From positions 51,860-115,859 of the IMG/VR virus record IMGVR_UViG_3300028115_000004: a DNA stretch of 64,000 bases; one strand, given 5' to 3'. The position numbers and the translations under genes were made by a program. The notes beneath the pieces were generated by a model. The model saw nothing but the letters and a program-made list of their open reading frames with translations. It made no database searches and was not told the origin of the DNA. Below, in pieces: positions 1-64,000 of the stretch. The number at the start of each line of letters is the position of its first letter. Position 1 is the first letter of the stretch. This stretch comes from a virus.

Positions 1-1721
1 TTACCTACAACACGTTGGGACAACAAGAGTCCTACCGTCTTGACCATATCGCACACGTGGTACTTGGTGAGGGTAAACTGTCCTATGAGGAACACGGTTC
101 CCTACACGCACTGTACAAGACTGACTTTCAGAAGTTCATCGACTATAATATCAAGGACGTTGAACTCGTGGAGAAACTGGATGAGAAACTTGATCTCATC
201 TCTCTGGTTCTCACTATGGCTTATCGTGGTGGGGTGAACTACAATGACACCCTTGGAACCACAAACATCTGGGACACAATCATCTATCGTATTCTAAACG
301 GTCGTAAGATTGCAGTTCCGCCCAAAGTTGAGAAACCCAAGACCCCCTACCCTGGCGGTTACGTGAAAGACCCACAGGTCGGCAGTCACGATTGGGTTAC
401 CTCGTTTGACCTTAACTCGCTGTACCCCAATATCATTGTCCAGTACAACATGTCACCTGAGACTGTCATGGACGGATTCTATAATGACGTATCGGTGGAT
501 GCATTCCTTGCCGGTGACATCGATGTGTCCGGTAATCCCTTCTCTATCGCACCGACAGGCATTAAGTTTACTCACGAACGTGAAGGTGTGATTCCTAGTA
601 TTATTAAACAGTACTATGATGAACGTCGAGTCATCAAGAAAGAGATGTTGAAGTTGCAACAAAAAAACCAAGACAATCCTAGTCGAGAGTTGGAATACAA
701 GATCACCTCCCTGAACAACCAACAGATGGCCATCAAGATTCTAATGAACTCTCTCTACGGTGCACTTGGTAACCGATGGTTCCGTTACTTTGATCAACGG
801 GTTGCGGAGTCCATCACACTTGCGGGTCAGTTGTCAATCAAGTGGGCAGAACGTGCCGTCAATGAGGAGATGAACAAGTTGCTCCAGACTGACGAAGATT
901 ACGTTGTTGCGATTGACACTGACTCCTTATACATTCGGATGAGTTCTCTGGTCGAGAAGTTCAATCCGAAAGACCCCGTGAAGTTTCTGGACAAGATTTG
1001 TTCCGAACACTTCGAAAAGGTTCTGGAGAAATCCTATGCGGAGATGGCGAGAGTCACCAGTGCAATGGTCAACCGTATGGAGATGGGACGTGAGGTAATC
1101 GCAGACCGTGGTATCTGGATGGCCAAGAAACGTTACATCCTCAATGTCCACAACAACGAGGGTGTGCAGTACGTGACCCCTAAACTCAAGTTGATGGGTA
1201 TTGAAGCGGTCAAATCTTCAACTCCGCAGGTCGTTCGTGATAAGTTCAAGGAAGTCTTTCGTGTCATCGTAGAAGGTTCCGAATCAGACACTCAGGCCTT
1301 TATTAGGGACTTTAAGTCCCAATTCAGGAACCGTCCACCCGAAGACATTTCGTTCCCTCGTGGGGTTTCGGAGATCACCAAGTGGCAGGATCGACAGACC
1401 GTCTACAAGAAGGGTTGTCCTATCCACGTGCGTGGTGCGATCCTGTACAACAATGCGATCAAGGAACACTCCCTAACCAAACGGTACGAGCTGGTCAAAA
1501 ATGGTGAGAAGATAAAGTTCGTCTATTTGAGAATGCCTAACCGTCTAAATGAGAATGTGATTGCGTATCCTCTGAACCTCCCACCGGAGTTGGGGTTGCA
1601 CGATTACGTGAACTATGATATGATGTTCGACAAGACATTCCTAGACCCACTCATACCTATTCTGGATGCAGTCGGATGGACTGCAGAACCACAGGCTACC
1701 CTTGATGATTTTTTCTCTTGA
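1..1721 (+). CDS. 43: Family B DNA polymerase (T4 gp43-like), 5'-truncated by window edge
   Basis: PolB motifs [34 protein letters not shown]; C-terminal clamp-binding tail TLDDFFS; frame is open to the window start. Confidence 0.97.
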
Positions 1722-1747
1722 CAAATACACTTGATGTATGATATGAT
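1718..1747 (+). promoter_or_regulatory. sigma70-like promoter
   Basis: TTGACA (1718) - 18 nt - TATGAT at the end of gene 43. Confidence 0.45.
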
Positions 1748-1754
1748 ACACCCC

Positions 1755-2690
1755 ATGTATGAATTAACTATGTTCAAAAACCAGTTTGACAACAAGACTC
1801 ACCGGCGTCTGTCGTTTGAGTCGTGGGATTCCTTTGTCAAATGGTTATATAAGATATCTGAAATTAAAGGAGAGAAAGGTGGAAATAATTCTAGTCCTCT
1901 TATTACTCCTGCTGTGTTTGAGGACGGTACTACTCGTTCAAACAAAACAACTAACTATTGGGCAGGCTGGTGTTGCGTGGATGTTGATGATCATGACTTT
2001 CCTGCTGATACCCTGAAGGAGGTTTTGATTGATCGTTTTGGTGAGTATGACTTTGTTTGTTACAGTACTGCTTCTAATAGTAGCACTCTACCTAAATTTC
2101 GCCTCGTATTCCGAACTGACGAACAGGTGGATAGAGACCGAATTAAACAATTCTGGTTTGCACTCAACACATCCCTTGGTGAACTTGGTGACCCACAGAC
2201 AAAAGACCTTGCAAGAATGTATTACGTTCCAGCGCAGTATCCTTGTGATTCTAATTTTATTTTTGACCATCGAGGCGGGAGTTCTATTAATGTATCCGAG
2301 TTGATGGCGAAACACCCATACATTCAAAAGACAGGTAATTCCTTCCTAGATAGATTACCACCAGAATTGCAGAAGGCGGTAATTGAACACCGTAAGAGTC
2401 AACTAGATAATACCAACTATACGTGGACATCCTACCATGACTGTCCTTTCTGGCCCAAGAGTCTTGCAGTAGAGTATATGCATATCTCTAATACAGGTTG
2501 GTATCACAAGATGTATCAGATCATGGTAGCGGTTGCGGGACGTGCGTATGAGAGTGGTTATCCGATCACTGCAAATCAGATTGCGGAGATGTGTAAACAG
2601 TTTGATAGCGAGACGGGTAATTGGTATGAGAACAGACCATTGACAGTAGAGGCAGACAGAGCTTTGGAGTACATTTATAAAAATGGATAA
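1755..2690 (+). CDS. Archaeo-eukaryotic primase (Prim-Pol)-like protein
   Basis: CVDVDD (DxD), YSTAS..PKFRLVF, DPQTKDLARMYYVP pattern plus a helical C-terminal domain. Confidence 0.55.
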   Translation: MYELTMFKNQFDNKTHRRLSFESWDSFVKWLYKISEIKGEKGGNNSSPLITPAVFEDGTTRSNKTTNYWAGWCCVDVDDHDFPADTLKEVLIDRFGEYDFVCYSTASNSSTLPKFRLVFRTDEQVDRDRIKQFWFALNTSLGELGDPQTKDLARMYYVPAQYPCDSNFIFDHRGGSSINVSELMAKHPYIQKTGNSFLDRLPPELQKAVIEHRKSQLDNTNYTWTSYHDCPFWPKSLAVEYMHISNTGWYHKMYQIMVAVAGRAYESGYPITANQIAEMCKQFDSETGNWYENRPLTVEADRALEYIYKNG

Positions 2691-3687
2691 GTTAAAAATA
2701 TTAATCACAGGTGGGGCTGGTTTTATCGGTTCTCAATTGTATGCGAGACTCGCAGATAAACATGATGTTGTATCGATGGATAACTACAACGATCATCTCT
2801 ATCATCCCAAACTAAAGACTCAAAGAACCAAACAGTTCGAACTTACGTTCTGGGATAGAGATATTCGAAGTGACATCTTGACGAATTCATCTCTAATTAA
2901 TCACGGAGGCGCTGGGCCTTTTGATTATATTATTCACCTCGCAGCACACGCAGGTGTGAGAGATTCCTTTGGTAATGAAGCTGAGTATCATTCTAACAAT
3001 ATTGACGGTACTCAAAAGTTGATTGATATTATCAACGATATGCCTGAAGGTATGAAGAGACCTCGTGTGATCTATGCATCTACTAGTTCTGTTTATGGTG
3101 GTACTCCCATTACAGAAAACGGTTGGGTTGAAGATAACGTTAAGGCGCACCAACTGAACGCTTATGCATACACTAAGTACGTCAACGAATGTCAGTTCAA
3201 GTCCTCTGGTATTGATAATGTTGGACTGAGATTCTTTACTGTTTATGGCCCTTGGGGTCGTCCTGATATGGCACTCTTTCAGTTTACGAAAAAAATACTT
3301 GACGGAGAGACCATTGACGTGTATAATTATGGGGACATGAAACGAGACTTTACCTACATCGACGATATTCTTGACGGTATTGAGATTGTCCTTGAGAAGT
3401 TTGATAGTCGTGAAATTGAGTCAAATGAAATATTTAATATCGGTAGGGGTGAACAGGTTCAACTGATGGACTTCATCAAGGCGATTGAACGGGAGACCGG
3501 AAAGGGTGCCAAGATGAATCTCTGTGAGAAACACCCCGCAGATACTAAAGAGACTTGGAGTAACACAGAGAAACTTCAGGCACTTGGATATAGTCCCAAG
3601 GTGTCTATTGATGAAGGTGTTAAGAAATTTTTTGAATGGTACAAAGAGTGGATACCTAAACTAGGAGATGTAACAAATGGCAGATGA
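2683..3687 (+). CDS. NAD-dependent epimerase, UDP-glucuronate 4-epimerase-like
   Basis: ITGGAGFIG, HLAAHAGVR, YAYTK (YxxxK), LRFFTVYGPWGRPDMA, RDFTYIDD. Confidence 0.9.
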   Translation: MDKLKILITGGAGFIGSQLYARLADKHDVVSMDNYNDHLYHPKLKTQRTKQFELTFWDRDIRSDILTNSSLINHGGAGPFDYIIHLAAHAGVRDSFGNEAEYHSNNIDGTQKLIDIINDMPEGMKRPRVIYASTSSVYGGTPITENGWVEDNVKAHQLNAYAYTKYVNECQFKSSGIDNVGLRFFTVYGPWGRPDMALFQFTKKILDGETIDVYNYGDMKRDFTYIDDILDGIEIVLEKFDSREIESNEIFNIGRGEQVQLMDFIKAIERETGKGAKMNLCEKHPADTKETWSNTEKLQALGYSPKVSIDEGVKKFFEWYKEWIPKLGDVTNGR

Positions 3688-4705
3688 TTTTGACAAATAT
3701 AATCCAGCAATGAATGAGGCAGCTGGGCCTACTCAAGCGGACAAACAGAAACCGATCAGTTACAACAACCCCTTTCGACTAGGGATTGTTGGACACGGCT
3801 TTGTTGGTCGTGCGGTCGAGTATGCATTCACACATCCCCTAGTGGATTTGCATATCGCTGATCCGAAGTATGATACTTCTGTTGACGATATGTTGGAGTT
3901 TGATCCTATGTGTGTGTTCGTGTGTGCGCCTACGCCCATGAATGCAGAAACGGGTTTCGTGGATGCGTCTATTGTTGAGGATGCAGTACTCAAGTTGATT
4001 GAACATACCGAAGCATTGGTTGTTGTTAAATCGACAATTACACCTGACATTATTGACCGTCTGTACAACTCTATGTTCGAAGATGGGGTTGACCGTTTCG
4101 TGTATAACCCTGAGTTCCTCACGGAGAAGTCTGCAGAAGAACAGTTCGTGAATGCTGACTTCCATGTTCTTGGTGGTACTGAACGTGGTACTGCAGAACT
4201 GACTCAGATTTATGATATCTTCAGTCTGTGCAAATCTGACACGTACTATCGCATGTCAGCTGCAGAGGCATCGTTTGTTAAGTATGGTATTAACGCATTC
4301 CTTGCAACCAAGGTCACGTTCTTTAATCAGTTCTTTGATCTTGTCAACATGTTCGGATGTAGTTATAATATCGTTACTCGTGCAATGGGTTCTGACCCTC
4401 GTGTGGGTATCGGTCACACTCGTGTGCCGGGCTATGATCGCAAACGTGGATTCGGTGGTGCATGTCTTCCCAAGGATACGACTGCACTGTTGAAGTTCTC
4501 AGAGATCAAGGACGAAGAAGGTAACGTGGTCAGTTTTGATCTGTTGAAGAATGTGTTGGATATCAACAATCGTTATCGACAGAACTACGAACTTGACGAA
4601 CGAGAGAAAGCAAACAATATTACATTTGGAGATGAAAATGAGCGTGATGGACAAACTGAAGAAGAACAGCAAGATCAAGACAACGGAGGTGTTGTCGGAG
4701 AGTAA
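3677..4705 (+). CDS. UDP-glucose/GDP-mannose 6-dehydrogenase family protein (short form)
   Basis: GIVGHGFVG, CAPTP, VVKST, YNPEFL, GFGGACLPKD with catalytic Cys. Confidence 0.9.
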   Translation: MADDFDKYNPAMNEAAGPTQADKQKPISYNNPFRLGIVGHGFVGRAVEYAFTHPLVDLHIADPKYDTSVDDMLEFDPMCVFVCAPTPMNAETGFVDASIVEDAVLKLIEHTEALVVVKSTITPDIIDRLYNSMFEDGVDRFVYNPEFLTEKSAEEQFVNADFHVLGGTERGTAELTQIYDIFSLCKSDTYYRMSAAEASFVKYGINAFLATKVTFFNQFFDLVNMFGCSYNIVTRAMGSDPRVGIGHTRVPGYDRKRGFGGACLPKDTTALLKFSEIKDEEGNVVSFDLLKNVLDINNRYRQNYELDEREKANNITFGDENERDGQTEEEQQDQDNGGVVGE

Positions 4706-5690
4706 GTTCTTCACTGAAAAGGACATGGTTCCTACCGATGTGCCAATGGTTAACGTGGCACTATCGGGTTCAATCAACGGTGGTGTGACGCCAGGACTTA
4801 CGGTTCTGGCAGGCCCATCGAAACACTTCAAGACTTCATTCGCCCTGTTGATGGCGGGTGCGTATCTGAAGGAGAAAGAAGATGCGGTATTACTATTCTA
4901 TGATAGTGAGTTTGGTTCCCCCCAATCTTATTTCCAACAGTTTGGAATTGACACTAGTCGTGTCCTTCACACTCCTATCACAAATGTAGAAGAACTCAAG
5001 TTCGATCTAATCAATCAACTTGAAGAAATAGATCGTGATGATAATGTCATTGTCGTTATCGATTCGATTGGTAACCTTGCGTCCAAGAAAGAACTTGAAG
5101 ATGCATTGAATGAGAAAGGTGTTGCTGACATGTCTCGTGCGAAAGCACTGAAAGGTCTGTTCCGTATGGCAACCCCATACCTTGCGATGAAGAACATTCC
5201 TATGTTGGCTGTCAACCATACCTACAAAGAGATCGGTTTGTTCCCGAAAGATATTGTGGGTGGTGGTACGGGTATCTACTACTCTGCCGATAACATCTGG
5301 ATTCTGGGTCGTCAACAAGACAAACAGGGTACTGAGATCAAGGGTTATCACTTTGTAATCAATGTGGAGAAGTCCCGTTATGTTAAAGAAAAGTCTAAAA
5401 TCCCTATCTCAGTTTCTTGGGAAGGCGGTGTTCAACGTTGGAGCGGCCTTTTGGATGTTGCTCTTGTTGGTGGGTATGTTGCTAAGCCTAGTAACGGTTG
5501 GTACTGTCGTGTTGACACTAACACTGGGGAACTGGTTGACCCTAAAGTTCGATTGGCTCAGACACTAGAAGAAGAGTTCTGGGCTCCGATCTTTGAGTTT
5601 AGTGACTTCGCAGATTTTCTGGAGAAACAATACAAGATCGGTCTACCTCAACAGGTTGGGATGGATGAGATTGTCGATGCCGAAGATTAA
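4638..5690 (+). CDS. uvsX: RecA-like recombinase UvsX
   Basis: LAGPSKHFKT Walker A variant, YDSEFG, IDSIGNLASKKE, GGGTGIYYSAD; GGAG RBS before ATG 4638. Confidence 0.96.
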   Translation: MSVMDKLKKNSKIKTTEVLSESKFFTEKDMVPTDVPMVNVALSGSINGGVTPGLTVLAGPSKHFKTSFALLMAGAYLKEKEDAVLLFYDSEFGSPQSYFQQFGIDTSRVLHTPITNVEELKFDLINQLEEIDRDDNVIVVIDSIGNLASKKELEDALNEKGVADMSRAKALKGLFRMATPYLAMKNIPMLAVNHTYKEIGLFPKDIVGGGTGIYYSADNIWILGRQQDKQGTEIKGYHFVINVEKSRYVKEKSKIPISVSWEGGVQRWSGLLDVALVGGYVAKPSNGWYCRVDTNTGELVDPKVRLAQTLEEEFWAPIFEFSDFADFLEKQYKIGLPQQVGMDEIVDAED

Positions 5691-5994
5691 TGTCGATAAG
5701 GTCTCGGAGGGAATTGACTACAAGTTGATTCCCGTCGAGGACTCACCAAATGATCAAGCGTGGGATGTTCGCATCCTACGTGGTGATCTTACAGAAACAG
5801 TTATTCGTTATGGAAATGTCGCTTTTGATGGCAGTAGGGATTGCCTTACCTTCAACTTTGTGATAGTATACACCCCTGACCCTGAAGTGACAACTGAAGA
5901 CGTAAACCTTCAAGAACATGCCGCTGATATCCTAGAAGACATTCTGGAGAAGGCACATGCGGAGGGGTGGCTCGTCGCACAAGAGAGGAAATAG
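5677..5994 (+). CDS. Hypothetical protein in the T4 gp40 position
   Basis: Small acidic ORF between uvsX and 41; assignment is positional only. Confidence 0.5.
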   Translation: MPKINVDKVSEGIDYKLIPVEDSPNDQAWDVRILRGDLTETVIRYGNVAFDGSRDCLTFNFVIVYTPDPEVTTEDVNLQEHAADILEDILEKAHAEGWLVAQERK

Positions 5995-7382
5995 TGGATA
6001 TTAATCTAGAACAAACGATTCTAAAGAACCTAGTAACAAACGATCCATTTGCACGTAAAGTTGCAGCATTTATCCTACCGGACTACTTCGAAGGAGTGTA
6101 CAAGTCACTCTTTCGGGAGTTCACCAAATTTATTGCCAAGTACAACAAACTTCCTACCTTGGAAGCTTTCAAGATTGAGATTGATGAGGGAGATCGTCTA
6201 TCGGATGAACAGTATCGTCATGCGGTGGAAATCTTACCTAACTTGTTTGTAAAGGAAGAATCTAATCTTGACTGGTTGGTTGATCGTACTGAGAAGTGGT
6301 GTCAAGACCGAGCCGTTTTCAATGCGGTCATGGAGTCTATCCAGATCATTGAAGGTAAACACAAGTCTCTTGCGAAGGGTTCTATTCCAGAAGTCTTGAG
6401 TAAGGCACTGTCGGTGACCTTTGACACTAATATCGGTCACGATTATCTGGAGAATGTAGATGCCCGATTCAACTTCTACCACGAAAAAGAAGAACGTATT
6501 CCGTTCGATCTGGAATACTTCAATGATATCACTAAGGGTGGATTACCTAACAAAACCCTCAACATCGCTCTTGCTGGTACGGGTGTGGGTAAATCTCTTT
6601 TCATGTGCCATTGTGCTGGAGCTTCCCTGTCACAGGGGAAAAATGTCCTTTACGTCACTATGGAAATGGCTGAAGAGCGTATCGCAGAACGGATCGATGC
6701 AAATCTTCTCAACGTCCCGATAGATCAACTTGAGAACCTATCGAAGGATATGTTCCGTGATCGTGTGGGTGAAATCTCACGTAAGACTCAGGGCAAGTTG
6801 ATCATCAAAGAATACCCGACAGGACAGGCGAATGCCTCGCACTTCCGTGCCCTGTTGAACGAACTGAAACTGAAGAAGAACTTTGTTCCTGACCTAATCT
6901 TTATTGATTACCTGAACATCTGTGCCTCTTCTCGTATGAAAGGAATGGGCGGTGCTATTAACTCGTATACGTATATCAAGTCTATTGCTGAGGAGTTACG
7001 TGGGTTGGCGGTGGAATTCGACGTGCCGATTATGTCTGCAACACAGACGACACGTTCTGGTTACTCTAATGACGATGTGGGGCTTGAAGACACGTCCGAA
7101 TCTTTTGGACTACCCGCAACCGCTGACTTTATGTTCGCACTCATCTCCAATAATGAACTTAATGCTCAGGGAAAAATACTTGTCAAACAGTTAAAAAACA
7201 GGTATAATGATCCCACACATAACCAAAGATTTGTGGTTGGTGTGGATCGTTCCAAGATGCGTCTGTTCGATTGTGATCAGTCATCTATGAATGATGATGA
7301 AGATAATGGGCCTGCATTCGATAATTCAGAAGCGGGTCAACGTGTAAACATGGAACAGAAATTTAGGAACTTTAAGATATGA
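5994..7382 (+). CDS. 41: Replicative DNA helicase (gp41-like)
   Basis: LAGTGVGKS, TMEMAEERIAERIDAN, IIKEYPT, IDYLNIC, SATQTTR, KQLKNRY. Confidence 0.96.
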   Translation: MDINLEQTILKNLVTNDPFARKVAAFILPDYFEGVYKSLFREFTKFIAKYNKLPTLEAFKIEIDEGDRLSDEQYRHAVEILPNLFVKEESNLDWLVDRTEKWCQDRAVFNAVMESIQIIEGKHKSLAKGSIPEVLSKALSVTFDTNIGHDYLENVDARFNFYHEKEERIPFDLEYFNDITKGGLPNKTLNIALAGTGVGKSLFMCHCAGASLSQGKNVLYVTMEMAEERIAERIDANLLNVPIDQLENLSKDMFRDRVGEISRKTQGKLIIKEYPTGQANASHFRALLNELKLKKNFVPDLIFIDYLNICASSRMKGMGGAINSYTYIKSIAEELRGLAVEFDVPIMSATQTTRSGYSNDDVGLEDTSESFGLPATADFMFALISNNELNAQGKILVKQLKNRYNDPTHNQRFVVGVDRSKMRLFDCDQSSMNDDEDNGPAFDNSEAGQRVNMEQKFRNFKI

Positions 7383-7582
7383 CAGGGACAGAACATACAT
7401 TATGGACATTGTGTTTAGTGATACCTATATACTACCTTGGTAATTATCTTGGTTACCAGAGAGGAAAAGAAGAGGGTGTTGCTGACGCAATAGAATTTTT
7501 TATTAAGAAGAAGTGGTTTAAGGATCACATCGAAAAGGAGATAGCCGAAAATGAGTTCAGTGAAACTGATAGCTCTGAGTAG
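7379..7582 (+). CDS. Small membrane protein
   Basis: N-terminal hydrophobic segment; overlaps both neighbours. Confidence 0.55.
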   Translation: MTGTEHTLWTLCLVIPIYYLGNYLGYQRGKEEGVADAIEFFIKKKWFKDHIEKEIAENEFSETDSSE

Positions 7583-8243
7583 TCCTAGTGCAGAGACAGG
7601 ATGTCACACAGCAGAAGACTTAGTTGCGTATGCAGCTCGGGTAAGTAACCCTGCAAACCAGAACAATACGGAGACTGCGCCACGTCTCCTGAAGTACTTG
7701 ATTCGGGAACAACATTGGTCACCGCTTGAGATGGTGCATATCACTATGGAGATTCAAACGACTCGTGATATTAGTCGTCAGATCATTCGTCACCGATCAT
7801 TCTCGTTTCAAGAGTTCTCACAACGATATGCGGTAAGTGACAGTTTCACGAATCGTCAGGCTCGTCTTCAAGACCCCAAGAACCGTCAGAACTCAATCCC
7901 CATTGAAGTTCCGGAAGCCACGGGTGGCGAGGGTTCGGTACGTTCCAGTACGGAACGTCTGTACGAAGACTGGAACATGAAACAACGTGAAGTGATTAAC
8001 AAGGCGAACGATGTCTATAAGTGGGCGCTAAATAATGGTATCGCAAAGGAACAGGCACGTGCAGTACTGCCCGAAGGTAATACTCAGACAACTTTGTATA
8101 TGAGTGGTTCACTGCGGTCTTGGATTCATTACTGTGAACTTCGTCGAGGTCATGGTACACAACTAGAACATATGCGGGTAGCGGATCAATGTTGGGAAAT
8201 CATTGGTGGCCACTTCCCGTCCGTAGTGGAGGCTTTATCATGA
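7551..8243 (+). CDS. thyX: Flavin-dependent thymidylate synthase
   Basis: HWSPLE, RHRSFSFQEFSQRY ThyX motif, EQARAVLP, LRRGHGTQLEH. Confidence 0.95.
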   Translation: MSSVKLIALSSPSAETGCHTAEDLVAYAARVSNPANQNNTETAPRLLKYLIREQHWSPLEMVHITMEIQTTRDISRQIIRHRSFSFQEFSQRYAVSDSFTNRQARLQDPKNRQNSIPIEVPEATGGEGSVRSSTERLYEDWNMKQREVINKANDVYKWALNNGIAKEQARAVLPEGNTQTTLYMSGSLRSWIHYCELRRGHGTQLEHMRVADQCWEIIGGHFPSVVEALS

Positions 8244-8416
8244 TGTATAGGTGCAATGTAGTTGAGGATAGTGATGGTCATCAATGTCTGGAATTTACAG
8301 ACGAATTGATGGACGCACTTGATTTGAAAGTGGGTGATGAAATTATCTGGGAAGAGAATCACATCACAGGTGAATGGTCGTTTAGAAAAAAGGTAGTTGC
8401 AGATAGTCTGAGATAG
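8240..8416 (+). CDS. Small AbrB/MazE-like protein
   Basis: LEFTDELMDALDLKVGDEIIW swapped-hairpin-like pattern. Confidence 0.55.
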   Translation: MMYRCNVVEDSDGHQCLEFTDELMDALDLKVGDEIIWEENHITGEWSFRKKVVADSLR

Positions 8417-8437
8417 CGAGACTGCGGGAGGAAATGA

Positions 8438-9106
8438 ATGGAAGTAACGATTCGAAATAAAGACTTCCTTGCGACACTTGATGCTTTCAAGGATCAGATG
8501 TTTGCGGTAGAAGGTTACAACGATCCTAAGTATCATGTATACAGTGAACCCGATGATAAACATCGTGGTAGGTACTACACCAGTGAACACTACCTTCGCA
8601 ATATCTCTCTGAACGCAAAGGAACCTGTTGGCCCTCCGGATCGACACTTCGCACAACCCATTGCAAAGATGGTACGTGAAGACCCTGAGAAGTGGAGTGC
8701 ATACATGCAGTTGGTGAAGTATGACTTTGCCTCTGAGATTGGTGCACACACGTCTGCATTGTTGTCCTACTATCCGCCTGGCGGGTTTGTGGGATGGCAT
8801 ACCAACTGGGATGCGTCTGCGTATCAGGTGTTATTCACTTGGTCTACGGGTGATGGTTACTTCTCTTATTATGATAAAGAGAAAGACGAAGTGATCACAA
8901 TTCAGGACGTGCCAGGATGGCAGTGTAGACACTACTACTTTGGGCCGAAGGAAGAACCTGAGAACCTGTGTTGGCACGGTGCGTATGCGGGAGGGGAACG
9001 TATTACCCTTGCATATAAATTCTGTGGTTATGGTAGGAACGATCCTCGTGATGAGAAAGCGAGGCAGTTACGTGATTTATTAATTGAGGAGATTGAAAAT
9101 GATTGA
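8438..9106 (+). CDS. 2OG-Fe(II) oxygenase-like (double-stranded beta-helix) protein
   Basis: YYPPGGFVGWHTN ... WHGA ... RITLAY. Confidence 0.6.
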   Translation: MEVTIRNKDFLATLDAFKDQMFAVEGYNDPKYHVYSEPDDKHRGRYYTSEHYLRNISLNAKEPVGPPDRHFAQPIAKMVREDPEKWSAYMQLVKYDFASEIGAHTSALLSYYPPGGFVGWHTNWDASAYQVLFTWSTGDGYFSYYDKEKDEVITIQDVPGWQCRHYYFGPKEEPENLCWHGAYAGGERITLAYKFCGYGRNDPRDEKARQLRDLLIEEIEND

Positions 9107-9338
9107 TGACGAAAAGAAGAAACTTCAGAGTGCAATTAAAGAGATGTCTATGTCCATGACTCGTGTGGACGCAGAGAAAGACCTTCAGAAGGATATCATC
9201 CAGAGTGCGTTTGATGATACTGGGGTAGACAAGAAGTACATTCGCAAGTTGGCGATGATCTACCATAAACAGAGTCTCACCGACTTTCAGACTGAGACCG
9301 AAGAAGTACAGAACCTATACGAGGACTTGTTTCTGTAA
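9099..9338 (+). CDS. dsbA: Double-stranded DNA-binding protein (T4 DsbA-like)
   Basis: AIKEMS..MTRVDAEKDLQKDI...KYIRKLAMIYHKQ...YEDLF resembles T4 DsbA; ~80 aa. Confidence 0.75.
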   Translation: MIDDEKKKLQSAIKEMSMSMTRVDAEKDLQKDIIQSAFDDTGVDKKYIRKLAMIYHKQSLTDFQTETEEVQNLYEDLFL

Positions 9339-10789
9339 TGATTATTGATAGATACATGATCCAAAATAGGGAAGACTTGTTCCTTAAGAACTTGATGAAC
9401 CCTATGTTTGGTGATCCCAAACCCTACAACAAACAAGACTTCTGGAAGCTCATTGATCACTGGAAGGCCTATCTTTCGAATGAGTATGGTCTTCGTAAGG
9501 GAAACGTGGTGGGATGGGGTGTCGCAAAGAACAACGTCAACTGTCATGCAATCCTGTTTGCAATTGCAGAACTTGGTGCACAGATTTTTCCTGCACACCT
9601 TGCATGGCATCCAGAGGCGGAAACCGACACTGTATCTACAACCCTACGTCCTGAGTTTGGATTCTGGGATAACGTCACCCTGAATATGTTAGAGGGTGCA
9701 CAGGGCAAGTTCTACGGAAAGTACCTTGATTATGAGATGATCAACATCGATGAGGTTGACATTGTAAACTATAATGAAGAGATGGCCAATGTGACTCCCG
9801 ATGTGTTTCCAGAAGACCCATTCTTCATTACCTACTCAGATGGTTTATGCGAAGATGGATTTGAATTCCAGTATTACACACACCAAGAGACATGGGGTTT
9901 AGCGCACCGCCACTATAAACTGTTCAATATGAAGGACACGATTGGTGTACATACGTTTAACTTCATGCACTGCATGTCCTTCATTACATACTCTCTTGCT
10001 GCTTACATGGGTTGTAAGGAACACTATGTCCTGAACTGGTGGGACAGGGTTGACCAGTGGAAGCCTGCCATGTTGAAGATGCTTCAAGAGGTATACAACA
10101 GACCAGAACGTAAAGTTATCTTCTTCAAGAATGAAGAGACTCTACGTCACAGTTTGTCAGTGATCGACGATACGGGTAAAGAGACGACTCGTTTCATTTG
10201 TCCTTACGGAGAATCTACGCAGTCTTTACATGATATTTGTCATGACTTTAATATTCGTGCTACCGTCCTATACGGAGAAACCCGTGCGAAGGCACTGACT
10301 CTTTTTGTTAAACCAATTAATCCTGACTCAAAGTTCATTGAGGATTCGATTGGATTTGTGCCAGACAACTACTACGAGTGCGTGTATAGTCCGCAGAAGG
10401 GCGTTATGTTTGTGCGTGGGTATCATGACTCAGTATACCGATCTTTCTCGTTTAGTGTAGAGAAGATGGAGACGGGTGAGTACATACATAAAGGCCTGCT
10501 CGAGAAACACCCCCATCAAAAACGTGTGGAGGAAATTCTAGGACACAGTGACTTCTTCTTACTGCGTAAGTATGGTGAGAGTTACCTTGCGGTCTATGAA
10601 GAACCTAAACCCGAACAGTATGAACTACTTGATATTTTGGGCTTGACACACATTGCAGTAATTGATAGAATGGCATACTGTTTGGAGAACAAACGTTATA
10701 GGGACTGGTTCGCATTGAAGAACCAGTTTTGGTATGGATTTGATTCTTATGAAGAAGGTAGAGTGAGGTATTATAATGGCGAAGGATAA
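9338..10789 (+). CDS. Divergent ANL/AMP-binding-fold protein (paralogue of 33996..35216)
   Basis: GLRKGNVV...AIAELGA (A2-like), YTHQE, LYGETR (A5-like); P-loop degenerate. Confidence 0.5.
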   Translation: MIIDRYMIQNREDLFLKNLMNPMFGDPKPYNKQDFWKLIDHWKAYLSNEYGLRKGNVVGWGVAKNNVNCHAILFAIAELGAQIFPAHLAWHPEAETDTVSTTLRPEFGFWDNVTLNMLEGAQGKFYGKYLDYEMINIDEVDIVNYNEEMANVTPDVFPEDPFFITYSDGLCEDGFEFQYYTHQETWGLAHRHYKLFNMKDTIGVHTFNFMHCMSFITYSLAAYMGCKEHYVLNWWDRVDQWKPAMLKMLQEVYNRPERKVIFFKNEETLRHSLSVIDDTGKETTRFICPYGESTQSLHDICHDFNIRATVLYGETRAKALTLFVKPINPDSKFIEDSIGFVPDNYYECVYSPQKGVMFVRGYHDSVYRSFSFSVEKMETGEYIHKGLLEKHPHQKRVEEILGHSDFFLLRKYGESYLAVYEEPKPEQYELLDILGLTHIAVIDRMAYCLENKRYRDWFALKNQFWYGFDSYEEGRVRYYNGEG

Positions 10790-11321
10790 GAAAAAGACTG
10801 GCAGTATTGATGACATTACGCCAGAACAATGGAATGAAATGAATCGTCTTCATCTTGAAGAGGTGCGAGACTCAAAAGAAAACGACAAAGTTGTGAATAT
10901 TGAGTATGACACGTGTAACGATATTGGGTTTCCGGAAGACACCTTTACTTTAAGTGTGGGTGACATTACGGCTGATTCCATTCCGTTCACACTACACACC
11001 GACGATACTGTGAGTTATACAATCAAAGAACCCATCAACTACAAGTTCAATGAAGGTGTGTTGATGGCAGAGTTCAAAGATTACATCGATTCGACTTACA
11101 GTGGTCACTATGGACAGGGTGGTTTACAGTCCTCTGAGATCATCGTAGATCGTGGTCATGGTATGGGTTTCTTCTCTGGCAATGTTGATAAATACAACGG
11201 ACGTTACGGTAAAAAAGGAGAAACGCCTGCAGACTATAGGAAGGACATTTTGAAGATCATTCATTATGGTTTCCTGATGCTGTACGAGCACGATAGAATT
11301 CATGGGAATACTACTGACTAA
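10776..11321 (+). CDS. DUF3310-like (T7 gp1.7-related) protein
   Basis: TYSGHY...GFFSGNVDKYNGRYGKKG...DILKIIHY. Confidence 0.6.
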   Translation: MAKDKKKTGSIDDITPEQWNEMNRLHLEEVRDSKENDKVVNIEYDTCNDIGFPEDTFTLSVGDITADSIPFTLHTDDTVSYTIKEPINYKFNEGVLMAEFKDYIDSTYSGHYGQGGLQSSEIIVDRGHGMGFFSGNVDKYNGRYGKKGETPADYRKDILKIIHYGFLMLYEHDRIHGNTTD

Positions 11322-12132
11322 TGGTGACAGTTTTACGTATGGGGATGAACTGCCGGGTTCTCGGACTTATGGAGAGGACGGTGAAACGGCTCTCTTCGAC
11401 TTAAATACACATCACCCCAAAACTTACACGTATAAACTAGCCAATCATCTTGGTGTTAACCACGTAAATTTGGCACATAACGGTTCTTCTAATCAAAAAA
11501 TTTTTAGAAGAACCACCGCTTTCCTGCAGAGAACTACCAAGAAAGTAGACTACATGGTAATCATGTGGTCTTCTTGGGGTAGGTTGGAAGTTTTCTCGCC
11601 CATTACCTATAAGAAAGATAATGAAATGTTCATTCAGGAAGAGTGTAATATGAATCAACTTATTCCGGATCACCATGATCGTGAACTCGGGTTTAATCTA
11701 AAAAACTGGCCTGAAGGTGGTGAGGTTGGTCAAGCGGTAGTAGATTGGTACACCAAAGTTTATACCATGTCGACTCCGATTCTACATCATCTCAACTACA
11801 TGTGTACTCTTCAACAGATCGCAGATTTAAAGGGTATCAAAATCATACAAACCGGAATTCATCATGGAAACTGGCAGAATGTGTTGAGTTGTATGAATAG
11901 AGCTAAGAATGATGATCGTTTCAAACCTTGGTTGGCAGAGATAGAATCTTGTTTTAGATACCTAAGACCGGAATGTAAGATAGGTTTTGGTGATAGACTA
12001 GATATGACATCTATTGCAGAGAGTCCAGATCACGAGGAATTTTTCATCTATCCCATGGGACATCCCTGCGAAGGAACACACACTTGGTATGCAGAGATGC
12101 TTTACAACGTATTTAAAGAGATGGAAGAATAA
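11302..12132 (+). CDS. SGNH/GDSL hydrolase-like protein
   Basis: GDSFTYG, NLAHNGSSN, C-terminal GHP. Confidence 0.7.
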   Translation: MGILLTNGDSFTYGDELPGSRTYGEDGETALFDLNTHHPKTYTYKLANHLGVNHVNLAHNGSSNQKIFRRTTAFLQRTTKKVDYMVIMWSSWGRLEVFSPITYKKDNEMFIQEECNMNQLIPDHHDRELGFNLKNWPEGGEVGQAVVDWYTKVYTMSTPILHHLNYMCTLQQIADLKGIKIIQTGIHHGNWQNVLSCMNRAKNDDRFKPWLAEIESCFRYLRPECKIGFGDRLDMTSIAESPDHEEFFIYPMGHPCEGTHTWYAEMLYNVFKEMEE

Positions 12133-12923
12133 TGTTATTGACCTGTGGTTGCAGTTTTGTTTGGGGAGATGAACTGGAAGGTTGTTACGATGACCCGCCA
12201 AATCATTGGAGACATACCTTTACCAGTCTCCTAGCTAAACGCTTGAGGGTGGATTATATCAATCTGGCCGCCTGTGGAAACGGAAACGATAAAATCTTTC
12301 GGGACGTTATGACCTATCTCACCGATCCGAATAGACGACAACCAACACACATGGTGATTCTCTGGTCTAGTTGGCAAAGAACTGAAATGGCCGAACCCGA
12401 CAATTCTCATCATGCGGGGAGAAATATCCAAAGGTTCGACTCAACATCACAGTTCTCACCTGAGAGAATCCACAACATACTTCCAAAGAAATGGGGTGCA
12501 GCTCACGCATGGTTTGATAGGGCATATGATGTCAGAACCGATATCTTGAGACAACTTCCTCTCATGATTGCCATGCAAGAAATCTGTGACCTACGAGGAA
12601 TCAAATTGATTCAAGGGGCATTCCACGATAGAATGATGGATAACATTATGTGGTCACTTAAGGGTGGTGATAGTGGTGATTTTGCGGCGTGGAATAAAAA
12701 GTTCGGTGATCTGTTTGGTAAGTTGCGAAGTGAGAGTAGAGTTGGTCTTGGTAAATATGAGACACTGAGATCAGTGAGCGAGAGGTTGAAAGACATCAAA
12801 CCTAACGCCCACCCTGGCGAAGCCTCCCACAGTGAATATGCGGGAATGCTTTATGGCATCTTTAACTCTTTTGAGATAATTCGACGATTCGACAAATCTG
12901 TTGTTTCTGATCATCAACCTTAA
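12132..12923 (+). CDS. SGNH/GDSL hydrolase-like protein (tandem paralogue)
   Basis: GCSFVWG, NLAACGNGNDKIFR, WSSWQR, HPGEASH. Confidence 0.7.
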   Translation: MLLTCGCSFVWGDELEGCYDDPPNHWRHTFTSLLAKRLRVDYINLAACGNGNDKIFRDVMTYLTDPNRRQPTHMVILWSSWQRTEMAEPDNSHHAGRNIQRFDSTSQFSPERIHNILPKKWGAAHAWFDRAYDVRTDILRQLPLMIAMQEICDLRGIKLIQGAFHDRMMDNIMWSLKGGDSGDFAAWNKKFGDLFGKLRSESRVGLGKYETLRSVSERLKDIKPNAHPGEASHSEYAGMLYGIFNSFEIIRRFDKSVVSDHQP

Positions 12924-12988
12924 CTGAGAGACGACCATCAACCCTCATGCTAGTCGTGAGATTCGTAAATTTATAGAGAGGTATATCA

Positions 12989-13288
12989 ATGAGCACGAAT
13001 AACCCAAACGCAATCTTTGATCTAGAACAACAGATTATGGAATGTTGGAATATTATTGAAGATATTGATTTGATAACAACACACTTTGTCGATTCGACTG
13101 AATGGGCGGGAGATCATTTTAGTCCTAAGGCCTGTGATGCGATGATGAACAAGTACTTTGGTCTTAAAGAACTTTATGCTCTCAAATTCGAAAGGGTGTG
13201 GGATACCTTCGAAGACGTATGTAAAGAATACCACAGACGGGGAATGGAATTGAAGGACTTAGACGCTACTTGTCCCGAACGGATATAG
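12989..13288 (+). CDS. Hypothetical protein
   Basis: GAGG RBS, 99 aa acidic helical ORF. Confidence 0.65.
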   Translation: MSTNNPNAIFDLEQQIMECWNIIEDIDLITTHFVDSTEWAGDHFSPKACDAMMNKYFGLKELYALKFERVWDTFEDVCKEYHRRGMELKDLDATCPERI

Positions 13289-13322
13289 TTTAAAAAACAC
13301 ACACTGTCAAGACAATGACATA

Positions 13323-13330
13323 TATAAATA
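13323..13330 (+). promoter_or_regulatory. T4-type late promoter
   Basis: Exact TATAAATA in the intergenic gap. Confidence 0.75.
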
Positions 13331-13365
13331 CCCATGAGGTCAAACAACTTTATGGGTATTTTTTT
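13326..13365 (+). terminator. Stem-loop (terminator and/or RBS-occluding) overlapping the late promoter
   Basis: AAATACCCAT-GAGGT / ACTTT-ATGGGTATTT 15-bp stem (2 G-U pairs), loop CAAACA, followed by TTTT then ATG. Confidence 0.7.
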
Positions 13366-13920
13366 ATGCGTTACATAATTAGTTTTTGGATGCTTGCGGT
13401 GATATTAGCATCTACGGGGGTTCATGCACAGGAAGAAAATCCTGTTGAACCAATTGTTACTGAGAGTACGGTAATCACATCGGGGAAGTCTGAGACAACA
13501 CTAAAGTCGCCCCCTGCGTCTGCCATCTCTCCTACGATCAACACGTCTAACTCTGACCTATGTACTTTCGGAGTTGCGGGTGCGGTTCAGACTCAGATAC
13601 TTGGTATCTCTATGGGATCACAAGTAACCGATGAGAACTGTGAGAGATTGAAACTGGCCAAGACTACCTTCGATATGGGTATGAAAGTGGCTGCGGTTTC
13701 CATCATGTGCCAAGACCCTCGTGTCTTTGACGCAATGATGAATGCGGGAACACCGTGTCCCTATGACGGTATGATCGGAATGGAAGCGAAGGCTGCATGG
13801 GAGACTAATCCCGAACTGATGCCTGGCGCACCAGAGAAAAAGGAAGAACTGAGTAATGAGAACAAGACATTACTGGGCGGGGCTGGCGTTGCTACTCTGC
13901 TCTTCTTACTCTTACTCTGA
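13366..13920 (+). CDS. Exported Cys-containing protein with C-terminal membrane anchor
   Basis: Signal peptide ending VHA/Q; C-GVAGAVQTQILGISMG-C hairpin; C-terminal LLGGAGVATLLFLLLL. Confidence 0.7.
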   Translation: MRYIISFWMLAVILASTGVHAQEENPVEPIVTESTVITSGKSETTLKSPPASAISPTINTSNSDLCTFGVAGAVQTQILGISMGSQVTDENCERLKLAKTTFDMGMKVAAVSIMCQDPRVFDAMMNAGTPCPYDGMIGMEAKAAWETNPELMPGAPEKKEELSNENKTLLGGAGVATLLFLLLL

Positions 13921-14722
13921 GGAAGTCTACCAGTCTTCGCCTAACGCAGCCAATGCGGGGTTGAATTGGGTGATGACCAATATCCTGCCTCAACAGGCGG
14001 GACTGACAGTGAATGGTGTAGTATATCGATACACTGCTGTCAAGGATGCGGATGCGGACATGTTAGTCCATGTCCAGAACGAAGATGCAATCAATGGGGG
14101 TTACATCTTTCGTGAGACAGATGATTGGTCTGGACTGCCTGGCAATACAATTAATAAACAGGTTCCAGTTGCCAACATACCCATACAGTTTTGGGGTGAC
14201 GGGTCGATTGAAGTAGAAGGGGAAGGAAGTGTTGAAAACCCTCTCGTAATCTACAATTATCGATACGACACTTGTTTTGGCGTTACGGATAATCCGGAAT
14301 GTCCTGGCTACATGCCACCCGTTGCGATGCCTGATTTGACAGTGACCGATCCTATGGATGAACAATACGTCAAGGATGAGTTGGAGAAGAAGGCAGAGTT
14401 AGACGAACAAGACGAAGAAGATCGTCAACGTCGAAGAATGATGTCGTCGTCGGAGGAGAAGGAGGACAAGAGACTGGCTGCAATATTGGGGATCGTCGAT
14501 AACTCATTGTTGGCTGCAGAGAGCATGCAGAAACATGAAGAATTGATGGCAATGCAGTACATACCCTCTAGTTACTATGTCGAACTCCCTGACACAAAGT
14601 ATGAAGAAACGGTTGTTCTGAAGGACGCTGATCTGCCTGACAATAGAAAGGCACGTAGACAGAGTGTTTCTCAACAACTCTTACATCAAGAGTTAGTAAA
14701 TCTACAGTATGAAAAGAAATAA
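13856..14722 (+). CDS. Exported protein: beta-rich N-domain, Cys pair, acidic coiled region (adhesin-like?)
   Basis: Signal peptide MRTRHYWAGLALLLCSSYSYS; DTCFGVTDNPECPGY. Confidence 0.6.
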   Translation: MRTRHYWAGLALLLCSSYSYSEEVYQSSPNAANAGLNWVMTNILPQQAGLTVNGVVYRYTAVKDADADMLVHVQNEDAINGGYIFRETDDWSGLPGNTINKQVPVANIPIQFWGDGSIEVEGEGSVENPLVIYNYRYDTCFGVTDNPECPGYMPPVAMPDLTVTDPMDEQYVKDELEKKAELDEQDEEDRQRRRMMSSSEEKEDKRLAAILGIVDNSLLAAESMQKHEELMAMQYIPSSYYVELPDTKYEETVVLKDADLPDNRKARRQSVSQQLLHQELVNLQYEKK

Positions 14723-14747
14723 CAATTATAAAAACTAGGAGCAAGAA

Positions 14748-15245
14748 ATGAATAAAGCACTTATCCCTGCGATCATGGGATTAACATTTGCTGCCGCTGT
14801 GGCTGCTGAGATTCCGATTACCGGAAACGTAGAGTCTAAGTGTATCGTTACTACTGACGCCAACGGTGTTTATGGTAACCCTACGCCTAGTCTTCTGAGT
14901 ACAACACAGGCAAACGGTGGTGTAGAACCTGTGGTTCGTTACGATGTAATTCAGGCGGACTACTACAAGGCGTTGATCAGTGTACCAGACGTTTTCACAG
15001 AAAGCCCTGCACTGAATGATGTTGTCAACTGGTCTGGTGACGTTACGGTTGGAGAAGTATCTGACCCTCTTATGTCTGCATACGACAATGACAAACGTCT
15101 ATATAACAATATTACGGAGATTGATTTGACCGTTGCGGGAAGCACATGGTTTAAGATTTCTTCTGAAGCAGATTACGGATACGACAAAGCGTTCCCTGCT
15201 GGACAATACCGTTCGGTTGTGACTGCGGAGTGTATCGCAAACTAA
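14748..15245 (+). CDS. Exported fimbrial/pilin-subunit-like protein
   Basis: Signal peptide AVAA/E; N-terminal IPITGNVESKC; C-terminal FPAGQYRSVVTAEC, as in chaperone-usher subunits; ~145 aa mature. Confidence 0.55.
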   Translation: MNKALIPAIMGLTFAAAVAAEIPITGNVESKCIVTTDANGVYGNPTPSLLSTTQANGGVEPVVRYDVIQADYYKALISVPDVFTESPALNDVVNWSGDVTVGEVSDPLMSAYDNDKRLYNNITEIDLTVAGSTWFKISSEADYGYDKAFPAGQYRSVVTAECIAN

Positions 15246-15254
15246 GGTGACTCT

Positions 15255-15629
15255 ATGCGTTATATCATGACATTGTTATTTCTTTCCCTGTGTGGGTCAG
15301 CAATGGCCCACCAGTGGACACCCACCTATCCGAAGTTAGAACCTTCGTATGTGAATGGTGCATTGAAAGCAACAATGACGTTATTCAATAGTAGACAGGA
15401 TGTTTCCTATTACGAGATCGGTGTATTTGACGCCGATATGAAACCCGTGAAGTTTGCGACTGCGGAACGAATCGTTCAAGTCGGGTATCTACGAAGAATG
15501 AAGATTGATGTCTTCATTCGTGAACAGGACAGAAACGTAGCTGTATACATCTGTTCGAAATCCAAATTATTGAAGGGTGAGGGTACAGCAACTCTTATCG
15601 CTTCTAGAATATGTTCGAAGATAAAATGA
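15255..15629 (+). CDS. Exported PapD-like (Ig-fold) pilus chaperone-like protein
   Basis: Signal peptide SAMA/H; WTPT..., MTLFNSRQDVSYYEIGVFD, IVQVGYLRRMKIDVFI; C-terminal Cys pair. Confidence 0.5.
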   Translation: MRYIMTLLFLSLCGSAMAHQWTPTYPKLEPSYVNGALKATMTLFNSRQDVSYYEIGVFDADMKPVKFATAERIVQVGYLRRMKIDVFIREQDRNVAVYICSKSKLLKGEGTATLIASRICSKIK

Positions 15630-16102
15630 AACCAAGTAGATTTCTGTTATTCATCATTCTGTACTTTTGTGTAGGTTTCTACTGTGGTGCAGTGTATGGA
15701 CAATCAAGTTCACTGAACCTCGCACTACCGCAATCGCCACAGAGTTTTCAATCCGACAGGGTAAGAGCAGGAGACCTAGAATGTTCTGCGGCCATTGGAT
15801 CGTCTACCAACGTGGAGTTTGGTGTGGTGGGTATTCTGAACCAGAATGATCCTTGGGATCAATACCGCAACACGATGAACGTCCAACCCATCGACGGTGG
15901 GTTTAATGGTCTGACATACAACGACAACTTCATGAGAGACGTTGGCGTGTATGCGAAGATCACCGTTCCTATTGGTGCACCGAAAGAACGTCTGAACTGT
16001 AACGCCCTGTACAAACTAGAATTAGAAAAGAAGAGACTAGAAGTCATGAAGTTAAAACAAGAATTAAATGCGCTTCGTAACTTACAGTTCGAGGAGAACT
16101 AA
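15626..16102 (+). CDS. Exported protein with amphipathic beta-hairpin and C-terminal coiled coil
   Basis: Signal-like N-terminus; C..NVEFGVVG...VGVYAKITVPIG..C; LYKLELEKKRLEVMKLKQEL. Confidence 0.6.
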   Translation: MKPSRFLLFIILYFCVGFYCGAVYGQSSSLNLALPQSPQSFQSDRVRAGDLECSAAIGSSTNVEFGVVGILNQNDPWDQYRNTMNVQPIDGGFNGLTYNDNFMRDVGVYAKITVPIGAPKERLNCNALYKLELEKKRLEVMKLKQELNALRNLQFEEN

Positions 16103-16599
16103 TGTCAGACGAAGATAAGACTACAATCGAATTTGGGGGAATGTCATTTACTGGTGGTAAGGCGTTTGCTCTGGTAACCGCACTCTCTACACTCGGTGGT
16201 GCCGCTTGGGGTGGTTTTGAAATCTACAAAGACTATATGGATATGAAAGAGATTATCCAGAACATAGATACCACAGAGATTGAGAACAGAAACCAACAGA
16301 TCGAAATCAAGATGGATGAGATGTTGGCGCAAGTGAATCAGGCCATCGACTACTCACGTAGTATCAAGAATGACCTGAGAGACGACTTCAACCGTATGGA
16401 AGCGAATGTAGACCGAATCGAAGATCAGTCCCGTGACCTAGAAACTGAGGTTGAGGATATGATTGATCGTGCAGATGAACGTTTTGATATGAAGCGTGAA
16501 TCATTACAGATGGACACTGATAAGAAGATTGAAGCACTGGAGAAGAGACTGAACGATAAGATTCAGACGTTCCTAGATAATCCTCTTGCCGATGGTTAA
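16102..16599 (+). CDS. Membrane-anchored coiled-coil protein
   Basis: Hydrophobic AFALVTALSTLGGAAWGGF followed by ~120 aa acidic heptads. Confidence 0.7.
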   Translation: MSDEDKTTIEFGGMSFTGGKAFALVTALSTLGGAAWGGFEIYKDYMDMKEIIQNIDTTEIENRNQQIEIKMDEMLAQVNQAIDYSRSIKNDLRDDFNRMEANVDRIEDQSRDLETEVEDMIDRADERFDMKRESLQMDTDKKIEALEKRLNDKIQTFLDNPLADG

Positions 16600-16616
16600 A
16601 TTAAGGCTTGACAGAT

Positions 16617-17000
16617 ATGAATTTTCGTGTTATACTAACAGCTATCTCTGTGGGGATGCTGATTACTGGATGTTCGCTAATCCCATCTCGGTGGGATGAC
16701 AACGAAGCAGCCGGAGTCACCGATCTCTACAACTCTATTGTCACTATGGATTGCACTCTTCAACCTGTACTTATAAAACGTATGGTAGAGGATATTGACA
16801 AGAAGCACACGTGGGTGTTACACTACACCCAACTCAAAGGTACAAAGGACATCGAAAGTCTTCTATTGAAGATGGATGATACTATTGATGGAATGGTCAA
16901 GCAGGAAAAGATCAACCCTGCTTATTGTAAAATCAAACAAAGACTACTCACTGAACAGTCAGAGGCAGTCGCTGCAACTATTATGGGAAGATTCAAATGA
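16617..17000 (+). CDS. Lipoprotein
   Basis: Lipobox-like ITGC after a hydrophobic signal peptide (MNFRVILTAISVGMLITGC). Confidence 0.7.
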   Translation: MNFRVILTAISVGMLITGCSLIPSRWDDNEAAGVTDLYNSIVTMDCTLQPVLIKRMVEDIDKKHTWVLHYTQLKGTKDIESLLLKMDDTIDGMVKQEKINPAYCKIKQRLLTEQSEAVAATIMGRFK

Positions 17001-17242
17001 ACGAACTTGAAGAACTAGAGTCAATTGTCGCTCTTGAAGATGAGGATTGGGAAGCATCCCGTCTTGCAGAAGTATTCATCGATATGGTCAAGTCCCGTGA
17101 AGCCGGTGAATTGACCGAAGCGGAGTTCACGGAACTCGTGGGTGACATGCGTCAGACTGAACTCATGTATGATGAGTCTGAGATGACCATTGCCAGACAA
17201 CGGTTAGTAAAAGTTGCCGAAACCCTCGCAAAATTTAGCTAA
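16997..17242 (+). CDS. Hypothetical acidic protein
   Basis: ATGA-coupled to the upstream gene. Confidence 0.65.
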   Translation: MNELEELESIVALEDEDWEASRLAEVFIDMVKSREAGELTEAEFTELVGDMRQTELMYDESEMTIARQRLVKVAETLAKFS

Positions 17243-17261
17243 AAAAACTTAAAATAATTTC

Positions 17262-17329
17262 AAAAAACGCTTGACAAACTTGTTTCGACTATGAGATAAT
17301 ACGTATGTTGTCTGGGGAGAGGTTCCCCA
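17262..17329 (+). promoter_or_regulatory. Early sigma70-type promoter with A-tract and downstream stem-loop
   Basis: AAAAAACGC TTGACA(17271) ... TGA GATAAT(17295); hairpin TGGGGA-GAGGT-TCCCCA at 17313-17329. Confidence 0.75.
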
Positions 17330-17356
17330 AACGCCTTAACTACGGAGAAATATATT

Positions 17357-18334
17357 ATGTCACATGAAGTTGAAACTATGGCCTACGCTGGTGCACTCCC
17401 TTGGCACGGTCTAGGTGTTGCGGTATCTAACGATCTGACTCCCCGTCAGATGATGCAGAAAGCTGGTCTTGATTGGACAGTCGAGAAGGTTCCTACCTAC
17501 GCACGTATCTATTCTGAGTTCGAAGGTGGAAGTCCTCTTGAAATCCCAACGGGTGTTGAAGCCCTTGTCCGTTCTTCGGACAACAAGGTTCTGACTCAGG
17601 TCGGTTCTGGTTGGAACCCTGTACAGAACGAGGAAGCGTTTGACTTCTTCGCAGAGTACTGTGCTGCGGGTGACATGGAAATGCACACCGCTGGTTCTCT
17701 GAAAGGTGGTCAGATGGTCTGGGCACTCGCCAAGATCAAGGAGTCTTTCGATATCCTTGGTGGTGACCAAGTTGACTCTTACCTTCTGTTCTCTAACCCT
17801 CACCAGTACGGTAAGTCGATTGACGTTCGGTTCACTCCGATCCGTGTTGTGTGTAACAATACTCTGACACTCTCTTTGGGTCAACAGGTTGCCAACTCTT
17901 GCAAACTGAACCACCGTTCAGAGTTCAACCCTGAGAAGGTGAAGGAAGCCCTTGGTATCGCACACGAGAAGTTTGCGAAGTACAAGGAGATGGCAGAGTT
18001 CCTGTCAACCAAGCGGTTCGACATGGAGTCTCTCATTCAGTACTACAACGAGGTGTTCCCACGTACCTATCAAGGTAAGAACCCTCCCGTAGTCAAGGAG
18101 TTCAAGGACTTGACCACCAATGGTCAGAAAGCGTTCGAACTTCTTGAGACGCAACCTGGCGCTGAGTTTGGGGAAGGTTCATGGTGGCAGGCACTCAACT
18201 CAGTGACCTACCTGACCGATCACAAGATGGGTCGAAGTGCGGATACCCGCCTCGCCTCTGCGTGGTTCGGATCGAACCAAACCCGCAAAGAACGTGCGGT
18301 TAACAAGGCAGTCGAGTTCGCAACGGCTGCCTAA
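17357..18334 (+). CDS. DUF932-family phage/plasmid protein
   Basis: PWHGLG, AGLDWTVEK, TAGSLKGG, TPIRVVCNNTL. Confidence 0.85.
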   Translation: MSHEVETMAYAGALPWHGLGVAVSNDLTPRQMMQKAGLDWTVEKVPTYARIYSEFEGGSPLEIPTGVEALVRSSDNKVLTQVGSGWNPVQNEEAFDFFAEYCAAGDMEMHTAGSLKGGQMVWALAKIKESFDILGGDQVDSYLLFSNPHQYGKSIDVRFTPIRVVCNNTLTLSLGQQVANSCKLNHRSEFNPEKVKEALGIAHEKFAKYKEMAEFLSTKRFDMESLIQYYNEVFPRTYQGKNPPVVKEFKDLTTNGQKAFELLETQPGAEFGEGSWWQALNSVTYLTDHKMGRSADTRLASAWFGSNQTRKERAVNKAVEFATAA

Positions 18335-18342
18335 CATAGAAC

Positions 18343-18368
18343 GGGGGGTTATAAGACCCCCCCTTTTT
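18343..18368 (+). terminator. Rho-independent terminator
   Basis: GGGGGGTT-ATAA-GACCCCCC hairpin followed by TTTTT. Confidence 0.8.
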
Positions 18369-18410
18369 ATGAAAAAATATTCTAAGAAATTTCACTTTTT
18401 TTCGCTTTTC

Positions 18411-18464
18411 CGCTTGCAATCAAAGCAAGAATATGGGATAATTACCCTGTAATTGAGAGAGAGG
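18411..18464 (+). promoter_or_regulatory. Early promoter with conserved leader
   Basis: CGC TTGCAA(18414) -17- GATAAT(18437), then TACCCTGTAATTGAGAGAGAGG. Confidence 0.7.
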
Positions 18465-18472
18465 TGTTTATT

Positions 18473-18730
18473 ATGATTACTAACTTTATTGCTCTGCGTT
18501 CTAACCCCGTCCTCGTTGAGTTCCGTGACTATGTTCACTCTTTCTACGGTAAGGGTGGAATCTATGACCTCGGTTGCAGTATCCCCGAAATCGAAGTTGC
18601 GATCATGGACTACATCAAGATCGTGAGTGACCCCGATAGGTTCGAAGAGTGGGGTGACGGTGACTCTCTTGACCGTGAACGTGTTCGGGAGATTCTTGAG
18701 AATGATTACGGCTTTGAGGAGATTGCATGA
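18473..18730 (+). CDS. Hypothetical early protein
   Basis: GAGG RBS; first gene after the promoter. Confidence 0.65.
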   Translation: MITNFIALRSNPVLVEFRDYVHSFYGKGGIYDLGCSIPEIEVAIMDYIKIVSDPDRFEEWGDGDSLDRERVREILENDYGFEEIA

Positions 18731-19320
18731 GAAAATACCACTACGAATACCAAACCTATCTGTTGAAACACACTCGTAAACAGAACAAGGGTGCGGGTTA
18801 TACTCAAGACTCTGAACGTCTCAAGACCTACCGTGCTGAGTGGGCGTTCCAGAGTCGTGTGAAACTTCCGCAGTTCAAGGACATCAAGGAAGCGCAGAAG
18901 TTCGCCAAGAAGGTTTACAAGTCCAAGACTTGGCAGAAACTCTGGAAACAGAGTATTGAAGGTGACGTGACTCGACTCTTCGCCTCTAACCCGAAGGTGG
19001 TTCAGAAGGAACGGTCTTCTGGTCGGGGTACTTCTGGTTTTACTAACGGTTATACCGTGACCCTAGATAGTATCGCTGGTTTCGATGCGTACACGTTGAT
19101 CCACGAACTGACTCACTGTTTGGGTCACATGCATCATGGTCGATCTTTCCGAAAGACTCTGTTGTCAATGGTTGGAGTCTTCCTTGGTGCGGAACACAAG
19201 AAGATTCTGAAAGAAGAATTAAAGAATCGTAAGTTAGCGTTCGGTGAGGCACGTAAACCTATGAGTTACGAACAGTGGGTGGCTGCGAGAGAACGTATGG
19301 AGAAAATGCGTAATGGTTGA
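18727..19320 (+). CDS. HExxH zinc metallopeptidase-like (SprT-like) protein
   Basis: TLIHELTH...HHGRSF. Confidence 0.7.
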   Translation: MRKYHYEYQTYLLKHTRKQNKGAGYTQDSERLKTYRAEWAFQSRVKLPQFKDIKEAQKFAKKVYKSKTWQKLWKQSIEGDVTRLFASNPKVVQKERSSGRGTSGFTNGYTVTLDSIAGFDAYTLIHELTHCLGHMHHGRSFRKTLLSMVGVFLGAEHKKILKEELKNRKLAFGEARKPMSYEQWVAARERMEKMRNG

Positions 19321-19612
19321 TGGAAAAGGTGATCCGATGGTTCGTGCAGAAGGCCGAACCAAACCAGATCGAAAGTGGTATCCTGAAGATTTCGATTGGT
19401 ATCTGAAGTGGATGGCGACTGTCGCTATCCTTACTTCGGTACTGTTCCGTAATGCTGGGCCTAATTATCGTGAATATGATCTTGCCATAGGTACTGTAGG
19501 TACGATACTATGGTTGTGGGTGTCGATCATCTGGCGTGATCGTGCTCTTATTTTGTTGAATGGTGCAATGACAATCCTGTTGGGCACTGCATTCATTCGG
19601 GAGTTTTTATGA
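19313..19612 (+). CDS. Small 3-TM membrane protein
   Basis: WYLKWMAT..., LWLWVSIIWRDRALILLN. Confidence 0.7.
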   Translation: MVDGKGDPMVRAEGRTKPDRKWYPEDFDWYLKWMATVAILTSVLFRNAGPNYREYDLAIGTVGTILWLWVSIIWRDRALILLNGAMTILLGTAFIREFL

Positions 19613-20289
19613 AAGTTTTTGAACATGTAGACGTTGAACTAAAAGAGATGGTTGCAGAGACAACCGAATCTGGTCGGATCTACAAAACACCGGAGGGTAT
19701 CGGTTTACCCTCCATCACAACCGTACTCAGTATACTATCACGTGACAGTATTGCGAAGTGGCGATCACGTGTGGGAGAAGCTGAAGCGAATAAAATCTCT
19801 CATCGTGCATCTACTCGTGGTACACGTGTTCACGAAATCTGTGAAAAGTATGTGGACAATGACCCCGATTATAAAGAAGGTTACACACCCGATATCATTG
19901 AGTCATTCATGCAGTTACAACCTATCTTGGATGAACGTCTGACTAAGGTCTATGCACAAGAAGCGCCTCTCTACTCCACCCATCTTGGGGTGGCAGGTCG
20001 TGTTGACTGTGTTGGTATCTTTGATGGTAAACTATCCATCATCGACTACAAGACCTCTATGAAACCCAAACGACTTGATTGGATTAAGAACTACTTCATG
20101 CAAGAGTCTGCCTACGCAATCATGTGGGAAGAACGTACAGGTATGCCTATCACACAGTTGGTGACTATCATCTCTGTGGATAATGCAGAACCCCAAGTGT
20201 TTATCGAACACCGTGACAATTGGGTGCGTCCTTTGCGTGATACAATTGCACAGTATAATGAGGAAAATTCGACTATCCAATTCTTATAA
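19609..20289 (+). CDS. PD-(D/E)XK exonuclease
   Basis: PSITTVL, RGTRVH, AGRVDC, IIDYKTS, Q..AY. Confidence 0.85.
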   Translation: MKVFEHVDVELKEMVAETTESGRIYKTPEGIGLPSITTVLSILSRDSIAKWRSRVGEAEANKISHRASTRGTRVHEICEKYVDNDPDYKEGYTPDIIESFMQLQPILDERLTKVYAQEAPLYSTHLGVAGRVDCVGIFDGKLSIIDYKTSMKPKRLDWIKNYFMQESAYAIMWEERTGMPITQLVTIISVDNAEPQVFIEHRDNWVRPLRDTIAQYNEENSTIQFL

Positions 20290-20292
20290 ATA
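20285..20292 (+). promoter_or_regulatory. T4-type late promoter
   Basis: TATAAATA upstream of the 20331 gene. Confidence 0.7.
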
Positions 20293-20330
20293 GTGTTATA
20301 ATTTAATTTTCAACACTAATGGGTAATCGA

Positions 20331-21632
20331 ATGTTAAAGTTTTCAACCTTCCTGTCAGAGTCATCTCTCACTTTCGGTGAGATCACTCGTGATGACAGGG
20401 CGTTTCGTTTGGACTTGTTCCTGCGTAAGTACAAGGGCAATGAACCGTTTGATCTGACAGACGGTAGTCAGGTTGTCCTGAAGTACAACGCAGAGATTGA
20501 GAAGTCACTCAAGGCCAAAGACGCCAAGACTGCGAACTCTATTGGTTTGGAAACAAATGCGGGTGAGAAGATCGCCTTCGGTAAACTGGCCAAGTCTGCA
20601 GAGTTTGGTGGTGGACGTGGTTCGGGTGGCGGATCAGACAATACCCGTGCAACCGAATCCGCTCAGTGTGTCTACCTACAGTGTATCTGGGATGACCCCC
20701 AAACCAAATTCACTCCCGATGATATTCGCAACGCATACAAAAAGACTCACGTTGATGCCTCTATGGATGAGGTTCTACTTGGGGATGAGACTTGGATTTC
20801 CACATCTATTGACGCTGCACGTCTTATCCACAAGGTACTGAAGAGAAAGAAATACAGTTTCCATCGTGGGTCGAGTTGGGTCGATGCACTTGAGTCCAAG
20901 TTCAAAGAGGTCAATAAGAATGATGGTCGTCCTTTCGCAAACGTCAACAAGTGGACTCCTGCAGACATCTGGATGGTTGCAGAAGGGGCGGAAGGTAGAT
21001 ATGATATTCAGGGTGCGGAGTCCATCCAGTACCTCAATAACGAATTGATGAAAGCCTATGCAGAGAGGGACATTATCGGTGTCTCTCTAAAACAAACTGG
21101 CAAGAAACCAAGACTGGTTCAGGTCAACTACAAGGCTCCTTTCAAAGCTCCCAAGTTCACAAGAGTAACCTACGGTAAACGTGACTTCTTTAAATCGAAG
21201 GACGGTTATCTCTTTGGTGCGGGTGGTGTTGAAATGCAATTCCGTACCTATCCCACATTCCAGACTGAGGTAATTGGTAAGAACGCAAAACACGGTAAGG
21301 TCTCGCATGGTGGTATCGACGCTGCACTCTATGCGACAACTCGTGATAAGACCGAGAACCGTAAACAACTAGAAGCCTATATCAAGAAAGACCGTGAGGG
21401 ATTCCTTGACAAGTTCTATGGATTCTATACCTCTGCGGTACAAAATCCGGTAGACCGCCAGAAGTTCGGTGAAGAACTGGCGAGTAAGAATGTAGAGTGG
21501 TTGGTATCGAAATATTATGTCACATCTATTTTTGTGATGATCAGGGGACGTGAACAGGACTTCATGAGTTATCTGTATCGTGTCGCAAAGTCAGAATCAC
21601 CGCTCTCTGCGGTTCACTTAAAGGTAATGTAA
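20331..21632 (+). CDS. PD-(D/E)XK endonuclease-like protein with capsid-targeting-like N-terminus
   Basis: MLKFSTFLSE; KSAEFGGG; TESAQC; KWTPADIW...IIGVSLK. Confidence 0.55.
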   Translation: MLKFSTFLSESSLTFGEITRDDRAFRLDLFLRKYKGNEPFDLTDGSQVVLKYNAEIEKSLKAKDAKTANSIGLETNAGEKIAFGKLAKSAEFGGGRGSGGGSDNTRATESAQCVYLQCIWDDPQTKFTPDDIRNAYKKTHVDASMDEVLLGDETWISTSIDAARLIHKVLKRKKYSFHRGSSWVDALESKFKEVNKNDGRPFANVNKWTPADIWMVAEGAEGRYDIQGAESIQYLNNELMKAYAERDIIGVSLKQTGKKPRLVQVNYKAPFKAPKFTRVTYGKRDFFKSKDGYLFGAGGVEMQFRTYPTFQTEVIGKNAKHGKVSHGGIDAALYATTRDKTENRKQLEAYIKKDREGFLDKFYGFYTSAVQNPVDRQKFGEELASKNVEWLVSKYYVTSIFVMIRGREQDFMSYLYRVAKSESPLSAVHLKVM

Positions 21633-21633
21633 C

Positions 21634-22353
21634 ATGGCTATATCTCATTATATGGAGGGAGACCTCTCACTCAATATTGCACGTGGTATTGTTCTCAATG
21701 CAAGCGCAGAACATAAATTTGGGGCGGTTCCCGCAATGTCAACCGGAGAAACCGGAACGATATGGGATATCAATGACACCCCATATCCTTGGACTGCATT
21801 TGATACTGCCGGAGTGTTAACCATTCCTCCAGTAAATGTTGCTGATAATGGCGGAACCGTAACCGTATTTGGTTTAGACGCAAATTACGAACCACAGACC
21901 GAATCTTTTGTTGTGTCAAATACACTAACAACTACCGGAACCAAAACCTTTAAACGAGTACATCGTGCATACTATACTGATGGTATCACTAATGTCGGTG
22001 CTATTGACATTCAACGTGGCGGTACAACTGTTGCAAGAATTTCAGTTGGTAAAGCTCAAACTCTTATGGCAGTCTATACAGTACCCTATGGATATACAGC
22101 ATACTTGTCTACAGGTACCATGTCTATCGAGAAAGGTGGTGATGCGAGTGGTAACTTTTTTGTTCGGTATTTCGGTCAATCATCCTTTCGAATAGCACAT
22201 TCATTCGAAGTTGGAGATGGTTCACAATACAAGTATAATTTCGCAGTACCTTTGGCACTTCCTGCGAAAACTGACATCGATGTAAGGTGTACTATGAAGA
22301 CTAACAATTCTCGTGCTTCTGCTGCGTTCGACATGATTCTAATTAAGGATTAA
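21634..22353 (+). CDS. Hypothetical beta-rich protein (possibly virion-associated)
   Basis: G/T/V-rich 239 aa ORF in the late block. Confidence 0.55.
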   Translation: MAISHYMEGDLSLNIARGIVLNASAEHKFGAVPAMSTGETGTIWDINDTPYPWTAFDTAGVLTIPPVNVADNGGTVTVFGLDANYEPQTESFVVSNTLTTTGTKTFKRVHRAYYTDGITNVGAIDIQRGGTTVARISVGKAQTLMAVYTVPYGYTAYLSTGTMSIEKGGDASGNFFVRYFGQSSFRIAHSFEVGDGSQYKYNFAVPLALPAKTDIDVRCTMKTNNSRASAAFDMILIKD

Positions 22354-22360
22354 TTCTATT

Positions 22361-23581
22361 ATGAATTTTTTAGAGTTTATCACAGAACAGAAAAATACTC
22401 ACATGACCCATATTGAGGACAAGGTTCTCTATGGGGGTGTCAAGGGTACACGAGAAGCAATCTTTGCCTTGCGTGAGTTACGTGACATGTTGTCAGGTAA
22501 ACACGAGGGGAAAGTTTCTGTTAAGTGGGACGGTGCGCCTGCAATCTTCTGTGGTCAAGACCCCCGAGACGGTAAGTTCTTTGTCGCCAAGAAAGGTATC
22601 TTTGCGAAGAGTCCCAAGGTCTACAAGACAGATGCAGAGATCGATGCGGACATGTCAGGTGACCTCGCAGACAAGATGAAGGCTGCATTGCAATACTTAC
22701 CCGCATTGGGAATCAAGGGTGTCATTCAGGGAGACTTCCTGTTTGGGCCTGGCGATCTACAGAGAAAGAAAATAGACGGAGAGTCCTATGTTACGTTTCA
22801 TCCTAATACTATTGTATATGCTGTTCCCGTTAAAATGGCTTCTGATATTCTGAAAGCGAAGATCGGTATTGTATGGCACACCACCTACACGGGTAATGAC
22901 TTCGAATCCATGAAGGCATCCTATGGTGTGAACGTGTCCAAGTTCAAGAAGTCTACTGCAGTCTGGTCTCAGGATGCGATGTTACGAGACGTTACCAAGG
23001 CAACCATGTCTGCGAGTGACACCGAAGAAGTTAATGGATACCTAAGTACTGCAGGCAAATTGTTCAATAAGATTGCCGGATCGACCCTTCGTGAGTTAGA
23101 ATCAAAACAACACATTGCACAACTGATCGAACAGTACAACAACACTTTTGTGCGGCAAAATCAAGTGATTGGCGACACTAATCTGCACGTAAGAGGGTTG
23201 ATCAAGTGGATCAACGATAAGTTCCAGAAAGAGGCTGACAAACGTTCTACTGAAAAGGGTAAGGCAACACAGTATACAAAACGAGACGAAATCCTAGAAT
23301 TCTTCTCACCCAAGAACCGTAAGTCTCTGGTTAATATGTTTGATTTGCAAAAAAGTATCGTACTTGCGAAGTTAAAACTTATAAATAAACTTGATAGTTT
23401 AAAGAAGATTGATACTTTTGTTAAGACCAAACAGGGGTATAAAGTAACCGGAGAAGAAGGTTACGTTGCAATCGATAAACTTGGTGGTGATGCGGTGAAA
23501 CTTGTTGATCGTATGGAATTCTCATACAACAACTTTTCACCAGATATACTTAAGGGATGGGATAAACCAACGAGAAACTAG
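22361..23581 (+). CDS. ATP-dependent ligase/nucleotidyltransferase-like protein
   Basis: Motif I-like VSVKWDG, QGDFLF, EGYV, VKLVDR; N-terminus MNFLEFITE. Confidence 0.55.
   Translation: MNFLEFITEQKNTHMTHIEDKVLYGGVKGTREAIFALRELRDMLSGKHEGKVSVKWDGAPAIFCGQDPRDGKFFVAKKGIFAKSPKVYKTDAEIDADMSGDLADKMKAALQYLPALGIKGVIQGDFLFGPGDLQRKKIDGESYVTFHPNTIVYAVPVKMASDILKAKIGIVWHTTYTGNDFESMKASYGVNVSKFKKSTAVWSQDAMLRDVTKATMSASDTEEVNGYLSTAGKLFNKIAGSTLRELESKQHIAQLIEQYNNTFVRQNQVIGDTNLHVRGLIKWINDKFQKEADKRSTEKGKATQYTKRDEILEFFSPKNRKSLVNMFDLQKSIVLAKLKLINKLDSLKKIDTFVKTKQGYKVTGEEGYVAIDKLGGDAVKLVDRMEFSYNNFSPDILKGWDKPTRN
23380..23387 (+). promoter_or_regulatory. Possible internal late promoter
   Basis: TATAAATA inside a CDS, ~200 nt before the next gene. 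Confidence 0.35.
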
Positions 23582-23582
23582 A

Positions 23583-24032
23583 ATGTCTAAACCGTTACGA
23601 TTTAAAGATTTTGTAAGCGTAGATTACACTCAGTCGGGTGATGATCAACTTGCAAATCAATCAAAGAAAAGAAAAGAACACATCCCCACAGGTAACACTG
23701 GCGAGGCGTTAGACTTTACTGCTCGTCGGAAACTTGCTCGTTCCATGAAAAAGAATAAAGCAAAGATTGCGATTGGTCGTAAGAGGGCCGCACGTAAGTT
23801 TGCAGACATGGACAAACTCAAGAAACGTGCACAGAAACAGGCACGTATGACATTCTTTAAGAAAATCACCAAAGGCATGTCCAAGGACGAACTCTCCTTC
23901 GCACGTAGACAGGATATTGAGAAACGTCTAGATAAGATGAAACCTAAGATTGATAAACTAGCTCGCAAACTTCTTCCTAAAGTTCGCCAGCAAGAAAAAG
24001 ACCGTAAGCGTGGCGGAAACGATGATGATTAA
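23583..24032 (+). CDS. Highly basic hypothetical protein
   Basis: K/R-rich 149 aa. Confidence 0.65.
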   Translation: MSKPLRFKDFVSVDYTQSGDDQLANQSKKRKEHIPTGNTGEALDFTARRKLARSMKKNKAKIAIGRKRAARKFADMDKLKKRAQKQARMTFFKKITKGMSKDELSFARRQDIEKRLDKMKPKIDKLARKLLPKVRQQEKDRKRGGNDDD

Positions 24033-25488
24033 GAATTTTTCACAATACCTGATCGAAGAAGAAAGAGAAGTTTATTTTACCTTTGGTAGAATGAACCCAC
24101 CTACTATTGGTCACGGTAAAGTGATGGACACCCTTTCAACCAAGTCTGGAAAAGCAGACTATAAGGTGTATGTGTCCCAACAGAGTAATCCGAAGAAAGA
24201 CCCTCTCTCGTATTCAGACAAAGTAAAACACATTCGTAAGATGTTTCCAAAACATGCACGTAATGTGATGATCGACAAGAACATCAAGAACGTCTTCGAT
24301 GTCGCTTCCCGTCTGTACGATCAGGGTTACAAGAGAATCACGATGGTGGTTGGAGAAGACCGCATTCGTGAGTTTGACGTGTTGTTGAACAAGTACAACG
24401 GTGTCAAGGCTCGTCACGGATTCTACAACTTTGAGAACATTAATGTAGTCTCTGCTGGTAAACGTGATCCCGATGCAGAGGGTGTTGAAGGTATGTCCGC
24501 ATCGAAGCAACGTGAGAATGCGAAGAACAATGACTTCGTTACGTTCGCTCAGGGTGTACCCAAAACAATGTCTGACAAGGATGCACGTAAACTCTTTAAC
24601 GATGTGCGTAAGGGAATGGGTCTCAAAGAAGAGCGTTCTTTCAAGAACCACATCGAACTTATGCCTGTTTCTGAAACAAGAGAACAGTACGTACAAGGGG
24701 AACTGTATGGGCTCGGTGATACAGTCGTTATCAAAGAGACTGAAGAAGTGGGTACAGTCTCGTTGCTCGGGGCAAATTACGTTATCGTCGAACGCTCAGA
24801 TGGCACTCGACTACGCAAATGGCTCGATGCAATCGAACTCGTTGAAAGACAAGACCCCGACATCAAAGACAGAGAGGGAACCCAACCCGCACGATACCAC
24901 TCTGGACTGAAGAAGTCCACCAAGGTTTCACGAGACGCTCACTTCAAGAAGCACGGTAAGAAGGCAGACGATGATGACTCTGCATACAAACCTGCGCCTG
25001 GCGATAAGACTGCAAAGACTAAACCTTCCAAGTACACCAAACAGTTCAAGGACATGTTTGATGAAAACGTAACCAAACAGGTAAAGGAAGAAATGGAGAT
25101 TACCTTTGAAGGTATCTTTGCTCGTTCGGATGGTAGTCCGGAAACCACCGCTCAAATGATTTCACGTTGGGCATCCAGAACCACCAAGAAAAAACAGTAC
25201 GATCAGGTTGCAAAATACATCCGTAAAGAGATGGAGAAGGATAAGGGTAAAAAGCATAGTGCAGAATATCATGCAGCTGAGGCTATTCGCAAATTTAACC
25301 TCAAGGGGTTTGATGACAGGGCACTTGCTCAGATCGTGAGAAACGAACAGACCGAAGAGACTGATCCTGTCAAGTCTGCACAGGATTCTATCGCTCGTGA
25401 GAAAGAACAAGACAAAAAGAAACATGACAAGATTCTTGACCGTGCAAGACTTGCACGTGCAAAACAAAAGAATAGGGAAACGAAATGA
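24025..25488 (+). CDS. Cytidylyltransferase-superfamily (HxGH) nucleotidyltransferase with long C-terminal extension
   Basis: FTFGRMNPPTIGH, KDPLSY, VVGEDR, GMSASK; N-terminus MIKNFSQYLIEE. Confidence 0.8.
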   Translation: MIKNFSQYLIEEEREVYFTFGRMNPPTIGHGKVMDTLSTKSGKADYKVYVSQQSNPKKDPLSYSDKVKHIRKMFPKHARNVMIDKNIKNVFDVASRLYDQGYKRITMVVGEDRIREFDVLLNKYNGVKARHGFYNFENINVVSAGKRDPDAEGVEGMSASKQRENAKNNDFVTFAQGVPKTMSDKDARKLFNDVRKGMGLKEERSFKNHIELMPVSETREQYVQGELYGLGDTVVIKETEEVGTVSLLGANYVIVERSDGTRLRKWLDAIELVERQDPDIKDREGTQPARYHSGLKKSTKVSRDAHFKKHGKKADDDDSAYKPAPGDKTAKTKPSKYTKQFKDMFDENVTKQVKEEMEITFEGIFARSDGSPETTAQMISRWASRTTKKKQYDQVAKYIRKEMEKDKGKKHSAEYHAAEAIRKFNLKGFDDRALAQIVRNEQTEETDPVKSAQDSIAREKEQDKKKHDKILDRARLARAKQKNRETK

Positions 25489-25733
25489 AGCGTTATGCAC
25501 TCTGGGATAATCTGGGAAACCTAGAAGAGGGGCCTGATGGACTCGCTGCAAAAGCGAAGAAGTCGGGTATCTCCGTTGATACCTTGAAGAAGGTATACAA
25601 CCGTGGGGTTGCCGCATGGAAGACCGGACATAGACCAGGCACTACTCCCCAACAGTGGGGTATGGCAAGAGTGAATGCGTTCATCGTTAAAAAGAAGAAA
25701 GGCAACCTTAACCACGACAAGGATCTTGCATAA
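25485..25733 (+). CDS. Conserved phage hypothetical protein
   Basis: KAKKSGI...VYNRGVAAWKTGHRPG..PQQWGMARV motif. Confidence 0.65.
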   Translation: MKRYALWDNLGNLEEGPDGLAAKAKKSGISVDTLKKVYNRGVAAWKTGHRPGTTPQQWGMARVNAFIVKKKKGNLNHDKDLA

Positions 25734-26675
25734 ATGAAAACGTTAAAAGAATTACGTGAGAAGTCAGTCTCACAAGCCCAACAAAAGATGATGGGTATGG
25801 CACTCGCATACAAGCGTGGTGAGATGGACGATGCGTCACCCGAAGTCAAGAAGATGGCAAACTCTATGTCTACGAAAGACCTAGAAGACTTCGCAAAGAC
25901 CAAACACAAAGGTCTACCTGCGAAGAGAGTTGCAGAGGGTTTCACTCCTAAAGAAATCAAGATGGCAATCGGTGTTGCATCTGATAAACGATATGCGGAT
26001 GGTAACTACACTGGTGCGGTCAAGGCTATCGAAAAGATCAAGAAGGGTCTATCTAAACATAGTCAAGTAGCGGCAGTTCTCAAGAGACAGAACGAGTCAA
26101 CAGAACTTGTTTCTGAAGCAATTGATTTCTTCAAGGTCGCAAAAGCATTCGATGACTATGCGAAGAAGCATGGTGGTATCGATAAGTCATCCTTCATGAA
26201 GGTCGGTCAGTTTGTTCGTCAACTTGGTAAAGAGTCAGACGTAAACAAGCAGGACAAGACTTTCATGGCGATGAAGAAGTTTATTGGTGCAATGGACACT
26301 GACCCCCGTGATGGTGTGATCCAAATCCTCCAGAAGCATGGTATGTGGAAGAATGGTCGAATCATGCGTGAGTATCACGCTCAGAAGGAAGGAGTTGATT
26401 TCTTCGCACTGAGAGAAAAGAAAGACTCGTACCCTCTCTACCACAAGACTTATTCAGGTGCAATGGCTGCCGCATATGAGTATGCGAAGAAGAAGGGTTA
26501 CGAAGTAGACCCCGACGATATTGATCGTAAGGTTGCAACTGGCCCTCGCAAACCGTCCAACGGTAAGACCAACAGTTTCACTCTCAAGTTAAAGGATGAG
26601 AATCGTAAGATGCTAGCAGTACAGGTGACCAATCTGGACAACAAGCGTTACGAACTCAATACCTATATCACATGA
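25734..26675 (+). CDS. Multi-module hypothetical protein (DUF3008-like N-module)
   Basis: MKTLKELRE; SQAQQKMMGMALAYKRGE...DFAKTKHKGLP. Confidence 0.6.
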   Translation: MKTLKELREKSVSQAQQKMMGMALAYKRGEMDDASPEVKKMANSMSTKDLEDFAKTKHKGLPAKRVAEGFTPKEIKMAIGVASDKRYADGNYTGAVKAIEKIKKGLSKHSQVAAVLKRQNESTELVSEAIDFFKVAKAFDDYAKKHGGIDKSSFMKVGQFVRQLGKESDVNKQDKTFMAMKKFIGAMDTDPRDGVIQILQKHGMWKNGRIMREYHAQKEGVDFFALREKKDSYPLYHKTYSGAMAAAYEYAKKKGYEVDPDDIDRKVATGPRKPSNGKTNSFTLKLKDENRKMLAVQVTNLDNKRYELNTYIT

Positions 26676-27184
26676 AATCATTTCAAGAACATTGCGACTG
26701 CGGAACAGAATCCAGACTCGTAGAGAACAATCCCTACCGTGTTGGTAGTGAGAAGTACTATGAGTACTGGAAAGATGTGCGTGAGCAGTATTACAACGGT
26801 GAACTGGAGATTGACACCCATGAGTTAGATATCATGGAGTCTGATCTGGGAACCTTTGCTCACGTCGATGGTCAAAATGTTGCCTTGGATTGCATTTTCG
26901 AAGAAGAGAAACAACCGGAACTGAACAAACCCAAAGCGGGTGGCCCGAAGAAGTACTACGTGTACGTCAAAGACCCCTCGACTGGTAACATCAAGAAAGT
27001 CTCGTGGGGAGATACCACAGGACTAAAGGTTAAGTTGAACGACCCTGCAGCTCGTAAGAGTTTTGCGGCAAGACATAAGTGTGCACAACAAAACGATAAG
27101 ACAACTGCTGCATACTGGGCGTGTAGATTGCCTAGATACGCAAAACAATTAGGACTGAGTGGTGGCGGATCGTTCTTCTGGTAA
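26672..27184 (+). CDS. Conserved phage hypothetical protein
   Basis: KKYYVYVK..GNIKKVSWGD...ARKSFAARHKC...YWAC. Confidence 0.65.
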   Translation: MKSFQEHCDCGTESRLVENNPYRVGSEKYYEYWKDVREQYYNGELEIDTHELDIMESDLGTFAHVDGQNVALDCIFEEEKQPELNKPKAGGPKKYYVYVKDPSTGNIKKVSWGDTTGLKVKLNDPAARKSFAARHKCAQQNDKTTAAYWACRLPRYAKQLGLSGGGSFFW

Positions 27185-27449
27185 ACCTTATCACGATTTC
27201 CGGATGATGACGGATAATGTTATTATCCGTCTGTTTCGAAAAGAAACGCATGAGGAAGAGTTAATCTGGCATCGTGATCTGAATGATCGTGATGTTCTGG
27301 TAGAAGACGGTATCGGTTGGAAGTTCCAACTAGATAACGAGTTACCTGTCGAATTAAAGATTGGAGACAGGTTTAAAATTCCAAAGATGACATACCATCG
27401 TATTATAAAAGGTGATGGTGATCTTCTTTTGAGAATAAAAGAGATATAA
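27159..27449 (+). CDS. Small cupin-like protein
   Basis: ELIWHRD, WKFQLDNELP, IPKMTYHRIIKG. Confidence 0.6.
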   Translation: MVADRSSGKPYHDFRMMTDNVIIRLFRKETHEEELIWHRDLNDRDVLVEDGIGWKFQLDNELPVELKIGDRFKIPKMTYHRIIKGDGDLLLRIKEI

Positions 27450-27452
27450 ATA
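27445..27452 (+). promoter_or_regulatory. T4-type late promoter
   Basis: TATAAATA 30 nt before ATG 27483. Confidence 0.7.
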
Positions 27453-27482
27453 GTAGAAGTACTTTATTCCAATGGGACTATT

Positions 27483-27764
27483 ATGGCAGATACACAGGTA
27501 AAACGGTTAGACCGGATCGAAGAGAAAATCGACAAGCTCGCTGATGCTATGGTCACTCTTGCTCGGACAGAAGAAAAGATTCTGTCTATTGAGAAGGAGA
27601 ATCATAATCATTTTGAGAGGATGAATCGATTCTCCGAGAAGTTAGATACTCTTCAGCGGACTGTGGACGATAATGCCAGAACGGTTTTGTTGATTAATAG
27701 AATTACTGTAATCGTGGGTACTGGTGTAATCGGTGCCTTAATTAAATTTTTCTGGTTCATGTAA
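27483..27764 (+). CDS. Coiled-coil protein with C-terminal TM helix
   Basis: RLDRIEEKIDKL...; terminal hydrophobic helix. Confidence 0.65.
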   Translation: MADTQVKRLDRIEEKIDKLADAMVTLARTEEKILSIEKENHNHFERMNRFSEKLDTLQRTVDDNARTVLLINRITVIVGTGVIGALIKFFWFM

Positions 27765-27776
27765 CGGAGACCTAAG

Positions 27777-28469
27777 ATGAATACAAAAGACATCAAAAAA
27801 ATGATGGAGGCATATCTTGAGGTTGTCTCCGAGAAGAAACACGCTAAGGAGTCTAAAGAAGAATGTCCTAAGTGTGAAGGCGAAGGGTGCGATCACTGCG
27901 ATGGTAAAGGTTACCATGAAGTAGAAGAAGCCACCAAAAAAGAAAAGAAAGAACTTGATCCTGTAAACGACAAAGAGAACGACAAGCCGTTCGCAAAGCG
28001 TAAGGACAAGGACATCGACAATGACGGTGACGTAGACGGTTCTGACGAATACCTCCACAAGAAGCGTGCTGCAACCGACGATGCAATTGACGGTGGCGAC
28101 AAGCCTGCCGACGATGGCGGTGATGACGAAAAAGACGACAAGAAGAAAAAGACTTCTGCAAACGTCAAAGGTAAGACCGCTGAAATTTCTAAGATTGGTG
28201 AGAAGACAACGACTAAAGAAGACGTTGATGCACTTATCTCTGCAATGGAAGAAGCTGCAAACCCCAAGAAGGGTGCAACTCCTCCCGAAGGTTTGACCGA
28301 CAAAGAGTCTCCTAAGTCTAAGGAGTTCATGGCGAAACACACCGTGGACAAGAAAGACCATGACGAAATGGAGAAGATCGAAGAACCTAAAGAACGTAAA
28401 GTGAAGAAAGAGATGAAGGAATTCGAAGTTATTCGTGCACTTCTCTCTGGTAATCCCACAGGAGAATAA
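27777..28469 (+). CDS. Charged low-complexity protein (prohead core/internal-protein-like)
   Basis: K/D/E-rich; CPKC..CDHC; DIDNDGDVDGSDEYL. Confidence 0.6.
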   Translation: MNTKDIKKMMEAYLEVVSEKKHAKESKEECPKCEGEGCDHCDGKGYHEVEEATKKEKKELDPVNDKENDKPFAKRKDKDIDNDGDVDGSDEYLHKKRAATDDAIDGGDKPADDGGDDEKDDKKKKTSANVKGKTAEISKIGEKTTTKEDVDALISAMEEAANPKKGATPPEGLTDKESPKSKEFMAKHTVDKKDHDEMEKIEEPKERKVKKEMKEFEVIRALLSGNPTGE

Positions 28470-28470
28470 T

Positions 28471-28773
28471 ATGTCATTGACACCTCCCACATGGTGTTCG
28501 GATGCAGTACCCACTCGTAAAGGGTGGGTCGATCCTAGAACTGGTGAGCTATTAAAGGCACAACGCATTTCAGACGTTGATCTACAGGAGACACGTGATA
28601 TGGTTAACGAACAAGTGGTACACTCAGCACCTCAGATGTTGCATGAAGCGCCTGTAGGTAATAAGAGTTTAGAGGATATGACCAAGGCAGAATTGATTGC
28701 CTTGGCAGAACAGACTGGTGTTATGGTAAGTCGTTCGGATACGAAAGGTGTGTTGGTGGAGAAACTTTCGTAA
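28471..28773 (+). CDS. Hypothetical protein with C-terminal HeH/Rho-N-like motif
   Basis: LEDMTKAELIALAE...TKGVLVEKL. Confidence 0.55.
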   Translation: MSLTPPTWCSDAVPTRKGWVDPRTGELLKAQRISDVDLQETRDMVNEQVVHSAPQMLHEAPVGNKSLEDMTKAELIALAEQTGVMVSRSDTKGVLVEKLS

Positions 28774-28823
28774 TTATCCTATATAAAGGGGTAAACTAGG
28801 TATTTTATCCCTTAAGGTATATA

Positions 28824-29192
28824 ATGGAAATCACACAAAAGAATTTAATGATCTTCGCTGCGAAGCATTACTACACACCCAAGTGTATCGACAGTGAACA
28901 GTTTTTTGAAGACCTGAAACGATTCAAGTATGTCAAACGACTTTTGAACCGTTACAGAGAAAGTGGAGAACTCAGTGAGAGGTTGATTCTGAACCATCTC
29001 ATAGTTATCTTCAACGTGTTCGGTTATCCCGCTGGACTGAAGATACTTGAGTTCAAAGTACAAGAAGAAGAACACTGGGGAGTACTGAAACCGTTTCTGA
29101 TATTTCTAAAAGCCATCGACGAATATGGTTATCCTGAAGTAGAAATGGACGGACTCGCAGTCGAACGGTTAAGAGAGATCAAAGGACAATAA
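28824..29192 (+). CDS. Conserved T4-like hypothetical protein
   Basis: FFEDLKRFKYVKRLL, RLILNHLIVIFNVFG. Confidence 0.7.
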   Translation: MEITQKNLMIFAAKHYYTPKCIDSEQFFEDLKRFKYVKRLLNRYRESGELSERLILNHLIVIFNVFGYPAGLKILEFKVQEEEHWGVLKPFLIFLKAIDEYGYPEVEMDGLAVERLREIKGQ

Positions 29193-29193
29193 T

Positions 29194-29787
29194 ATGGGAT
29201 TGCTTAAAAGTGCTGCGGATGTTGTCTACACGATCCGATTTCTAAAACTTCTTGTAACACCAATAGAAGACACCGAAGCATACAAGTTAGGTATCATCGA
29301 TGAGAAGGGTAAAAGACGCAAGGACTTCGACGACAACACAATGGAAAATCGTGAGGCCTTGCGAGACAACTACACTGCATTCCACAGACTTGTCTACAAC
29401 ATCAAGAAACTCATGGCAAAGGCGCCTGGCGGAAGTTCTCGCCTCGCATCCTATGCAGCTGCGTTATACCTTATCAAGGAACACGGAAACCTAGACGACA
29501 AGGGTCTAGAGAAAATCCATAAACAAACAGGCATCGATAGTCTTGACATGCTCGCTGAGGAAACGAAGTGGTACATGTTGAGAAACGATGAACTGTCGCC
29601 TGGCGTCTACAGGATGAAGAATCCTACGATGACCGCAAACTATGCCGATGTGGTCGAGTCAGGTGATCAAGTGAGAATCGTTGACGGTAATCCGATCAAC
29701 GAAGTTTTTGGAATAAAAATCTATCAGGCATCCCATCTGAAGTCTCAACAAAGTCTATATATTACTACCGGAGAAATAACGAAGTGA
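29194..29787 (+). CDS. Conserved T4-like hypothetical protein
   Basis: YTIRFLKLLVTP..TEAYKLGIIDEKG, YTAFHRLVYNIKK. Confidence 0.7.
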   Translation: MGLLKSAADVVYTIRFLKLLVTPIEDTEAYKLGIIDEKGKRRKDFDDNTMENREALRDNYTAFHRLVYNIKKLMAKAPGGSSRLASYAAALYLIKEHGNLDDKGLEKIHKQTGIDSLDMLAEETKWYMLRNDELSPGVYRMKNPTMTANYADVVESGDQVRIVDGNPINEVFGIKIYQASHLKSQQSLYITTGEITK

Positions 29788-29990
29788 AGTCTTTCAGTAA
29801 GTTCTACGAAGAAATGACTGGAACCAGTGCCGTACCTGGCGCTGGAGATGACTCTTCTACCGTTGTTGTTCGGAAGAAGCCTGCTGTCCGCAAGAGAAAA
29901 GAGTGGTCAGACAAGTATAAGAAATCTATAGACTGTGACAGCCCTAAAGGGTTTAGTCAGAAAGCACACTGTGCTGGGAGAGACAAATGA
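29784..29990 (+). CDS. Small protein with capsid-targeting-like N-terminus
   Basis: MKSFSKFYEE; WSDKYKKSIDC..PKGFSQKAHCAGR. Confidence 0.55.
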   Translation: MKSFSKFYEEMTGTSAVPGAGDDSSTVVVRKKPAVRKRKEWSDKYKKSIDCDSPKGFSQKAHCAGRDK

Positions 29991-30023
29991 CAACACTCAT
30001 TCATCAAAACGACAATTCCCTTC

Positions 30024-30053
30024 TTGACATACCCGCTTTAACACTGTTATAAT
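30024..30053 (+). promoter_or_regulatory. sigma70-type promoter for the nrd operon
   Basis: TTGACA(30024) -18- TATAAT(30048) with an upstream TG. Confidence 0.7.
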
Positions 30054-30075
30054 TACTCCCACTTAAGGAGTAGTT

Positions 30076-30420
30076 ATGTCAACCCAAAACTTAGAATACG
30101 GTTATATCCTCGTTGTCTTCGACGGAGATGAGGACGTGTCTTGTATACATGAAATTCAAGACAAACATGAAAAAGATAAGTTAATTTACGTGGCCCGAAA
30201 GGGCACAACAGATAAATACCTCCACCCCGATAGATTCGTGGTGGAGAATTATGAGACCCCGATGACTTCTCACTTTCTATGGAATGGGAAAATCCTACCA
30301 GAAGAAGAGGATGAGTACATACTTGAGTTAGCTCTCAAGTTTCGTGACACCGGAAAACAAATCTACATAGAAGAGTATGAGTTCAATTCTTCAGAACCCT
30401 TCTATGACTACAGCAAATAA
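30076..30420 (+). CDS. Hypothetical acidic protein
   Basis: AAGGAG RBS, 114 aa. Confidence 0.65.
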   Translation: MSTQNLEYGYILVVFDGDEDVSCIHEIQDKHEKDKLIYVARKGTTDKYLHPDRFVVENYETPMTSHFLWNGKILPEEEDEYILELALKFRDTGKQIYIEEYEFNSSEPFYDYSK

Positions 30421-30432
30421 TATGGGACAACA

Positions 30433-32418
30433 ATGATTAAGATTGATAAGAGCAAGGATGCCCTACTCGCAGACTATGCGGTGGGCATGTTAAAGGATTT
30501 TTACCTCAACGAACATGAGAATAGTCCCCAAGAGGGATACAGACGTGCGGCAACCGCATGGTCGAGATATAAGGATGAACTTGATGAAGACCTCGCACAG
30601 CGTCTTTATGACTATGTTAGTAATAAGTGGTTTATGTTTGCTTCTCCAGTATTATCTAACGCACCGAATGGACACGGCAAAGGAAAGGGAATGCCCATTT
30701 CTTGTTTCCTTACATACGTCCCTGATACTTTGGAAGGTCTCATTGACCATAGTTCTGAGTTACGTTGGCTTAGTGTTTATGGCGGGGGTGTCGGGGGTCA
30801 TTGGTCTGACGTGCGAACCGTGTCTGACATTGCTCCAGGCCCAATTCCGTTTCTACACACCGTAGACGCAGACATGATTGCGTACCGACAGGGTAAGACT
30901 CGTAAGGGTTCTTACGCTGCGTACATGGACGTGTCTCATCCAGATATTGTAGAGTTTCTTAACATCCGTATTCCTACGGGGGACGTGCAACGTAAGGCAT
31001 TGAACCTCCACAACGCAATCAACATCACCGATGAGTTCATGACTGCGGTGACAGAGAATAAAGATTTTGATCTGCGTGACCCCAAGGGCGGTAAGGTTAA
31101 GGAAAGTATTAACGCACGTAAACTCTGGGAACGTATTATTGAAGTTCGATTCCGTACAGGTGAACCATACCTGAACTTTATCGATACTGCCAACCATGCG
31201 TTACCTCAAAAATTGAAAGACTTGGGTCTAAAGATTCATGGGTCTAATCTGTGTAATGAAATTCATTTACCGACAGGCCCTGATCGTACCGCCGTTTGTT
31301 GTCTGTCCTCATTAAATCTAGAGTACTACGATGAATGGAAAGATACGACTATTGTCCGTGATCTTGTGCGTATGCTCGATAACGTCTTGCAGTACTTTAT
31401 CGACGAAGCACCGGACACGATCACCCGTGCTAAGTATAGCGCAATGCGAGAACGTTCCATTGGTTTGGGCGCAATGGGATTCCACTCTCTCCTCCAAAAA
31501 CATGGGGTGGCTTGGGAATCTTCTACAGCAGTTGAAATCAACACCGTGGTGTTTAACCATATCAAACAAGAAGCAGTACGAGAAACCGAAGCCCTTGCAA
31601 TTGAAAGGGGAGAGTATCCCGATGGAGAAGGAACGGGTAGACGCAACTCACACTTGCTTGCTATCGCCCCCAATGCGTCCAGTGGTGTTATCCTGTCCAC
31701 CTCGCCCTCTATCGAACCCATGAAGGCAAATGCGTATACGCATCGAACCCGATCAGGAAGTTTCTTGGTAAAAAACAAACATTTGAAACAATTACTTACC
31801 GAACGGGAAATGGACAATGACTCTACTTGGACATCAATTATCACCAACAAGGGGTCGGTACAACATCTACCTTTCCTCACTGAAGGTGAGAAGGCGGTGT
31901 TCAAGACTGCACAGGAACTAGATCAGAATTGGGTGGTTACTCACGCTGCGGATAGACAACCTTACATTTGTCAGGGACAATCGGTAAATCTATTCTTCCC
32001 CTCTGGTGCATCCAAGTCTTATGTCAACAAGGTACACTTGAGGGCATGGAGAGATGGATTGAAGGGACTGTACTATCTACGTACCGAAGCGAAGTCTCGT
32101 GCAGAGAACGTATCGGAGAAGGTGGAACGAGTCGCACTTCAGGATGACAACCGTAGTATTGTCTATGGTAAAAAGAACTGTCCCTATTGCCAACTGGCGA
32201 AGGATGAGTTAACATTGCGAGGCATTCCGTTCGATTACATCGATCTGGAAGAACTTGGTAAGACGGCTGCAGAAGTGACTGGTCGTAAGGTCAAGTCTGT
32301 ACCGCAAATTTACATCGAAGGTAATTACATTGGTGGGTATGATGAACTCATTGCGTTCATGAACAAAACCATTTTAGACACTTCAGAAGATAATGAATGT
32401 AGAGCCTGCGAGGGTTAA
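30433..32418 (+). CDS. nrdA: Class Ia ribonucleotide reductase alpha subunit with fused glutaredoxin domain
   Basis: ASPVLSN, ISCF, GSNLCNEI, AIAPNASS, GLYY; Grx YGKKNCPYC..VPQIYI..IGGYD; terminal CRACEG. Confidence 0.95.
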   Translation: MIKIDKSKDALLADYAVGMLKDFYLNEHENSPQEGYRRAATAWSRYKDELDEDLAQRLYDYVSNKWFMFASPVLSNAPNGHGKGKGMPISCFLTYVPDTLEGLIDHSSELRWLSVYGGGVGGHWSDVRTVSDIAPGPIPFLHTVDADMIAYRQGKTRKGSYAAYMDVSHPDIVEFLNIRIPTGDVQRKALNLHNAINITDEFMTAVTENKDFDLRDPKGGKVKESINARKLWERIIEVRFRTGEPYLNFIDTANHALPQKLKDLGLKIHGSNLCNEIHLPTGPDRTAVCCLSSLNLEYYDEWKDTTIVRDLVRMLDNVLQYFIDEAPDTITRAKYSAMRERSIGLGAMGFHSLLQKHGVAWESSTAVEINTVVFNHIKQEAVRETEALAIERGEYPDGEGTGRRNSHLLAIAPNASSGVILSTSPSIEPMKANAYTHRTRSGSFLVKNKHLKQLLTEREMDNDSTWTSIITNKGSVQHLPFLTEGEKAVFKTAQELDQNWVVTHAADRQPYICQGQSVNLFFPSGASKSYVNKVHLRAWRDGLKGLYYLRTEAKSRAENVSEKVERVALQDDNRSIVYGKKNCPYCQLAKDELTLRGIPFDYIDLEELGKTAAEVTGRKVKSVPQIYIEGNYIGGYDELIAFMNKTILDTSEDNECRACEG

Positions 32419-32428
32419 GGAGAATAAA

Positions 32429-33424
32429 TTGTCGTTGTTAGATTTTAGCACAACATACAAACCGTTCAAGTACCCTTGGGCGGTAGAACTATCGAAGAAA
32501 CACGAAGAGATTCATTGGATCGAAGATGAGGCAGAACTGTCCGAAGACGTACAGGACTGGCGAACCAAACTGACCGCTGATGAGAAAGAGTTCATCACTC
32601 AGGTACTCCGTCTGTTTACTCAGTCGGACGTACAGGTGGGTGAGAACTATCATGAGTTGTTGATTCCTAAGTTTAAGAATAACGAGGTACGCAACATGTT
32701 GTCCTCGTTTGCCGGTCGAGAGGCCGTGCACCAACGTGCGTATGCACTGTTGAATGATACCCTTGGTCTACCCGATGAAGAGTATCACAAATTCCTTGAG
32801 TACAAGGAGATGGCTGACAAGGTTGAATTCATGAAAGAGGGTGACACATCCTCACATACGGGTCTTGCCCTTGCACTTGCACAGTCTGTGTTTAACGAGG
32901 GTATGAGTCTGTTCTCTTCCTTTGTGATGCTTCTCAACTTCCAACGTTTCGGTAAGATGAAGGGTATGGGTACAATCGTTGAGTGGTCTATCCGAGATGA
33001 GTCAATGCACGTTCAAGGCAATGCTAAACTGTTTCGAGCATTTTGCGAAGAACATCCTCGTATCGTCAATGACGAACTCAAGTCTAAGATTTACGAGATG
33101 GCCAAGACTGCAGTTGAATTGGAAGACAAGTTTATCAATCTTGCGTTCAAGGGTAATGAAGTACAGGGTCTCACTAAAGAAGAAGTACGCAAGTACATTC
33201 GACACATTGCTGACAGACGTTTGCTTCAACTTGGTATGAAAACAAAATTCCGTCAGAAGGACAATCCACTACCATGGCTGGATTGGGTACTGAACGGTGC
33301 ATCACATGACAACTTCTTCGAAAAACGAGTCACTGAATATTCCGTAGTGGGTATGGAAGGAGACTGGGGTTGGGAAGAAGAACCTGAAGTCTGTGGACTA
33401 GACGGAAGAGGTTGCGCTGCATGA
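32429..33424 (+). CDS. nrdB: Ribonucleotide reductase beta subunit
   Basis: HWIEDE, FTQSD, EAVHQRAY, RDESMH, NFFEKRVTEY; TTG start after GGAG. Confidence 0.95.
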   Translation: MSLLDFSTTYKPFKYPWAVELSKKHEEIHWIEDEAELSEDVQDWRTKLTADEKEFITQVLRLFTQSDVQVGENYHELLIPKFKNNEVRNMLSSFAGREAVHQRAYALLNDTLGLPDEEYHKFLEYKEMADKVEFMKEGDTSSHTGLALALAQSVFNEGMSLFSSFVMLLNFQRFGKMKGMGTIVEWSIRDESMHVQGNAKLFRAFCEEHPRIVNDELKSKIYEMAKTAVELEDKFINLAFKGNEVQGLTKEEVRKYIRHIADRRLLQLGMKTKFRQKDNPLPWLDWVLNGASHDNFFEKRVTEYSVVGMEGDWGWEEEPEVCGLDGRGCAA

Positions 33425-33576
33425 CAGAACAGTTTTACTACGAAATGGAATGTGTTGTTTGCGACACGGTGGTGAAGCTGATTTGTAACTACGAAGATGA
33501 TGATCCAATCCATTGCCCTATGTGTGGTACAGAGGCAGAGGTTACCTACTTAGGAGATAGTGACGCATATACATAA
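33421..33576 (+). CDS. Small zinc-ribbon protein (51 aa, not in ORF track)
   Basis: Translated by hand: MTEQFYYEMECVVC...HCPMCG...; ATGA overlap with nrdB. Confidence 0.7.
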   Translation: MTEQFYYEMECVVCDTVVKLICNYEDDDPIHCPMCGTEAEVTYLGDSDAYT

Positions 33577-33580
33577 GTGT

Positions 33581-34009
33581 ATGTGGAACTATAGAAACCT
33601 ACCATTCGAACCAAGCGAAGACGAACTCAGCGAATACGTTGGGTTCGTCTATTGCATTACAGAACTAGACACCGGCAAGAAATACATCGGTAAGAAGTTC
33701 TTCTGGTCTACTCGCAAACTCCCTCCCCTTAAGGGCCAGAAACGCAAGCGCACAGTCAAGAAACAGTCTGACTGGAAAGACTACTACGGTTCTTCAGAAC
33801 AATTAAAACTTCTTGTGGAAACAAAGGGCGGTGACGCATATCACCGTGAGATACTTCGTCTCTGCAAAACCAAAGGTGAGTGTTCGTACTACGAAGCGAA
33901 AGAACAATTTGATCGTGATGTCTTGTTATCAGATCGATACTACAATGAGTTTATAGGATGTAAGATTCATGCGAAACATATTAAGGAGAAGTTAATTGAT
34001 AACACGTAA
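33581..34009 (+). CDS. GIY-YIG endonuclease
   Basis: GFVY...KKYIGKK, YYGSS, YYEAK, YYN. Confidence 0.8.
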   Translation: MWNYRNLPFEPSEDELSEYVGFVYCITELDTGKKYIGKKFFWSTRKLPPLKGQKRKRTVKKQSDWKDYYGSSEQLKLLVETKGGDAYHREILRLCKTKGECSYYEAKEQFDRDVLLSDRYYNEFIGCKIHAKHIKEKLIDNT

Positions 34010-35216
34010 AATTATTAATCCTAATATCCTGTATGATACAAAGTATACAGCGGATCACATCTATTCTTTGATCAACCGTTGGAAACAACTGTTGTATCGT
34101 AACAAGGCACAGAAGGGTGACCTTGTTGCTATCGGTATTCTTAACGTCAACGTGTGGCACGTCTCCGCACTTATCGCCTGTGCAGAGTTGGGTCTGCGAG
34201 TTATACTATTGGACGCCCCTGCGAAAAAGGAGACATTACCCTTCACCAAACTCGCCAGGCACGGGCCTGCGAGGTTTTACATTGACGATGGTAGTGGACG
34301 TACCCTCTACGATGGACTACACCAACTCATGCTCAGTCGATATGGTGGTATGCAACTCACCTGTCAGATGGCCGCAAACTGGGATGATACAGATATCCAA
34401 CCTTGGGAAATAGAACCATATACACCTTTCCTTGTTTCTAGTACAAGTGGTTCAACTTCATTCTCCCAACCGATTCAGTTCACCCATAAAGAGGTTGCGG
34501 AAATTTCGGAACGTAACATCGGAATATTCGGATTCGAACCTGAGAGTGTGGTTCTGCACACCAAGAACATGCACCATGCGAGTGCCATGTTGACTGACCT
34601 GTTGCCCTCTCTCATGGTGTCGGAGAAACATTACTCCTATACCCTTGCGGATCGCAACGACTGGCATCCCATCACGGCTGTGGCATTCCACAAGATGATT
34701 GATGCTCATGGTGTCGATAGGATGATTGTACCTAATGTAGATGTCCTGAACTGGTTATTGGAAGACGCCCCTCCGTTTAGAAAGACTGTACGGATGAACA
34801 TGTCTGGATTCTGTCTGGGGCCTATGTTCAACGATCTCTGTCGGAAACACAACATAGAGTTCCTGCAACACTATGGGTCTATCGATACTGCGATTCCCCT
34901 CATGACTAGACTGGTCACTGCGGACTCAGAACCCGAAGATGATTGTCTGGGAACCTTGCCAGATGACCAGTGGGATGTTACAATGAGTGAAACCTCTAGG
35001 TACTTAATGGTACGAGTTCGGGGTAGAGAACAGTGGAAGAACATAGGAGATATTGTGAAGTTCCGAAATGAGAAGTATTACCATTTAGGAAGGACTAGCG
35101 AGAGTCCCTTGGATATTCCGGAAGACCTTGATTTGACTCCATTTTTTCAGGATACCAAGTTGAACATGGATCAACTGCGGGCCTACATCCACCTAAAAAA
35201 AGTTGAAAAAAGTTAA
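33996..35216 (+). CDS. Divergent ANL/AMP-binding-fold protein
   Basis: KGDLVAI...ACAELG, SSTSGST (A3 P-loop), FTHKE, HYGSIDT (A5), IGD..YYHLGR (A7/A8). Confidence 0.65.
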   Translation: MITRKIINPNILYDTKYTADHIYSLINRWKQLLYRNKAQKGDLVAIGILNVNVWHVSALIACAELGLRVILLDAPAKKETLPFTKLARHGPARFYIDDGSGRTLYDGLHQLMLSRYGGMQLTCQMAANWDDTDIQPWEIEPYTPFLVSSTSGSTSFSQPIQFTHKEVAEISERNIGIFGFEPESVVLHTKNMHHASAMLTDLLPSLMVSEKHYSYTLADRNDWHPITAVAFHKMIDAHGVDRMIVPNVDVLNWLLEDAPPFRKTVRMNMSGFCLGPMFNDLCRKHNIEFLQHYGSIDTAIPLMTRLVTADSEPEDDCLGTLPDDQWDVTMSETSRYLMVRVRGREQWKNIGDIVKFRNEKYYHLGRTSESPLDIPEDLDLTPFFQDTKLNMDQLRAYIHLKKVEKS

Positions 35217-35265
35217 AAAAAACGCTTGACATTAGCCCCAACCTATGCGATAATTACCCTGTAAT
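35216..35265 (+). promoter_or_regulatory. Early promoter with A-tract and conserved leader
   Basis: AAAAAAACGC TTGACA(35226) -17- GATAAT(35249) TACCCTGTAAT. Confidence 0.75.
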
Positions 35266-35294
35266 GTTGTTTTGAGATAGAGGATTAGGAGGTC

Positions 35295-35435
35295 ATGAAA
35301 GATTTAGTTTACTACTTGAAGGTCGAAAATGAGATACTCTACGAGTTAGTCTTCGAAAGTGAAGAGGCTGCAATAGAGTTCGCTGAAAAGAGTGCCTACA
35401 AGGATTACGAAGTTGTGGAGTGGGATTGTGCCTAG
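35295..35435 (+). CDS. Small early protein (46 aa, not in track)
   Basis: AGGAGG RBS; MKDLVYYLKVENEILYELVFESEEAA... Confidence 0.65.
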   Translation: MKDLVYYLKVENEILYELVFESEEAAIEFAEKSAYKDYEVVEWDCA

Positions 35436-35613
35436 AGAGAAGAAAGAGTACTATATCGCATTGGTTAGTATCTCACCGTACTATGAGAAGATTCTGACTG
35501 ATAAGAAATACACGTTCAGTGAGTTTGTTGACGTTGGTCGGGACTTATTGAAACAAGAAGAGTACGAAGGTTTTGATACCTTCAGAGTCTACCATAAGGA
35601 TGAGTTACCGTAA
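35428..35613 (+). CDS. Small hypothetical protein
   Basis: Tiles between its neighbours. Confidence 0.5.
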   Translation: MPREKKEYYIALVSISPYYEKILTDKKYTFSEFVDVGRDLLKQEEYEGFDTFRVYHKDELP

Positions 35614-35882
35614 TGATTAGGATTGCATTGGGTTTTTTGATTACGTTGGGTGCGGTAGGTCGAGAGGACTTCTATTCTGAGTGTCTCATGGCCACAGACT
35701 GTGTGGCTGGTGACCCTCCCCATTTGGTCGTGACTGCACTGATTGCCCTGTTTGGATTGGGTCTCACGTTCTGGGGTGTCTGGGACAACCGTGACAAATT
35801 TGACGAAATGGCTGATATGGAGATGCCCCTACACCTACGAAAAGGTTATAAGAAAGGCGCCACTAAGAACAAAAAAATCTAA
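35613..35882 (+). CDS. Small 2-TM membrane protein
   Basis: Two hydrophobic helices with a Cys pair between them. Confidence 0.6.
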   Translation: MIRIALGFLITLGAVGREDFYSECLMATDCVAGDPPHLVVTALIALFGLGLTFWGVWDNRDKFDEMADMEMPLHLRKGYKKGATKNKKI

Positions 35883-35951
35883 AAAAAAGTGAAAAAAAGT
35901 GTTGCCTTCCTCGCCCCATATGATATAATTACTACGTAAATTGATGAGAGG
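35881..35951 (+). promoter_or_regulatory. Early promoter with phased A-tracts and conserved leader
   Basis: AAAAAAAAGTGAAAAAAAGTG TTGCCT(35902) ... TGA TATAAT(35924) TACTACGTAAATTGATGAGAGG. Confidence 0.7.
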
Positions 35952-35959
35952 ACTTGATT

Positions 35960-36508
35960 ATGAATGATTTGATTGCAAAGTTTGAAGAACGTGGTTACAA
36001 GTTGATCGTTGACGCAGAGCGTCCGGTTGCTAGGTGCGAACGTCCTGCCCCCCGTGCTCGTCTTGGTTACAAGATTGAGTTCAACTACCGCTTCGCTAAC
36101 GAGGCACGAAGGATCCAGTACTGTGAGGAGTTCCTCGCTAACCTTGACCTTGCTGCTGCCTACAAGGAAGAACGCAAGGCGAAACGTGCCGCTGAACGGA
36201 AAGATGCGGTTGCCAATGTCAAAGAGGGTGACCTCTATGTCGCTAGTTGGGGTTATGAACAGACTAACGTTGATGCCTATCAGGTAGTTGCGAAGAAGGG
36301 TGCTACTGTTACTCTGCGAGAGATTGCGCTTTTCACTGTCGAAGGTAGTGAAGGTTTCATGAGTGACCGTGTTGTCCCCGTCAAGGATCGATTCATCGGT
36401 GGTGAGTTCAAGAAGCGAGTCACTGGTAAGTACATCAATGTTGATGACGTTCGTATGGCTTGTCCTGCGGAAGAAGGTAATGAGTTTTACAGAAGCTGGT
36501 ACGCTTAA
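35960..36508 (+). CDS. Conserved phage hypothetical early protein
   Basis: VKEGDLYVASWGYEQTNVDAYQVV motif. Confidence 0.7.
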   Translation: MNDLIAKFEERGYKLIVDAERPVARCERPAPRARLGYKIEFNYRFANEARRIQYCEEFLANLDLAAAYKEERKAKRAAERKDAVANVKEGDLYVASWGYEQTNVDAYQVVAKKGATVTLREIALFTVEGSEGFMSDRVVPVKDRFIGGEFKKRVTGKYINVDDVRMACPAEEGNEFYRSWYA

Positions 36509-36519
36509 GGAGATATATT

Positions 36520-36759
36520 ATGATGTTTGTTGCGAAACCCAAAGTGTCTAACATGTTTGACGCAAAAGAATTTGACAATGTGCTCGATGCGGTTAACTAC
36601 CTCAACGAGTACAACGAACTCGGTAAGGAGTTCGCTGGTGATGACGGTAACTATGCCTCTAAGTTGAAGGCAGAGGATTGGGAGATGATCGGTAAGTTGA
36701 TCGCTCCCAAGGGAATCTACTTCCGTGATAACAAGGTGATGGGGAGGGTAGCGGCGTGA
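36520..36759 (+). CDS. Hypothetical protein
   Basis: AAGGAG RBS. Confidence 0.65.
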   Translation: MMFVAKPKVSNMFDAKEFDNVLDAVNYLNEYNELGKEFAGDDGNYASKLKAEDWEMIGKLIAPKGIYFRDNKVMGRVAA

Positions 36760-37238
36760 ACGGTTTTCGAAAGTTGCAAGAACGTTTAACTGAGGAGGGC
36801 TGGTTCGTTGGTTGGAACCTGCCCTGTTGTCAAAGTTGTGCTTGGGGCGATGTTCCGTTTGAGTTCGAAGACGGAACCGAAGTAGACGTAAACAAAGTTC
36901 TCTTCAACCATTCTCAGGATTGTGAAGTCTATTTTGATGGCGAAGAATGTCCTGAGTGCGGCTCCGATAGTCGTGATGAAGAAGGTGAAGACTGTCTGAC
37001 GTGTTATGGTAAAGGTGTAATCGCAGAAGGATTCGATCCGTCAGAGTACGACACTTCAGTGGGCGGTTTCATCTGTATGTCACCCGAACAACAAACTACA
37101 TCGACGTTCTGCTTTGCAGGTGATAAAGAAGGTGTTAAGAATCTAAAAGCCATCCTGCCTATCATCGAGGAGTGTGGTTGTAAAATACACTGGAACGGCA
37201 AAGGCGATACTCGCCCTGAGATTAGTTGGGAGTTGTAG
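36756..37238 (+). CDS. Cys-rich hypothetical protein (zinc-binding)
   Basis: CCQSCAW, CPEC...CLTC. Confidence 0.65.
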   Translation: MNGFRKLQERLTEEGWFVGWNLPCCQSCAWGDVPFEFEDGTEVDVNKVLFNHSQDCEVYFDGEECPECGSDSRDEEGEDCLTCYGKGVIAEGFDPSEYDTSVGGFICMSPEQQTTSTFCFAGDKEGVKNLKAILPIIEECGCKIHWNGKGDTRPEISWEL

Positions 37239-37240
37239 TG

Positions 37241-37384
37241 ATGTGGATTCTTATTTTGTACTTGGGATTTTCTTTCGGGTCAGTTGAGTTTAACACTGCG
37301 CTTGACTGTGAGACTGCACTAGATCAAGCCACCTCAGTGTTTGAAGATTCAGTTGGTCTTTGTGTCTATAAAGGAGAAGAGTAA
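37241..37384 (+). CDS. Small exported/membrane peptide (47 aa, not in track)
   Basis: MWILILYLGFSFGSVEF..C...C. Confidence 0.5.
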   Translation: MWILILYLGFSFGSVEFNTALDCETALDQATSVFEDSVGLCVYKGEE

Positions 37385-37596
37385 TGTTAGTTTATTGTGA
37401 TTTGATTGCGTTTTCAATTTCGAATCTTCTGCCTGAAATCAAACTAAATGATGATTTTCTGCTTGACAAAGCGACAGCACCTAAGTTACACTTAGATAAA
37501 GATGGTGTCTTCGTGAGTACCAAGAAAGAAATCTTTGCACGTGACATCAATGGTATGAAGTATAAAATTACAGTTGAGGAGATTGGCGATGAGTAG
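37384..37596 (+). CDS. Hypothetical protein
   Basis: AAGGAG RBS. Confidence 0.6.
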   Translation: MLVYCDLIAFSISNLLPEIKLNDDFLLDKATAPKLHLDKDGVFVSTKKEIFARDINGMKYKITVEEIGDE

Positions 37597-37825
37597 GATG
37601 GGTGCATTTATTTTGGATGTTCAGACTGCGGTCTGTGACAACTTTAATCAACCCCTAGATAAGTGCAAGGAAGCTGTCTATGAACAGTTTATTGCAATGG
37701 GTGAACCTGAGTGGAAAGCGAATTACGCTCGTGAAACCGCTGAGGATTATTATAACGAGATCGTTCATGATGTGGACGAATTTTCATATTTGGTTGCGTC
37801 TGAGAGACGTAGTAAGCATATATAG
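37589..37825 (+). CDS. Hypothetical protein
   Basis: GAGGAG RBS; MSRMGAFILDVQ. Confidence 0.6.
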   Translation: MSRMGAFILDVQTAVCDNFNQPLDKCKEAVYEQFIAMGEPEWKANYARETAEDYYNEIVHDVDEFSYLVASERRSKHI

Positions 37826-37841
37826 TAATATGAGGTGAAAA

Positions 37842-38279
37842 ATGGCAATCACACCACCCCGAAAACAGGTGTATGAGATTTTCTTAGAATTAGAACAGGC
37901 AACCAATAAGGCGAAACGTCTTGAAGTGTTTGAAAAGTATTCCGATGTTCCTGCTTTTAAGGACATCCTACGAGGTCTTTTCGATGATTCCTTGGAGTTC
38001 CTACTCCCCAAAGGCAAGCCGCCTTACACCCCAAACAGACCAGAGTCTACCCCGTCTTCCTTGCTGCGGGAACACCGCCAATTCGGTTACTTCGTAAATG
38101 GCGGGCCAGGCACTCAAATGCAATCGTATAAACGTGAACAGAAATTCATCAACTTGTTGGAAGGTATCCATCCAGATGATGCTCTGTTGGTTTTGGCGAT
38201 GGTGGACAAAAAGTCCCCCATTAAAGGTCTAACTAAGAAACTGGTACAGGAGGCATACCCTAACTTAATCTCAAAATAA
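37842..38279 (+). CDS. Conserved T4-like hypothetical protein
   Basis: LLPKGKPPY, KREQKFINLLEGIHPDDA. Confidence 0.7.
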   Translation: MAITPPRKQVYEIFLELEQATNKAKRLEVFEKYSDVPAFKDILRGLFDDSLEFLLPKGKPPYTPNRPESTPSSLLREHRQFGYFVNGGPGTQMQSYKREQKFINLLEGIHPDDALLVLAMVDKKSPIKGLTKKLVQEAYPNLISK

Positions 38280-38303
38280 CTAAACCAATCCAAAGGAGAT
38301 TTA

Positions 38304-38477
38304 ATGACAGCAGCCCAAATAGAACGGTTAAGAAAAGATTCCCGTGATCTAGATCACTACATTGCGAGTCTTAAGAAAAAAGGTAAGGAACAGAAGGCAC
38401 ATAAATTGATAGCCAAACGTGCTTTCCTCGACCAGACTATTCATGAAACATATGCAAACCAATCTCTAAGGGGGTGA
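38304..38477 (+). CDS. Small basic protein (57 aa, not in track)
   Basis: AAAGGAG RBS; MTAAQIERLRKDSRDLDHYI... Confidence 0.6.
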   Translation: MTAAQIERLRKDSRDLDHYIASLKKKGKEQKAHKLIAKRAFLDQTIHETYANQSLRG

Positions 38478-38536
38478 TCCTATCTCTTCACCGAAGGGTG
38501 TCGTAGTGGATTTTGATATCGAGTGTGAAGTAAATT

Positions 38537-38773
38537 ATGCCAATCTATAATTTCAGAAGTAAGGAGACCGGAGAGATCACGGAAGTGACTCTCCGGATTT
38601 CCCAATTAGATCAGTATAAAACTGATAATCCGCAACTGGAGCAAGTTCATCTGTCCGCTCCAGGCCTTACAAGTGGTCACAAGTCTTCACGTCAACTAGC
38701 CGGTAGCGACTGGAACGACCTCTTGAAGGGTATCAAAAAGAATTCCGGTAAAGGGAACACAATCAAAACATGA
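38537..38773 (+). CDS. FmdB-like small protein (Cys-less)
   Basis: MPIYNFRSKETGE...WNDLLKGIKK. Confidence 0.6.
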   Translation: MPIYNFRSKETGEITEVTLRISQLDQYKTDNPQLEQVHLSAPGLTSGHKSSRQLAGSDWNDLLKGIKKNSGKGNTIKT

Positions 38774-39471
38774 GGAAAGAACGCACCCAACCTCAGAAGT
38801 TGCGTATCGATGACCTTTTGACTTACGAACCCATCACAGGTTTGCAAGAGGTTGTCTATAAGGCATGGGATGAGGGCAATCATATTGTCATGTCGGGTAC
38901 TGCAGGAACGGGTAAGACTTTCACTGCATTGTACCTTGGACTAGAACAAGTCCTTGATAAGGGCAACACCTTTGAGAAGGTTGTTGTTGTCAGATCAATA
39001 GTTCCCACTCGGGAGATTGGATTCTTGCCGGGCTCACTAGAGGAGAAGATGGATGCGTACACTGGCCCGTATCGGGCGATTTGTACTGAACTATTTAAAG
39101 ATGGTGGAGCATACGATAAACTCACCAGTGCGGGAGTTGTCGAGTTCATGTCCACATCTTTCATTCGTGGTGCCACAATCAATGATGCGATTGTAATCAT
39201 CGACGAAATGCAAAACCTATCGTTTCACGAGTTAGACTCAGTAATCACACGAATAGGTAGAAACTGTCGGATCATATTCTGCGGTGATTATCACCAGACA
39301 GATTTTACGAAAGAATCCGACAAAAGGGGTCTACTAAAGTTCCTAGATATTATTGAACATATGACTAGGTTCACGGTAGTAGAATTTAGTTGGGCAGATA
39401 TAGTTCGTTCGGACTTCGTGCGAGACTATATAATGACAAAGGAAATGTTAGGATACACAAAAAATGAATAA
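38770..39471 (+). CDS. phoH: PhoH-like ATPase
   Basis: GTAGTGKT, REIGFLPG, FIRG, IDEMQN, ITRIG, GDYHQTD, DIVRS. Confidence 0.93.
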   Translation: MRKERTQPQKLRIDDLLTYEPITGLQEVVYKAWDEGNHIVMSGTAGTGKTFTALYLGLEQVLDKGNTFEKVVVVRSIVPTREIGFLPGSLEEKMDAYTGPYRAICTELFKDGGAYDKLTSAGVVEFMSTSFIRGATINDAIVIIDEMQNLSFHELDSVITRIGRNCRIIFCGDYHQTDFTKESDKRGLLKFLDIIEHMTRFTVVEFSWADIVRSDFVRDYIMTKEMLGYTKNE

Positions 39472-39910
39472 AGAATCAGTTTACGAACAATTAAAAATCG
39501 ACGAAGGAGTCAAGTATGAAATCTACAATGACCACCTCGGCTATCCGACCTTCGGAGTCGGTCACCTTATCGTCGAAGGTGATCCGGAATTCGGAAGGGA
39601 AGTTGGAGCTCCAATTGATGAAGAAAGAGTGCGGGAAGTATTTGATAGAGACCTTGAAACTTCCATCGGAGAGTGTCACGCTCTATACGGAGAAGGGTGT
39701 TTTGGAGACTTCCCTGATGAAGTCCAGCAAATCTTGGTTAACATGATGTTCAATATGGGACGTACACGTCTCAGTAAGTTCAAGAAGTTTAACGCTGCAC
39801 TAGAAGCATGTGATTGGAAGACCGCTGCCGTAGAAGGGAGAGATTCACTGTGGTACAGGCAAGTGACAAATCGGGCCGAAAGACTCATGTCCCGAATGGA
39901 AGCAGTGTAA
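39464..39910 (+). CDS. T4-type lysozyme (GH24)
   Basis: DEGVKYEIYNDHLGYPTFGVGHL catalytic E/D/T, NMMFNMG, SLWYRQV.NRA. Confidence 0.9.
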   Translation: MNKESVYEQLKIDEGVKYEIYNDHLGYPTFGVGHLIVEGDPEFGREVGAPIDEERVREVFDRDLETSIGECHALYGEGCFGDFPDEVQQILVNMMFNMGRTRLSKFKKFNAALEACDWKTAAVEGRDSLWYRQVTNRAERLMSRMEAV

Positions 39911-40003
39911 AATATCCGTATCGGTTCTGGGACTCTGAGAAGAGAACCTTTGTCGATTGGAACACTTTGATTGGCAACAAGGAGACTCGTGAGAGTTGAA
40001 ATA

Positions 40004-40156
40004 ATGGCAAAGTACACTCGCCATGACGACCGCAATAAAAAGCGGAATAAGCACAAACAGTACTCTAAAGAAGGGTACACTAGGAAAATACATAATGTCG
40101 AAAGTAAAAGGAGATACTCGGAAAAACTTAATTTTCCAGTATATGATACTGAATGA
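40004..40156 (+). CDS. Small basic protein
   Basis: MAKYTRHDDRNKKRNKHK. Confidence 0.45.
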   Translation: MAKYTRHDDRNKKRNKHKQYSKEGYTRKIHNVESKRRYSEKLNFPVYDTE

Positions 40157-40943
40157 TGATCTAGATGAGAAGAGAGGGCCTATCCTTGGTAGGTCACGAT
40201 CCGAACTCTACGCAGAAGTCGCAGACGTATCCCGTAGGTCTTTCGAAATCTATGCCGAGAAACTCGGTGCAGATTACTTATATTCAGACGAAGCGGTATA
40301 CACTAAAGACGAATGGGAAAGGGATACTACGGTTTGCCTTTTCGAATGTCTGAGAGTAGTATACGATGAGTCTTTTGATGAGTATGAGAACTTGCTGTTC
40401 GTCGATACCGATATTGTTGCCAACACTGAAGAGAACATCTTTGACCTCATGGAAGGTGATGTCATGGGTGTTCTTGAGAGTGATATCAGAACATTCAACG
40501 GTGGTGGATACAACGCATGGGACAGGAAGCCTGATGTCTACAGAGATCAGGTAACCAAGTATGAGTACCACGGTGTTCCCATCGTTCCCGCCATGCCACC
40601 CAACCACCCATCAAAACTAACCATCATGAACACAGGTGTTGTCTGTTGGTCACGAGACGCTCGTCTGTATGCACGAGAACACTTCGACGATTGGAAGGAG
40701 TGGTTCTTCGAAGGCCCTCAGTTACACATGTCTCTCATGAACGATCAACCCTACCTGTCTGGTCAGTTCCAGAAGTGGAATATGGACGTTCAGACCATAG
40801 ACCAGACTTGGAATGACTCCCCCCATTATGAGACTGAAGAGTTGTTCTTTGAGAAGGCGAAGATGTGTCACTACACTGGTGGGGACTGGAAAGTCCTCAT
40901 GATGGAACACTACCGAGACAAAAAATTTAAGATTTTTTCATAA
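40095..40943 (+). CDS. GT-A fold glycosyltransferase (GT8-like)
   Basis: LLFVDTD (DxD), MNTGVV, NDQPYL, WN, HYTG. Confidence 0.75.
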   Translation: MSKVKGDTRKNLIFQYMILNDDLDEKRGPILGRSRSELYAEVADVSRRSFEIYAEKLGADYLYSDEAVYTKDEWERDTTVCLFECLRVVYDESFDEYENLLFVDTDIVANTEENIFDLMEGDVMGVLESDIRTFNGGGYNAWDRKPDVYRDQVTKYEYHGVPIVPAMPPNHPSKLTIMNTGVVCWSRDARLYAREHFDDWKEWFFEGPQLHMSLMNDQPYLSGQFQKWNMDVQTIDQTWNDSPHYETEELFFEKAKMCHYTGGDWKVLMMEHYRDKKFKIFS

Positions 40944-40978
40944 AAACGCTTGACAAACGTCTCGGTATGGTGTACTAT
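40942..40978 (+). promoter_or_regulatory. Early sigma70-type promoter
   Basis: AAAAACGC TTGACA(40950) -17- TACTAT(40973). Confidence 0.7.
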
Positions 40979-41003
40979 TATACTATATTGAGAAGGAGTA
41001 GTT

Positions 41004-41579
41004 ATGCGAGATTATGAGAAAGTGATTCTGACTGACGTGGATGGCGTCCTCTTGAATTGGGGATATGCGTTTCACGTCTGGATGGAAGAACATGGACACA
41101 AGAAAGTCAAGGACGTTTACGATATAAGTGAGACTTACGGAATCGATTATGTAACTGGTAAGAGACTGGTTCGACAGTTCAACGAGAGTGCTGCGATTGG
41201 ATTCCTCCCCCCTCTACGAGACGCAATCCACTACGTGCGAAAGTTGCACGAAGAACATGGATACGTCTTCCATGCGATTACTAGTTTGAGTCTTGACCAA
41301 CACGCAGGTGAGTTACGAACTCAGAACCTCAAGAAGTTGTTCGGTGAGACTGCATTTCAGAAGTTTGTCTACCTCGACACTGGTGCTGACAAGGACGAAG
41401 CCCTTGCAGAGTATGCCGGTAAGCCCTTCATTTGGGTTGAAGACAAAGTTGAGAACGCCCTCGTGGGAGATAAGTTAGGACTAGATAGTGTTGTAATGGA
41501 ACATGGTTACAACATGGAAGATTGTCCGCTCCCTCTAATGAAAAATTGGGAGGACATTTACAACTACCTAGAGGGTTAA
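41004..41579 (+). CDS. HAD-family phosphatase / 5'-nucleotidase (T4 30.2-like)
   Basis: ILTDVDGVLLNW, AITS, WVEDK. Confidence 0.8.
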   Translation: MRDYEKVILTDVDGVLLNWGYAFHVWMEEHGHKKVKDVYDISETYGIDYVTGKRLVRQFNESAAIGFLPPLRDAIHYVRKLHEEHGYVFHAITSLSLDQHAGELRTQNLKKLFGETAFQKFVYLDTGADKDEALAEYAGKPFIWVEDKVENALVGDKLGLDSVVMEHGYNMEDCPLPLMKNWEDIYNYLEG

Positions 41580-43091
41580 ATGACAAGATATATTGGTTTC
41601 AGTGAGTTCTATCACGATGCTGGTATTGCAGTAATCGAACAAGATGGAACGGTGTCCTATGCGACACATGCAGAACGTTGGTCTAAGAACAAGAATGATG
41701 CCCACATCCCCGAAGCTTTGTGGGATCACATTGGTTATCAGGACGACGAAGTAGTTACCTTCTATGAAGATCATAATATCAAATATGGTCTTCGTGGAGG
41801 TATTGCTGTACAAGGCGACAAAGCGAAAGTCTACCCTAGACATGGGCACAATAAAAGACTCTGGGAAAAGGTTCCTGCCCACGAGATGTTGCACTATGAT
41901 AAGTTGCACGAACATCACGTGTCTCATTGTGCAGGCGCTTACTATACCCGTCCGTGGGAATCTAAAGAAGATACTGTCATGGTGTCTATCGACGGTGCAG
42001 GGGAAGTCCAATGTTCCGTTATCTATGATCACAACTTCAATCTAATCAAAGAGTGGCACTATCCTAAGTCAATCGGACTGATCTACAGTACGGTTACCTA
42101 TGCCTTGGGTCTCAGACCCCTTGAGGATGAATATGTGGTCATGGGTCTTTCGTCCTATGGTCAGGACGTATTCTCAGACTGGATTTGGGAACAGTACCAT
42201 TCCTTCGAAGACCTCGCAACCTATGAACTTGAGAATGACCTGAAACTTGGTGTGGACTCACCTAGAGAGGAACAGAGACTTAAGTTCCGTGATGAGTTGA
42301 TGGAGAAGGTTAAGTCAGTCACCCCCGAAGAAGCAGCCGCATCCGTACAGGAATTTGCAAGACGTGCGATTCTAGAGATCATGACAGAGGCACGTAAGTA
42401 TGGTTCCAAGTTGGTCTACTCTGGTGGTTGTGCACAGAATGTGGTGGTCAACTCTCTGATTCATGAGATGTTCGATGAGGTACATATTGCAATTGCACCA
42501 GCGGACTCTGGTAGTGCATTAGGGTGTGCCGCACGTACATGGGCGCAGGAGACAGGCGGAGACCGTCTTATCTGGACTCCCTACATGGGTACGAATATCG
42601 ACCGTGAGATCAACCCCTCTGACGTTGTAGACCACCTTCTGAAACATCAATACTGTGGTGTCGCAAATGGACGTGCAGAGTATGGGCCACGTGCACTTGG
42701 AAATCGATCCTTGATTGCAGACGTTAGGTTCGATGTCAAGGATACGGTCAACGAGATCAAACGCAGACAGAAGTATCGTCCCTTCGCCCCTGCCATTCTA
42801 GAAGAGTATGCGGATCAATACTTCGAAGGGCCTATGAACGAGTACATGCAGTTCACTTCCAAGGCACTTCATGACCATTCATCTGTTACCCATGTAGACG
42901 GCACTGCACGTGTACAGGTTGTACGCAAGGACTGTCAGTCAGTGTTCCGTAAGATCATCGAAGAGTACTATGAACGTACAGGGATTCCGATGTTACTAAA
43001 TACTAGCTTGAACATCCGTGGTCGTCCTATGGTTGATGATGAAAAAGATGCGAAGTTGTGGGAAAGTCAATATAATGTCAAGGTGTTCTAA
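41580..43091 (+). CDS. Carbamoyltransferase (NodU/CmcH family)
   Basis: HDAG, ERWS..KND, HHVSH, IDGAGE, VMGLSSYG, SGGCAQN, EYGPRALGNRS, RPFAP, HVDGTARVQ, LLNTSLN. Confidence 0.93.
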   Translation: MTRYIGFSEFYHDAGIAVIEQDGTVSYATHAERWSKNKNDAHIPEALWDHIGYQDDEVVTFYEDHNIKYGLRGGIAVQGDKAKVYPRHGHNKRLWEKVPAHEMLHYDKLHEHHVSHCAGAYYTRPWESKEDTVMVSIDGAGEVQCSVIYDHNFNLIKEWHYPKSIGLIYSTVTYALGLRPLEDEYVVMGLSSYGQDVFSDWIWEQYHSFEDLATYELENDLKLGVDSPREEQRLKFRDELMEKVKSVTPEEAAASVQEFARRAILEIMTEARKYGSKLVYSGGCAQNVVVNSLIHEMFDEVHIAIAPADSGSALGCAARTWAQETGGDRLIWTPYMGTNIDREINPSDVVDHLLKHQYCGVANGRAEYGPRALGNRSLIADVRFDVKDTVNEIKRRQKYRPFAPAILEEYADQYFEGPMNEYMQFTSKALHDHSSVTHVDGTARVQVVRKDCQSVFRKIIEEYYERTGIPMLLNTSLNIRGRPMVDDEKDAKLWESQYNVKVF

Positions 43092-43117
43092 AATGACAAT
43101 AACAAAAGGAACCCGAT

Positions 43118-43441
43118 ATGGCAGACGAAAAAGAAACAATGTTTCATCCAGCTGATTCAAATGGTGATGGAGTTGTATCTCCCGAAGAACACCAGATGTA
43201 TCTTGAATTTAAACGAAAGGAATTAGAAGACGCTGACGCAATGCGTGATGCACAGAGAAGTATGACATGGTTTGCCCTGTTCGGTCTTCTGTTGTATCCC
43301 TTTGCAGTCGTACTTGCAGACTGGATTGGTCTGGACAGTGCATCCAAGATTCTAGGTGATATGGCCGCAACTTACTTTGTGTCTGTTGCTGCAATCGTCG
43401 CTGCATTCTTTGGTGGACAGGCGTATTCTGCTAAGAAGTAA
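43118..43441 (+). CDS. 2-TM membrane protein with N-terminal EF-hand (holin-like topology)
   Basis: DSNGDGVVSPEE loop; two hydrophobic helices; basic tail. Confidence 0.6.
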   Translation: MADEKETMFHPADSNGDGVVSPEEHQMYLEFKRKELEDADAMRDAQRSMTWFALFGLLLYPFAVVLADWIGLDSASKILGDMAATYFVSVAAIVAAFFGGQAYSAKK

Positions 43442-43455
43442 ACATAAGGTAGATT

Positions 43456-44328
43456 ATGGAACGTGTAACGTGGAGAGGAACACCTGGCGTAGGTGATTTT
43501 ATGTGGGCACTTAATGTGTGTCACCTTTACGCTTATCGTAACAACACGAAAGTGAAACTGCAGATGCATTGGGATCACGGCCCCGATCATCTGCATCACT
43601 TCGAAGACCCCGAAACCATTACCGAAAGGATGGACTACATACATAACTTCTATCATCGCAAGGATGATGTGGTTGTCGATCACCTATTCTACGCAGAAGG
43701 TAGATACTCAGACTGGTCGTATAAAGACGATCTAGAGTATGAGGATGGTGTTGTGAAAGTCAAAGTACCAGAAGATACTAGTAATCATTCAAAGAATAGA
43801 TTCTGGTTTGAGTCTGGCTCTTGGACTGATGATCAGGGTGCAGACATTCCTGATAATGATTGGTTGTTTCGACAAGACGCTTTTCGAGAAACAGACAAAC
43901 GGAAAGTAGTCATTTGGACGCCAGTGGCCAACGCAGAAGTTCCTAGACCTTGGAAAAGAAAGTTGACAGATTACGATTGGCGTGTTATAATTAAGAAACT
44001 TCGCCAGGCGGGATTAAAGGTAGTTGAATTGAACTATCGAACTCCTGTAAGAGAAGCTATGTATCACATCTCTACGTGTAGACAGGTAATCTGTTACGAT
44101 GGTATGTGGCATTATGTAGCAAAGAATTTTGCAAAACCTATGATGGTTATAAGTAAAGAAGGTGTTACTAAATATCACACACCACATGCAGTAAGAGTAA
44201 ATCCAGATTTTGATGGAAGAAATAATATCTGGTGGTGGATGTCCAACATTAATTACGCATTAGGTCATCCCAAGAAGAAAGCTATAGCATACGAAAAACA
44301 ACTGAAAAATGAGTTAAACTATGGGTGA
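43456..44328 (+). CDS. GT-B glycosyltransferase-like (GT9-like)
   Basis: PGVGDFM; ICYDGMWHYVAKNFAKPMMVI. Confidence 0.5.
   Translation: MERVTWRGTPGVGDFMWALNVCHLYAYRNNTKVKLQMHWDHGPDHLHHFEDPETITERMDYIHNFYHRKDDVVVDHLFYAEGRYSDWSYKDDLEYEDGVVKVKVPEDTSNHSKNRFWFESGSWTDDQGADIPDNDWLFRQDAFRETDKRKVVIWTPVANAEVPRPWKRKLTDYDWRVIIKKLRQAGLKVVELNYRTPVREAMYHISTCRQVICYDGMWHYVAKNFAKPMMVISKEGVTKYHTPHAVRVNPDFDGRNNIWWWMSNINYALGHPKKKAIAYEKQLKNELNYG
43963..43991 (+). promoter_or_regulatory. Intragenic consensus sigma70 promoter
   Basis: TTGACA -17- TATAAT with extended TG. Confidence 0.5.
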
Positions 44329-45292
44329 GATTAAGATTGACAGGGCGGTGATTGAGGTACAGGGAGGATGTAACTTCGACTGTACCATGTGTCCTCAAGA
44401 CAAAAGAACAGGCGGTAGGCATAAGGGATTTCTCACCAAGATGAGTCTTCTTGAGTTTGAGAACTATGTCTCTGACTGTGCAAAACATGGACTGCGAGTA
44501 GTCAACCTAGATGGTTCTGGTGAGGCGACGATCAACCGTCTTCTTCCTGAGTACATCAAGATTGTGAAGAGGTATGGTGCACAAGCTGTCATCTTCTCTA
44601 ATGGATTCAAGATGCAGGGTCAGTTCATGAAGGACTGTGTTGACGCTGGACTTGACTTCTTTCGATTCTCGTTCATTGGCCCCACACCCGAACTCTACGA
44701 CACGTGGATGAACAACACACGAGGCAGTAACTATCACCTGATCAAGAATAATATCAAGGAGATGGTTGCGTATGTAAAGGAGTCTGGTTCCGACTGTACA
44801 ATTGAGACCTATCACCTTATTACAGACAATGCAAAACTGGAAGAAGAACTCCAGAAATACATAGAATTGGTTGATGAACTTGGTGTTAAAACAGAAATCT
44901 GGAAGATGCACAATTGGAGTGGTGCATATGACATTGGTGAGAATGCACGTAAAGGAGAGGTAAAGACTTGTGGCAGACCTTTTAGTCCAGACGTTGTTAT
45001 CCGTGCTGGCGGTCTTGACGGTAAACGGGGTGCTGTTCATCCTTGCTGTCAGGTTCTTGGAAGAGACGAAGAAGCCGTCCTTGGACACGCTAGCGAAAAC
45101 ACAATCGAAGAGATTATTCGGGGAGAAGAGTACTCTGCTCTGAGACAGGCGCATAGGACTGGTGACTATCCGAACTATTGTAGAGACTGCGATTTTCTAC
45201 TTGACGATCCCGAGGTATTAGTGTATACTAACCATGATCGTGACCTACATAAGATGATAGGTACAGAATTCAATCTAAACGATTACAGGTAA
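44321..45292 (+). CDS. Radical SAM protein with SPASM/twitch domain
   Basis: CNFDCTMC; GSGEA; C-terminal CGRPF...PCC...CRDC. Confidence 0.9.
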   Translation: MGEIKIDRAVIEVQGGCNFDCTMCPQDKRTGGRHKGFLTKMSLLEFENYVSDCAKHGLRVVNLDGSGEATINRLLPEYIKIVKRYGAQAVIFSNGFKMQGQFMKDCVDAGLDFFRFSFIGPTPELYDTWMNNTRGSNYHLIKNNIKEMVAYVKESGSDCTIETYHLITDNAKLEEELQKYIELVDELGVKTEIWKMHNWSGAYDIGENARKGEVKTCGRPFSPDVVIRAGGLDGKRGAVHPCCQVLGRDEEAVLGHASENTIEEIIRGEEYSALRQAHRTGDYPNYCRDCDFLLDDPEVLVYTNHDRDLHKMIGTEFNLNDYR

Positions 45293-45296
45293 AGAT

Positions 45297-45512
45297 ATGA
45301 ACAAACTCAAAAAGTGGTGGTTAGACTTGACCAAGGAAGAGTACCATGTAACTATCTGGTACGATACTGATCCTAAGGCGAAGACAGTCTATAAACTTAA
45401 GTCTGTTGGAAAGTTAAACAACAAAAGGTTGGAAGGGGTGACTGTTGAAGGAAGTAAGATCACCCTCAGTGTTGAAGTCCCCTTTAATTATGAAGTAAGA
45501 AAAATTCACTAA
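45297..45512 (+). CDS. Hypothetical protein
   Basis: 71 aa ORF tiling the operon. Confidence 0.55.
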   Translation: MNKLKKWWLDLTKEEYHVTIWYDTDPKAKTVYKLKSVGKLNNKRLEGVTVEGSKITLSVEVPFNYEVRKIH

Positions 45513-46297
45513 TGAAACGAATGATCTATCAGGTTGCCGTAGGTAAACCGTCTAAATTATACGAACACTGTATTGAAAGTGTTTCTTATTATTGCCAAAA
45601 GCATGATATTGTACATTATGTGCAACGTTCTCCGGTGTATCGTATTGCACCCGATCCATTTAACATGGGCCGGTCTCGTGAGTCATTTGAGAAGTATGGT
45701 GGTTACCTTCCTATCTTTGAGAAGGAAGTGGCCTTCGACTATATCGACAACTACGATCAAATTGCAATCATCGATGCGGACATCTACATCCGTGAGGACG
45801 CACCCAATATCTTCGAAGACTTTGGGACTGAACATGCCTTCGGTGCAGTGTGCGAACGTGAGATGGATATCCAACCTTGGTACGTACAGAAGATCGTCAA
45901 CTACTCTCGTATGCAGTATAGTCAACTGCAGAACAACAAACTTGATTTCAAACTGACAGAACGTGGGTTTGAGTTCTTTAATATGGGGATGATACTTCTA
46001 AATTGTGAAAGTTTCAAACCCCTTTTGAAAGGACAGACAGGTAAACAGTTCCTTCAACGTGCAGAGTTCAAAGACTTTGTGGACGGGGTGGGCGCATGGA
46101 AGTGGTCTACAGATCAAACTCTCTTGAATGTATTCCTCAAGAAATACAACGTTCCGGTCAAGCACATGGACAAAGTGTGGAACGGTCTATATACTGCAGC
46201 GAATAATATTAAAGAGTGTCACTTCATTCACTTCTTTCTAAAAGACAAACTTCCAAACCAAGGGGAAGATGTTGTCTCATTAATGAGTCAAATATAA
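45512..46297 (+). CDS. GT-A glycosyltransferase (GT8-like)
   Basis: IIDAD, FFNMG, DQTLLN, WNGLY, FIHFF. Confidence 0.75.
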   Translation: MKRMIYQVAVGKPSKLYEHCIESVSYYCQKHDIVHYVQRSPVYRIAPDPFNMGRSRESFEKYGGYLPIFEKEVAFDYIDNYDQIAIIDADIYIREDAPNIFEDFGTEHAFGAVCEREMDIQPWYVQKIVNYSRMQYSQLQNNKLDFKLTERGFEFFNMGMILLNCESFKPLLKGQTGKQFLQRAEFKDFVDGVGAWKWSTDQTLLNVFLKKYNVPVKHMDKVWNGLYTAANNIKECHFIHFFLKDKLPNQGEDVVSLMSQI

Positions 46298-46313
46298 CCC
46301 TATTGCACAATAT

Positions 46314-47123
46314 ATGAAACAGAAAGTAAGATATGGACTATGTTACCCGTCTGGTTCAGGTGGCATGTTCCTCACAGAACTATTGGACAACACCACCGAA
46401 GAAGAGTCTGGTAATTGGGAAACCAATCCGGGCTGTCGCCGTAGTGTTCGGTTCAATGAGTATGGTGGTTCGGTTCACTGTGTCCAACTGGACAACTCGA
46501 CTGGGCCTCTAGAGACTACTGAACAATCAGTCTTGGTTGCAAAACAAGATATCCACAAATACCTTCAGTGGTACGACTGTCCTATTGTATATCAGATTGA
46601 TGCATCGGATGACGACTCGTTCGACTATACCGCACAACTCATGTTTCTGAAGAAGTGGTGTGGGCCTTGTGGACTGAGACCTGAATTTCAGGATGGTATT
46701 GATAGGAACTTTGATCAACTGCATTTGTATACAGTTCAGGAGGGTGGTATTGAAAGGAACTATCCCGACAAAGTTATATCGTGTAAAAGTATTGATAGAT
46801 ACTCTAAGATTGTGTTAAAATATGTCACTGAGAAACCCCCCGTTTCTTTTTATGGGTTTGTCAAAATATGTTATGACACATGGATTAAGGAGGCTAGGGA
46901 GAATAGACCCGAAGAGTACTGGGATAAATCTCACAAGAGAAATCTCGACTTCAACCCCGATGCAATTGAAGAACATTCGGAACTACTAGTAGTTAACTAT
47001 GCGGACTTGTTTCTGTATGGATTACCCACAGGTTCGCCTTGGGATAAATATCCTTCGGAAATACAAGAATATCGTGTACGCAATGACAAACTAATTTTAA
47101 AGTTTGAGTCCGAGTTCTTATAA
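46314..47123 (+). CDS. Hypothetical protein, possibly divergent sulfotransferase-like
   Basis: N-terminal YPSGSGGMFL; C-terminal VNYADL. Confidence 0.35.
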   Translation: MKQKVRYGLCYPSGSGGMFLTELLDNTTEEESGNWETNPGCRRSVRFNEYGGSVHCVQLDNSTGPLETTEQSVLVAKQDIHKYLQWYDCPIVYQIDASDDDSFDYTAQLMFLKKWCGPCGLRPEFQDGIDRNFDQLHLYTVQEGGIERNYPDKVISCKSIDRYSKIVLKYVTEKPPVSFYGFVKICYDTWIKEARENRPEEYWDKSHKRNLDFNPDAIEEHSELLVVNYADLFLYGLPTGSPWDKYPSEIQEYRVRNDKLILKFESEFL

Positions 47124-47126
47124 ATA
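47119..47126 (+). promoter_or_regulatory. T4-type late promoter
   Basis: TATAAATA 50 nt before the ferritin-like gene. Confidence 0.65.
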
Positions 47127-47175
47127 AGATTGGTGAATATCTATATTAAGAGTGTGAAACTAAAGGAGAACCAAT

Positions 47176-47874
47176 ATGTTAAACCCTAACGAGTTCGTAA
47201 AGAACATTCGTAACGAAAACCAAGCTCTCTTCGAAGCGTCTAGAAAGAACGTCAAGGCATACTTCGAAGGTGAACTTCCCCAAGAAGAAATGGTCGATCA
47301 TTTCATTGGTCGTATGGTCAATGAGAGAATGAACATGACCGAAATCTCTGCACAAATTGCCAACGTGGCAGACGATGCAGACCCCAAAGAACTAGAACTG
47401 TTGTCGAAGCAGGCTGCAGACGAAGCGAAACACTATCGCATGGTCAAGGAAGTAATCGAACACATCACTGGTGGTGAAGTGGACGTTGCAGAAGCACTTC
47501 GCAAGGAACGTGAGATGAACACCGCAAAGGGTGCAACTCTCCTTGAGAAGTACGGTGCAGAGGACGACGAAGCAGTTCTTGCTGCGTATCAGTTGGTTGC
47601 GGAAGGACGTGCGGAAGCAGTCTGGAACCAGATGGCAGATACCATTCAGGACGAATTCATTTCTACTCGCTATCGTGAGATCGCAAGAGATGAAGGTTTC
47701 CACAGTGCAATTGGTGGTTGGAAACTGCGTCAACTTGCGAAGGACGAAGAGACACAATCTCGTGTCCAGCGTGTCGTCGAATCTATGCGTAAAGACCTCT
47801 TTGAAATCTCTTGTGCAAACACCGTGGAAGCGGAAGGATCACGAGACCTCGTAAACGAAGCATACGGCTGGTAA
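47176..47874 (+). CDS. Ferritin-like di-iron protein
   Basis: E...DEAKH and E...DEGFH paired ExxH motifs; helical. Confidence 0.75.
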   Translation: MLNPNEFVKNIRNENQALFEASRKNVKAYFEGELPQEEMVDHFIGRMVNERMNMTEISAQIANVADDADPKELELLSKQAADEAKHYRMVKEVIEHITGGEVDVAEALRKEREMNTAKGATLLEKYGAEDDEAVLAAYQLVAEGRAEAVWNQMADTIQDEFISTRYREIARDEGFHSAIGGWKLRQLAKDEETQSRVQRVVESMRKDLFEISCANTVEAEGSRDLVNEAYGW

Positions 47875-47877
47875 ATT

Positions 47878-48453
47878 ATGAAAATAGGACTCACTCAACG
47901 AGTCCTTCTATATTCTGAGAGATCAGGAATCACGGGTGACTTCTTAGATCACGATTGGTATTCATCACCACTCACTAAGAACCACACGTTGATTCCTGTT
48001 CCGAATAGAAGTGACTTAGATTATGATGAATTGGCAGAAGAATTAGACCTTCTCATCATCACAGGTGGTAAGAACGAAGACATTCGTATCATCACCGAAA
48101 CTGAACTTGCAACATCAATGGTCTCTCTTGGCAAACCCGTATTGGGTATTTGTCATGGCGCCTTTTTGTTGACTTCTATTTTGCGTGGACAGGTTGTAGA
48201 GGCGAAAGAACAACACTGGTTCTCTGAACACAAAGTCTTTGACATGCACAATGAAGAACATATTGTCAACAGTTTCCACACCACCTATATAAAACATAAA
48301 CCTCGTGGTTCGGTAGTACTTGCCAGAGACCCCGAAGGTGATGTAGAATCGTGGATCAAGGATAATATTTGTGCCATGGTATGGCATCCGGAACGTATGA
48401 AGAAACCTTGGGTTCCACCCGAGATTTTGGAGGCAACAGGACTTACGCTATGA
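47878..48453 (+). CDS. Class I glutamine amidotransferase-like (peptidase C26) gamma-glutamyl hydrolase
   Basis: IITGG, VLGICHG, VNSFH, WHPE (Cys-His-Glu triad). Confidence 0.85.
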   Translation: MKIGLTQRVLLYSERSGITGDFLDHDWYSSPLTKNHTLIPVPNRSDLDYDELAEELDLLIITGGKNEDIRIITETELATSMVSLGKPVLGICHGAFLLTSILRGQVVEAKEQHWFSEHKVFDMHNEEHIVNSFHTTYIKHKPRGSVVLARDPEGDVESWIKDNICAMVWHPERMKKPWVPPEILEATGLTL

Positions 48454-49109
48454 TGATTACTGTTAAGGAGGGGGAAACCCACTCCGTCAATGATATCTGG
48501 AACTTTGACATTCATGTATTTGGTAGGGGACTAAACCACCCCAGCTTCAAACCGAAAGGTACTGCATACTATATGCAGACTGATCAGGTTCAGGGTTCTC
48601 TAGCACACAATACATTTGCGGCCGCACAGACTACCGATGATGTTAACTTTAAGGTGATGCCCAACCATAAGGTTTGCGTCATTGATTTTCTTGGTTTGAA
48701 AATGAATGACGAACGCATCTTTAAGGTGAAGAGTGGTTCGCAGGGTAATCTGTCCTATATGGACGGTGGTACTAACACTACCGCAGTAAACCCTGGCCGT
48801 CTTGGTCTACCTGTAATCAACTATGTGCATTTCCCTGCTGGAATGCAACAGACTCTCCATACACACCCGAGTCACCGTGTTGGTCTCATCCTTACGGGTC
48901 ACGGTGAAGTAGAACTGGACAACCATAAAATCTTTCCTCTTGCGCCAGGCGATGTGTTCTTTATGGAGAGAAACACCCTTCACAATTTTATGTGTAATGA
49001 TGGTGAAGACGTTACCCTTTTCGTGTTTGCGCCTGACTCTGGTACAGGCCCAACAGATGAAGTTAACCCATTGAAGGTACGTACCTATGTCGGACAACAG
49101 CGAGTATAA
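48450..49109 (+). CDS. Cupin-domain protein
   Basis: QTLHTHPSHRVGLILTGHG...PGDVFF....LHNF. Confidence 0.75.
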   Translation: MMITVKEGETHSVNDIWNFDIHVFGRGLNHPSFKPKGTAYYMQTDQVQGSLAHNTFAAAQTTDDVNFKVMPNHKVCVIDFLGLKMNDERIFKVKSGSQGNLSYMDGGTNTTAVNPGRLGLPVINYVHFPAGMQQTLHTHPSHRVGLILTGHGEVELDNHKIFPLAPGDVFFMERNTLHNFMCNDGEDVTLFVFAPDSGTGPTDEVNPLKVRTYVGQQRV

Positions 49110-49761
49110 CAGAAACAGACCAATCGGAAAACGCATTCTATTGGTCACAGGCCCACAGGGTTCTGGTAATCACCTATTCAGTAAAATCCTTGGTCTCAGC
49201 GAACATGTCTATGGTTGGGACTTTGGAGAGAAGTATTGGATTCCGAGTGATGAGGAACCCTTCGCAGAATGTTGGGTCAACCCTGAACTGACCGTTCCTA
49301 CCCTAGAGAAGATCAAAGAGACCTACGTTGTCGCAAACGTCAGTGTCCCATTTGTCTTTGACGGAGAGAAAAGAATTCCTGCCATTCAGGAGTTCGTTGA
49401 TGAAGCGAAGAGTGCGGGTCATAGAGTAACTGTTTGTATCGTCTCTCGTGACCGTAACATCAACTGTCTTCAACAGGAAAGGGTAAGGGATGAAATAACC
49501 CTACCCACTGCGATGGCATACTATCGTTGTCTGGACAACTGTGATTTTGCGTTTCTATCCCACGAAACTCTATACCTACATAAATGTATGTACTTAAAGT
49601 CTTTGGGAAATATTCTAGGATTTCCTATTGACTACGACAACCCAAGAGTGTATGATATCCTAGTAGAAGATCAAAATAACAAATATGTAAAATATGTTGA
49701 GGAGCACTGGTTAGATAATGAAGTCTGGAAAGGTCTTAGACCCAAGTCTGAAAGAAAATAG
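49087..49761 (+). CDS. P-loop/sulfotransferase-like protein
   Basis: LLVTGPQGSGNHLF, IVSRD, LSHETL. Confidence 0.45.
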   Translation: MSDNSEYNRNRPIGKRILLVTGPQGSGNHLFSKILGLSEHVYGWDFGEKYWIPSDEEPFAECWVNPELTVPTLEKIKETYVVANVSVPFVFDGEKRIPAIQEFVDEAKSAGHRVTVCIVSRDRNINCLQQERVRDEITLPTAMAYYRCLDNCDFAFLSHETLYLHKCMYLKSLGNILGFPIDYDNPRVYDILVEDQNNKYVKYVEEHWLDNEVWKGLRPKSERK

Positions 49762-50335
49762 GTATATCCTATTCACAGGTGCGCCAGGCTCTCGTTGGTC
49801 TGGTGTCGCCAATATGATCTATCAAAGTTTAGACTTTGACATCTCAGATCAAACCGAAGAAAGAAGTTACCATCACAACTACAGTCAACTCCATTGTGGG
49901 GCTTACTTTGACCCTGGCATGGAGTATGATTTCAAACCAAGCGAATGGGACAAACCTTTCTCCGAAAAGGGAGAGGGGATTCGTCTCATTAAATCACACA
50001 CCCTTTCACGTCAAATCGACAACTTTAAAAAATACCCAATCATCATGGTCTATCGAAACGACTATGAGTGTATTGAGTGGTGGAAGGAAGCTGGTGGTTT
50101 CTCTATAGACTACCCCGACTATTGGTGGTATCAGAACATGGACAACATGTTCGATCATATACAGAAACAAAACTCTGGTATCATGAGGTTCATATATAAC
50201 AACAAGGATAAGGTAACTAAAGTCCGAGACTTATATGAGTTACTAGAACTATTTAATATATCAATTCTTGGAGTTAATAATGACACCTATGCGAAGAAGG
50301 ACGTTGTTGTCTATGTCTATAAACCCACACTATGA
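49718..50335 (+). CDS. P-loop/sulfotransferase-like protein
   Basis: ILFTGAPGSRWS, IKSH, MVYR. Confidence 0.4.
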   Translation: MKSGKVLDPSLKENRYILFTGAPGSRWSGVANMIYQSLDFDISDQTEERSYHHNYSQLHCGAYFDPGMEYDFKPSEWDKPFSEKGEGIRLIKSHTLSRQIDNFKKYPIIMVYRNDYECIEWWKEAGGFSIDYPDYWWYQNMDNMFDHIQKQNSGIMRFIYNNKDKVTKVRDLYELLELFNISILGVNNDTYAKKDVVVYVYKPTL

Positions 50336-50864
50336 TTTCTTGAAGGACTACTTCACTAATACGTGGCCCAGTTCAAGAACTGCGGGTTTGGATCAGTACT
50401 ATTGGACAGGATTTAGGTTAATCGATGAAATCAAAGAAAATGAGCGAGTCTTGGATGTGGGCTGCGGAGTTAATCCTTTTAAGCGGCATATTCACTGCCT
50501 TCACGGTATTGATATCACTGATATTGGAGCTGATGAAGTCTGTGCAATAGAGGACTATGAACTTGCAGAGATTTACGAAAAGAAGTATGATGTTGCGTTC
50601 TGTCTAGGTAGCATTAACTTTGGTGATATCGAACTTGTACGTACACAGGTGTATCGTGTGGCGGATTCACTGAAGGAAACAGGATCACGCATCTATTGGA
50701 GATGCAATCCAGGCCACAGAGATCATGGAAACAATAGGGTGGGTGAGATTCCGTTCTTCAATTGGAGAATACAGGATCACATCATGTTAGCAGAAGAAAC
50801 GGGATTTGAAGTGACTGAGTTTATGCCCGACAGAAATAGGATGTATGTAAAATGGGAACGTTAA
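50313..50864 (+). CDS. Class I SAM-dependent methyltransferase
   Basis: VLDVGCG, GIDI, YDVAFCLGSINF. Confidence 0.8.
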   Translation: MSINPHYDFLKDYFTNTWPSSRTAGLDQYYWTGFRLIDEIKENERVLDVGCGVNPFKRHIHCLHGIDITDIGADEVCAIEDYELAEIYEKKYDVAFCLGSINFGDIELVRTQVYRVADSLKETGSRIYWRCNPGHRDHGNNRVGEIPFFNWRIQDHIMLAEETGFEVTEFMPDRNRMYVKWER

Positions 50865-51487
50865 GAGAATTATTCGACAAGTATGGGTGCGACAAAGGCA
50901 CCAAGAAACACAAGTACGACCGTTGCTACGAGGAATATATGGCAGACCGACGACACGATCAACTCAATATTCTTGAGATCGGTTGTTTTCGGGGTGAGAG
51001 TACTTGGGCGTGGCTCGAATATTTTCCTCATGCCACTATTTACACAATCGATATTTTTGAGAGACACACTCCGGATGATATCGATGTCCTCAAGGAAGAA
51101 CGTGTCAAGTGGTTGAAAGCGGACAGTATGAATGCCTCTCTTCCTATGAAAATGAGAAAGGAGTGGGGTGATGTTGAGTTCGATTTCATCATCGATGATG
51201 GTGCACACTGGCCTCAGGCAAACAGACTGACCTTCGAAAACTGTATGCAGTTTCTAAAGGAAGACGGTGCATACTTCATAGAAGACGTGTGGATGTTGGA
51301 TAGAATGAAGAGTCATCCGTGGGTGGATGCAAGACCTCAACTCTACAGTATGCCCGAACATGTTAGATTCATGAATACGGTTGAACAGTTTGACGTTAAA
51401 CACTATGACTACCGTACTACAACTGTTGCTGGTTCTGGTGCATATCCGGACGGTTACATTCTGAGAGTTAAGTATGGTGTCGAGTAA
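50852..51487 (+). CDS. Class I SAM-dependent sugar O-methyltransferase-like protein
   Basis: DKG..H.Y, ILEIGC..GES, IDI, FDFIIDDGAH, LKEDGAYFIED. Confidence 0.85.
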   Translation: MGTLRELFDKYGCDKGTKKHKYDRCYEEYMADRRHDQLNILEIGCFRGESTWAWLEYFPHATIYTIDIFERHTPDDIDVLKEERVKWLKADSMNASLPMKMRKEWGDVEFDFIIDDGAHWPQANRLTFENCMQFLKEDGAYFIEDVWMLDRMKSHPWVDARPQLYSMPEHVRFMNTVEQFDVKHYDYRTTTVAGSGAYPDGYILRVKYGVE

Positions 51488-52166
51488 GTTGTTCATTCAT
51501 ATCCCTAAGAACGGGGGTATGACCATTCGTCGCAACGCAGAACTGCGTAAGATGATTATTCCTTGTACTCCCAATCACCACAAGAACAGGGAGTACACGA
51601 AAGGTCTGGAAGAAAAGATGAGACAGACTGGCGACGATATGGGTTACGAACACGCACGGTGGAGAGATGTCAAACCAGAGATTCGTGATAACTATCGTGC
51701 CTTTGCGATTGTTCGCAACCCTTGGTCTCGTGTGGTATCCCGATACTTCTTTGCAAAGAAAGTTATTGAGGTGGAGAAAGACTCCAACGTCTACGGTCAG
51801 AAGAACTATGCAGACGTGTCTTCGTTTGAGGCCTTTCTGGAAGAACGTCACAAGTGGGGTGGCGAAGAGTACATGTGGCATCGTGCAGTCCGTGGTTGGT
51901 ATCCGGCATACGATCATGTCTGTGATAAAGATGGTAAGGTAAGATGTGACATCCTTCGATTTGAAAACTACAATGAGGATGTCAAGGATTACTTTGGTGT
52001 ATTGTTCAATCCAGAACCTCGCAATGTGACAAACCTACATAAAGGTACGTATCAAGATATGTACACCGACAAGACGATTCAAATCATTGCTGATTGGTAT
52101 AAGAAGGACATTGATCACTGGGGATTTGATTTCGATACCGGAGCAACGAAGAATTACTGGATATGA
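51474..52166 (+). CDS. Sulfotransferase family 2
   Basis: FIHIPKNGGMTI, VRNPWSRVVS.Y, ILRFEN, YKKDI..WG. Confidence 0.85.
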   Translation: MVSSKLFIHIPKNGGMTIRRNAELRKMIIPCTPNHHKNREYTKGLEEKMRQTGDDMGYEHARWRDVKPEIRDNYRAFAIVRNPWSRVVSRYFFAKKVIEVEKDSNVYGQKNYADVSSFEAFLEERHKWGGEEYMWHRAVRGWYPAYDHVCDKDGKVRCDILRFENYNEDVKDYFGVLFNPEPRNVTNLHKGTYQDMYTDKTIQIIADWYKKDIDHWGFDFDTGATKNYWI

Positions 52167-52167
52167 T

Positions 52168-53112
52168 ATGGACGTTGTTGAAGCGATAGAAATGGCAAAT
52201 AAAGTTGAGAGTCCCGAACCCACACAAGTAGATTTGGAAGGTAACCGTTATATCAAGGCGGTTATCATTTCACTTACTGGTGACGCAGCTGCGACACATG
52301 TTACTAGACGTTTGTTAAATTCAATTGAATATACTTGGTCTCGCATCAATCCTCTTATTCTTGATGCCTCTACACCTAATACTGCACAGAGAGGACTTGA
52401 GTCTATCACCTACTGTGACGTGACGAAAGCGCAATGGTCATGGCCTATCAATGAGTCTGACAATGGACTTGATTTGAGAACAGGACTCTACCGCAAAGCA
52501 TATCGTGCGAATGATATCAAGAAGGTTATTGCATGTATGGTCTCGCACATGCGGGCGTGGCAATATTGCATCGACATAAACGAACCCATGATGGTTTTAG
52601 AACAAGACGCTTTGTTCATTCGTCCTTTTAAGTGGGAAGATGTCTCTACACCCCGACCCCTAATGTTAACAGATCAGTGGTGGGAGAGATGGAAAGATAC
52701 TAAGGAGATGCAAGTACTCAATTGGGATGAAAAAACAAAGTGGGAGAATATGTCTAAGGTTGTTAAAGAACAACCAACAGGTTCTTTCACGGGCGGTATT
52801 CTAGGACTAAATTCTCCTATCGGTGCAACCCGTAAAGCATCGGTATATCACAATGCATTATTTGGTAAGTTTGGGTTCCATAAGGTTCCCTCTGTAGATC
52901 AGATCGGAGACGATCCTCTACCTCAAGGTATCGCAGGAAACTCTGCGTATATCATTAAACCGTGGGCTGCAAAGAAACTCTTGGACAAAGTTGCTGAGAT
53001 TGGTATGTGGCCTAATGACGCACTTATGTGCAAACAGTTCTTCCCTTGGATGCAGACATGCTGGCCATATTACAGTGTGGTTCAGGGAACAACCTCATCG
53101 ACGACAGGTTAA
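52168..53112 (+). CDS. GT25-like glycosyltransferase
   Basis: ACMVSH..W, VLEQDA, SAYIIKP.AAKKLL, PND. Confidence 0.75.
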   Translation: MDVVEAIEMANKVESPEPTQVDLEGNRYIKAVIISLTGDAAATHVTRRLLNSIEYTWSRINPLILDASTPNTAQRGLESITYCDVTKAQWSWPINESDNGLDLRTGLYRKAYRANDIKKVIACMVSHMRAWQYCIDINEPMMVLEQDALFIRPFKWEDVSTPRPLMLTDQWWERWKDTKEMQVLNWDEKTKWENMSKVVKEQPTGSFTGGILGLNSPIGATRKASVYHNALFGKFGFHKVPSVDQIGDDPLPQGIAGNSAYIIKPWAAKKLLDKVAEIGMWPNDALMCKQFFPWMQTCWPYYSVVQGTTSSTTG

Positions 53113-53113
53113 T

Positions 53114-53365
53114 ATGAAAGTATTGAATAACAGTGTTCTATTCACAGAACACAAAATGGATCAGACCACCGAGAGTGGTCTAGTTTTATCAACTAAACCT
53201 TCTGGTTCGAAACCCGCTGTGGTAATTGCGGTTGCAGAAGACGTTCCTTTGAAACCCGAACAGATCGTTTATCTGGACTGGTCAAAAGCACTACCCGTAG
53301 AACTTGACGGACTGCAGTGTGGTGTGGTAGAATATGAACACGTAAAACTCGTGGTAAGTGAATGA
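53114..53365 (+). CDS. GroES-like co-chaperonin
   Basis: KVLNNSVL, TTESGLVL mobile loop, AVVIAV. Confidence 0.7.
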   Translation: MKVLNNSVLFTEHKMDQTTESGLVLSTKPSGSKPAVVIAVAEDVPLKPEQIVYLDWSKALPVELDGLQCGVVEYEHVKLVVSE

Positions 53366-54015
53366 AAAACTATGTAATCACTATCATGGACAATGAAAAG
53401 TCTGTAGAAGCTGCGGAACGTTGTATTCGTTCTGGAGTTAGGAACAACACCTTCATTGAAAAATTCCATGCGGTAACTCCAAATGACGATCCTGAAAAGA
53501 TTGCAGAACGAGAGGGTATCGATCCTCGTGGGTTCGAAGAGGTGTACTCACGTTACCTCAACTGTCTCTCTGCATTCCTATCTCACTATAGTTTGTGGAA
53601 GAAGTGTATCCGATTGAATACACCCATCACCATATTTGAACATGATGCCGTATTACTTGAACCCGTTCCTAACAAACCATTTGTGGGTTGTATGAATATC
53701 GGTGAACCTAGTTATGGTAAGTTCATTACACCCCAACACCTTGGAACAGGCCCACTGACTACTAAGAGGTACTTTCCAGGCGCTCATGCATATCAGGTAA
53801 ATCCACGTGGCGCAGAGTCACTGATTAGACAGGCAAAGGTGTTTGCGAAACCGACAGACGTGTTTTTGTCTATGGACACTTTCTCTTGGTTGCAAGAACA
53901 TTATCCATTCATTGCTAAGGCTGATGATAGTTTTACAACAATTCAGGTAGAACGTGGTTGCCTTGCGAAACACAATTATAATCAAGACTATGAGATTCTA
54001 AATGTTGGAAATTAA
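53362..54015 (+). CDS. GT25-like glycosyltransferase
   Basis: FLSHYSLWKKC, IFEHDA, GAHAYQVNPRGAESL, PTD. Confidence 0.8.
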   Translation: MKNYVITIMDNEKSVEAAERCIRSGVRNNTFIEKFHAVTPNDDPEKIAEREGIDPRGFEEVYSRYLNCLSAFLSHYSLWKKCIRLNTPITIFEHDAVLLEPVPNKPFVGCMNIGEPSYGKFITPQHLGTGPLTTKRYFPGAHAYQVNPRGAESLIRQAKVFAKPTDVFLSMDTFSWLQEHYPFIAKADDSFTTIQVERGCLAKHNYNQDYEILNVGN

Positions 54016-54628
54016 CTCTCCTGAGAAGATTGCTGGTTCTCAAATCATTGATATGAAAGAACACGGTACACTTGGTTTTATTCATAATCCAAGGACGGGT
54101 GGGTCTTCCTTGAATGGTTGGCTTTATGATAACAAAAAACCAGAGTGGGATAGTTATAAGTTTAGACAACACCATGCCCGTGATAAGATGATGTCTTTAC
54201 ATATTAACGGTGAACCGTTTAAGATTGATAAGACGGTATGTATAGTTAGACACCCTTATATGAGATACCTAAGTTTTTGGCGGTACATAAATCGTGACAA
54301 AGCAAGGAAGGATCAAATATCTTTTAGGAAATTTTGGGAAGGGCCCGGCAACATTAATCAAATTCAAGCCTTCAGAAGACCCCAAACTATTTACTGGAAG
54401 GGGTGTGACATTATTCTTCGACATGAAGATTTGGTGAATGAAGTTGCGGTTAAGTTACAACCTATATTCCAGACTACCAATAGATTAGATACCTATAGAT
54501 ATAATTATCAGGGAGTGGACACAAGCTTGGTTGATGCACACGAGTCCATCCCGAAGGAGTTTCTTGCCGAAATACGTGAGATTGATTCTGAAACTTTTAA
54601 TGAATTTGGATACGGAGAATATGATTGA
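54002..54628 (+). CDS. Sulfotransferase family 2
   Basis: FIHNPRTGGSS, VRHPY.RYLS, PQ, LRHEDL. Confidence 0.75.
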   Translation: MLEINSPEKIAGSQIIDMKEHGTLGFIHNPRTGGSSLNGWLYDNKKPEWDSYKFRQHHARDKMMSLHINGEPFKIDKTVCIVRHPYMRYLSFWRYINRDKARKDQISFRKFWEGPGNINQIQAFRRPQTIYWKGCDIILRHEDLVNEVAVKLQPIFQTTNRLDTYRYNYQGVDTSLVDAHESIPKEFLAEIREIDSETFNEFGYGEYD

Positions 54629-55277
54629 TAAGTTATTCATCACTGGATGTGATGTAAACACAGAATGGCAACTCCCTTGGTTTTGGGACAACTTTCGTGA
54701 GACCAACAAGACCCCATTGAAGGTCATCGACTTTGGTATGTCCGATGAGATGCGTCAATGGGTTGACAAGGAGATTGGTGAGTCTATTCTACTACACACT
54801 CAGGCAGACGGATGGTTCAAGAAACCTTCTGCGATGTTACGTGCGTGTGAAGAAGCACACAAAGTCTGTTGGTTGGATACTGACTGTGAAGTTCTAGGAG
54901 ACATCTCCGACATCTTTGACCTGACCGTACCTTTCAAGATTGGTATGGTGGAAGATAGACCGTGGACTCGCAGACGTGGCGATTACGGTACATGGTACAA
55001 CTCTGGTGTTGTGGTTTGGGAAGGTAAACCCAATATCCTCCGTGCATGGGCAGAACAGTGTATTAGTGATCCTTGGCAGGGTGATCAGGAGACATTGTAT
55101 GCAATGATGGGTGGTGATGAGATTATGAAGATGTCAATCATAGAACCATTGCCGCATAAATACAATACACTACGACTAGATTATTTGGACAATACTGCGG
55201 TCAAAGACCCGTTAATTGTTCACCACACTGGTCAAAAAGGTAAAGACGTTATAAGGGAGCAAATGAGTAATGTTTAG
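54621..55277 (+). CDS. GT-A glycosyltransferase-like protein
   Basis: WFKKP, WLDTDC, YNSGVV, GDQE, YN, IVHHTG. Confidence 0.7.
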   Translation: MIDKLFITGCDVNTEWQLPWFWDNFRETNKTPLKVIDFGMSDEMRQWVDKEIGESILLHTQADGWFKKPSAMLRACEEAHKVCWLDTDCEVLGDISDIFDLTVPFKIGMVEDRPWTRRRGDYGTWYNSGVVVWEGKPNILRAWAEQCISDPWQGDQETLYAMMGGDEIMKMSIIEPLPHKYNTLRLDYLDNTAVKDPLIVHHTGQKGKDVIREQMSNV

Positions 55278-55677
55278 TAAAGTACTATTCGGCATTATCG
55301 TTGCGATGGGTGGAGTTGGATACATTTACTTCCAAACGACACAAGGACAGATCGCAGACCTTAATGCCCAACTACAGACGCAGGCAGGTGTAATCACTGC
55401 GTTCGAAACTCGACAGGCGGAACAAGTCCGTACTATCGAAGCATTGCAGAACAATCTGCAGAAGACTACAGAGGCACTCAACACCATGAGTACTCGTAAT
55501 CAGGAGATTGAAGCAGAGGCACAACGTTACCTCGCAATCTTCGCTCGACACAATCTGTCGAAACTGGCGGCCGCAAAGCCTGGTCTAATCGAAACAAGAA
55601 TTAACAAGGGGACAAGTGATGTTTTCAGAACGATTGAGCAAGATACTACTGATATCGACGCTATTGACGATAACTAG
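55270..55677 (+). CDS. i-spanin (Rz-like)
   Basis: N-terminal TM, long coiled coil, AAAKPGLIETRIN; overlaps a downstream lipoprotein gene. Confidence 0.65.
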   Translation: MFSKVLFGIIVAMGGVGYIYFQTTQGQIADLNAQLQTQAGVITAFETRQAEQVRTIEALQNNLQKTTEALNTMSTRNQEIEAEAQRYLAIFARHNLSKLAAAKPGLIETRINKGTSDVFRTIEQDTTDIDAIDDN

Positions 55678-56062
55678 TGGTTGTACTTCTCTAGGTTTCT
55701 CTTGGGGTAAGAAAGAACCGCCTGCTCCCATTCCGGTAGAGATTCGAACCGTCGAAATACAGATTCCGATCACACACCCCACCATGCCCCGTGCGATTCA
55801 GTTGAGAGACCCTCAGTGGTATGTGGTATCAGATCAGAACGTTGACACCTTCCTTGAGGATATCAAGAAGAGACACGAAGGACAGTTGGTCTTCGTTGCA
55901 ATGTCCGTTGGAGACTACGAGTTGATGGCATACAACATGCAGGAAATTCGTCGATACATAAACCAATTAAAAGAAGTTGTGGTGTACTACCGTACTATCA
56001 ACACAAACGATGAGGAAGAAAAAGATGGACAGGAGACAGAGAGCGATCCAAGCGGTTCGTGA
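55619..56062 (+). CDS. o-spanin (Rz1-like) lipoprotein
   Basis: Lipobox TSGC, Pro-rich segment, helical YELMAYNMQEIRRYI..VVVYY. Confidence 0.65.
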   Translation: MFSERLSKILLISTLLTITSGCTSLGFSWGKKEPPAPIPVEIRTVEIQIPITHPTMPRAIQLRDPQWYVVSDQNVDTFLEDIKKRHEGQLVFVAMSVGDYELMAYNMQEIRRYINQLKEVVVYYRTINTNDEEEKDGQETESDPSGS

Positions 56063-56234
56063 TTTTGCCACTGGTAACATTGAGAAACATCGGTACAACG
56101 TAGATGTTTATCTCAACAACCCCGCAGGTATCGGAGAACATCCCGATGTGCTGGGTTCAATTCAAACTGAACTTCACAAGATGGCTGAGTATGACGACAT
56201 CTTAGAAGTTCTTGACAAGTACTTCAAGGAGTAG
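56025..56234 (+). CDS. Conserved small phage protein
   Basis: NVDVYLNNPAGIGEHPD motif. Confidence 0.65.
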   Translation: MDRRQRAIQAVRDFATGNIEKHRYNVDVYLNNPAGIGEHPDVLGSIQTELHKMAEYDDILEVLDKYFKE

Positions 56235-56238
56235 TATA

Positions 56239-56727
56239 ATGCCTAACCATAACAAGTATGATGTAGACATCATCAAAATAGTAGACGGAGATACCGTCGA
56301 TGTGGATATCGATATGGGATTTGGTATCTGTCTCAAGGACGAACGTGTTCGTATCATGGGCATTGATACACCTGAGTCACGTACCCGTGACAGAGTAGAA
56401 GACCTGTTTGGTGAGGCTGCAAAGGCACGTCTCAAGGAACTGTTGAAGGGCGGTGCAAAACTGATCACCACTGAAGATAAACACGGTGAGGACATGAAGG
56501 GTAAGTTTGGACGTATCCTTGGTGACTTCGAAGTGTATGACGGAGAACTAGATAGATGGACTCCCGTCACTGATATCATGATTCGTGAAGGTCATTGTGT
56601 ACCTTACTTTGGTGGATCGAAGGAAGAGATTCAGGCCAAACATATGGTCAACCGTGAGAAACTTCTCCGTGAAGGGATTGTGTCTCAAGAAGATTATGAC
56701 GCTGCTGTTGAGAAAATGAAAGGGTAG
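56239..56727 (+). CDS. Thermonuclease (SNase-like)
   Basis: IVDGDTVD, RVRIMGIDTPE, GKFGRILG. Confidence 0.88.
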   Translation: MPNHNKYDVDIIKIVDGDTVDVDIDMGFGICLKDERVRIMGIDTPESRTRDRVEDLFGEAAKARLKELLKGGAKLITTEDKHGEDMKGKFGRILGDFEVYDGELDRWTPVTDIMIREGHCVPYFGGSKEEIQAKHMVNREKLLREGIVSQEDYDAAVEKMKG

Positions 56728-56730
56728 ATA

Positions 56731-57378
56731 ATGAGAATTAATGTTTTGGGTAATGGTGACCATGCTTATATGTTTAAGCGTGGTATGCCAGGCAAGTTGT
56801 TGATCTGTAATATGCCTCCTTTTGAGATTCCTCGTAAGGAAGTATTTGCGCCTTGCATGGTCGATTTTAAGATGATGAAAGCCCTCGCTGAGGGTCATGT
56901 TAAACTTGACATGTATGATTGGGTGTTGGGTATGCGTCCCCGTCGATGGATGGAAATGCAACCCTCATTCTATCTAAAATATTCTCAAAACATTAAAGCA
57001 TTTCATCAACACGTTCCTAAATACGCACAGTTGCCGGGACAGTCAGAAGGACAGGCTGCAACCAATTATAGTTGTGGTCACATGGCAGTAGACTATGCGT
57101 GCCGTGCACTGAAAGCAGATGAGGTTCACATCTATGGGTTCGACTCTATGTTTGAGTTGAACCTGAGAAGTTCTACAGACTTGATCCTAGAAAGTGATAG
57201 GGGTCACGCCAACACTTTTCGACTTGCGAATAACTGGCGCCCAGTCTTCACTATGATATTTAAAGAGTTTAAGAACACCAAGTTCTACCTCTATCATAGT
57301 CATAATAAGATTAGGATTGAGATTCCAGATAACGTAACTATTGTAACAGAGGTAAAGAAAAATGTGGCAGGACATTAA
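56731..57378 (+). CDS. Maf/sialyltransferase-like Rossmann glycosyltransferase
   Basis: VLGNG, CN, MVD, SCGHMA...VHIYGFD. Confidence 0.5.
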   Translation: MRINVLGNGDHAYMFKRGMPGKLLICNMPPFEIPRKEVFAPCMVDFKMMKALAEGHVKLDMYDWVLGMRPRRWMEMQPSFYLKYSQNIKAFHQHVPKYAQLPGQSEGQAATNYSCGHMAVDYACRALKADEVHIYGFDSMFELNLRSSTDLILESDRGHANTFRLANNWRPVFTMIFKEFKNTKFYLYHSHNKIRIEIPDNVTIVTEVKKNVAGH

Positions 57379-57496
57379 AGAAGAATGTGTGTGGTTTCTA
57401 AAAAAGACATGGGAAGATTTTAAACACGTTTGGAAGGCTCATCCCAACGTTCATATTTGGTGGACTATTGCGTTCTTGATTGCCCTATTTGTATAA
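57362..57496 (+). CDS. Small membrane peptide (44 aa, not in track)
   Basis: GAGG RBS; C-terminal IWWTIAFLIALFV. Confidence 0.5.
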   Translation: MWQDIKEECVWFLKKTWEDFKHVWKAHPNVHIWWTIAFLIALFV

Positions 57497-57499
57497 ATA
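57492..57499 (+). promoter_or_regulatory. T4-type late promoter
   Basis: TATAAATA before ATG 57533. Confidence 0.7.
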
Positions 57500-57532
57500 A
57501 ACATATAAATTTACTTTCAGGGTTCGCAGTCA

Positions 57533-58405
57533 ATGCAAAAGTTTACATCGTTCCTTACCGAACAAAACTTCTTGTTAGAAGAAGCAGAAACACTTCTAGA
57601 AAAACTGATCACCTTTGGTGGCAAAGCATATCCCAAGTACGGTAACATCGTCCTTATGGCCGGTGGTGCAGGATCGGGTAAGGGTTTTGTTCTGGGGAAT
57701 CTGGTTGGTTTAGAAGGTAAGGTTTTTGATGTGGATGAACTCAAGACTCTTGCATCTAAGACTCCCGCAATCAAGAGACGTGTCGCCAAAGAACTTGGTG
57801 TTGATCTGGAAGACCTTGCCAACAATCTCAAGAACACTGAGAATGTAGGCAAGCTCCATGACATCATGGGCGAGTATCTCAAGATCGACAAGCGTAAGGA
57901 ACAGGCATTCTACCGTAGTGTCCTCACTGCACCCGAAGATCGTAAACCCAACATCATCTTTGACATGACTCTGAAGTCCCTAGACAAACTCGACAAGGTT
58001 GCACGTGATGCATCTATGTTGGGTTATGACAAGAAGAACATTCACATCGTCTGGGTGGTCAACGACATCGAAGTTGCACAGAAACAGAATGCTGCACGTT
58101 CACGTACCGTATCTTCAGATATTCTAATCAACACTCATCGTGGTGCCGCAAACACTATGGGCGACATCATCAACATGGGGTCACGTCTCAAGAAGTACAT
58201 TGATGGAGACATCGTGTTCGCATTCAACAAAGTTGGTGTTGATGCAAACCTAGTCAAGTCGGGTAAGGGTGGTTCTTATGTCAAGGACGCAAACTACTTC
58301 TACGTAAAACGTGCGGGTAAAGCACCTACGTCCGTTGACAAGTTAGATAAAGAGATTCGTGCGAAGATCAAAGCCTACGTCCCGAAGAACGTAGACTGGG
58401 ATTAA
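57533..58405 (+). CDS. P-loop kinase (zeta-toxin/Pnk-like) with capsid-targeting-like N-terminus
   Basis: MQKFTSFLTE; MAGGAGSGKG, DVD, IIFDMT, A.KQN..R.R.V lid. Confidence 0.65.
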   Translation: MQKFTSFLTEQNFLLEEAETLLEKLITFGGKAYPKYGNIVLMAGGAGSGKGFVLGNLVGLEGKVFDVDELKTLASKTPAIKRRVAKELGVDLEDLANNLKNTENVGKLHDIMGEYLKIDKRKEQAFYRSVLTAPEDRKPNIIFDMTLKSLDKLDKVARDASMLGYDKKNIHIVWVVNDIEVAQKQNAARSRTVSSDILINTHRGAANTMGDIINMGSRLKKYIDGDIVFAFNKVGVDANLVKSGKGGSYVKDANYFYVKRAGKAPTSVDKLDKEIRAKIKAYVPKNVDWD

Positions 58406-59265
58406 ACTACAGTAACGCACCTTTCGATTGCTTGGAAGTGGGTAGGTCTACCTGTCACCACTTCCTGATCCCACTCTGCACGATTTGAGAATGCCTTCAC
58501 AATCTGAGGGTTGATGTCTTTGATACTCTCTCTATCAGAGAATTTCAACTTATCTGCTTCACCGTAATAGATATCGACCAACTCACCACCAGCCTTTAAT
58601 GCACCGCCCCATCTCGATTTGATTTGTTGAGATGTGAAAGTGGTATCGTCATATTTCTTAGGAACACCCAAGAATACAATCGCATCAAACGGTTCTTCTG
58701 GTTGAGTTAACGGGGCAGTAGACTCACTACCGTGCTTGTATTGTTTGTTGGTCTCAATGGTTGGGATATCCCATTTCTCATACAGATAGTGCATTGCACC
58801 ATTATGTTTCGACTCGGGTGGTTTAGTGATTGTCACATTGAACCCATATCCATAGACCTTTGCAAGGATAGGGAGGAACTGATAACTTACATTGAAATCC
58901 ATCACTGCAGATACGTTTCTAGACTCATAGGGGATAGCATCAAGGATTCTGTCGCTTGCGGTGTCTAACATCCAGTTCATAGTTTCGCCCTGATTGTAGT
59001 GACCCACAAACAGAACGTTCTTATATCCACGTCCAGCGAGAATGTTAAGTAGTACAGGGCCACGTGTCATTACCGCCAACATGCCGTTCTGTGTCTCTGT
59101 CTTGTAGGTTAACAGAGGTTGCACTGTAGTCTTATAGTTCTTCAATCTACCGTTAAGTTCACCGTAAAGATCAGTCTTCACGGATTTATGAACAATCTTG
59201 GATTGATAGAGACCATCTTCATCTCTAGTGTAAACAATAAACTCTGAGTCGCTTTTATATAACAT
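58402..59265 (-). CDS. Hypothetical protein, possible degenerate methyltransferase fold
   Basis: 287 aa; FDAIVFLG...LKAGGELVD. Confidence 0.5.
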   Translation of the reverse strand: MLYKSDSEFIVYTRDEDGLYQSKIVHKSVKTDLYGELNGRLKNYKTTVQPLLTYKTETQNGMLAVMTRGPVLLNILAGRGYKNVLFVGHYNQGETMNWMLDTASDRILDAIPYESRNVSAVMDFNVSYQFLPILAKVYGYGFNVTITKPPESKHNGAMHYLYEKWDIPTIETNKQYKHGSESTAPLTQPEEPFDAIVFLGVPKKYDDTTFTSQQIKSRWGGALKAGGELVDIYYGEADKLKFSDRESIKDINPQIVKAFSNRAEWDQEVVTGRPTHFQAIERCVTVV

Positions 59266-59267
59266 GG

Positions 59268-59531
59268 TTATCCCTTGTAGATGTTCTGAATGTGGTCTTC
59301 AAACTGTTCGATCTTCTCTAGTCTGTTAGGCCATAGTATATATTCCTTCTCTGGATTCTGTTTCAGGTTGTTCAGTAGGGGTTGAACCGCATTGAACAAC
59401 TTGTCGAGTTTCTCCTGAGTAGAAATGACCGCAGTGGTATTCTGAGATACAGTCTGCTGTGCCTGTTGTACGACTTCCAGTTCATTCTCGTTTGCGAAGG
59501 TGAACCCAAAGTCAAATAGTTCGTCACTCAT
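59268..59531 (-). CDS. Conserved T4-like hypothetical protein
   Basis: FDFGFT, PLLNNLKQNPEKEYILWPNR. Confidence 0.7.
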   Translation of the reverse strand: MSDELFDFGFTFANENELEVVQQAQQTVSQNTTAVISTQEKLDKLFNAVQPLLNNLKQNPEKEYILWPNRLEKIEQFEDHIQNIYKG

Positions 59532-59567
59532 ATTTATACCTGTTTTTAAAAAAATTTCACTTTTTTC

Positions 59568-59575
59568 TATTTATA
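59568..59575 (-). promoter_or_regulatory. Late promoter for the minus-strand gene pair
   Basis: TATTTATA on + = TATAAATA on -; second copy at 59531-59538. Confidence 0.65.
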
Positions 59576-59630
59576 CGCTTGACAACCCCCACAGAAGCTG
59601 ATACACTTACCTCTGTAAATTGATGAGAGG
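59576..59630 (+). promoter_or_regulatory. Early promoter with conserved leader
   Basis: CGC TTGACA(59579) -17- TACACT(59602) TACCTCTGTAAATTGATGAGAGG. Confidence 0.7.
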
Positions 59631-59639
59631 AAGTAAATT

Positions 59640-60035
59640 ATGAAGTTATCAGTTATCCACCGTGCGTTTGAAGAGTCTTCACGTCTAGTTGCGTTCGTTG
59701 ACGTTTCCGATGATATGCCTGTCATGGAGGCCCTTGAGTACGCCTACCATCGAACTCAGAACCTTGCGGGTTCTTGGTCTCGTGAATCAGAGTTTGAATT
59801 TGGTGGTGAGATTCACCAGAACCCCGACTTTTCTGAAGACGTGACTGTCATGGCTGATCTGCCCGTCAGTAAGCGTACTGGTCAAGTGATGGGTCTTCGT
59901 TCGACCTCTGTGGGTGACCACATTCTGTGCGGCCGCACCAAGTACGCCGTAGCAGATTTTGGATTCGATAAGATTAACCCGAATGAGTTCGACTCATTCA
60001 CAACACAGGAGAAATATGCCACAAGTAACGCCTAG
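59640..60035 (+). CDS. Hypothetical early protein
   Basis: LEYAY..TQN..GSW, LRSTSVGD. Confidence 0.65.
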   Translation: MKLSVIHRAFEESSRLVAFVDVSDDMPVMEALEYAYHRTQNLAGSWSRESEFEFGGEIHQNPDFSEDVTVMADLPVSKRTGQVMGLRSTSVGDHILCGRTKYAVADFGFDKINPNEFDSFTTQEKYATSNA

Positions 60036-60255
60036 AACAACTGGATACAAAGGTCAGTACACCGAAGACTTCACCAAGATGTTGAATAGATTCAAGAGAG
60101 CCTGCAACAAAGCAGGTATCGTAGCGGAAGTTAAGAAGAGAAAGTACTACGTTAAACCTAACGAGACTAAGAATCAATTTAACAGTAAACTCAAGAGAAA
60201 AAAGAAACTTGCGAAATTCAAATCCCAGAACGAGGGTAGAAAAAAGGCAAGTTAG
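60016..60255 (+). CDS. rpsU: Ribosomal protein bS21 homologue
   Basis: EDFTKMLNRFKRACNKAGIVAEVKKRKYYVKP matches the bS21 pattern (LRRFKR.C.KAG...E.R.R..YEKP); AGGAG RBS. Confidence 0.85.
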   Translation: MPQVTPRTTGYKGQYTEDFTKMLNRFKRACNKAGIVAEVKKRKYYVKPNETKNQFNSKLKRKKKLAKFKSQNEGRKKAS

Positions 60256-60266
60256 GAGTTATATTA

Positions 60267-60551
60267 ATGTTTCATGGTTCTATGCGTCACTACGCCAGTG
60301 GTCGTAAGAAGAAGGTCAACTGTTGGACTAAAACCAAGTCTAGGGAGAGGGAGTTCGTACCCTATACCCCATCCGAACCCTTTCGGAGGGATACCCCCAA
60401 TTACCCCTCTGTAGGGGTCACAGAGTACCGCCCTGAGGCGGACAAATCCTACATGGTAGAGGAATCCAAGAAGTTTACCGTTGCGCCTGCGTACAATAAG
60501 GGTGCGTATCAGGTTATTCCAAAAAGTGATATCAAACACATCGGTAAGTAG
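60267..60551 (+). CDS. Conserved phage hypothetical protein
   Basis: RRDTPNYPS, TVAPAYNKGAYQVI...DIKHIG. Confidence 0.7.
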   Translation: MFHGSMRHYASGRKKKVNCWTKTKSREREFVPYTPSEPFRRDTPNYPSVGVTEYRPEADKSYMVEESKKFTVAPAYNKGAYQVIPKSDIKHIGK

Positions 60552-60560
60552 AAAATATTC

Positions 60561-60610
60561 TAAAAAAAGTCAAAAAAAGTGTTGCTTTCTTGTTTTAGTT
60601 ATGAGATAAT
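60561..60610 (+). promoter_or_regulatory. Early promoter with phased A-tracts
   Basis: AAAAAAAGTCAAAAAAAGTG TTGCTT(60582) -17- GATAAT(60605). Confidence 0.7.
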
Positions 60611-60638
60611 GTCTTTGTTGATTGGGGGTGAATAGATT

Positions 60639-60908
60639 ATGAAATTTGAACGATTTGAACAGATCCACTACGGCTTTATGTTGAGAGACTTCTCTCTGAA
60701 AAGCATCGGTATTACCGAACAATACGCTCTTGAAGAGATTATCCGTTTGCGTGATTGCTGTTGTGAGACTGACTACTACCGTCTGAGCCGTGTGGGTTCT
60801 ACCTTTCAGTTGTCCCGCAAAGGACGTATGTTGATTTGGCGACTGCGTGAGAACGCAAAGAACCACGCCTCTATTGAAGATGAAATGCGAGAAGCAGGAG
60901 TACTGTAA
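60639..60908 (+). CDS. Hypothetical early protein
   Basis: First ORF after the promoter. Confidence 0.6.
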   Translation: MKFERFEQIHYGFMLRDFSLKSIGITEQYALEEIIRLRDCCCETDYYRLSRVGSTFQLSRKGRMLIWRLRENAKNHASIEDEMREAGVL

Positions 60909-61081
60909 TGACTTTATCTTTTGATTGTGTTACCCAAAACTTTCCATCAACCATTGGTATGGCGGTAGGTTCTACCGTTATCGTGCGGGACGTTCCCGCT
61001 TCATCTAACCCCAACGGGGTGGCCACCCTAGAGGTCAAACGTCTGACCGAAGACTACTGCAATGTAGCGGAGGTGAAGTGA
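60908..61081 (+). CDS. Small hypothetical protein (57 aa, not in track)
   Basis: AGGAG RBS; TAATG coupling. Confidence 0.55.
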   Translation: MTLSFDCVTQNFPSTIGMAVGSTVIVRDVPASSNPNGVATLEVKRLTEDYCNVAEVK

Positions 61082-61191
61082 TGTCGAAATACAATAAAGA
61101 GGCTGTGGATAAGTCCATCAAAAAAGACCCCCGAATCAAGGGTAAGGAGGCGAAGTTGATCCATGCCCTCCTGAAGGGTCGTAATCGATAA
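61081..61191 (+). CDS. Small basic peptide (36 aa, not in track)
   Basis: GGAGG RBS; MSKYNKEAVDKSIKKDPRIKGKEAKLIHALLKGR. Confidence 0.55.
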   Translation: MSKYNKEAVDKSIKKDPRIKGKEAKLIHALLKGRNR

Positions 61192-61230
61192 AACCTATCG
61201 ATCCGGAGATAATGATCGAAAAAATCCATG

Positions 61231-61292
61231 AAAAAGGTGTTGACTTTGACCCCATTTCTTGAGATAATAGTACCCTAAGTTGATGAGAGAGG
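61231..61292 (+). promoter_or_regulatory. Early promoter with conserved leader
   Basis: TTGACT(61240) -17- GATAAT(61263) AGTACCCTAAGTTGATGAGAGAGG. Confidence 0.7.
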
Positions 61293-61299
61293 TGTTACC

Positions 61300-61737
61300 A
61301 TGATGAATTTTGCGATTGAAGGTCAAGTCAAGAACAAAGCGGTTGTTTATTTCTTTGTCGAAAACCTTATCCGTGAGTTGGGTATGGCCCGTCTCCGTAA
61401 ACCCGCTATTGTTATCAAGTTTGTCAACAAGTGTGATGCGTTCGGTCTCTGCGATGGTCAGAAGGGTGAGTACGCTGAGATTCACATTGCCAAGAAGTGT
61501 CCCGCCACTGGTCGGAAACTCGGTTTCATTGAGATGATGCAGACTCTCGCTCACGAGATGGTTCACGCTCGCCAGTTCCTTCGTGGTCAGTTGAACAACG
61601 AAAGCGGTTGGGCTTGGAAGGGTCGCCGTGCGGACAACTTCGAATATGAAAACCAACCTTGGGAGAAGGAAGCGTATCGTCTTGAGAAGACTCTCTTCAT
61701 GGACTGCTTCCCCCACTTTGCTGAGTTCAATAACTAG
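61300..61737 (+). CDS. HExxH metallopeptidase-like protein
   Basis: TLAHEMVHARQ ... PWEKEAY. Confidence 0.75.
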   Translation: MMNFAIEGQVKNKAVVYFFVENLIRELGMARLRKPAIVIKFVNKCDAFGLCDGQKGEYAEIHIAKKCPATGRKLGFIEMMQTLAHEMVHARQFLRGQLNNESGWAWKGRRADNFEYENQPWEKEAYRLEKTLFMDCFPHFAEFNN

Positions 61738-61746
61738 GAGTGAATA

Positions 61747-61920
61747 ATGGAATTCAAAAGTTTTCTGCGAGAGAAGTATTATGAGTATCGTGAAGAGGTT
61801 GTCCTGTACAAGGAAACTGTCATGACGTTTGATGAGTATGTGGGGAAGTACTCCCACTGGTTGAAGGATATGTATTATGCCGAAGAAGACAAGAAACCAG
61901 AATCCGGTAGCGAAGTTTAG
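61747..61920 (+). CDS. Small hypothetical protein (57 aa, not in track)
   Basis: AGGAG RBS; MEFKSFLREKYYEY... Confidence 0.55.
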   Translation: MEFKSFLREKYYEYREEVVLYKETVMTFDEYVGKYSHWLKDMYYAEEDKKPESGSEV

Positions 61921-62053
61921 TCGCAAGTTTAACAAGGCGGTCACGATGACTGACCGTAAAAAGGAGTCCAAGAAGACAGGAGTCTTGGGCCGTAACAAGT
62001 GCATAGACGAAAATTTCTATGACAGTGATGGAGGTTTTAAAAATGACTACTAA
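61877..62053 (+). CDS. Small basic protein (58 aa, not in track)
   Basis: NPVAKFSRKFNKAVTMTDRKK; AAGGA RBS. Confidence 0.5.
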   Translation: MPKKTRNQNPVAKFSRKFNKAVTMTDRKKESKKTGVLGRNKCIDENFYDSDGGFKNDY

Positions 62054-62321
62054 AACTTATATTGAGATTGATGCGGCTCCTTGGATCACCCAAGATGGTT
62101 TCGTTGAAGTTGGTGTATACCTTGGTGACGCTTGCGAACCTTCTTATATTGAAAAGAAGTCTATTAAAGAGTTGATCGATCAAGAACTCAATAGTTATAC
62201 TGTTCCTGGCTCAGACCAGATCGTTCCAATTCACTTCAAAGATGTTGAGGAACTTCTGAAGAATCTGAAGAGTGCATACAAGTATGCGAAGAAACTTGCG
62301 AAGGAAATGGGGGTTGAGTGA
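62043..62321 (+). CDS. Hypothetical protein
   Basis: GGAGG RBS. Confidence 0.6.
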   Translation: MTTKTYIEIDAAPWITQDGFVEVGVYLGDACEPSYIEKKSIKELIDQELNSYTVPGSDQIVPIHFKDVEELLKNLKSAYKYAKKLAKEMGVE

Positions 62322-62611
62322 TGAAGAATCGTTATGGTGATGAGTATCACTACGAGAAAATCGGTGACAACGAATACAAGTTCGTCATGGAAGGCGACTC
62401 CATGAAGTATTGTCGGGTTGGTGGCAAACACCTTCAGGAAGGCATTGACCATGATGATCTTGGTATGTTTGATGCGAGCGGTGGCCCGTATATTGCGGTT
62501 GGTTCCAAGGTTTACTACGATGAGATTCTTGGTGGTCAGAAGGGTGATGAACCTTTGATTGTGAAACGCATCCGTAGTACCGATGAAGGTATCATCGTAG
62601 AGGTTGAGTGA
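62318..62611 (+). CDS. Conserved phage hypothetical protein
   Basis: NRYGDEY, MFDASGGPYI.VG. Confidence 0.65.
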   Translation: MMKNRYGDEYHYEKIGDNEYKFVMEGDSMKYCRVGGKHLQEGIDHDDLGMFDASGGPYIAVGSKVYYDEILGGQKGDEPLIVKRIRSTDEGIIVEVE

Positions 62612-63135
62612 TGAATATATTTGGTATTGAGTATGACGATAAACGGGGATTCAAGTTCCCGTGTGCAATTGACTCTGCACGTTCGCAATGCGATAAACAT
62701 GTGGTGAAGATGCCCCTTGAGTCAGCTCAGATGTTGTGTACTGTTCATCGTGTTCTTGATGGTGGTAACGAAGACCTCTACAAGATTGCACACCCCAAAC
62801 ACCCTTCGACTCTGTGGACTATGGAGTCAGATTCGAACTACCAATGGCACTACCGTCACTGGATGGAACTCTGTAAGGAGTACACCTATCGTTACGGTAA
62901 GGTACACAAGTCTTGGGAGAAGTTCGGTAATCGTCTCTCACGTTTGCCTGCGAACATCCCCAAAGGAGGGTTCACCCCATTCAAACTCGCATTCAAGACT
63001 CATCCTGAGTGTATAGTTGAAGGCGATCCGGTTGCGTCCTACCGGAACTTCTACCAGACTAAACAGTCTCGTTTTGATATGAAGTGGACGAAACGAAAAA
63101 TTCCAAATTGGTTCTTGACAGAAGAGGTAGTATAA
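62608..63135 (+). CDS. Pyrimidine-dimer DNA glycosylase (DenV)-like protein
   Basis: MNIF, CDKHVVKMPLESAQML, HPKHPSTLW, EYTYRYGKVH, VASYRNFY. Confidence 0.75.
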   Translation: MMNIFGIEYDDKRGFKFPCAIDSARSQCDKHVVKMPLESAQMLCTVHRVLDGGNEDLYKIAHPKHPSTLWTMESDSNYQWHYRHWMELCKEYTYRYGKVHKSWEKFGNRLSRLPANIPKGGFTPFKLAFKTHPECIVEGDPVASYRNFYQTKQSRFDMKWTKRKIPNWFLTEEVV

Positions 63136-63142
63136 GTATATA

Positions 63143-63370
63143 ATGGACGCACTTAAAAAAGCAGAGAGGTACGCAATGATTCGACGAGCTGCATTGAAGA
63201 TTCAGCAACGTCAACAGAGCCAACGTCGAGCACATACTCTTGTGAAGAAGTATGAGAAGGCGCTGGATAAACTAGATGATCAATCTAGTATGCACTGGTC
63301 GGATACTGACCGTTATCTTGATTCACATTATGGTGATCGTGTAAAAGGAGAAAAAAATGATGGCTATTGA
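63143..63370 (+). CDS. Hypothetical protein
   Basis: GAGG RBS; TTGACA/TATAAT-like elements upstream. Confidence 0.55.
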   Translation: MDALKKAERYAMIRRAALKIQQRQQSQRRAHTLVKKYEKALDKLDDQSSMHWSDTDRYLDSHYGDRVKGEKNDGY

Positions 63371-63626
63371 TCTAAGTCGTGACGACATGTTAGGTATGCT
63401 CCGTGAAGGAGCTGTCAAACTGTCGTTTGAGAAAGTAAAGGATGGTGCGATTCGTGAGATGTCCGCTACCCTAGTTCAGGATTCTATTCCTGTTGATAAG
63501 ATGCCGAAAGGCGGTACGGTTGATCAGACTGTGGGTGGCGAGTCTACCCTGCGTGTCTTTGATACTGACATTCAGGAGTGGCGTTCGTTTCGCATAGATA
63601 AGGTTTTAACCTTTAACAAGGCGTAA
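63360..63626 (+). CDS. WYL-like SH3/Sm beta-barrel protein
   Basis: FEKVKDGAIREMSATL...VFDTDIQEWRSFR. Confidence 0.75.
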   Translation: MAIDLSRDDMLGMLREGAVKLSFEKVKDGAIREMSATLVQDSIPVDKMPKGGTVDQTVGGESTLRVFDTDIQEWRSFRIDKVLTFNKA

Positions 63627-63628
63627 CA

Positions 63629-64000
63629 ATGACTAAAGGACAGAAAGCTGCAGAGACCCGTAAACTCAAACAACAGAAGATGTTGGATAAGTTGGGTTTC
63701 GAACGCAAGAAGGTAAAACGAAAGCGTAAACCCATGACCGAAGAACAACGCAAGGCTGCTGCAGAGCGTCTTGCGAAGGCACGTGAAGCACGTGGTCATA
63801 CGGGTGCGCTTTCTGTCCATCATTCGATTCGTGATCTACCCGAAGACCATTACCTTAATTGGAAGAAGGTCAAGGAGTGGATCAAAGATAATGAGATGAA
63901 ACTTCGTGGTATGAAGACTATGAAGGACTCTTCTAATTGGAAGGAGAGGGCCGATTATCAGAGTCTTGAAGTTTACATCAAGAATATGAAGTCGTACTTA
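63629..64000 (+). CDS. Basic hypothetical protein, 3'-truncated by window edge
   Basis: RKPMTEEQRKAAAERLAKAREAR; frame is open to the window end. Confidence 0.65.
   Translation, partial: MTKGQKAAETRKLKQQKMLDKLGFERKKVKRKRKPMTEEQRKAAAERLAKAREARGHTGALSVHHSIRDLPEDHYLNWKKVKEWIKDNEMKLRGMKTMKDSSNWKERADYQSLEVYIKNMKSYL

Follow-up and report, generated by a model that had tools for sequence, protein, structure and literature searches.

The classical chaperone of the chaperone-usher pathways is a two-domain, boomerang-shaped protein (PapD_N plus PapD_C), and in PapD the cleft residues Arg8 and Lys112 anchor the C-terminal carboxylate of the subunit. The outer-membrane usher of these pathways is a protein of about 800 aa. 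Donor-strand fibres of beta-sandwich subunits are also formed without an usher, as in the CanA cannulae of Pyrodictium and the archaeal bundling pili, and another such fibre is that of TasA in Bacillus subtilis (PMC9674648). Pelagibacter phages carry curli (T8SS) fibre-secretion operons, located in the same genome region as the genes reported here, and the purposes proposed for them are 'sibling capture', exclusion and uptake (PMC7029224, PMC9599517). An earlier note on the present DNA had held that no lytic-phage system like it has been described; our literature search likewise found no lytic phage described as having a module that resembles the chaperone-usher systems, whereas the pelagiphage curli operons do provide a precedent.

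In this study, we describe a block of seven genes, g1 to g7, from an uncultured salt-marsh T4-like phage (IMG/VR record IMGVR_UViG_3300028115_000004). The window is the whole stretch analysed, 64,000 nucleotides corresponding to positions 51,860 to 115,859 of that record, and coordinates are those of the window. The following features were identified:

13323..13330, + strand: T4-type late promoter motif TATAAATA (exact match, 36 nt upstream of the g1 start codon)
13326..13361, + strand: 15-bp hairpin followed by a T-run (terminator scan), overlapping the late promoter and preceding the g1 start
13366..13920, + strand: g1, exported protein of 184 aa (signal peptide, four-Cys core, C-terminal anchor)
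13856..14722, + strand: g2, exported protein of 288 aa (weaker leader, conserved across homologues)
14748..15245, + strand: g3, pilin-like subunit of 165 aa (signal peptide, predicted Ig-like sandwich, C-terminal G-x-Y strand)
15255..15629, + strand: g4, predicted single-domain PapD-like 'half chaperone' of 124 aa (signal peptide, predicted fold)
15626..16102, + strand: g5, exported protein of 158 aa (leader, alignment)
16102..16599, + strand: g6, membrane protein (N-terminal TM segment, long coiled coil)
16617..17000, + strand: g7, predicted lipoprotein (lipobox ITGC)

On balance, we regard g1 to g6 as probably a late-transcribed, Sec-exported envelope cassette in which g4 caps g3 in a strand-complemented assembly, in the periplasm or at the outer membrane. 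Sec export is common to this cassette and the chaperone-usher pairs (SafB-SafA, DraB, Caf1M-Caf1, FimC-FimA/FimI, PapD-PapK, CfaA-CfaB and CsuC-CsuA/B). As in these pairs, a PapD-like Ig domain (g4) is predicted next to an Ig-like sandwich with a C-terminal G-x-Y strand (g3), and g3 resembles their subunits in having a free N-terminal strand in which hydrophobic residues alternate and a Gly is present. The predicted complex recalls the FGL-type chaperones, in that the last strand of g4 lies parallel to that of g3 and the N-terminal strand of g4 is also in contact. Unlike the chaperone-usher systems, the cassette has a one-domain rather than a two-domain chaperone, with an invariant His at its mature N-terminus, lacks an usher, shows no detectable sequence homology to PapD_N or to fimbrial subunit families, and stands behind a late promoter in a lytic T4-like phage, together with the unrelated companions g1, g2, g5 and g6. 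With the pelagiphage curli operons it shares lytic marine phages as carriers, exported envelope proteins and a place in the variable region that separates the replication module from the structural one; however, CsgG, CsgF and curlin repeats are missing, whereas the curli operons have a recognisable outer-membrane pore. TasA, CanA and the archaeal bundling pili likewise have a beta-sandwich subunit without an usher, and CanA can be aligned to g3, but they lack a PapD-like chaperone.

Organisation, export signals and late promoter

The seven open reading frames lie tightly packed on the + strand at 13366-17000, in agreement with the coordinates of the earlier note. Overlaps of 65 nt (g1/g2), 4 nt (g4/g5, ATGA) and 1 nt (g5/g6) were found, the remaining gaps are 9-25 nt, and g1 to g6 span 3.3 kb. 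Analysis by hydropathy and a lipobox script bore out a packed run of exported-type genes, with a signal peptide, membrane anchor or lipobox on each of the seven products and clear N-terminal leaders on g1, g3, g4 and g5. An N-terminal hydrophobic segment is present in only 10 of the 96 non-overlapping + strand ORFs of the window, and this clustering of leaders is far beyond chance because five of the ten fall in the block. Across dozens of homologues, the leader sequences diverge, yet hydrophobicity and A-x-A-type ends are preserved. Conserved cysteines, arranged in pairs, are present in each of the exported proteins (g1, g2, g3, g4 and g5), a pattern that would be expected of periplasmic disulfides.

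These features bear on the possibility that the products are cytoplasmic virion or assembly proteins, their leaders being chance hydrophobic N-termini. The block does lie in a large, structural-type phage genome, and its late promoter is like that of virion genes. However, the conserved character of the leaders, the Cys pairs, the single lipobox and the two TM anchors all argue against this explanation, as does the finding that the cassette proteins match neither virion PHROGs nor any of the viral structure models searched, and we consider it highly improbable.

The order g1 to g6 is kept in 52 IMG/VR contigs, as far as each contig reaches, and in many relatives a tail-anchored membrane protein is inserted between g5 and g6. 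The gene order that had been expected to be conserved is therefore so for g1 to g6, but not for g7, which was detected in 14 of the 52 loci at varying positions and directly after g6 only in a subset; g7 is accessory and lies outside the core cassette. Consequently, the proposal that all seven genes make up one system is not supported, all the more since g1 and g6 come from a broader module that lacks g3 to g5 in other phages.

Late expression of the block, as put forward in the earlier note, is supported by the TATAAATA motif at 13323-13330. This motif occurs eight times in the window against 1.84 expected, and 22 of the 32 distinct related loci have it ahead of g1, at a distance of 34-68 nt; in two relatives, sigma-70-like promoters take its place. 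The overlapping hairpin (RNA fold -21.6 kcal/mol, z -6.7) is terminator-like for upstream transcripts, and relatives retain a hairpin upstream of g1 with altered arms. Four salt-marsh RNA libraries yielded contigs that cover the block with at least 99% identity, some of them bridging g2-g5, although DNA carry-over is possible and neither strand nor transcript start is given by such contigs.

The g3 and g4 proteins and their predicted complex

The g3 protein, with a predicted cleavage site at A20|E21, contains the motifs that had been quoted for it. A free N-terminal strand (residues 21-31) with the alternation I22/I24/G26/V28 precedes the body of the protein, C32 and C162 form the Cys pair, and G26, G152, Y154 and C162 are invariant in an alignment of 55 homologues; the family comprises 1369 protein clusters. 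The AF2 monomer model (pLDDT 89.5) leaves residues 1-31 unstructured. Foldseek comparison of the predicted fold gave CfaB, the PapG pilin domain, FimF/G, CsuA/B and Caf1 as best matches, with weak scores (E 8e-4 to 3e-2, TM 0.30-0.46), whereas in VIA the MSCRAMM and generic Ig adhesin domains lead (SdrD, Z 7.8) and the PapG pilin domain reaches only Z 5.4. On the proposed pilin fold the two comparisons thus point in different directions, chaperone-usher pilins coming out on top in the first and ranking lower in the second. CanA cannulae align to g3 in VIA over 136-137 residues, the N-terminal strand included, with a Z of 6.1-6.5 that lies in the range of common folds. No Pfam match was obtained for g3, which is thus assigned to no fimbrial subunit family by sequence.

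For g4, cleavage is predicted at A18|H19. The alignment shows an invariant His19 at the mature N-terminus (H-x-x-x-P), the pair C100/C120 and a conserved last strand SRICSKIK. The top 11 Foldseek matches of the AF2 model (pLDDT 90.4) are all chaperones of chaperone-usher systems (E 2e-4 to 1e-3, TMq 0.50-0.63), and VIA gave SafB (Z 10.3, rmsd 3.2, 103 residues aligned), FimC (9.9), CfaA (9.7) and PapD (8.9), although MSP and ASH domains, which fall in the same fold class, reach 9.1-9.5. These comparisons of the predicted model support the suggestion that g4 is a single PapD-type Ig domain. A profile search against 1.84 billion representatives gave 170 clusters for the family; among the 150 listed, lengths are 49-181 aa and none is of two-domain size. 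No Pfam match was found for g4 even at E 10, and no PF00345 (PapD_N) match in the genome; alignment with the N-domains of 11 E. coli K-12 chaperones (hhalign) gave an E of 0.15 and was in register over 94 columns. Basic residues (R118, K122 and K124) lie in or after the last strand, and His19 contacts g3 in the model.

Prediction of the g3:g4 complex gave an ipSAE of 0.79 (0.77-0.81) against 0.00 for the best control, a value that expresses the model's own confidence and may mirror fold-level likeness to solved pairs; of the solved complexes, 58 of 80 attained the mark used, compared with 2 of 110 mismatched pairs. At least 98% of contacts are common to the runs, with a partner pLDDT of at least 89. 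In the model, the last strand of g4 lies between the first and last strands of g3 and parallel to the latter: the pairs 157:114, 160:117, 162:119 and 164:121 define a parallel register, the offset stays constant at about 43 along g3 157-164 and g4 114-122, and g3 residue 34 touches g4 residues 117 and 119. The predicted docking geometry is as in donor-strand complementation. Together, the alignment, the monomer model, the Foldseek matches and the predicted complex support g3 as a donor-strand-accepting subunit, as the earlier note had suggested.

Residues 29-31 of g3 touch g4, and residues 21-28 lie outside the modelled interface, so that the dimer leaves the conserved free N-terminal strand, with its invariant Gly, unexplained. 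This strand would be accounted for by a true extracellular fibre, in which g3 polymerises by donor-strand exchange and exits through a phage-made oligomeric pore or at lysis. Usher-less fibres such as those of TasA and CanA are consistent with that explanation, as is the position of the pelagiphage curli operons. The fold matches of g3 are, however, weak, and we consider such a fibre unlikely.

Companion proteins and the search for an export pore

The g5 protein has two conserved amphipathic strands flanking a variable loop, a C53/C125 closure and then a C-terminal coiled-coil helix. In a divergent locus (L077), g3-like, g4-like and g5-like genes stay together, the g3-like copy retaining the hydrophobic alternation but having Ala where Gly is otherwise found; judged by gene content, g3, g4 and g5 are a separate, co-inherited trio and the core of the cassette. 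No match to g5 was found among PDB profiles, and the ESM Atlas gave only unnamed viral clusters. A role of g5 as pore or anchor may be envisaged. If lytic T4-like phages did build an usher-less donor-strand fibre, a periplasmic pool of capped g3:g4 would build up at a late stage of infection; polymerisation of g3 would follow, either across a pore of g5 oligomers, to which g1 or g2 might contribute, or once lysis has set g3 free, and the polymer would tether or aggregate host cells, debris or virions, comparable to the 'sibling capture' of curli. The co-inheritance and architecture of g5 speak for this sequence of events, which nevertheless seems doubtful to us, as g5 has no known relative and searches for known pores were negative. 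Specifically, neither an usher-sized ORF nor an Usher (PF00577) HMM match was found in the 115.9-kb record, in which CsgG and CsgF (PF03783, PF10614) also gave no match, and there is no ORF of usher size in or near the cassette and no Pfam match for it. Five related records (62-148 kb, one of them 87% complete) also lack an usher; this agrees with the absence originally noted, all records being incomplete, and an usher elsewhere in the phage genome or in the host could possibly serve g3 and g4.

The g1 protein ends in a hydrophobic tail (residues 168-184), and its four-Cys core is very conserved; it matches phrog_20531 (E 3e-15) and belongs to a family of at least 7997 homologue clusters, with homologues in phages of Pelagibacter, Roseobacter, Achromobacter and Ralstonia. 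It had been paired with g5 as a related hairpin protein, but hhalign revealed similarity in the signal peptides only. In g2, an acidic linker connects the conserved N-terminal domain (C140/C149) to a helical region at the C-terminal end, which is likewise conserved; the C-terminus bears a weak likeness to HTVC115P gp53 (E 0.27). The adhesin role suggested for g2 found no support, with no relative detectable in Pfam, PDB profiles or the ESM Atlas. A single TM segment (at about 21-40), a long charged helical region and a conserved C-terminal end (...NPL) characterise g6, whose homologues include HTVC115P gp49 (33% over 156 aa, E 1e-24) and gp51 of Roseobacter phage CRP-810 (E 1e-6).

In HTVC115P (Pelagibacter) and CRP-810 (Roseobacter), the g1 and g6 homologues adjoin small TM proteins and tail-fibre/lysis-region genes, and g3 to g5 are absent beside them; g1 and g6 are thus part of a more widely distributed module, which other phages carry without g3 to g5. 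Their neighbourhood, the tail-anchored membrane protein between g5 and g6 of many relatives, a late timing that suits lysis and the generic VIA matches of g3 would fit a lysis or egress accessory or a superinfection-exclusion complex, in which the Ig-like proteins are merely structural and the pilus likeness is generic to beta-sandwiches. Against this, the phage already has an Rz-like spanin pair at 55270-55677 (phrog_739, E 3.5e-14) and 55616-56062 (phrog_812, E 9e-12), the cassette has no lysis PHROG match, and the parallel strand insertion predicted for g3:g4 would be left unexplained. Exclusion genes are, moreover, usually early rather than late. We therefore give this alternative little credence. 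With a coiled coil behind an N-terminal TM segment in g6 and a small lipoprotein in g7, the two proteins share the topology of i-spanin and o-spanin in Rz/Rz1, but they were rejected as a spanin pair, since neither matches a spanin PHROG, g7 is not kept beside g6, and genuine spanins are encoded at 55270-56062.

Proposed assembly and significance

Since no usher was found, a periplasmic or outer-membrane-associated strand-complemented assembly is the likeliest product of the cassette, and a classical extruded pilus is less likely. In the proposed assembly, export and disulfide formation would come first, after which the one-domain g4 would cap the pilin-like g3, its last beta-strand, aided by its N-terminal strand, inserting between the first and last strands of g3. 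The product would be a capped g3 subunit, or a short polymer formed via the free conserved N-terminal strand of g3, and would work with g5 and with g1, g2 and g6, envelope proteins of wider occurrence. It may serve an envelope change around lysis, the exclusion of other phages or cell aggregation.

If true, donor-strand complementation would extend beyond bacterial chaperone-usher operons into abundant uncultured T4-like phages, and in a stripped-down form, namely a one-domain chaperone without an usher, which would offer a minimal model of a half chaperone capping a subunit. It would also raise the question of how, or whether, g3 subunits leave the periplasm. With its small size (g1 to g6), the cassette lends itself to direct testing by heterologous expression. 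After the pelagiphage curli, it would be a second case of lytic phages that, late in infection, remodel the infected cell's surface or envelope.

The phage and its exported gene block

The source IMG/VR record is 115.9 kb in length, with a completeness estimate of 65%, and the window spans its bases 51860-115859. Nearly all genes of the window lie on the + strand, and they include a family B DNA polymerase, UvsX, a gp41-like helicase, ribonucleotide reductase and many enzymes of sugar and nucleotide metabolism. By helicase, the closest cultured record was Phage C48C1 (76%), on which no relevant paper was found in the literature, and the next were Synechococcus T4-like cyanophages at ~60%; these relationships identify the phage, at the level of sequence, as an uncultured T4-like myovirus. 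Near-identical DNA was present in a salt-marsh metagenome and metatranscriptome series.

The earlier note had described a block of seven genes for exported proteins, and the analysis confirmed seven tightly packed ORFs within 13366-17000:

13366-13920, + strand, g1, N-terminal leader and C-terminal anchor
13856-14722, + strand, g2, leader weaker but kept across homologues
14748-15245, + strand, g3, putative pilin-like subunit of 165 aa, N-terminal leader
15255-15629, + strand, g4, single-domain PapD-like 'half chaperone' of 124 aa, N-terminal leader
15626-16102, + strand, g5, exported protein of 158 aa, N-terminal leader
16102-16599, + strand, g6, N-terminal TM segment
16617-17000, + strand, g7, lipobox ITGC

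The genes g1 and g2 overlap by 65 nt, g4 and g5 as ATGA, and g5 and g6 as TAATG, the other gaps being 9-25 nt. Leaders, anchors and the lipobox were assigned using a hydropathy and lipobox script; an N-terminal hydrophobic leader was found in 10 of the 96 + strand ORFs of the window, half of them (5/10) within this block. Every exported protein of the cassette also carries conserved Cys pairs, as expected for periplasmic disulfides. Leader cleavage is predicted at A20|E21 in g3 and at A18|H19 in g4. Searches with all seven proteins returned nothing meaningful from Pfam and unnamed families only from PHROGs. Kinship of g1 and g5 was ruled out, since all-pairs hhalign of the cassette proteins detected signal-peptide similarity only.

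Directly upstream of the cassette lie two adjacent paralogous genes (11302-12132 and 12132-12923), which accompany it in a subset of relatives. Near the N-terminus both products carry G-D/C-S-F-x-x-G-D-E, a motif similar to block I of SGNH/GDSL hydrolases; they have no leader and no PHROG match. Just 3' of the cassette, the gene at 17357-18334 matches phrog_1221 (E 2e-67; function unnamed) and is preceded by a sigma-70-like promoter at 17271-17300; in 4/4 RNA libraries it lay on several-fold deeper contigs, a depth that cannot rank genes.

A T4-type late promoter motif, TATAAATA, occupies 13323-13330, 36 nt ahead of the g1 start codon; of 32 distinct relatives, 22 carry it as well, 34-68 nt upstream of g1. 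In two loci of related phages (L044 and L039) it is replaced by a near-consensus sigma-70-type promoter before the cassette (TTGACA, 17-nt spacer, TATAAT or GATAAT), so phages may differ in when the cassette is expressed. In the window, the late promoter motif shares bases with the 5' arm of a 15-bp hairpin with a T-run (13326-13361; -21.6 kcal/mol, z -6.7), the 3' end of which lies 4 nt before the g1 start. The hairpin is kept in relatives with changed arm sequences, which suggests covariation. This layout resembles that of some T4 late genes, in which the hairpin is incomplete in transcripts begun at the late promoter and early read-through RNA is folded shut. Contigs of four RNA libraries covered the block at at least 99% identity, some spanning g2 to g5; being contigs, they carry no strand, transcript start or level, may include DNA carry-over, and give no meaning to uncovered parts.

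Predicted folds of g3 and g4 and their pairing

The AlphaFold2 model of g4 (pLDDT 90.4, from a 49-sequence alignment) was compared with known structures, the earlier note having proposed a resemblance to a single PapD-type Ig domain. In Foldseek against the PDB, the first 11 matches were all chaperones of chaperone-usher systems (DraB, SafB, PapD, FaeE, Caf1M, FimC), each aligned via its first domain (E 2e-4 to 1e-3, TMq 0.50-0.63). VIA, an independent all-against-representatives structure alignment, placed SafB at Z 10.3 (rmsd 3.2, 103 aligned), followed by FimC (9.9), CfaA (9.7), YadV (9.5), PapD (8.9) and CsuC (8.5); MSP and ASH domains, of the same fold class, scored Z 9.1-9.5. The agreement of the two methods bears out the proposal that the modelled fold of g4 is PapD-like. 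At the sequence level, g4 had no Pfam match and no membership of a chaperone family, and hhalign against 11 E. coli K-12 chaperones gave E 0.15, with an alignment that stays in register across 94 columns. In a full profile search the family consisted strictly of single-domain proteins (170 clusters at 50% identity; 49-181 aa among the matches listed), and its most divergent members retain the mature N-terminus H-x-x-x-P, the two Cys and the last strand.

For g3, the comparison with FimA, CsuA/B and CfaB was less decisive. Its model (pLDDT 89.5, with residues 1-31 unstructured) retrieved CfaB, the PapG pilin domain, FimF/G, CsuA/B and Caf1 near the top in Foldseek, but the matches were weak (E 8e-4 upward, TM 0.30-0.46), and VIA preferred staphylococcal MSCRAMM Ig domains (Z 7.8) and CanA cannulae (6.1-6.5) to the PapG pilin domain (5.4). 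All these scores are within the range of common folds, and the modelled fold, taken alone, makes g3 an Ig-like sandwich; the BFVD viral structure library held no clear match. The mature N-terminus (21-31) carries alternating hydrophobic residues at 22, 24 and 28 with an invariant Gly26, and the C-terminal strand an invariant G152-x-Y154 and C162.

Complex prediction for mature g3 with mature g4 gave an ipSAE of 0.79 (three runs, 0.77-0.81), the best control scoring 0.00. Of 80 solved complexes, 58 reached this mark, as did 2 of 110 mismatched pairs. The runs shared at least 98% of contacts, with partner pLDDT of at least 89. The predicted interface joins g3 29-36 and 152-165 with g4 19-25 and 107-122. 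Among its best-determined pairs (157:114, 160:117, 162:119 and 164:121) the offset is constant, so the last strand of g4 is modelled parallel to the last strand of g3, and g3 residue 34 contacts g4 residues 117 and 119. In the PapD-PapK and FimC-FimH structures, the chaperone G1 strand is likewise parallel to the subunit F strand, and the N-terminal strand is also involved in FGL chaperones such as Caf1M. The predicted arrangement has the topology of donor-strand complementation, which the earlier note had listed as a check, and the g4 residues that would face g3 (I115, S117, I119, S121 and I123) are the conserved ones. The complex score, which expresses the confidence of the model in itself and may stem from likeness at the level of the fold, supports a putative g3:g4 binding.

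Residues 21-28 of g3 are outside the predicted interface, so the dimer leaves their conservation unexplained. The case for a possible later polymerisation of g3 rests mainly on this point.

Conservation, spread and the surrounding module

Scanning IMG/VR with g3 identified 52 loci, and by tblastn the order g1-g6 was identical in every locus long enough to contain these genes, as would be expected of the operon proposed earlier. The g7 gene was detected in 14/52 loci, in varying positions. Many relatives encode, between g5 and g6, a helical protein of ~155 aa with a C-terminal TM anchor (for example L001:7379-7846, L015:3652-4128 and L018:7364-7834); the window is without it, g5 abutting g6. 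The families, all unnamed, comprise 1369 clusters for g3, 220 for g4 (word search) and at least 7997 for g1.

Searching 50,697 phage records with g3, g4 and g5 by tblastn gave no match. Scanning GTDB genomes with the g3 profile gave eight matches, every one on a 1.7-28 kb contig from a MAG; the taxa of these MAGs are inconsistent, and we read the matches as mis-binned phage DNA. In one Rhodobacteraceae bin (G007), g4 homologues occurred on four separate contigs (L078, L080, L081 and L082), indicating contamination by several T4-like phage genomes; matches of this type must not serve for host inference. The g4 profile matched none of 400 genomes sampled from a single class (handle G006, probably Gammaproteobacteria).

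The genes g1 and g6 occur beyond this cassette. In the Pelagibacter podophage HTVC115P, gp54 is g1-like (48% over 150 aa) and adjoins gp53, the C-terminus of which is weakly like that of g2, and gp49 is g6-like (E 1e-24); these genes are interspersed with others for small TM proteins, shortly behind tail-fibre-like genes, with no g3-g5 there. Roseobacter phage CRP-810 has a g1-like gp53, and further g1 homologues were found in pelagimyophage Mosig, HTVC023P-type phages, and Achromobacter and Ralstonia phages. On this evidence, a widespread phage envelope module consists of g1, a large exported protein and g6, and in these T4-like phages the g3-g4-g5 trio is placed inside it. CRP-810 gp51 (L068:5387-5809), a 140-aa protein with a TM segment and coiled coil ending NPLGR, is a g6 homologue (E 1e-6), and its 'lysozyme' annotation is probably wrong.

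A spanin reading of g6 and g7 was rejected, as g7 is not kept beside g6 and a genuine spanin pair is located elsewhere:

55270-55677, Rz-like spanin, N-terminal TM segment and coiled coil (phrog_739, E 3.5e-14)
55616-56062, spanin lipoprotein, lipobox TSGC (phrog_812, E 9e-12), overlapping the 55270-55677 gene

Export route and relation to known systems

The absence of an usher stated in the earlier note was upheld: the 115.9-kb record contains neither an ORF of usher size nor a match to the Usher HMM, and five relatives (62-148 kb, one 87% complete) likewise gave no match to this HMM. A curli reading was rejected, with no CsgG or CsgF match in the genome. No relative or fold information was obtained for g2 from Pfam or the PDB profile search, and the ESM Atlas held no usable match. 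For g5, the PDB profile search returned nothing and the ESM Atlas unnamed viral clusters only, without a structure model. In g5, two conserved amphipathic strands flank a hypervariable loop closed by C53/C125, and a coiled-coil helix follows. On the divergent contig L077, a single locus found via P0512 for the context of divergent g4 relatives, g5 again accompanies g3 and g4, and the genes that follow lie on the opposite strand. We infer that, if there is a partner in the outer membrane, g5 would be the best candidate.

The closest mechanism to g3:g4 is the chaperone-subunit step of chaperone-usher pili, but a second chaperone domain, an usher and sequence family membership are missing; the pair is therefore predicted to work like a chaperone and its subunit while lying outside the family. 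TasA forms an usher-less donor-strand fibre (PMC9674648), and pelagiphage curli operons, in the same genome region and equally unexplained, are a precedent for phage-encoded fibre secretion (PMC7029224, PMC9599517). No paper was found in the literature on a PapD-like, pilin-like or chaperone-usher-like module in a lytic phage. The earlier note had interpreted its observation, which is confirmed, as a minimal phage-built fibre or secretion machine that might, for example, tether hosts, act as a decoy or block superinfection. This interpretation is partly supported: the fibre, its exit route and its purpose go beyond the evidence, but the pilin/half-chaperone pair and its late, exported and conserved context are well supported in silico.
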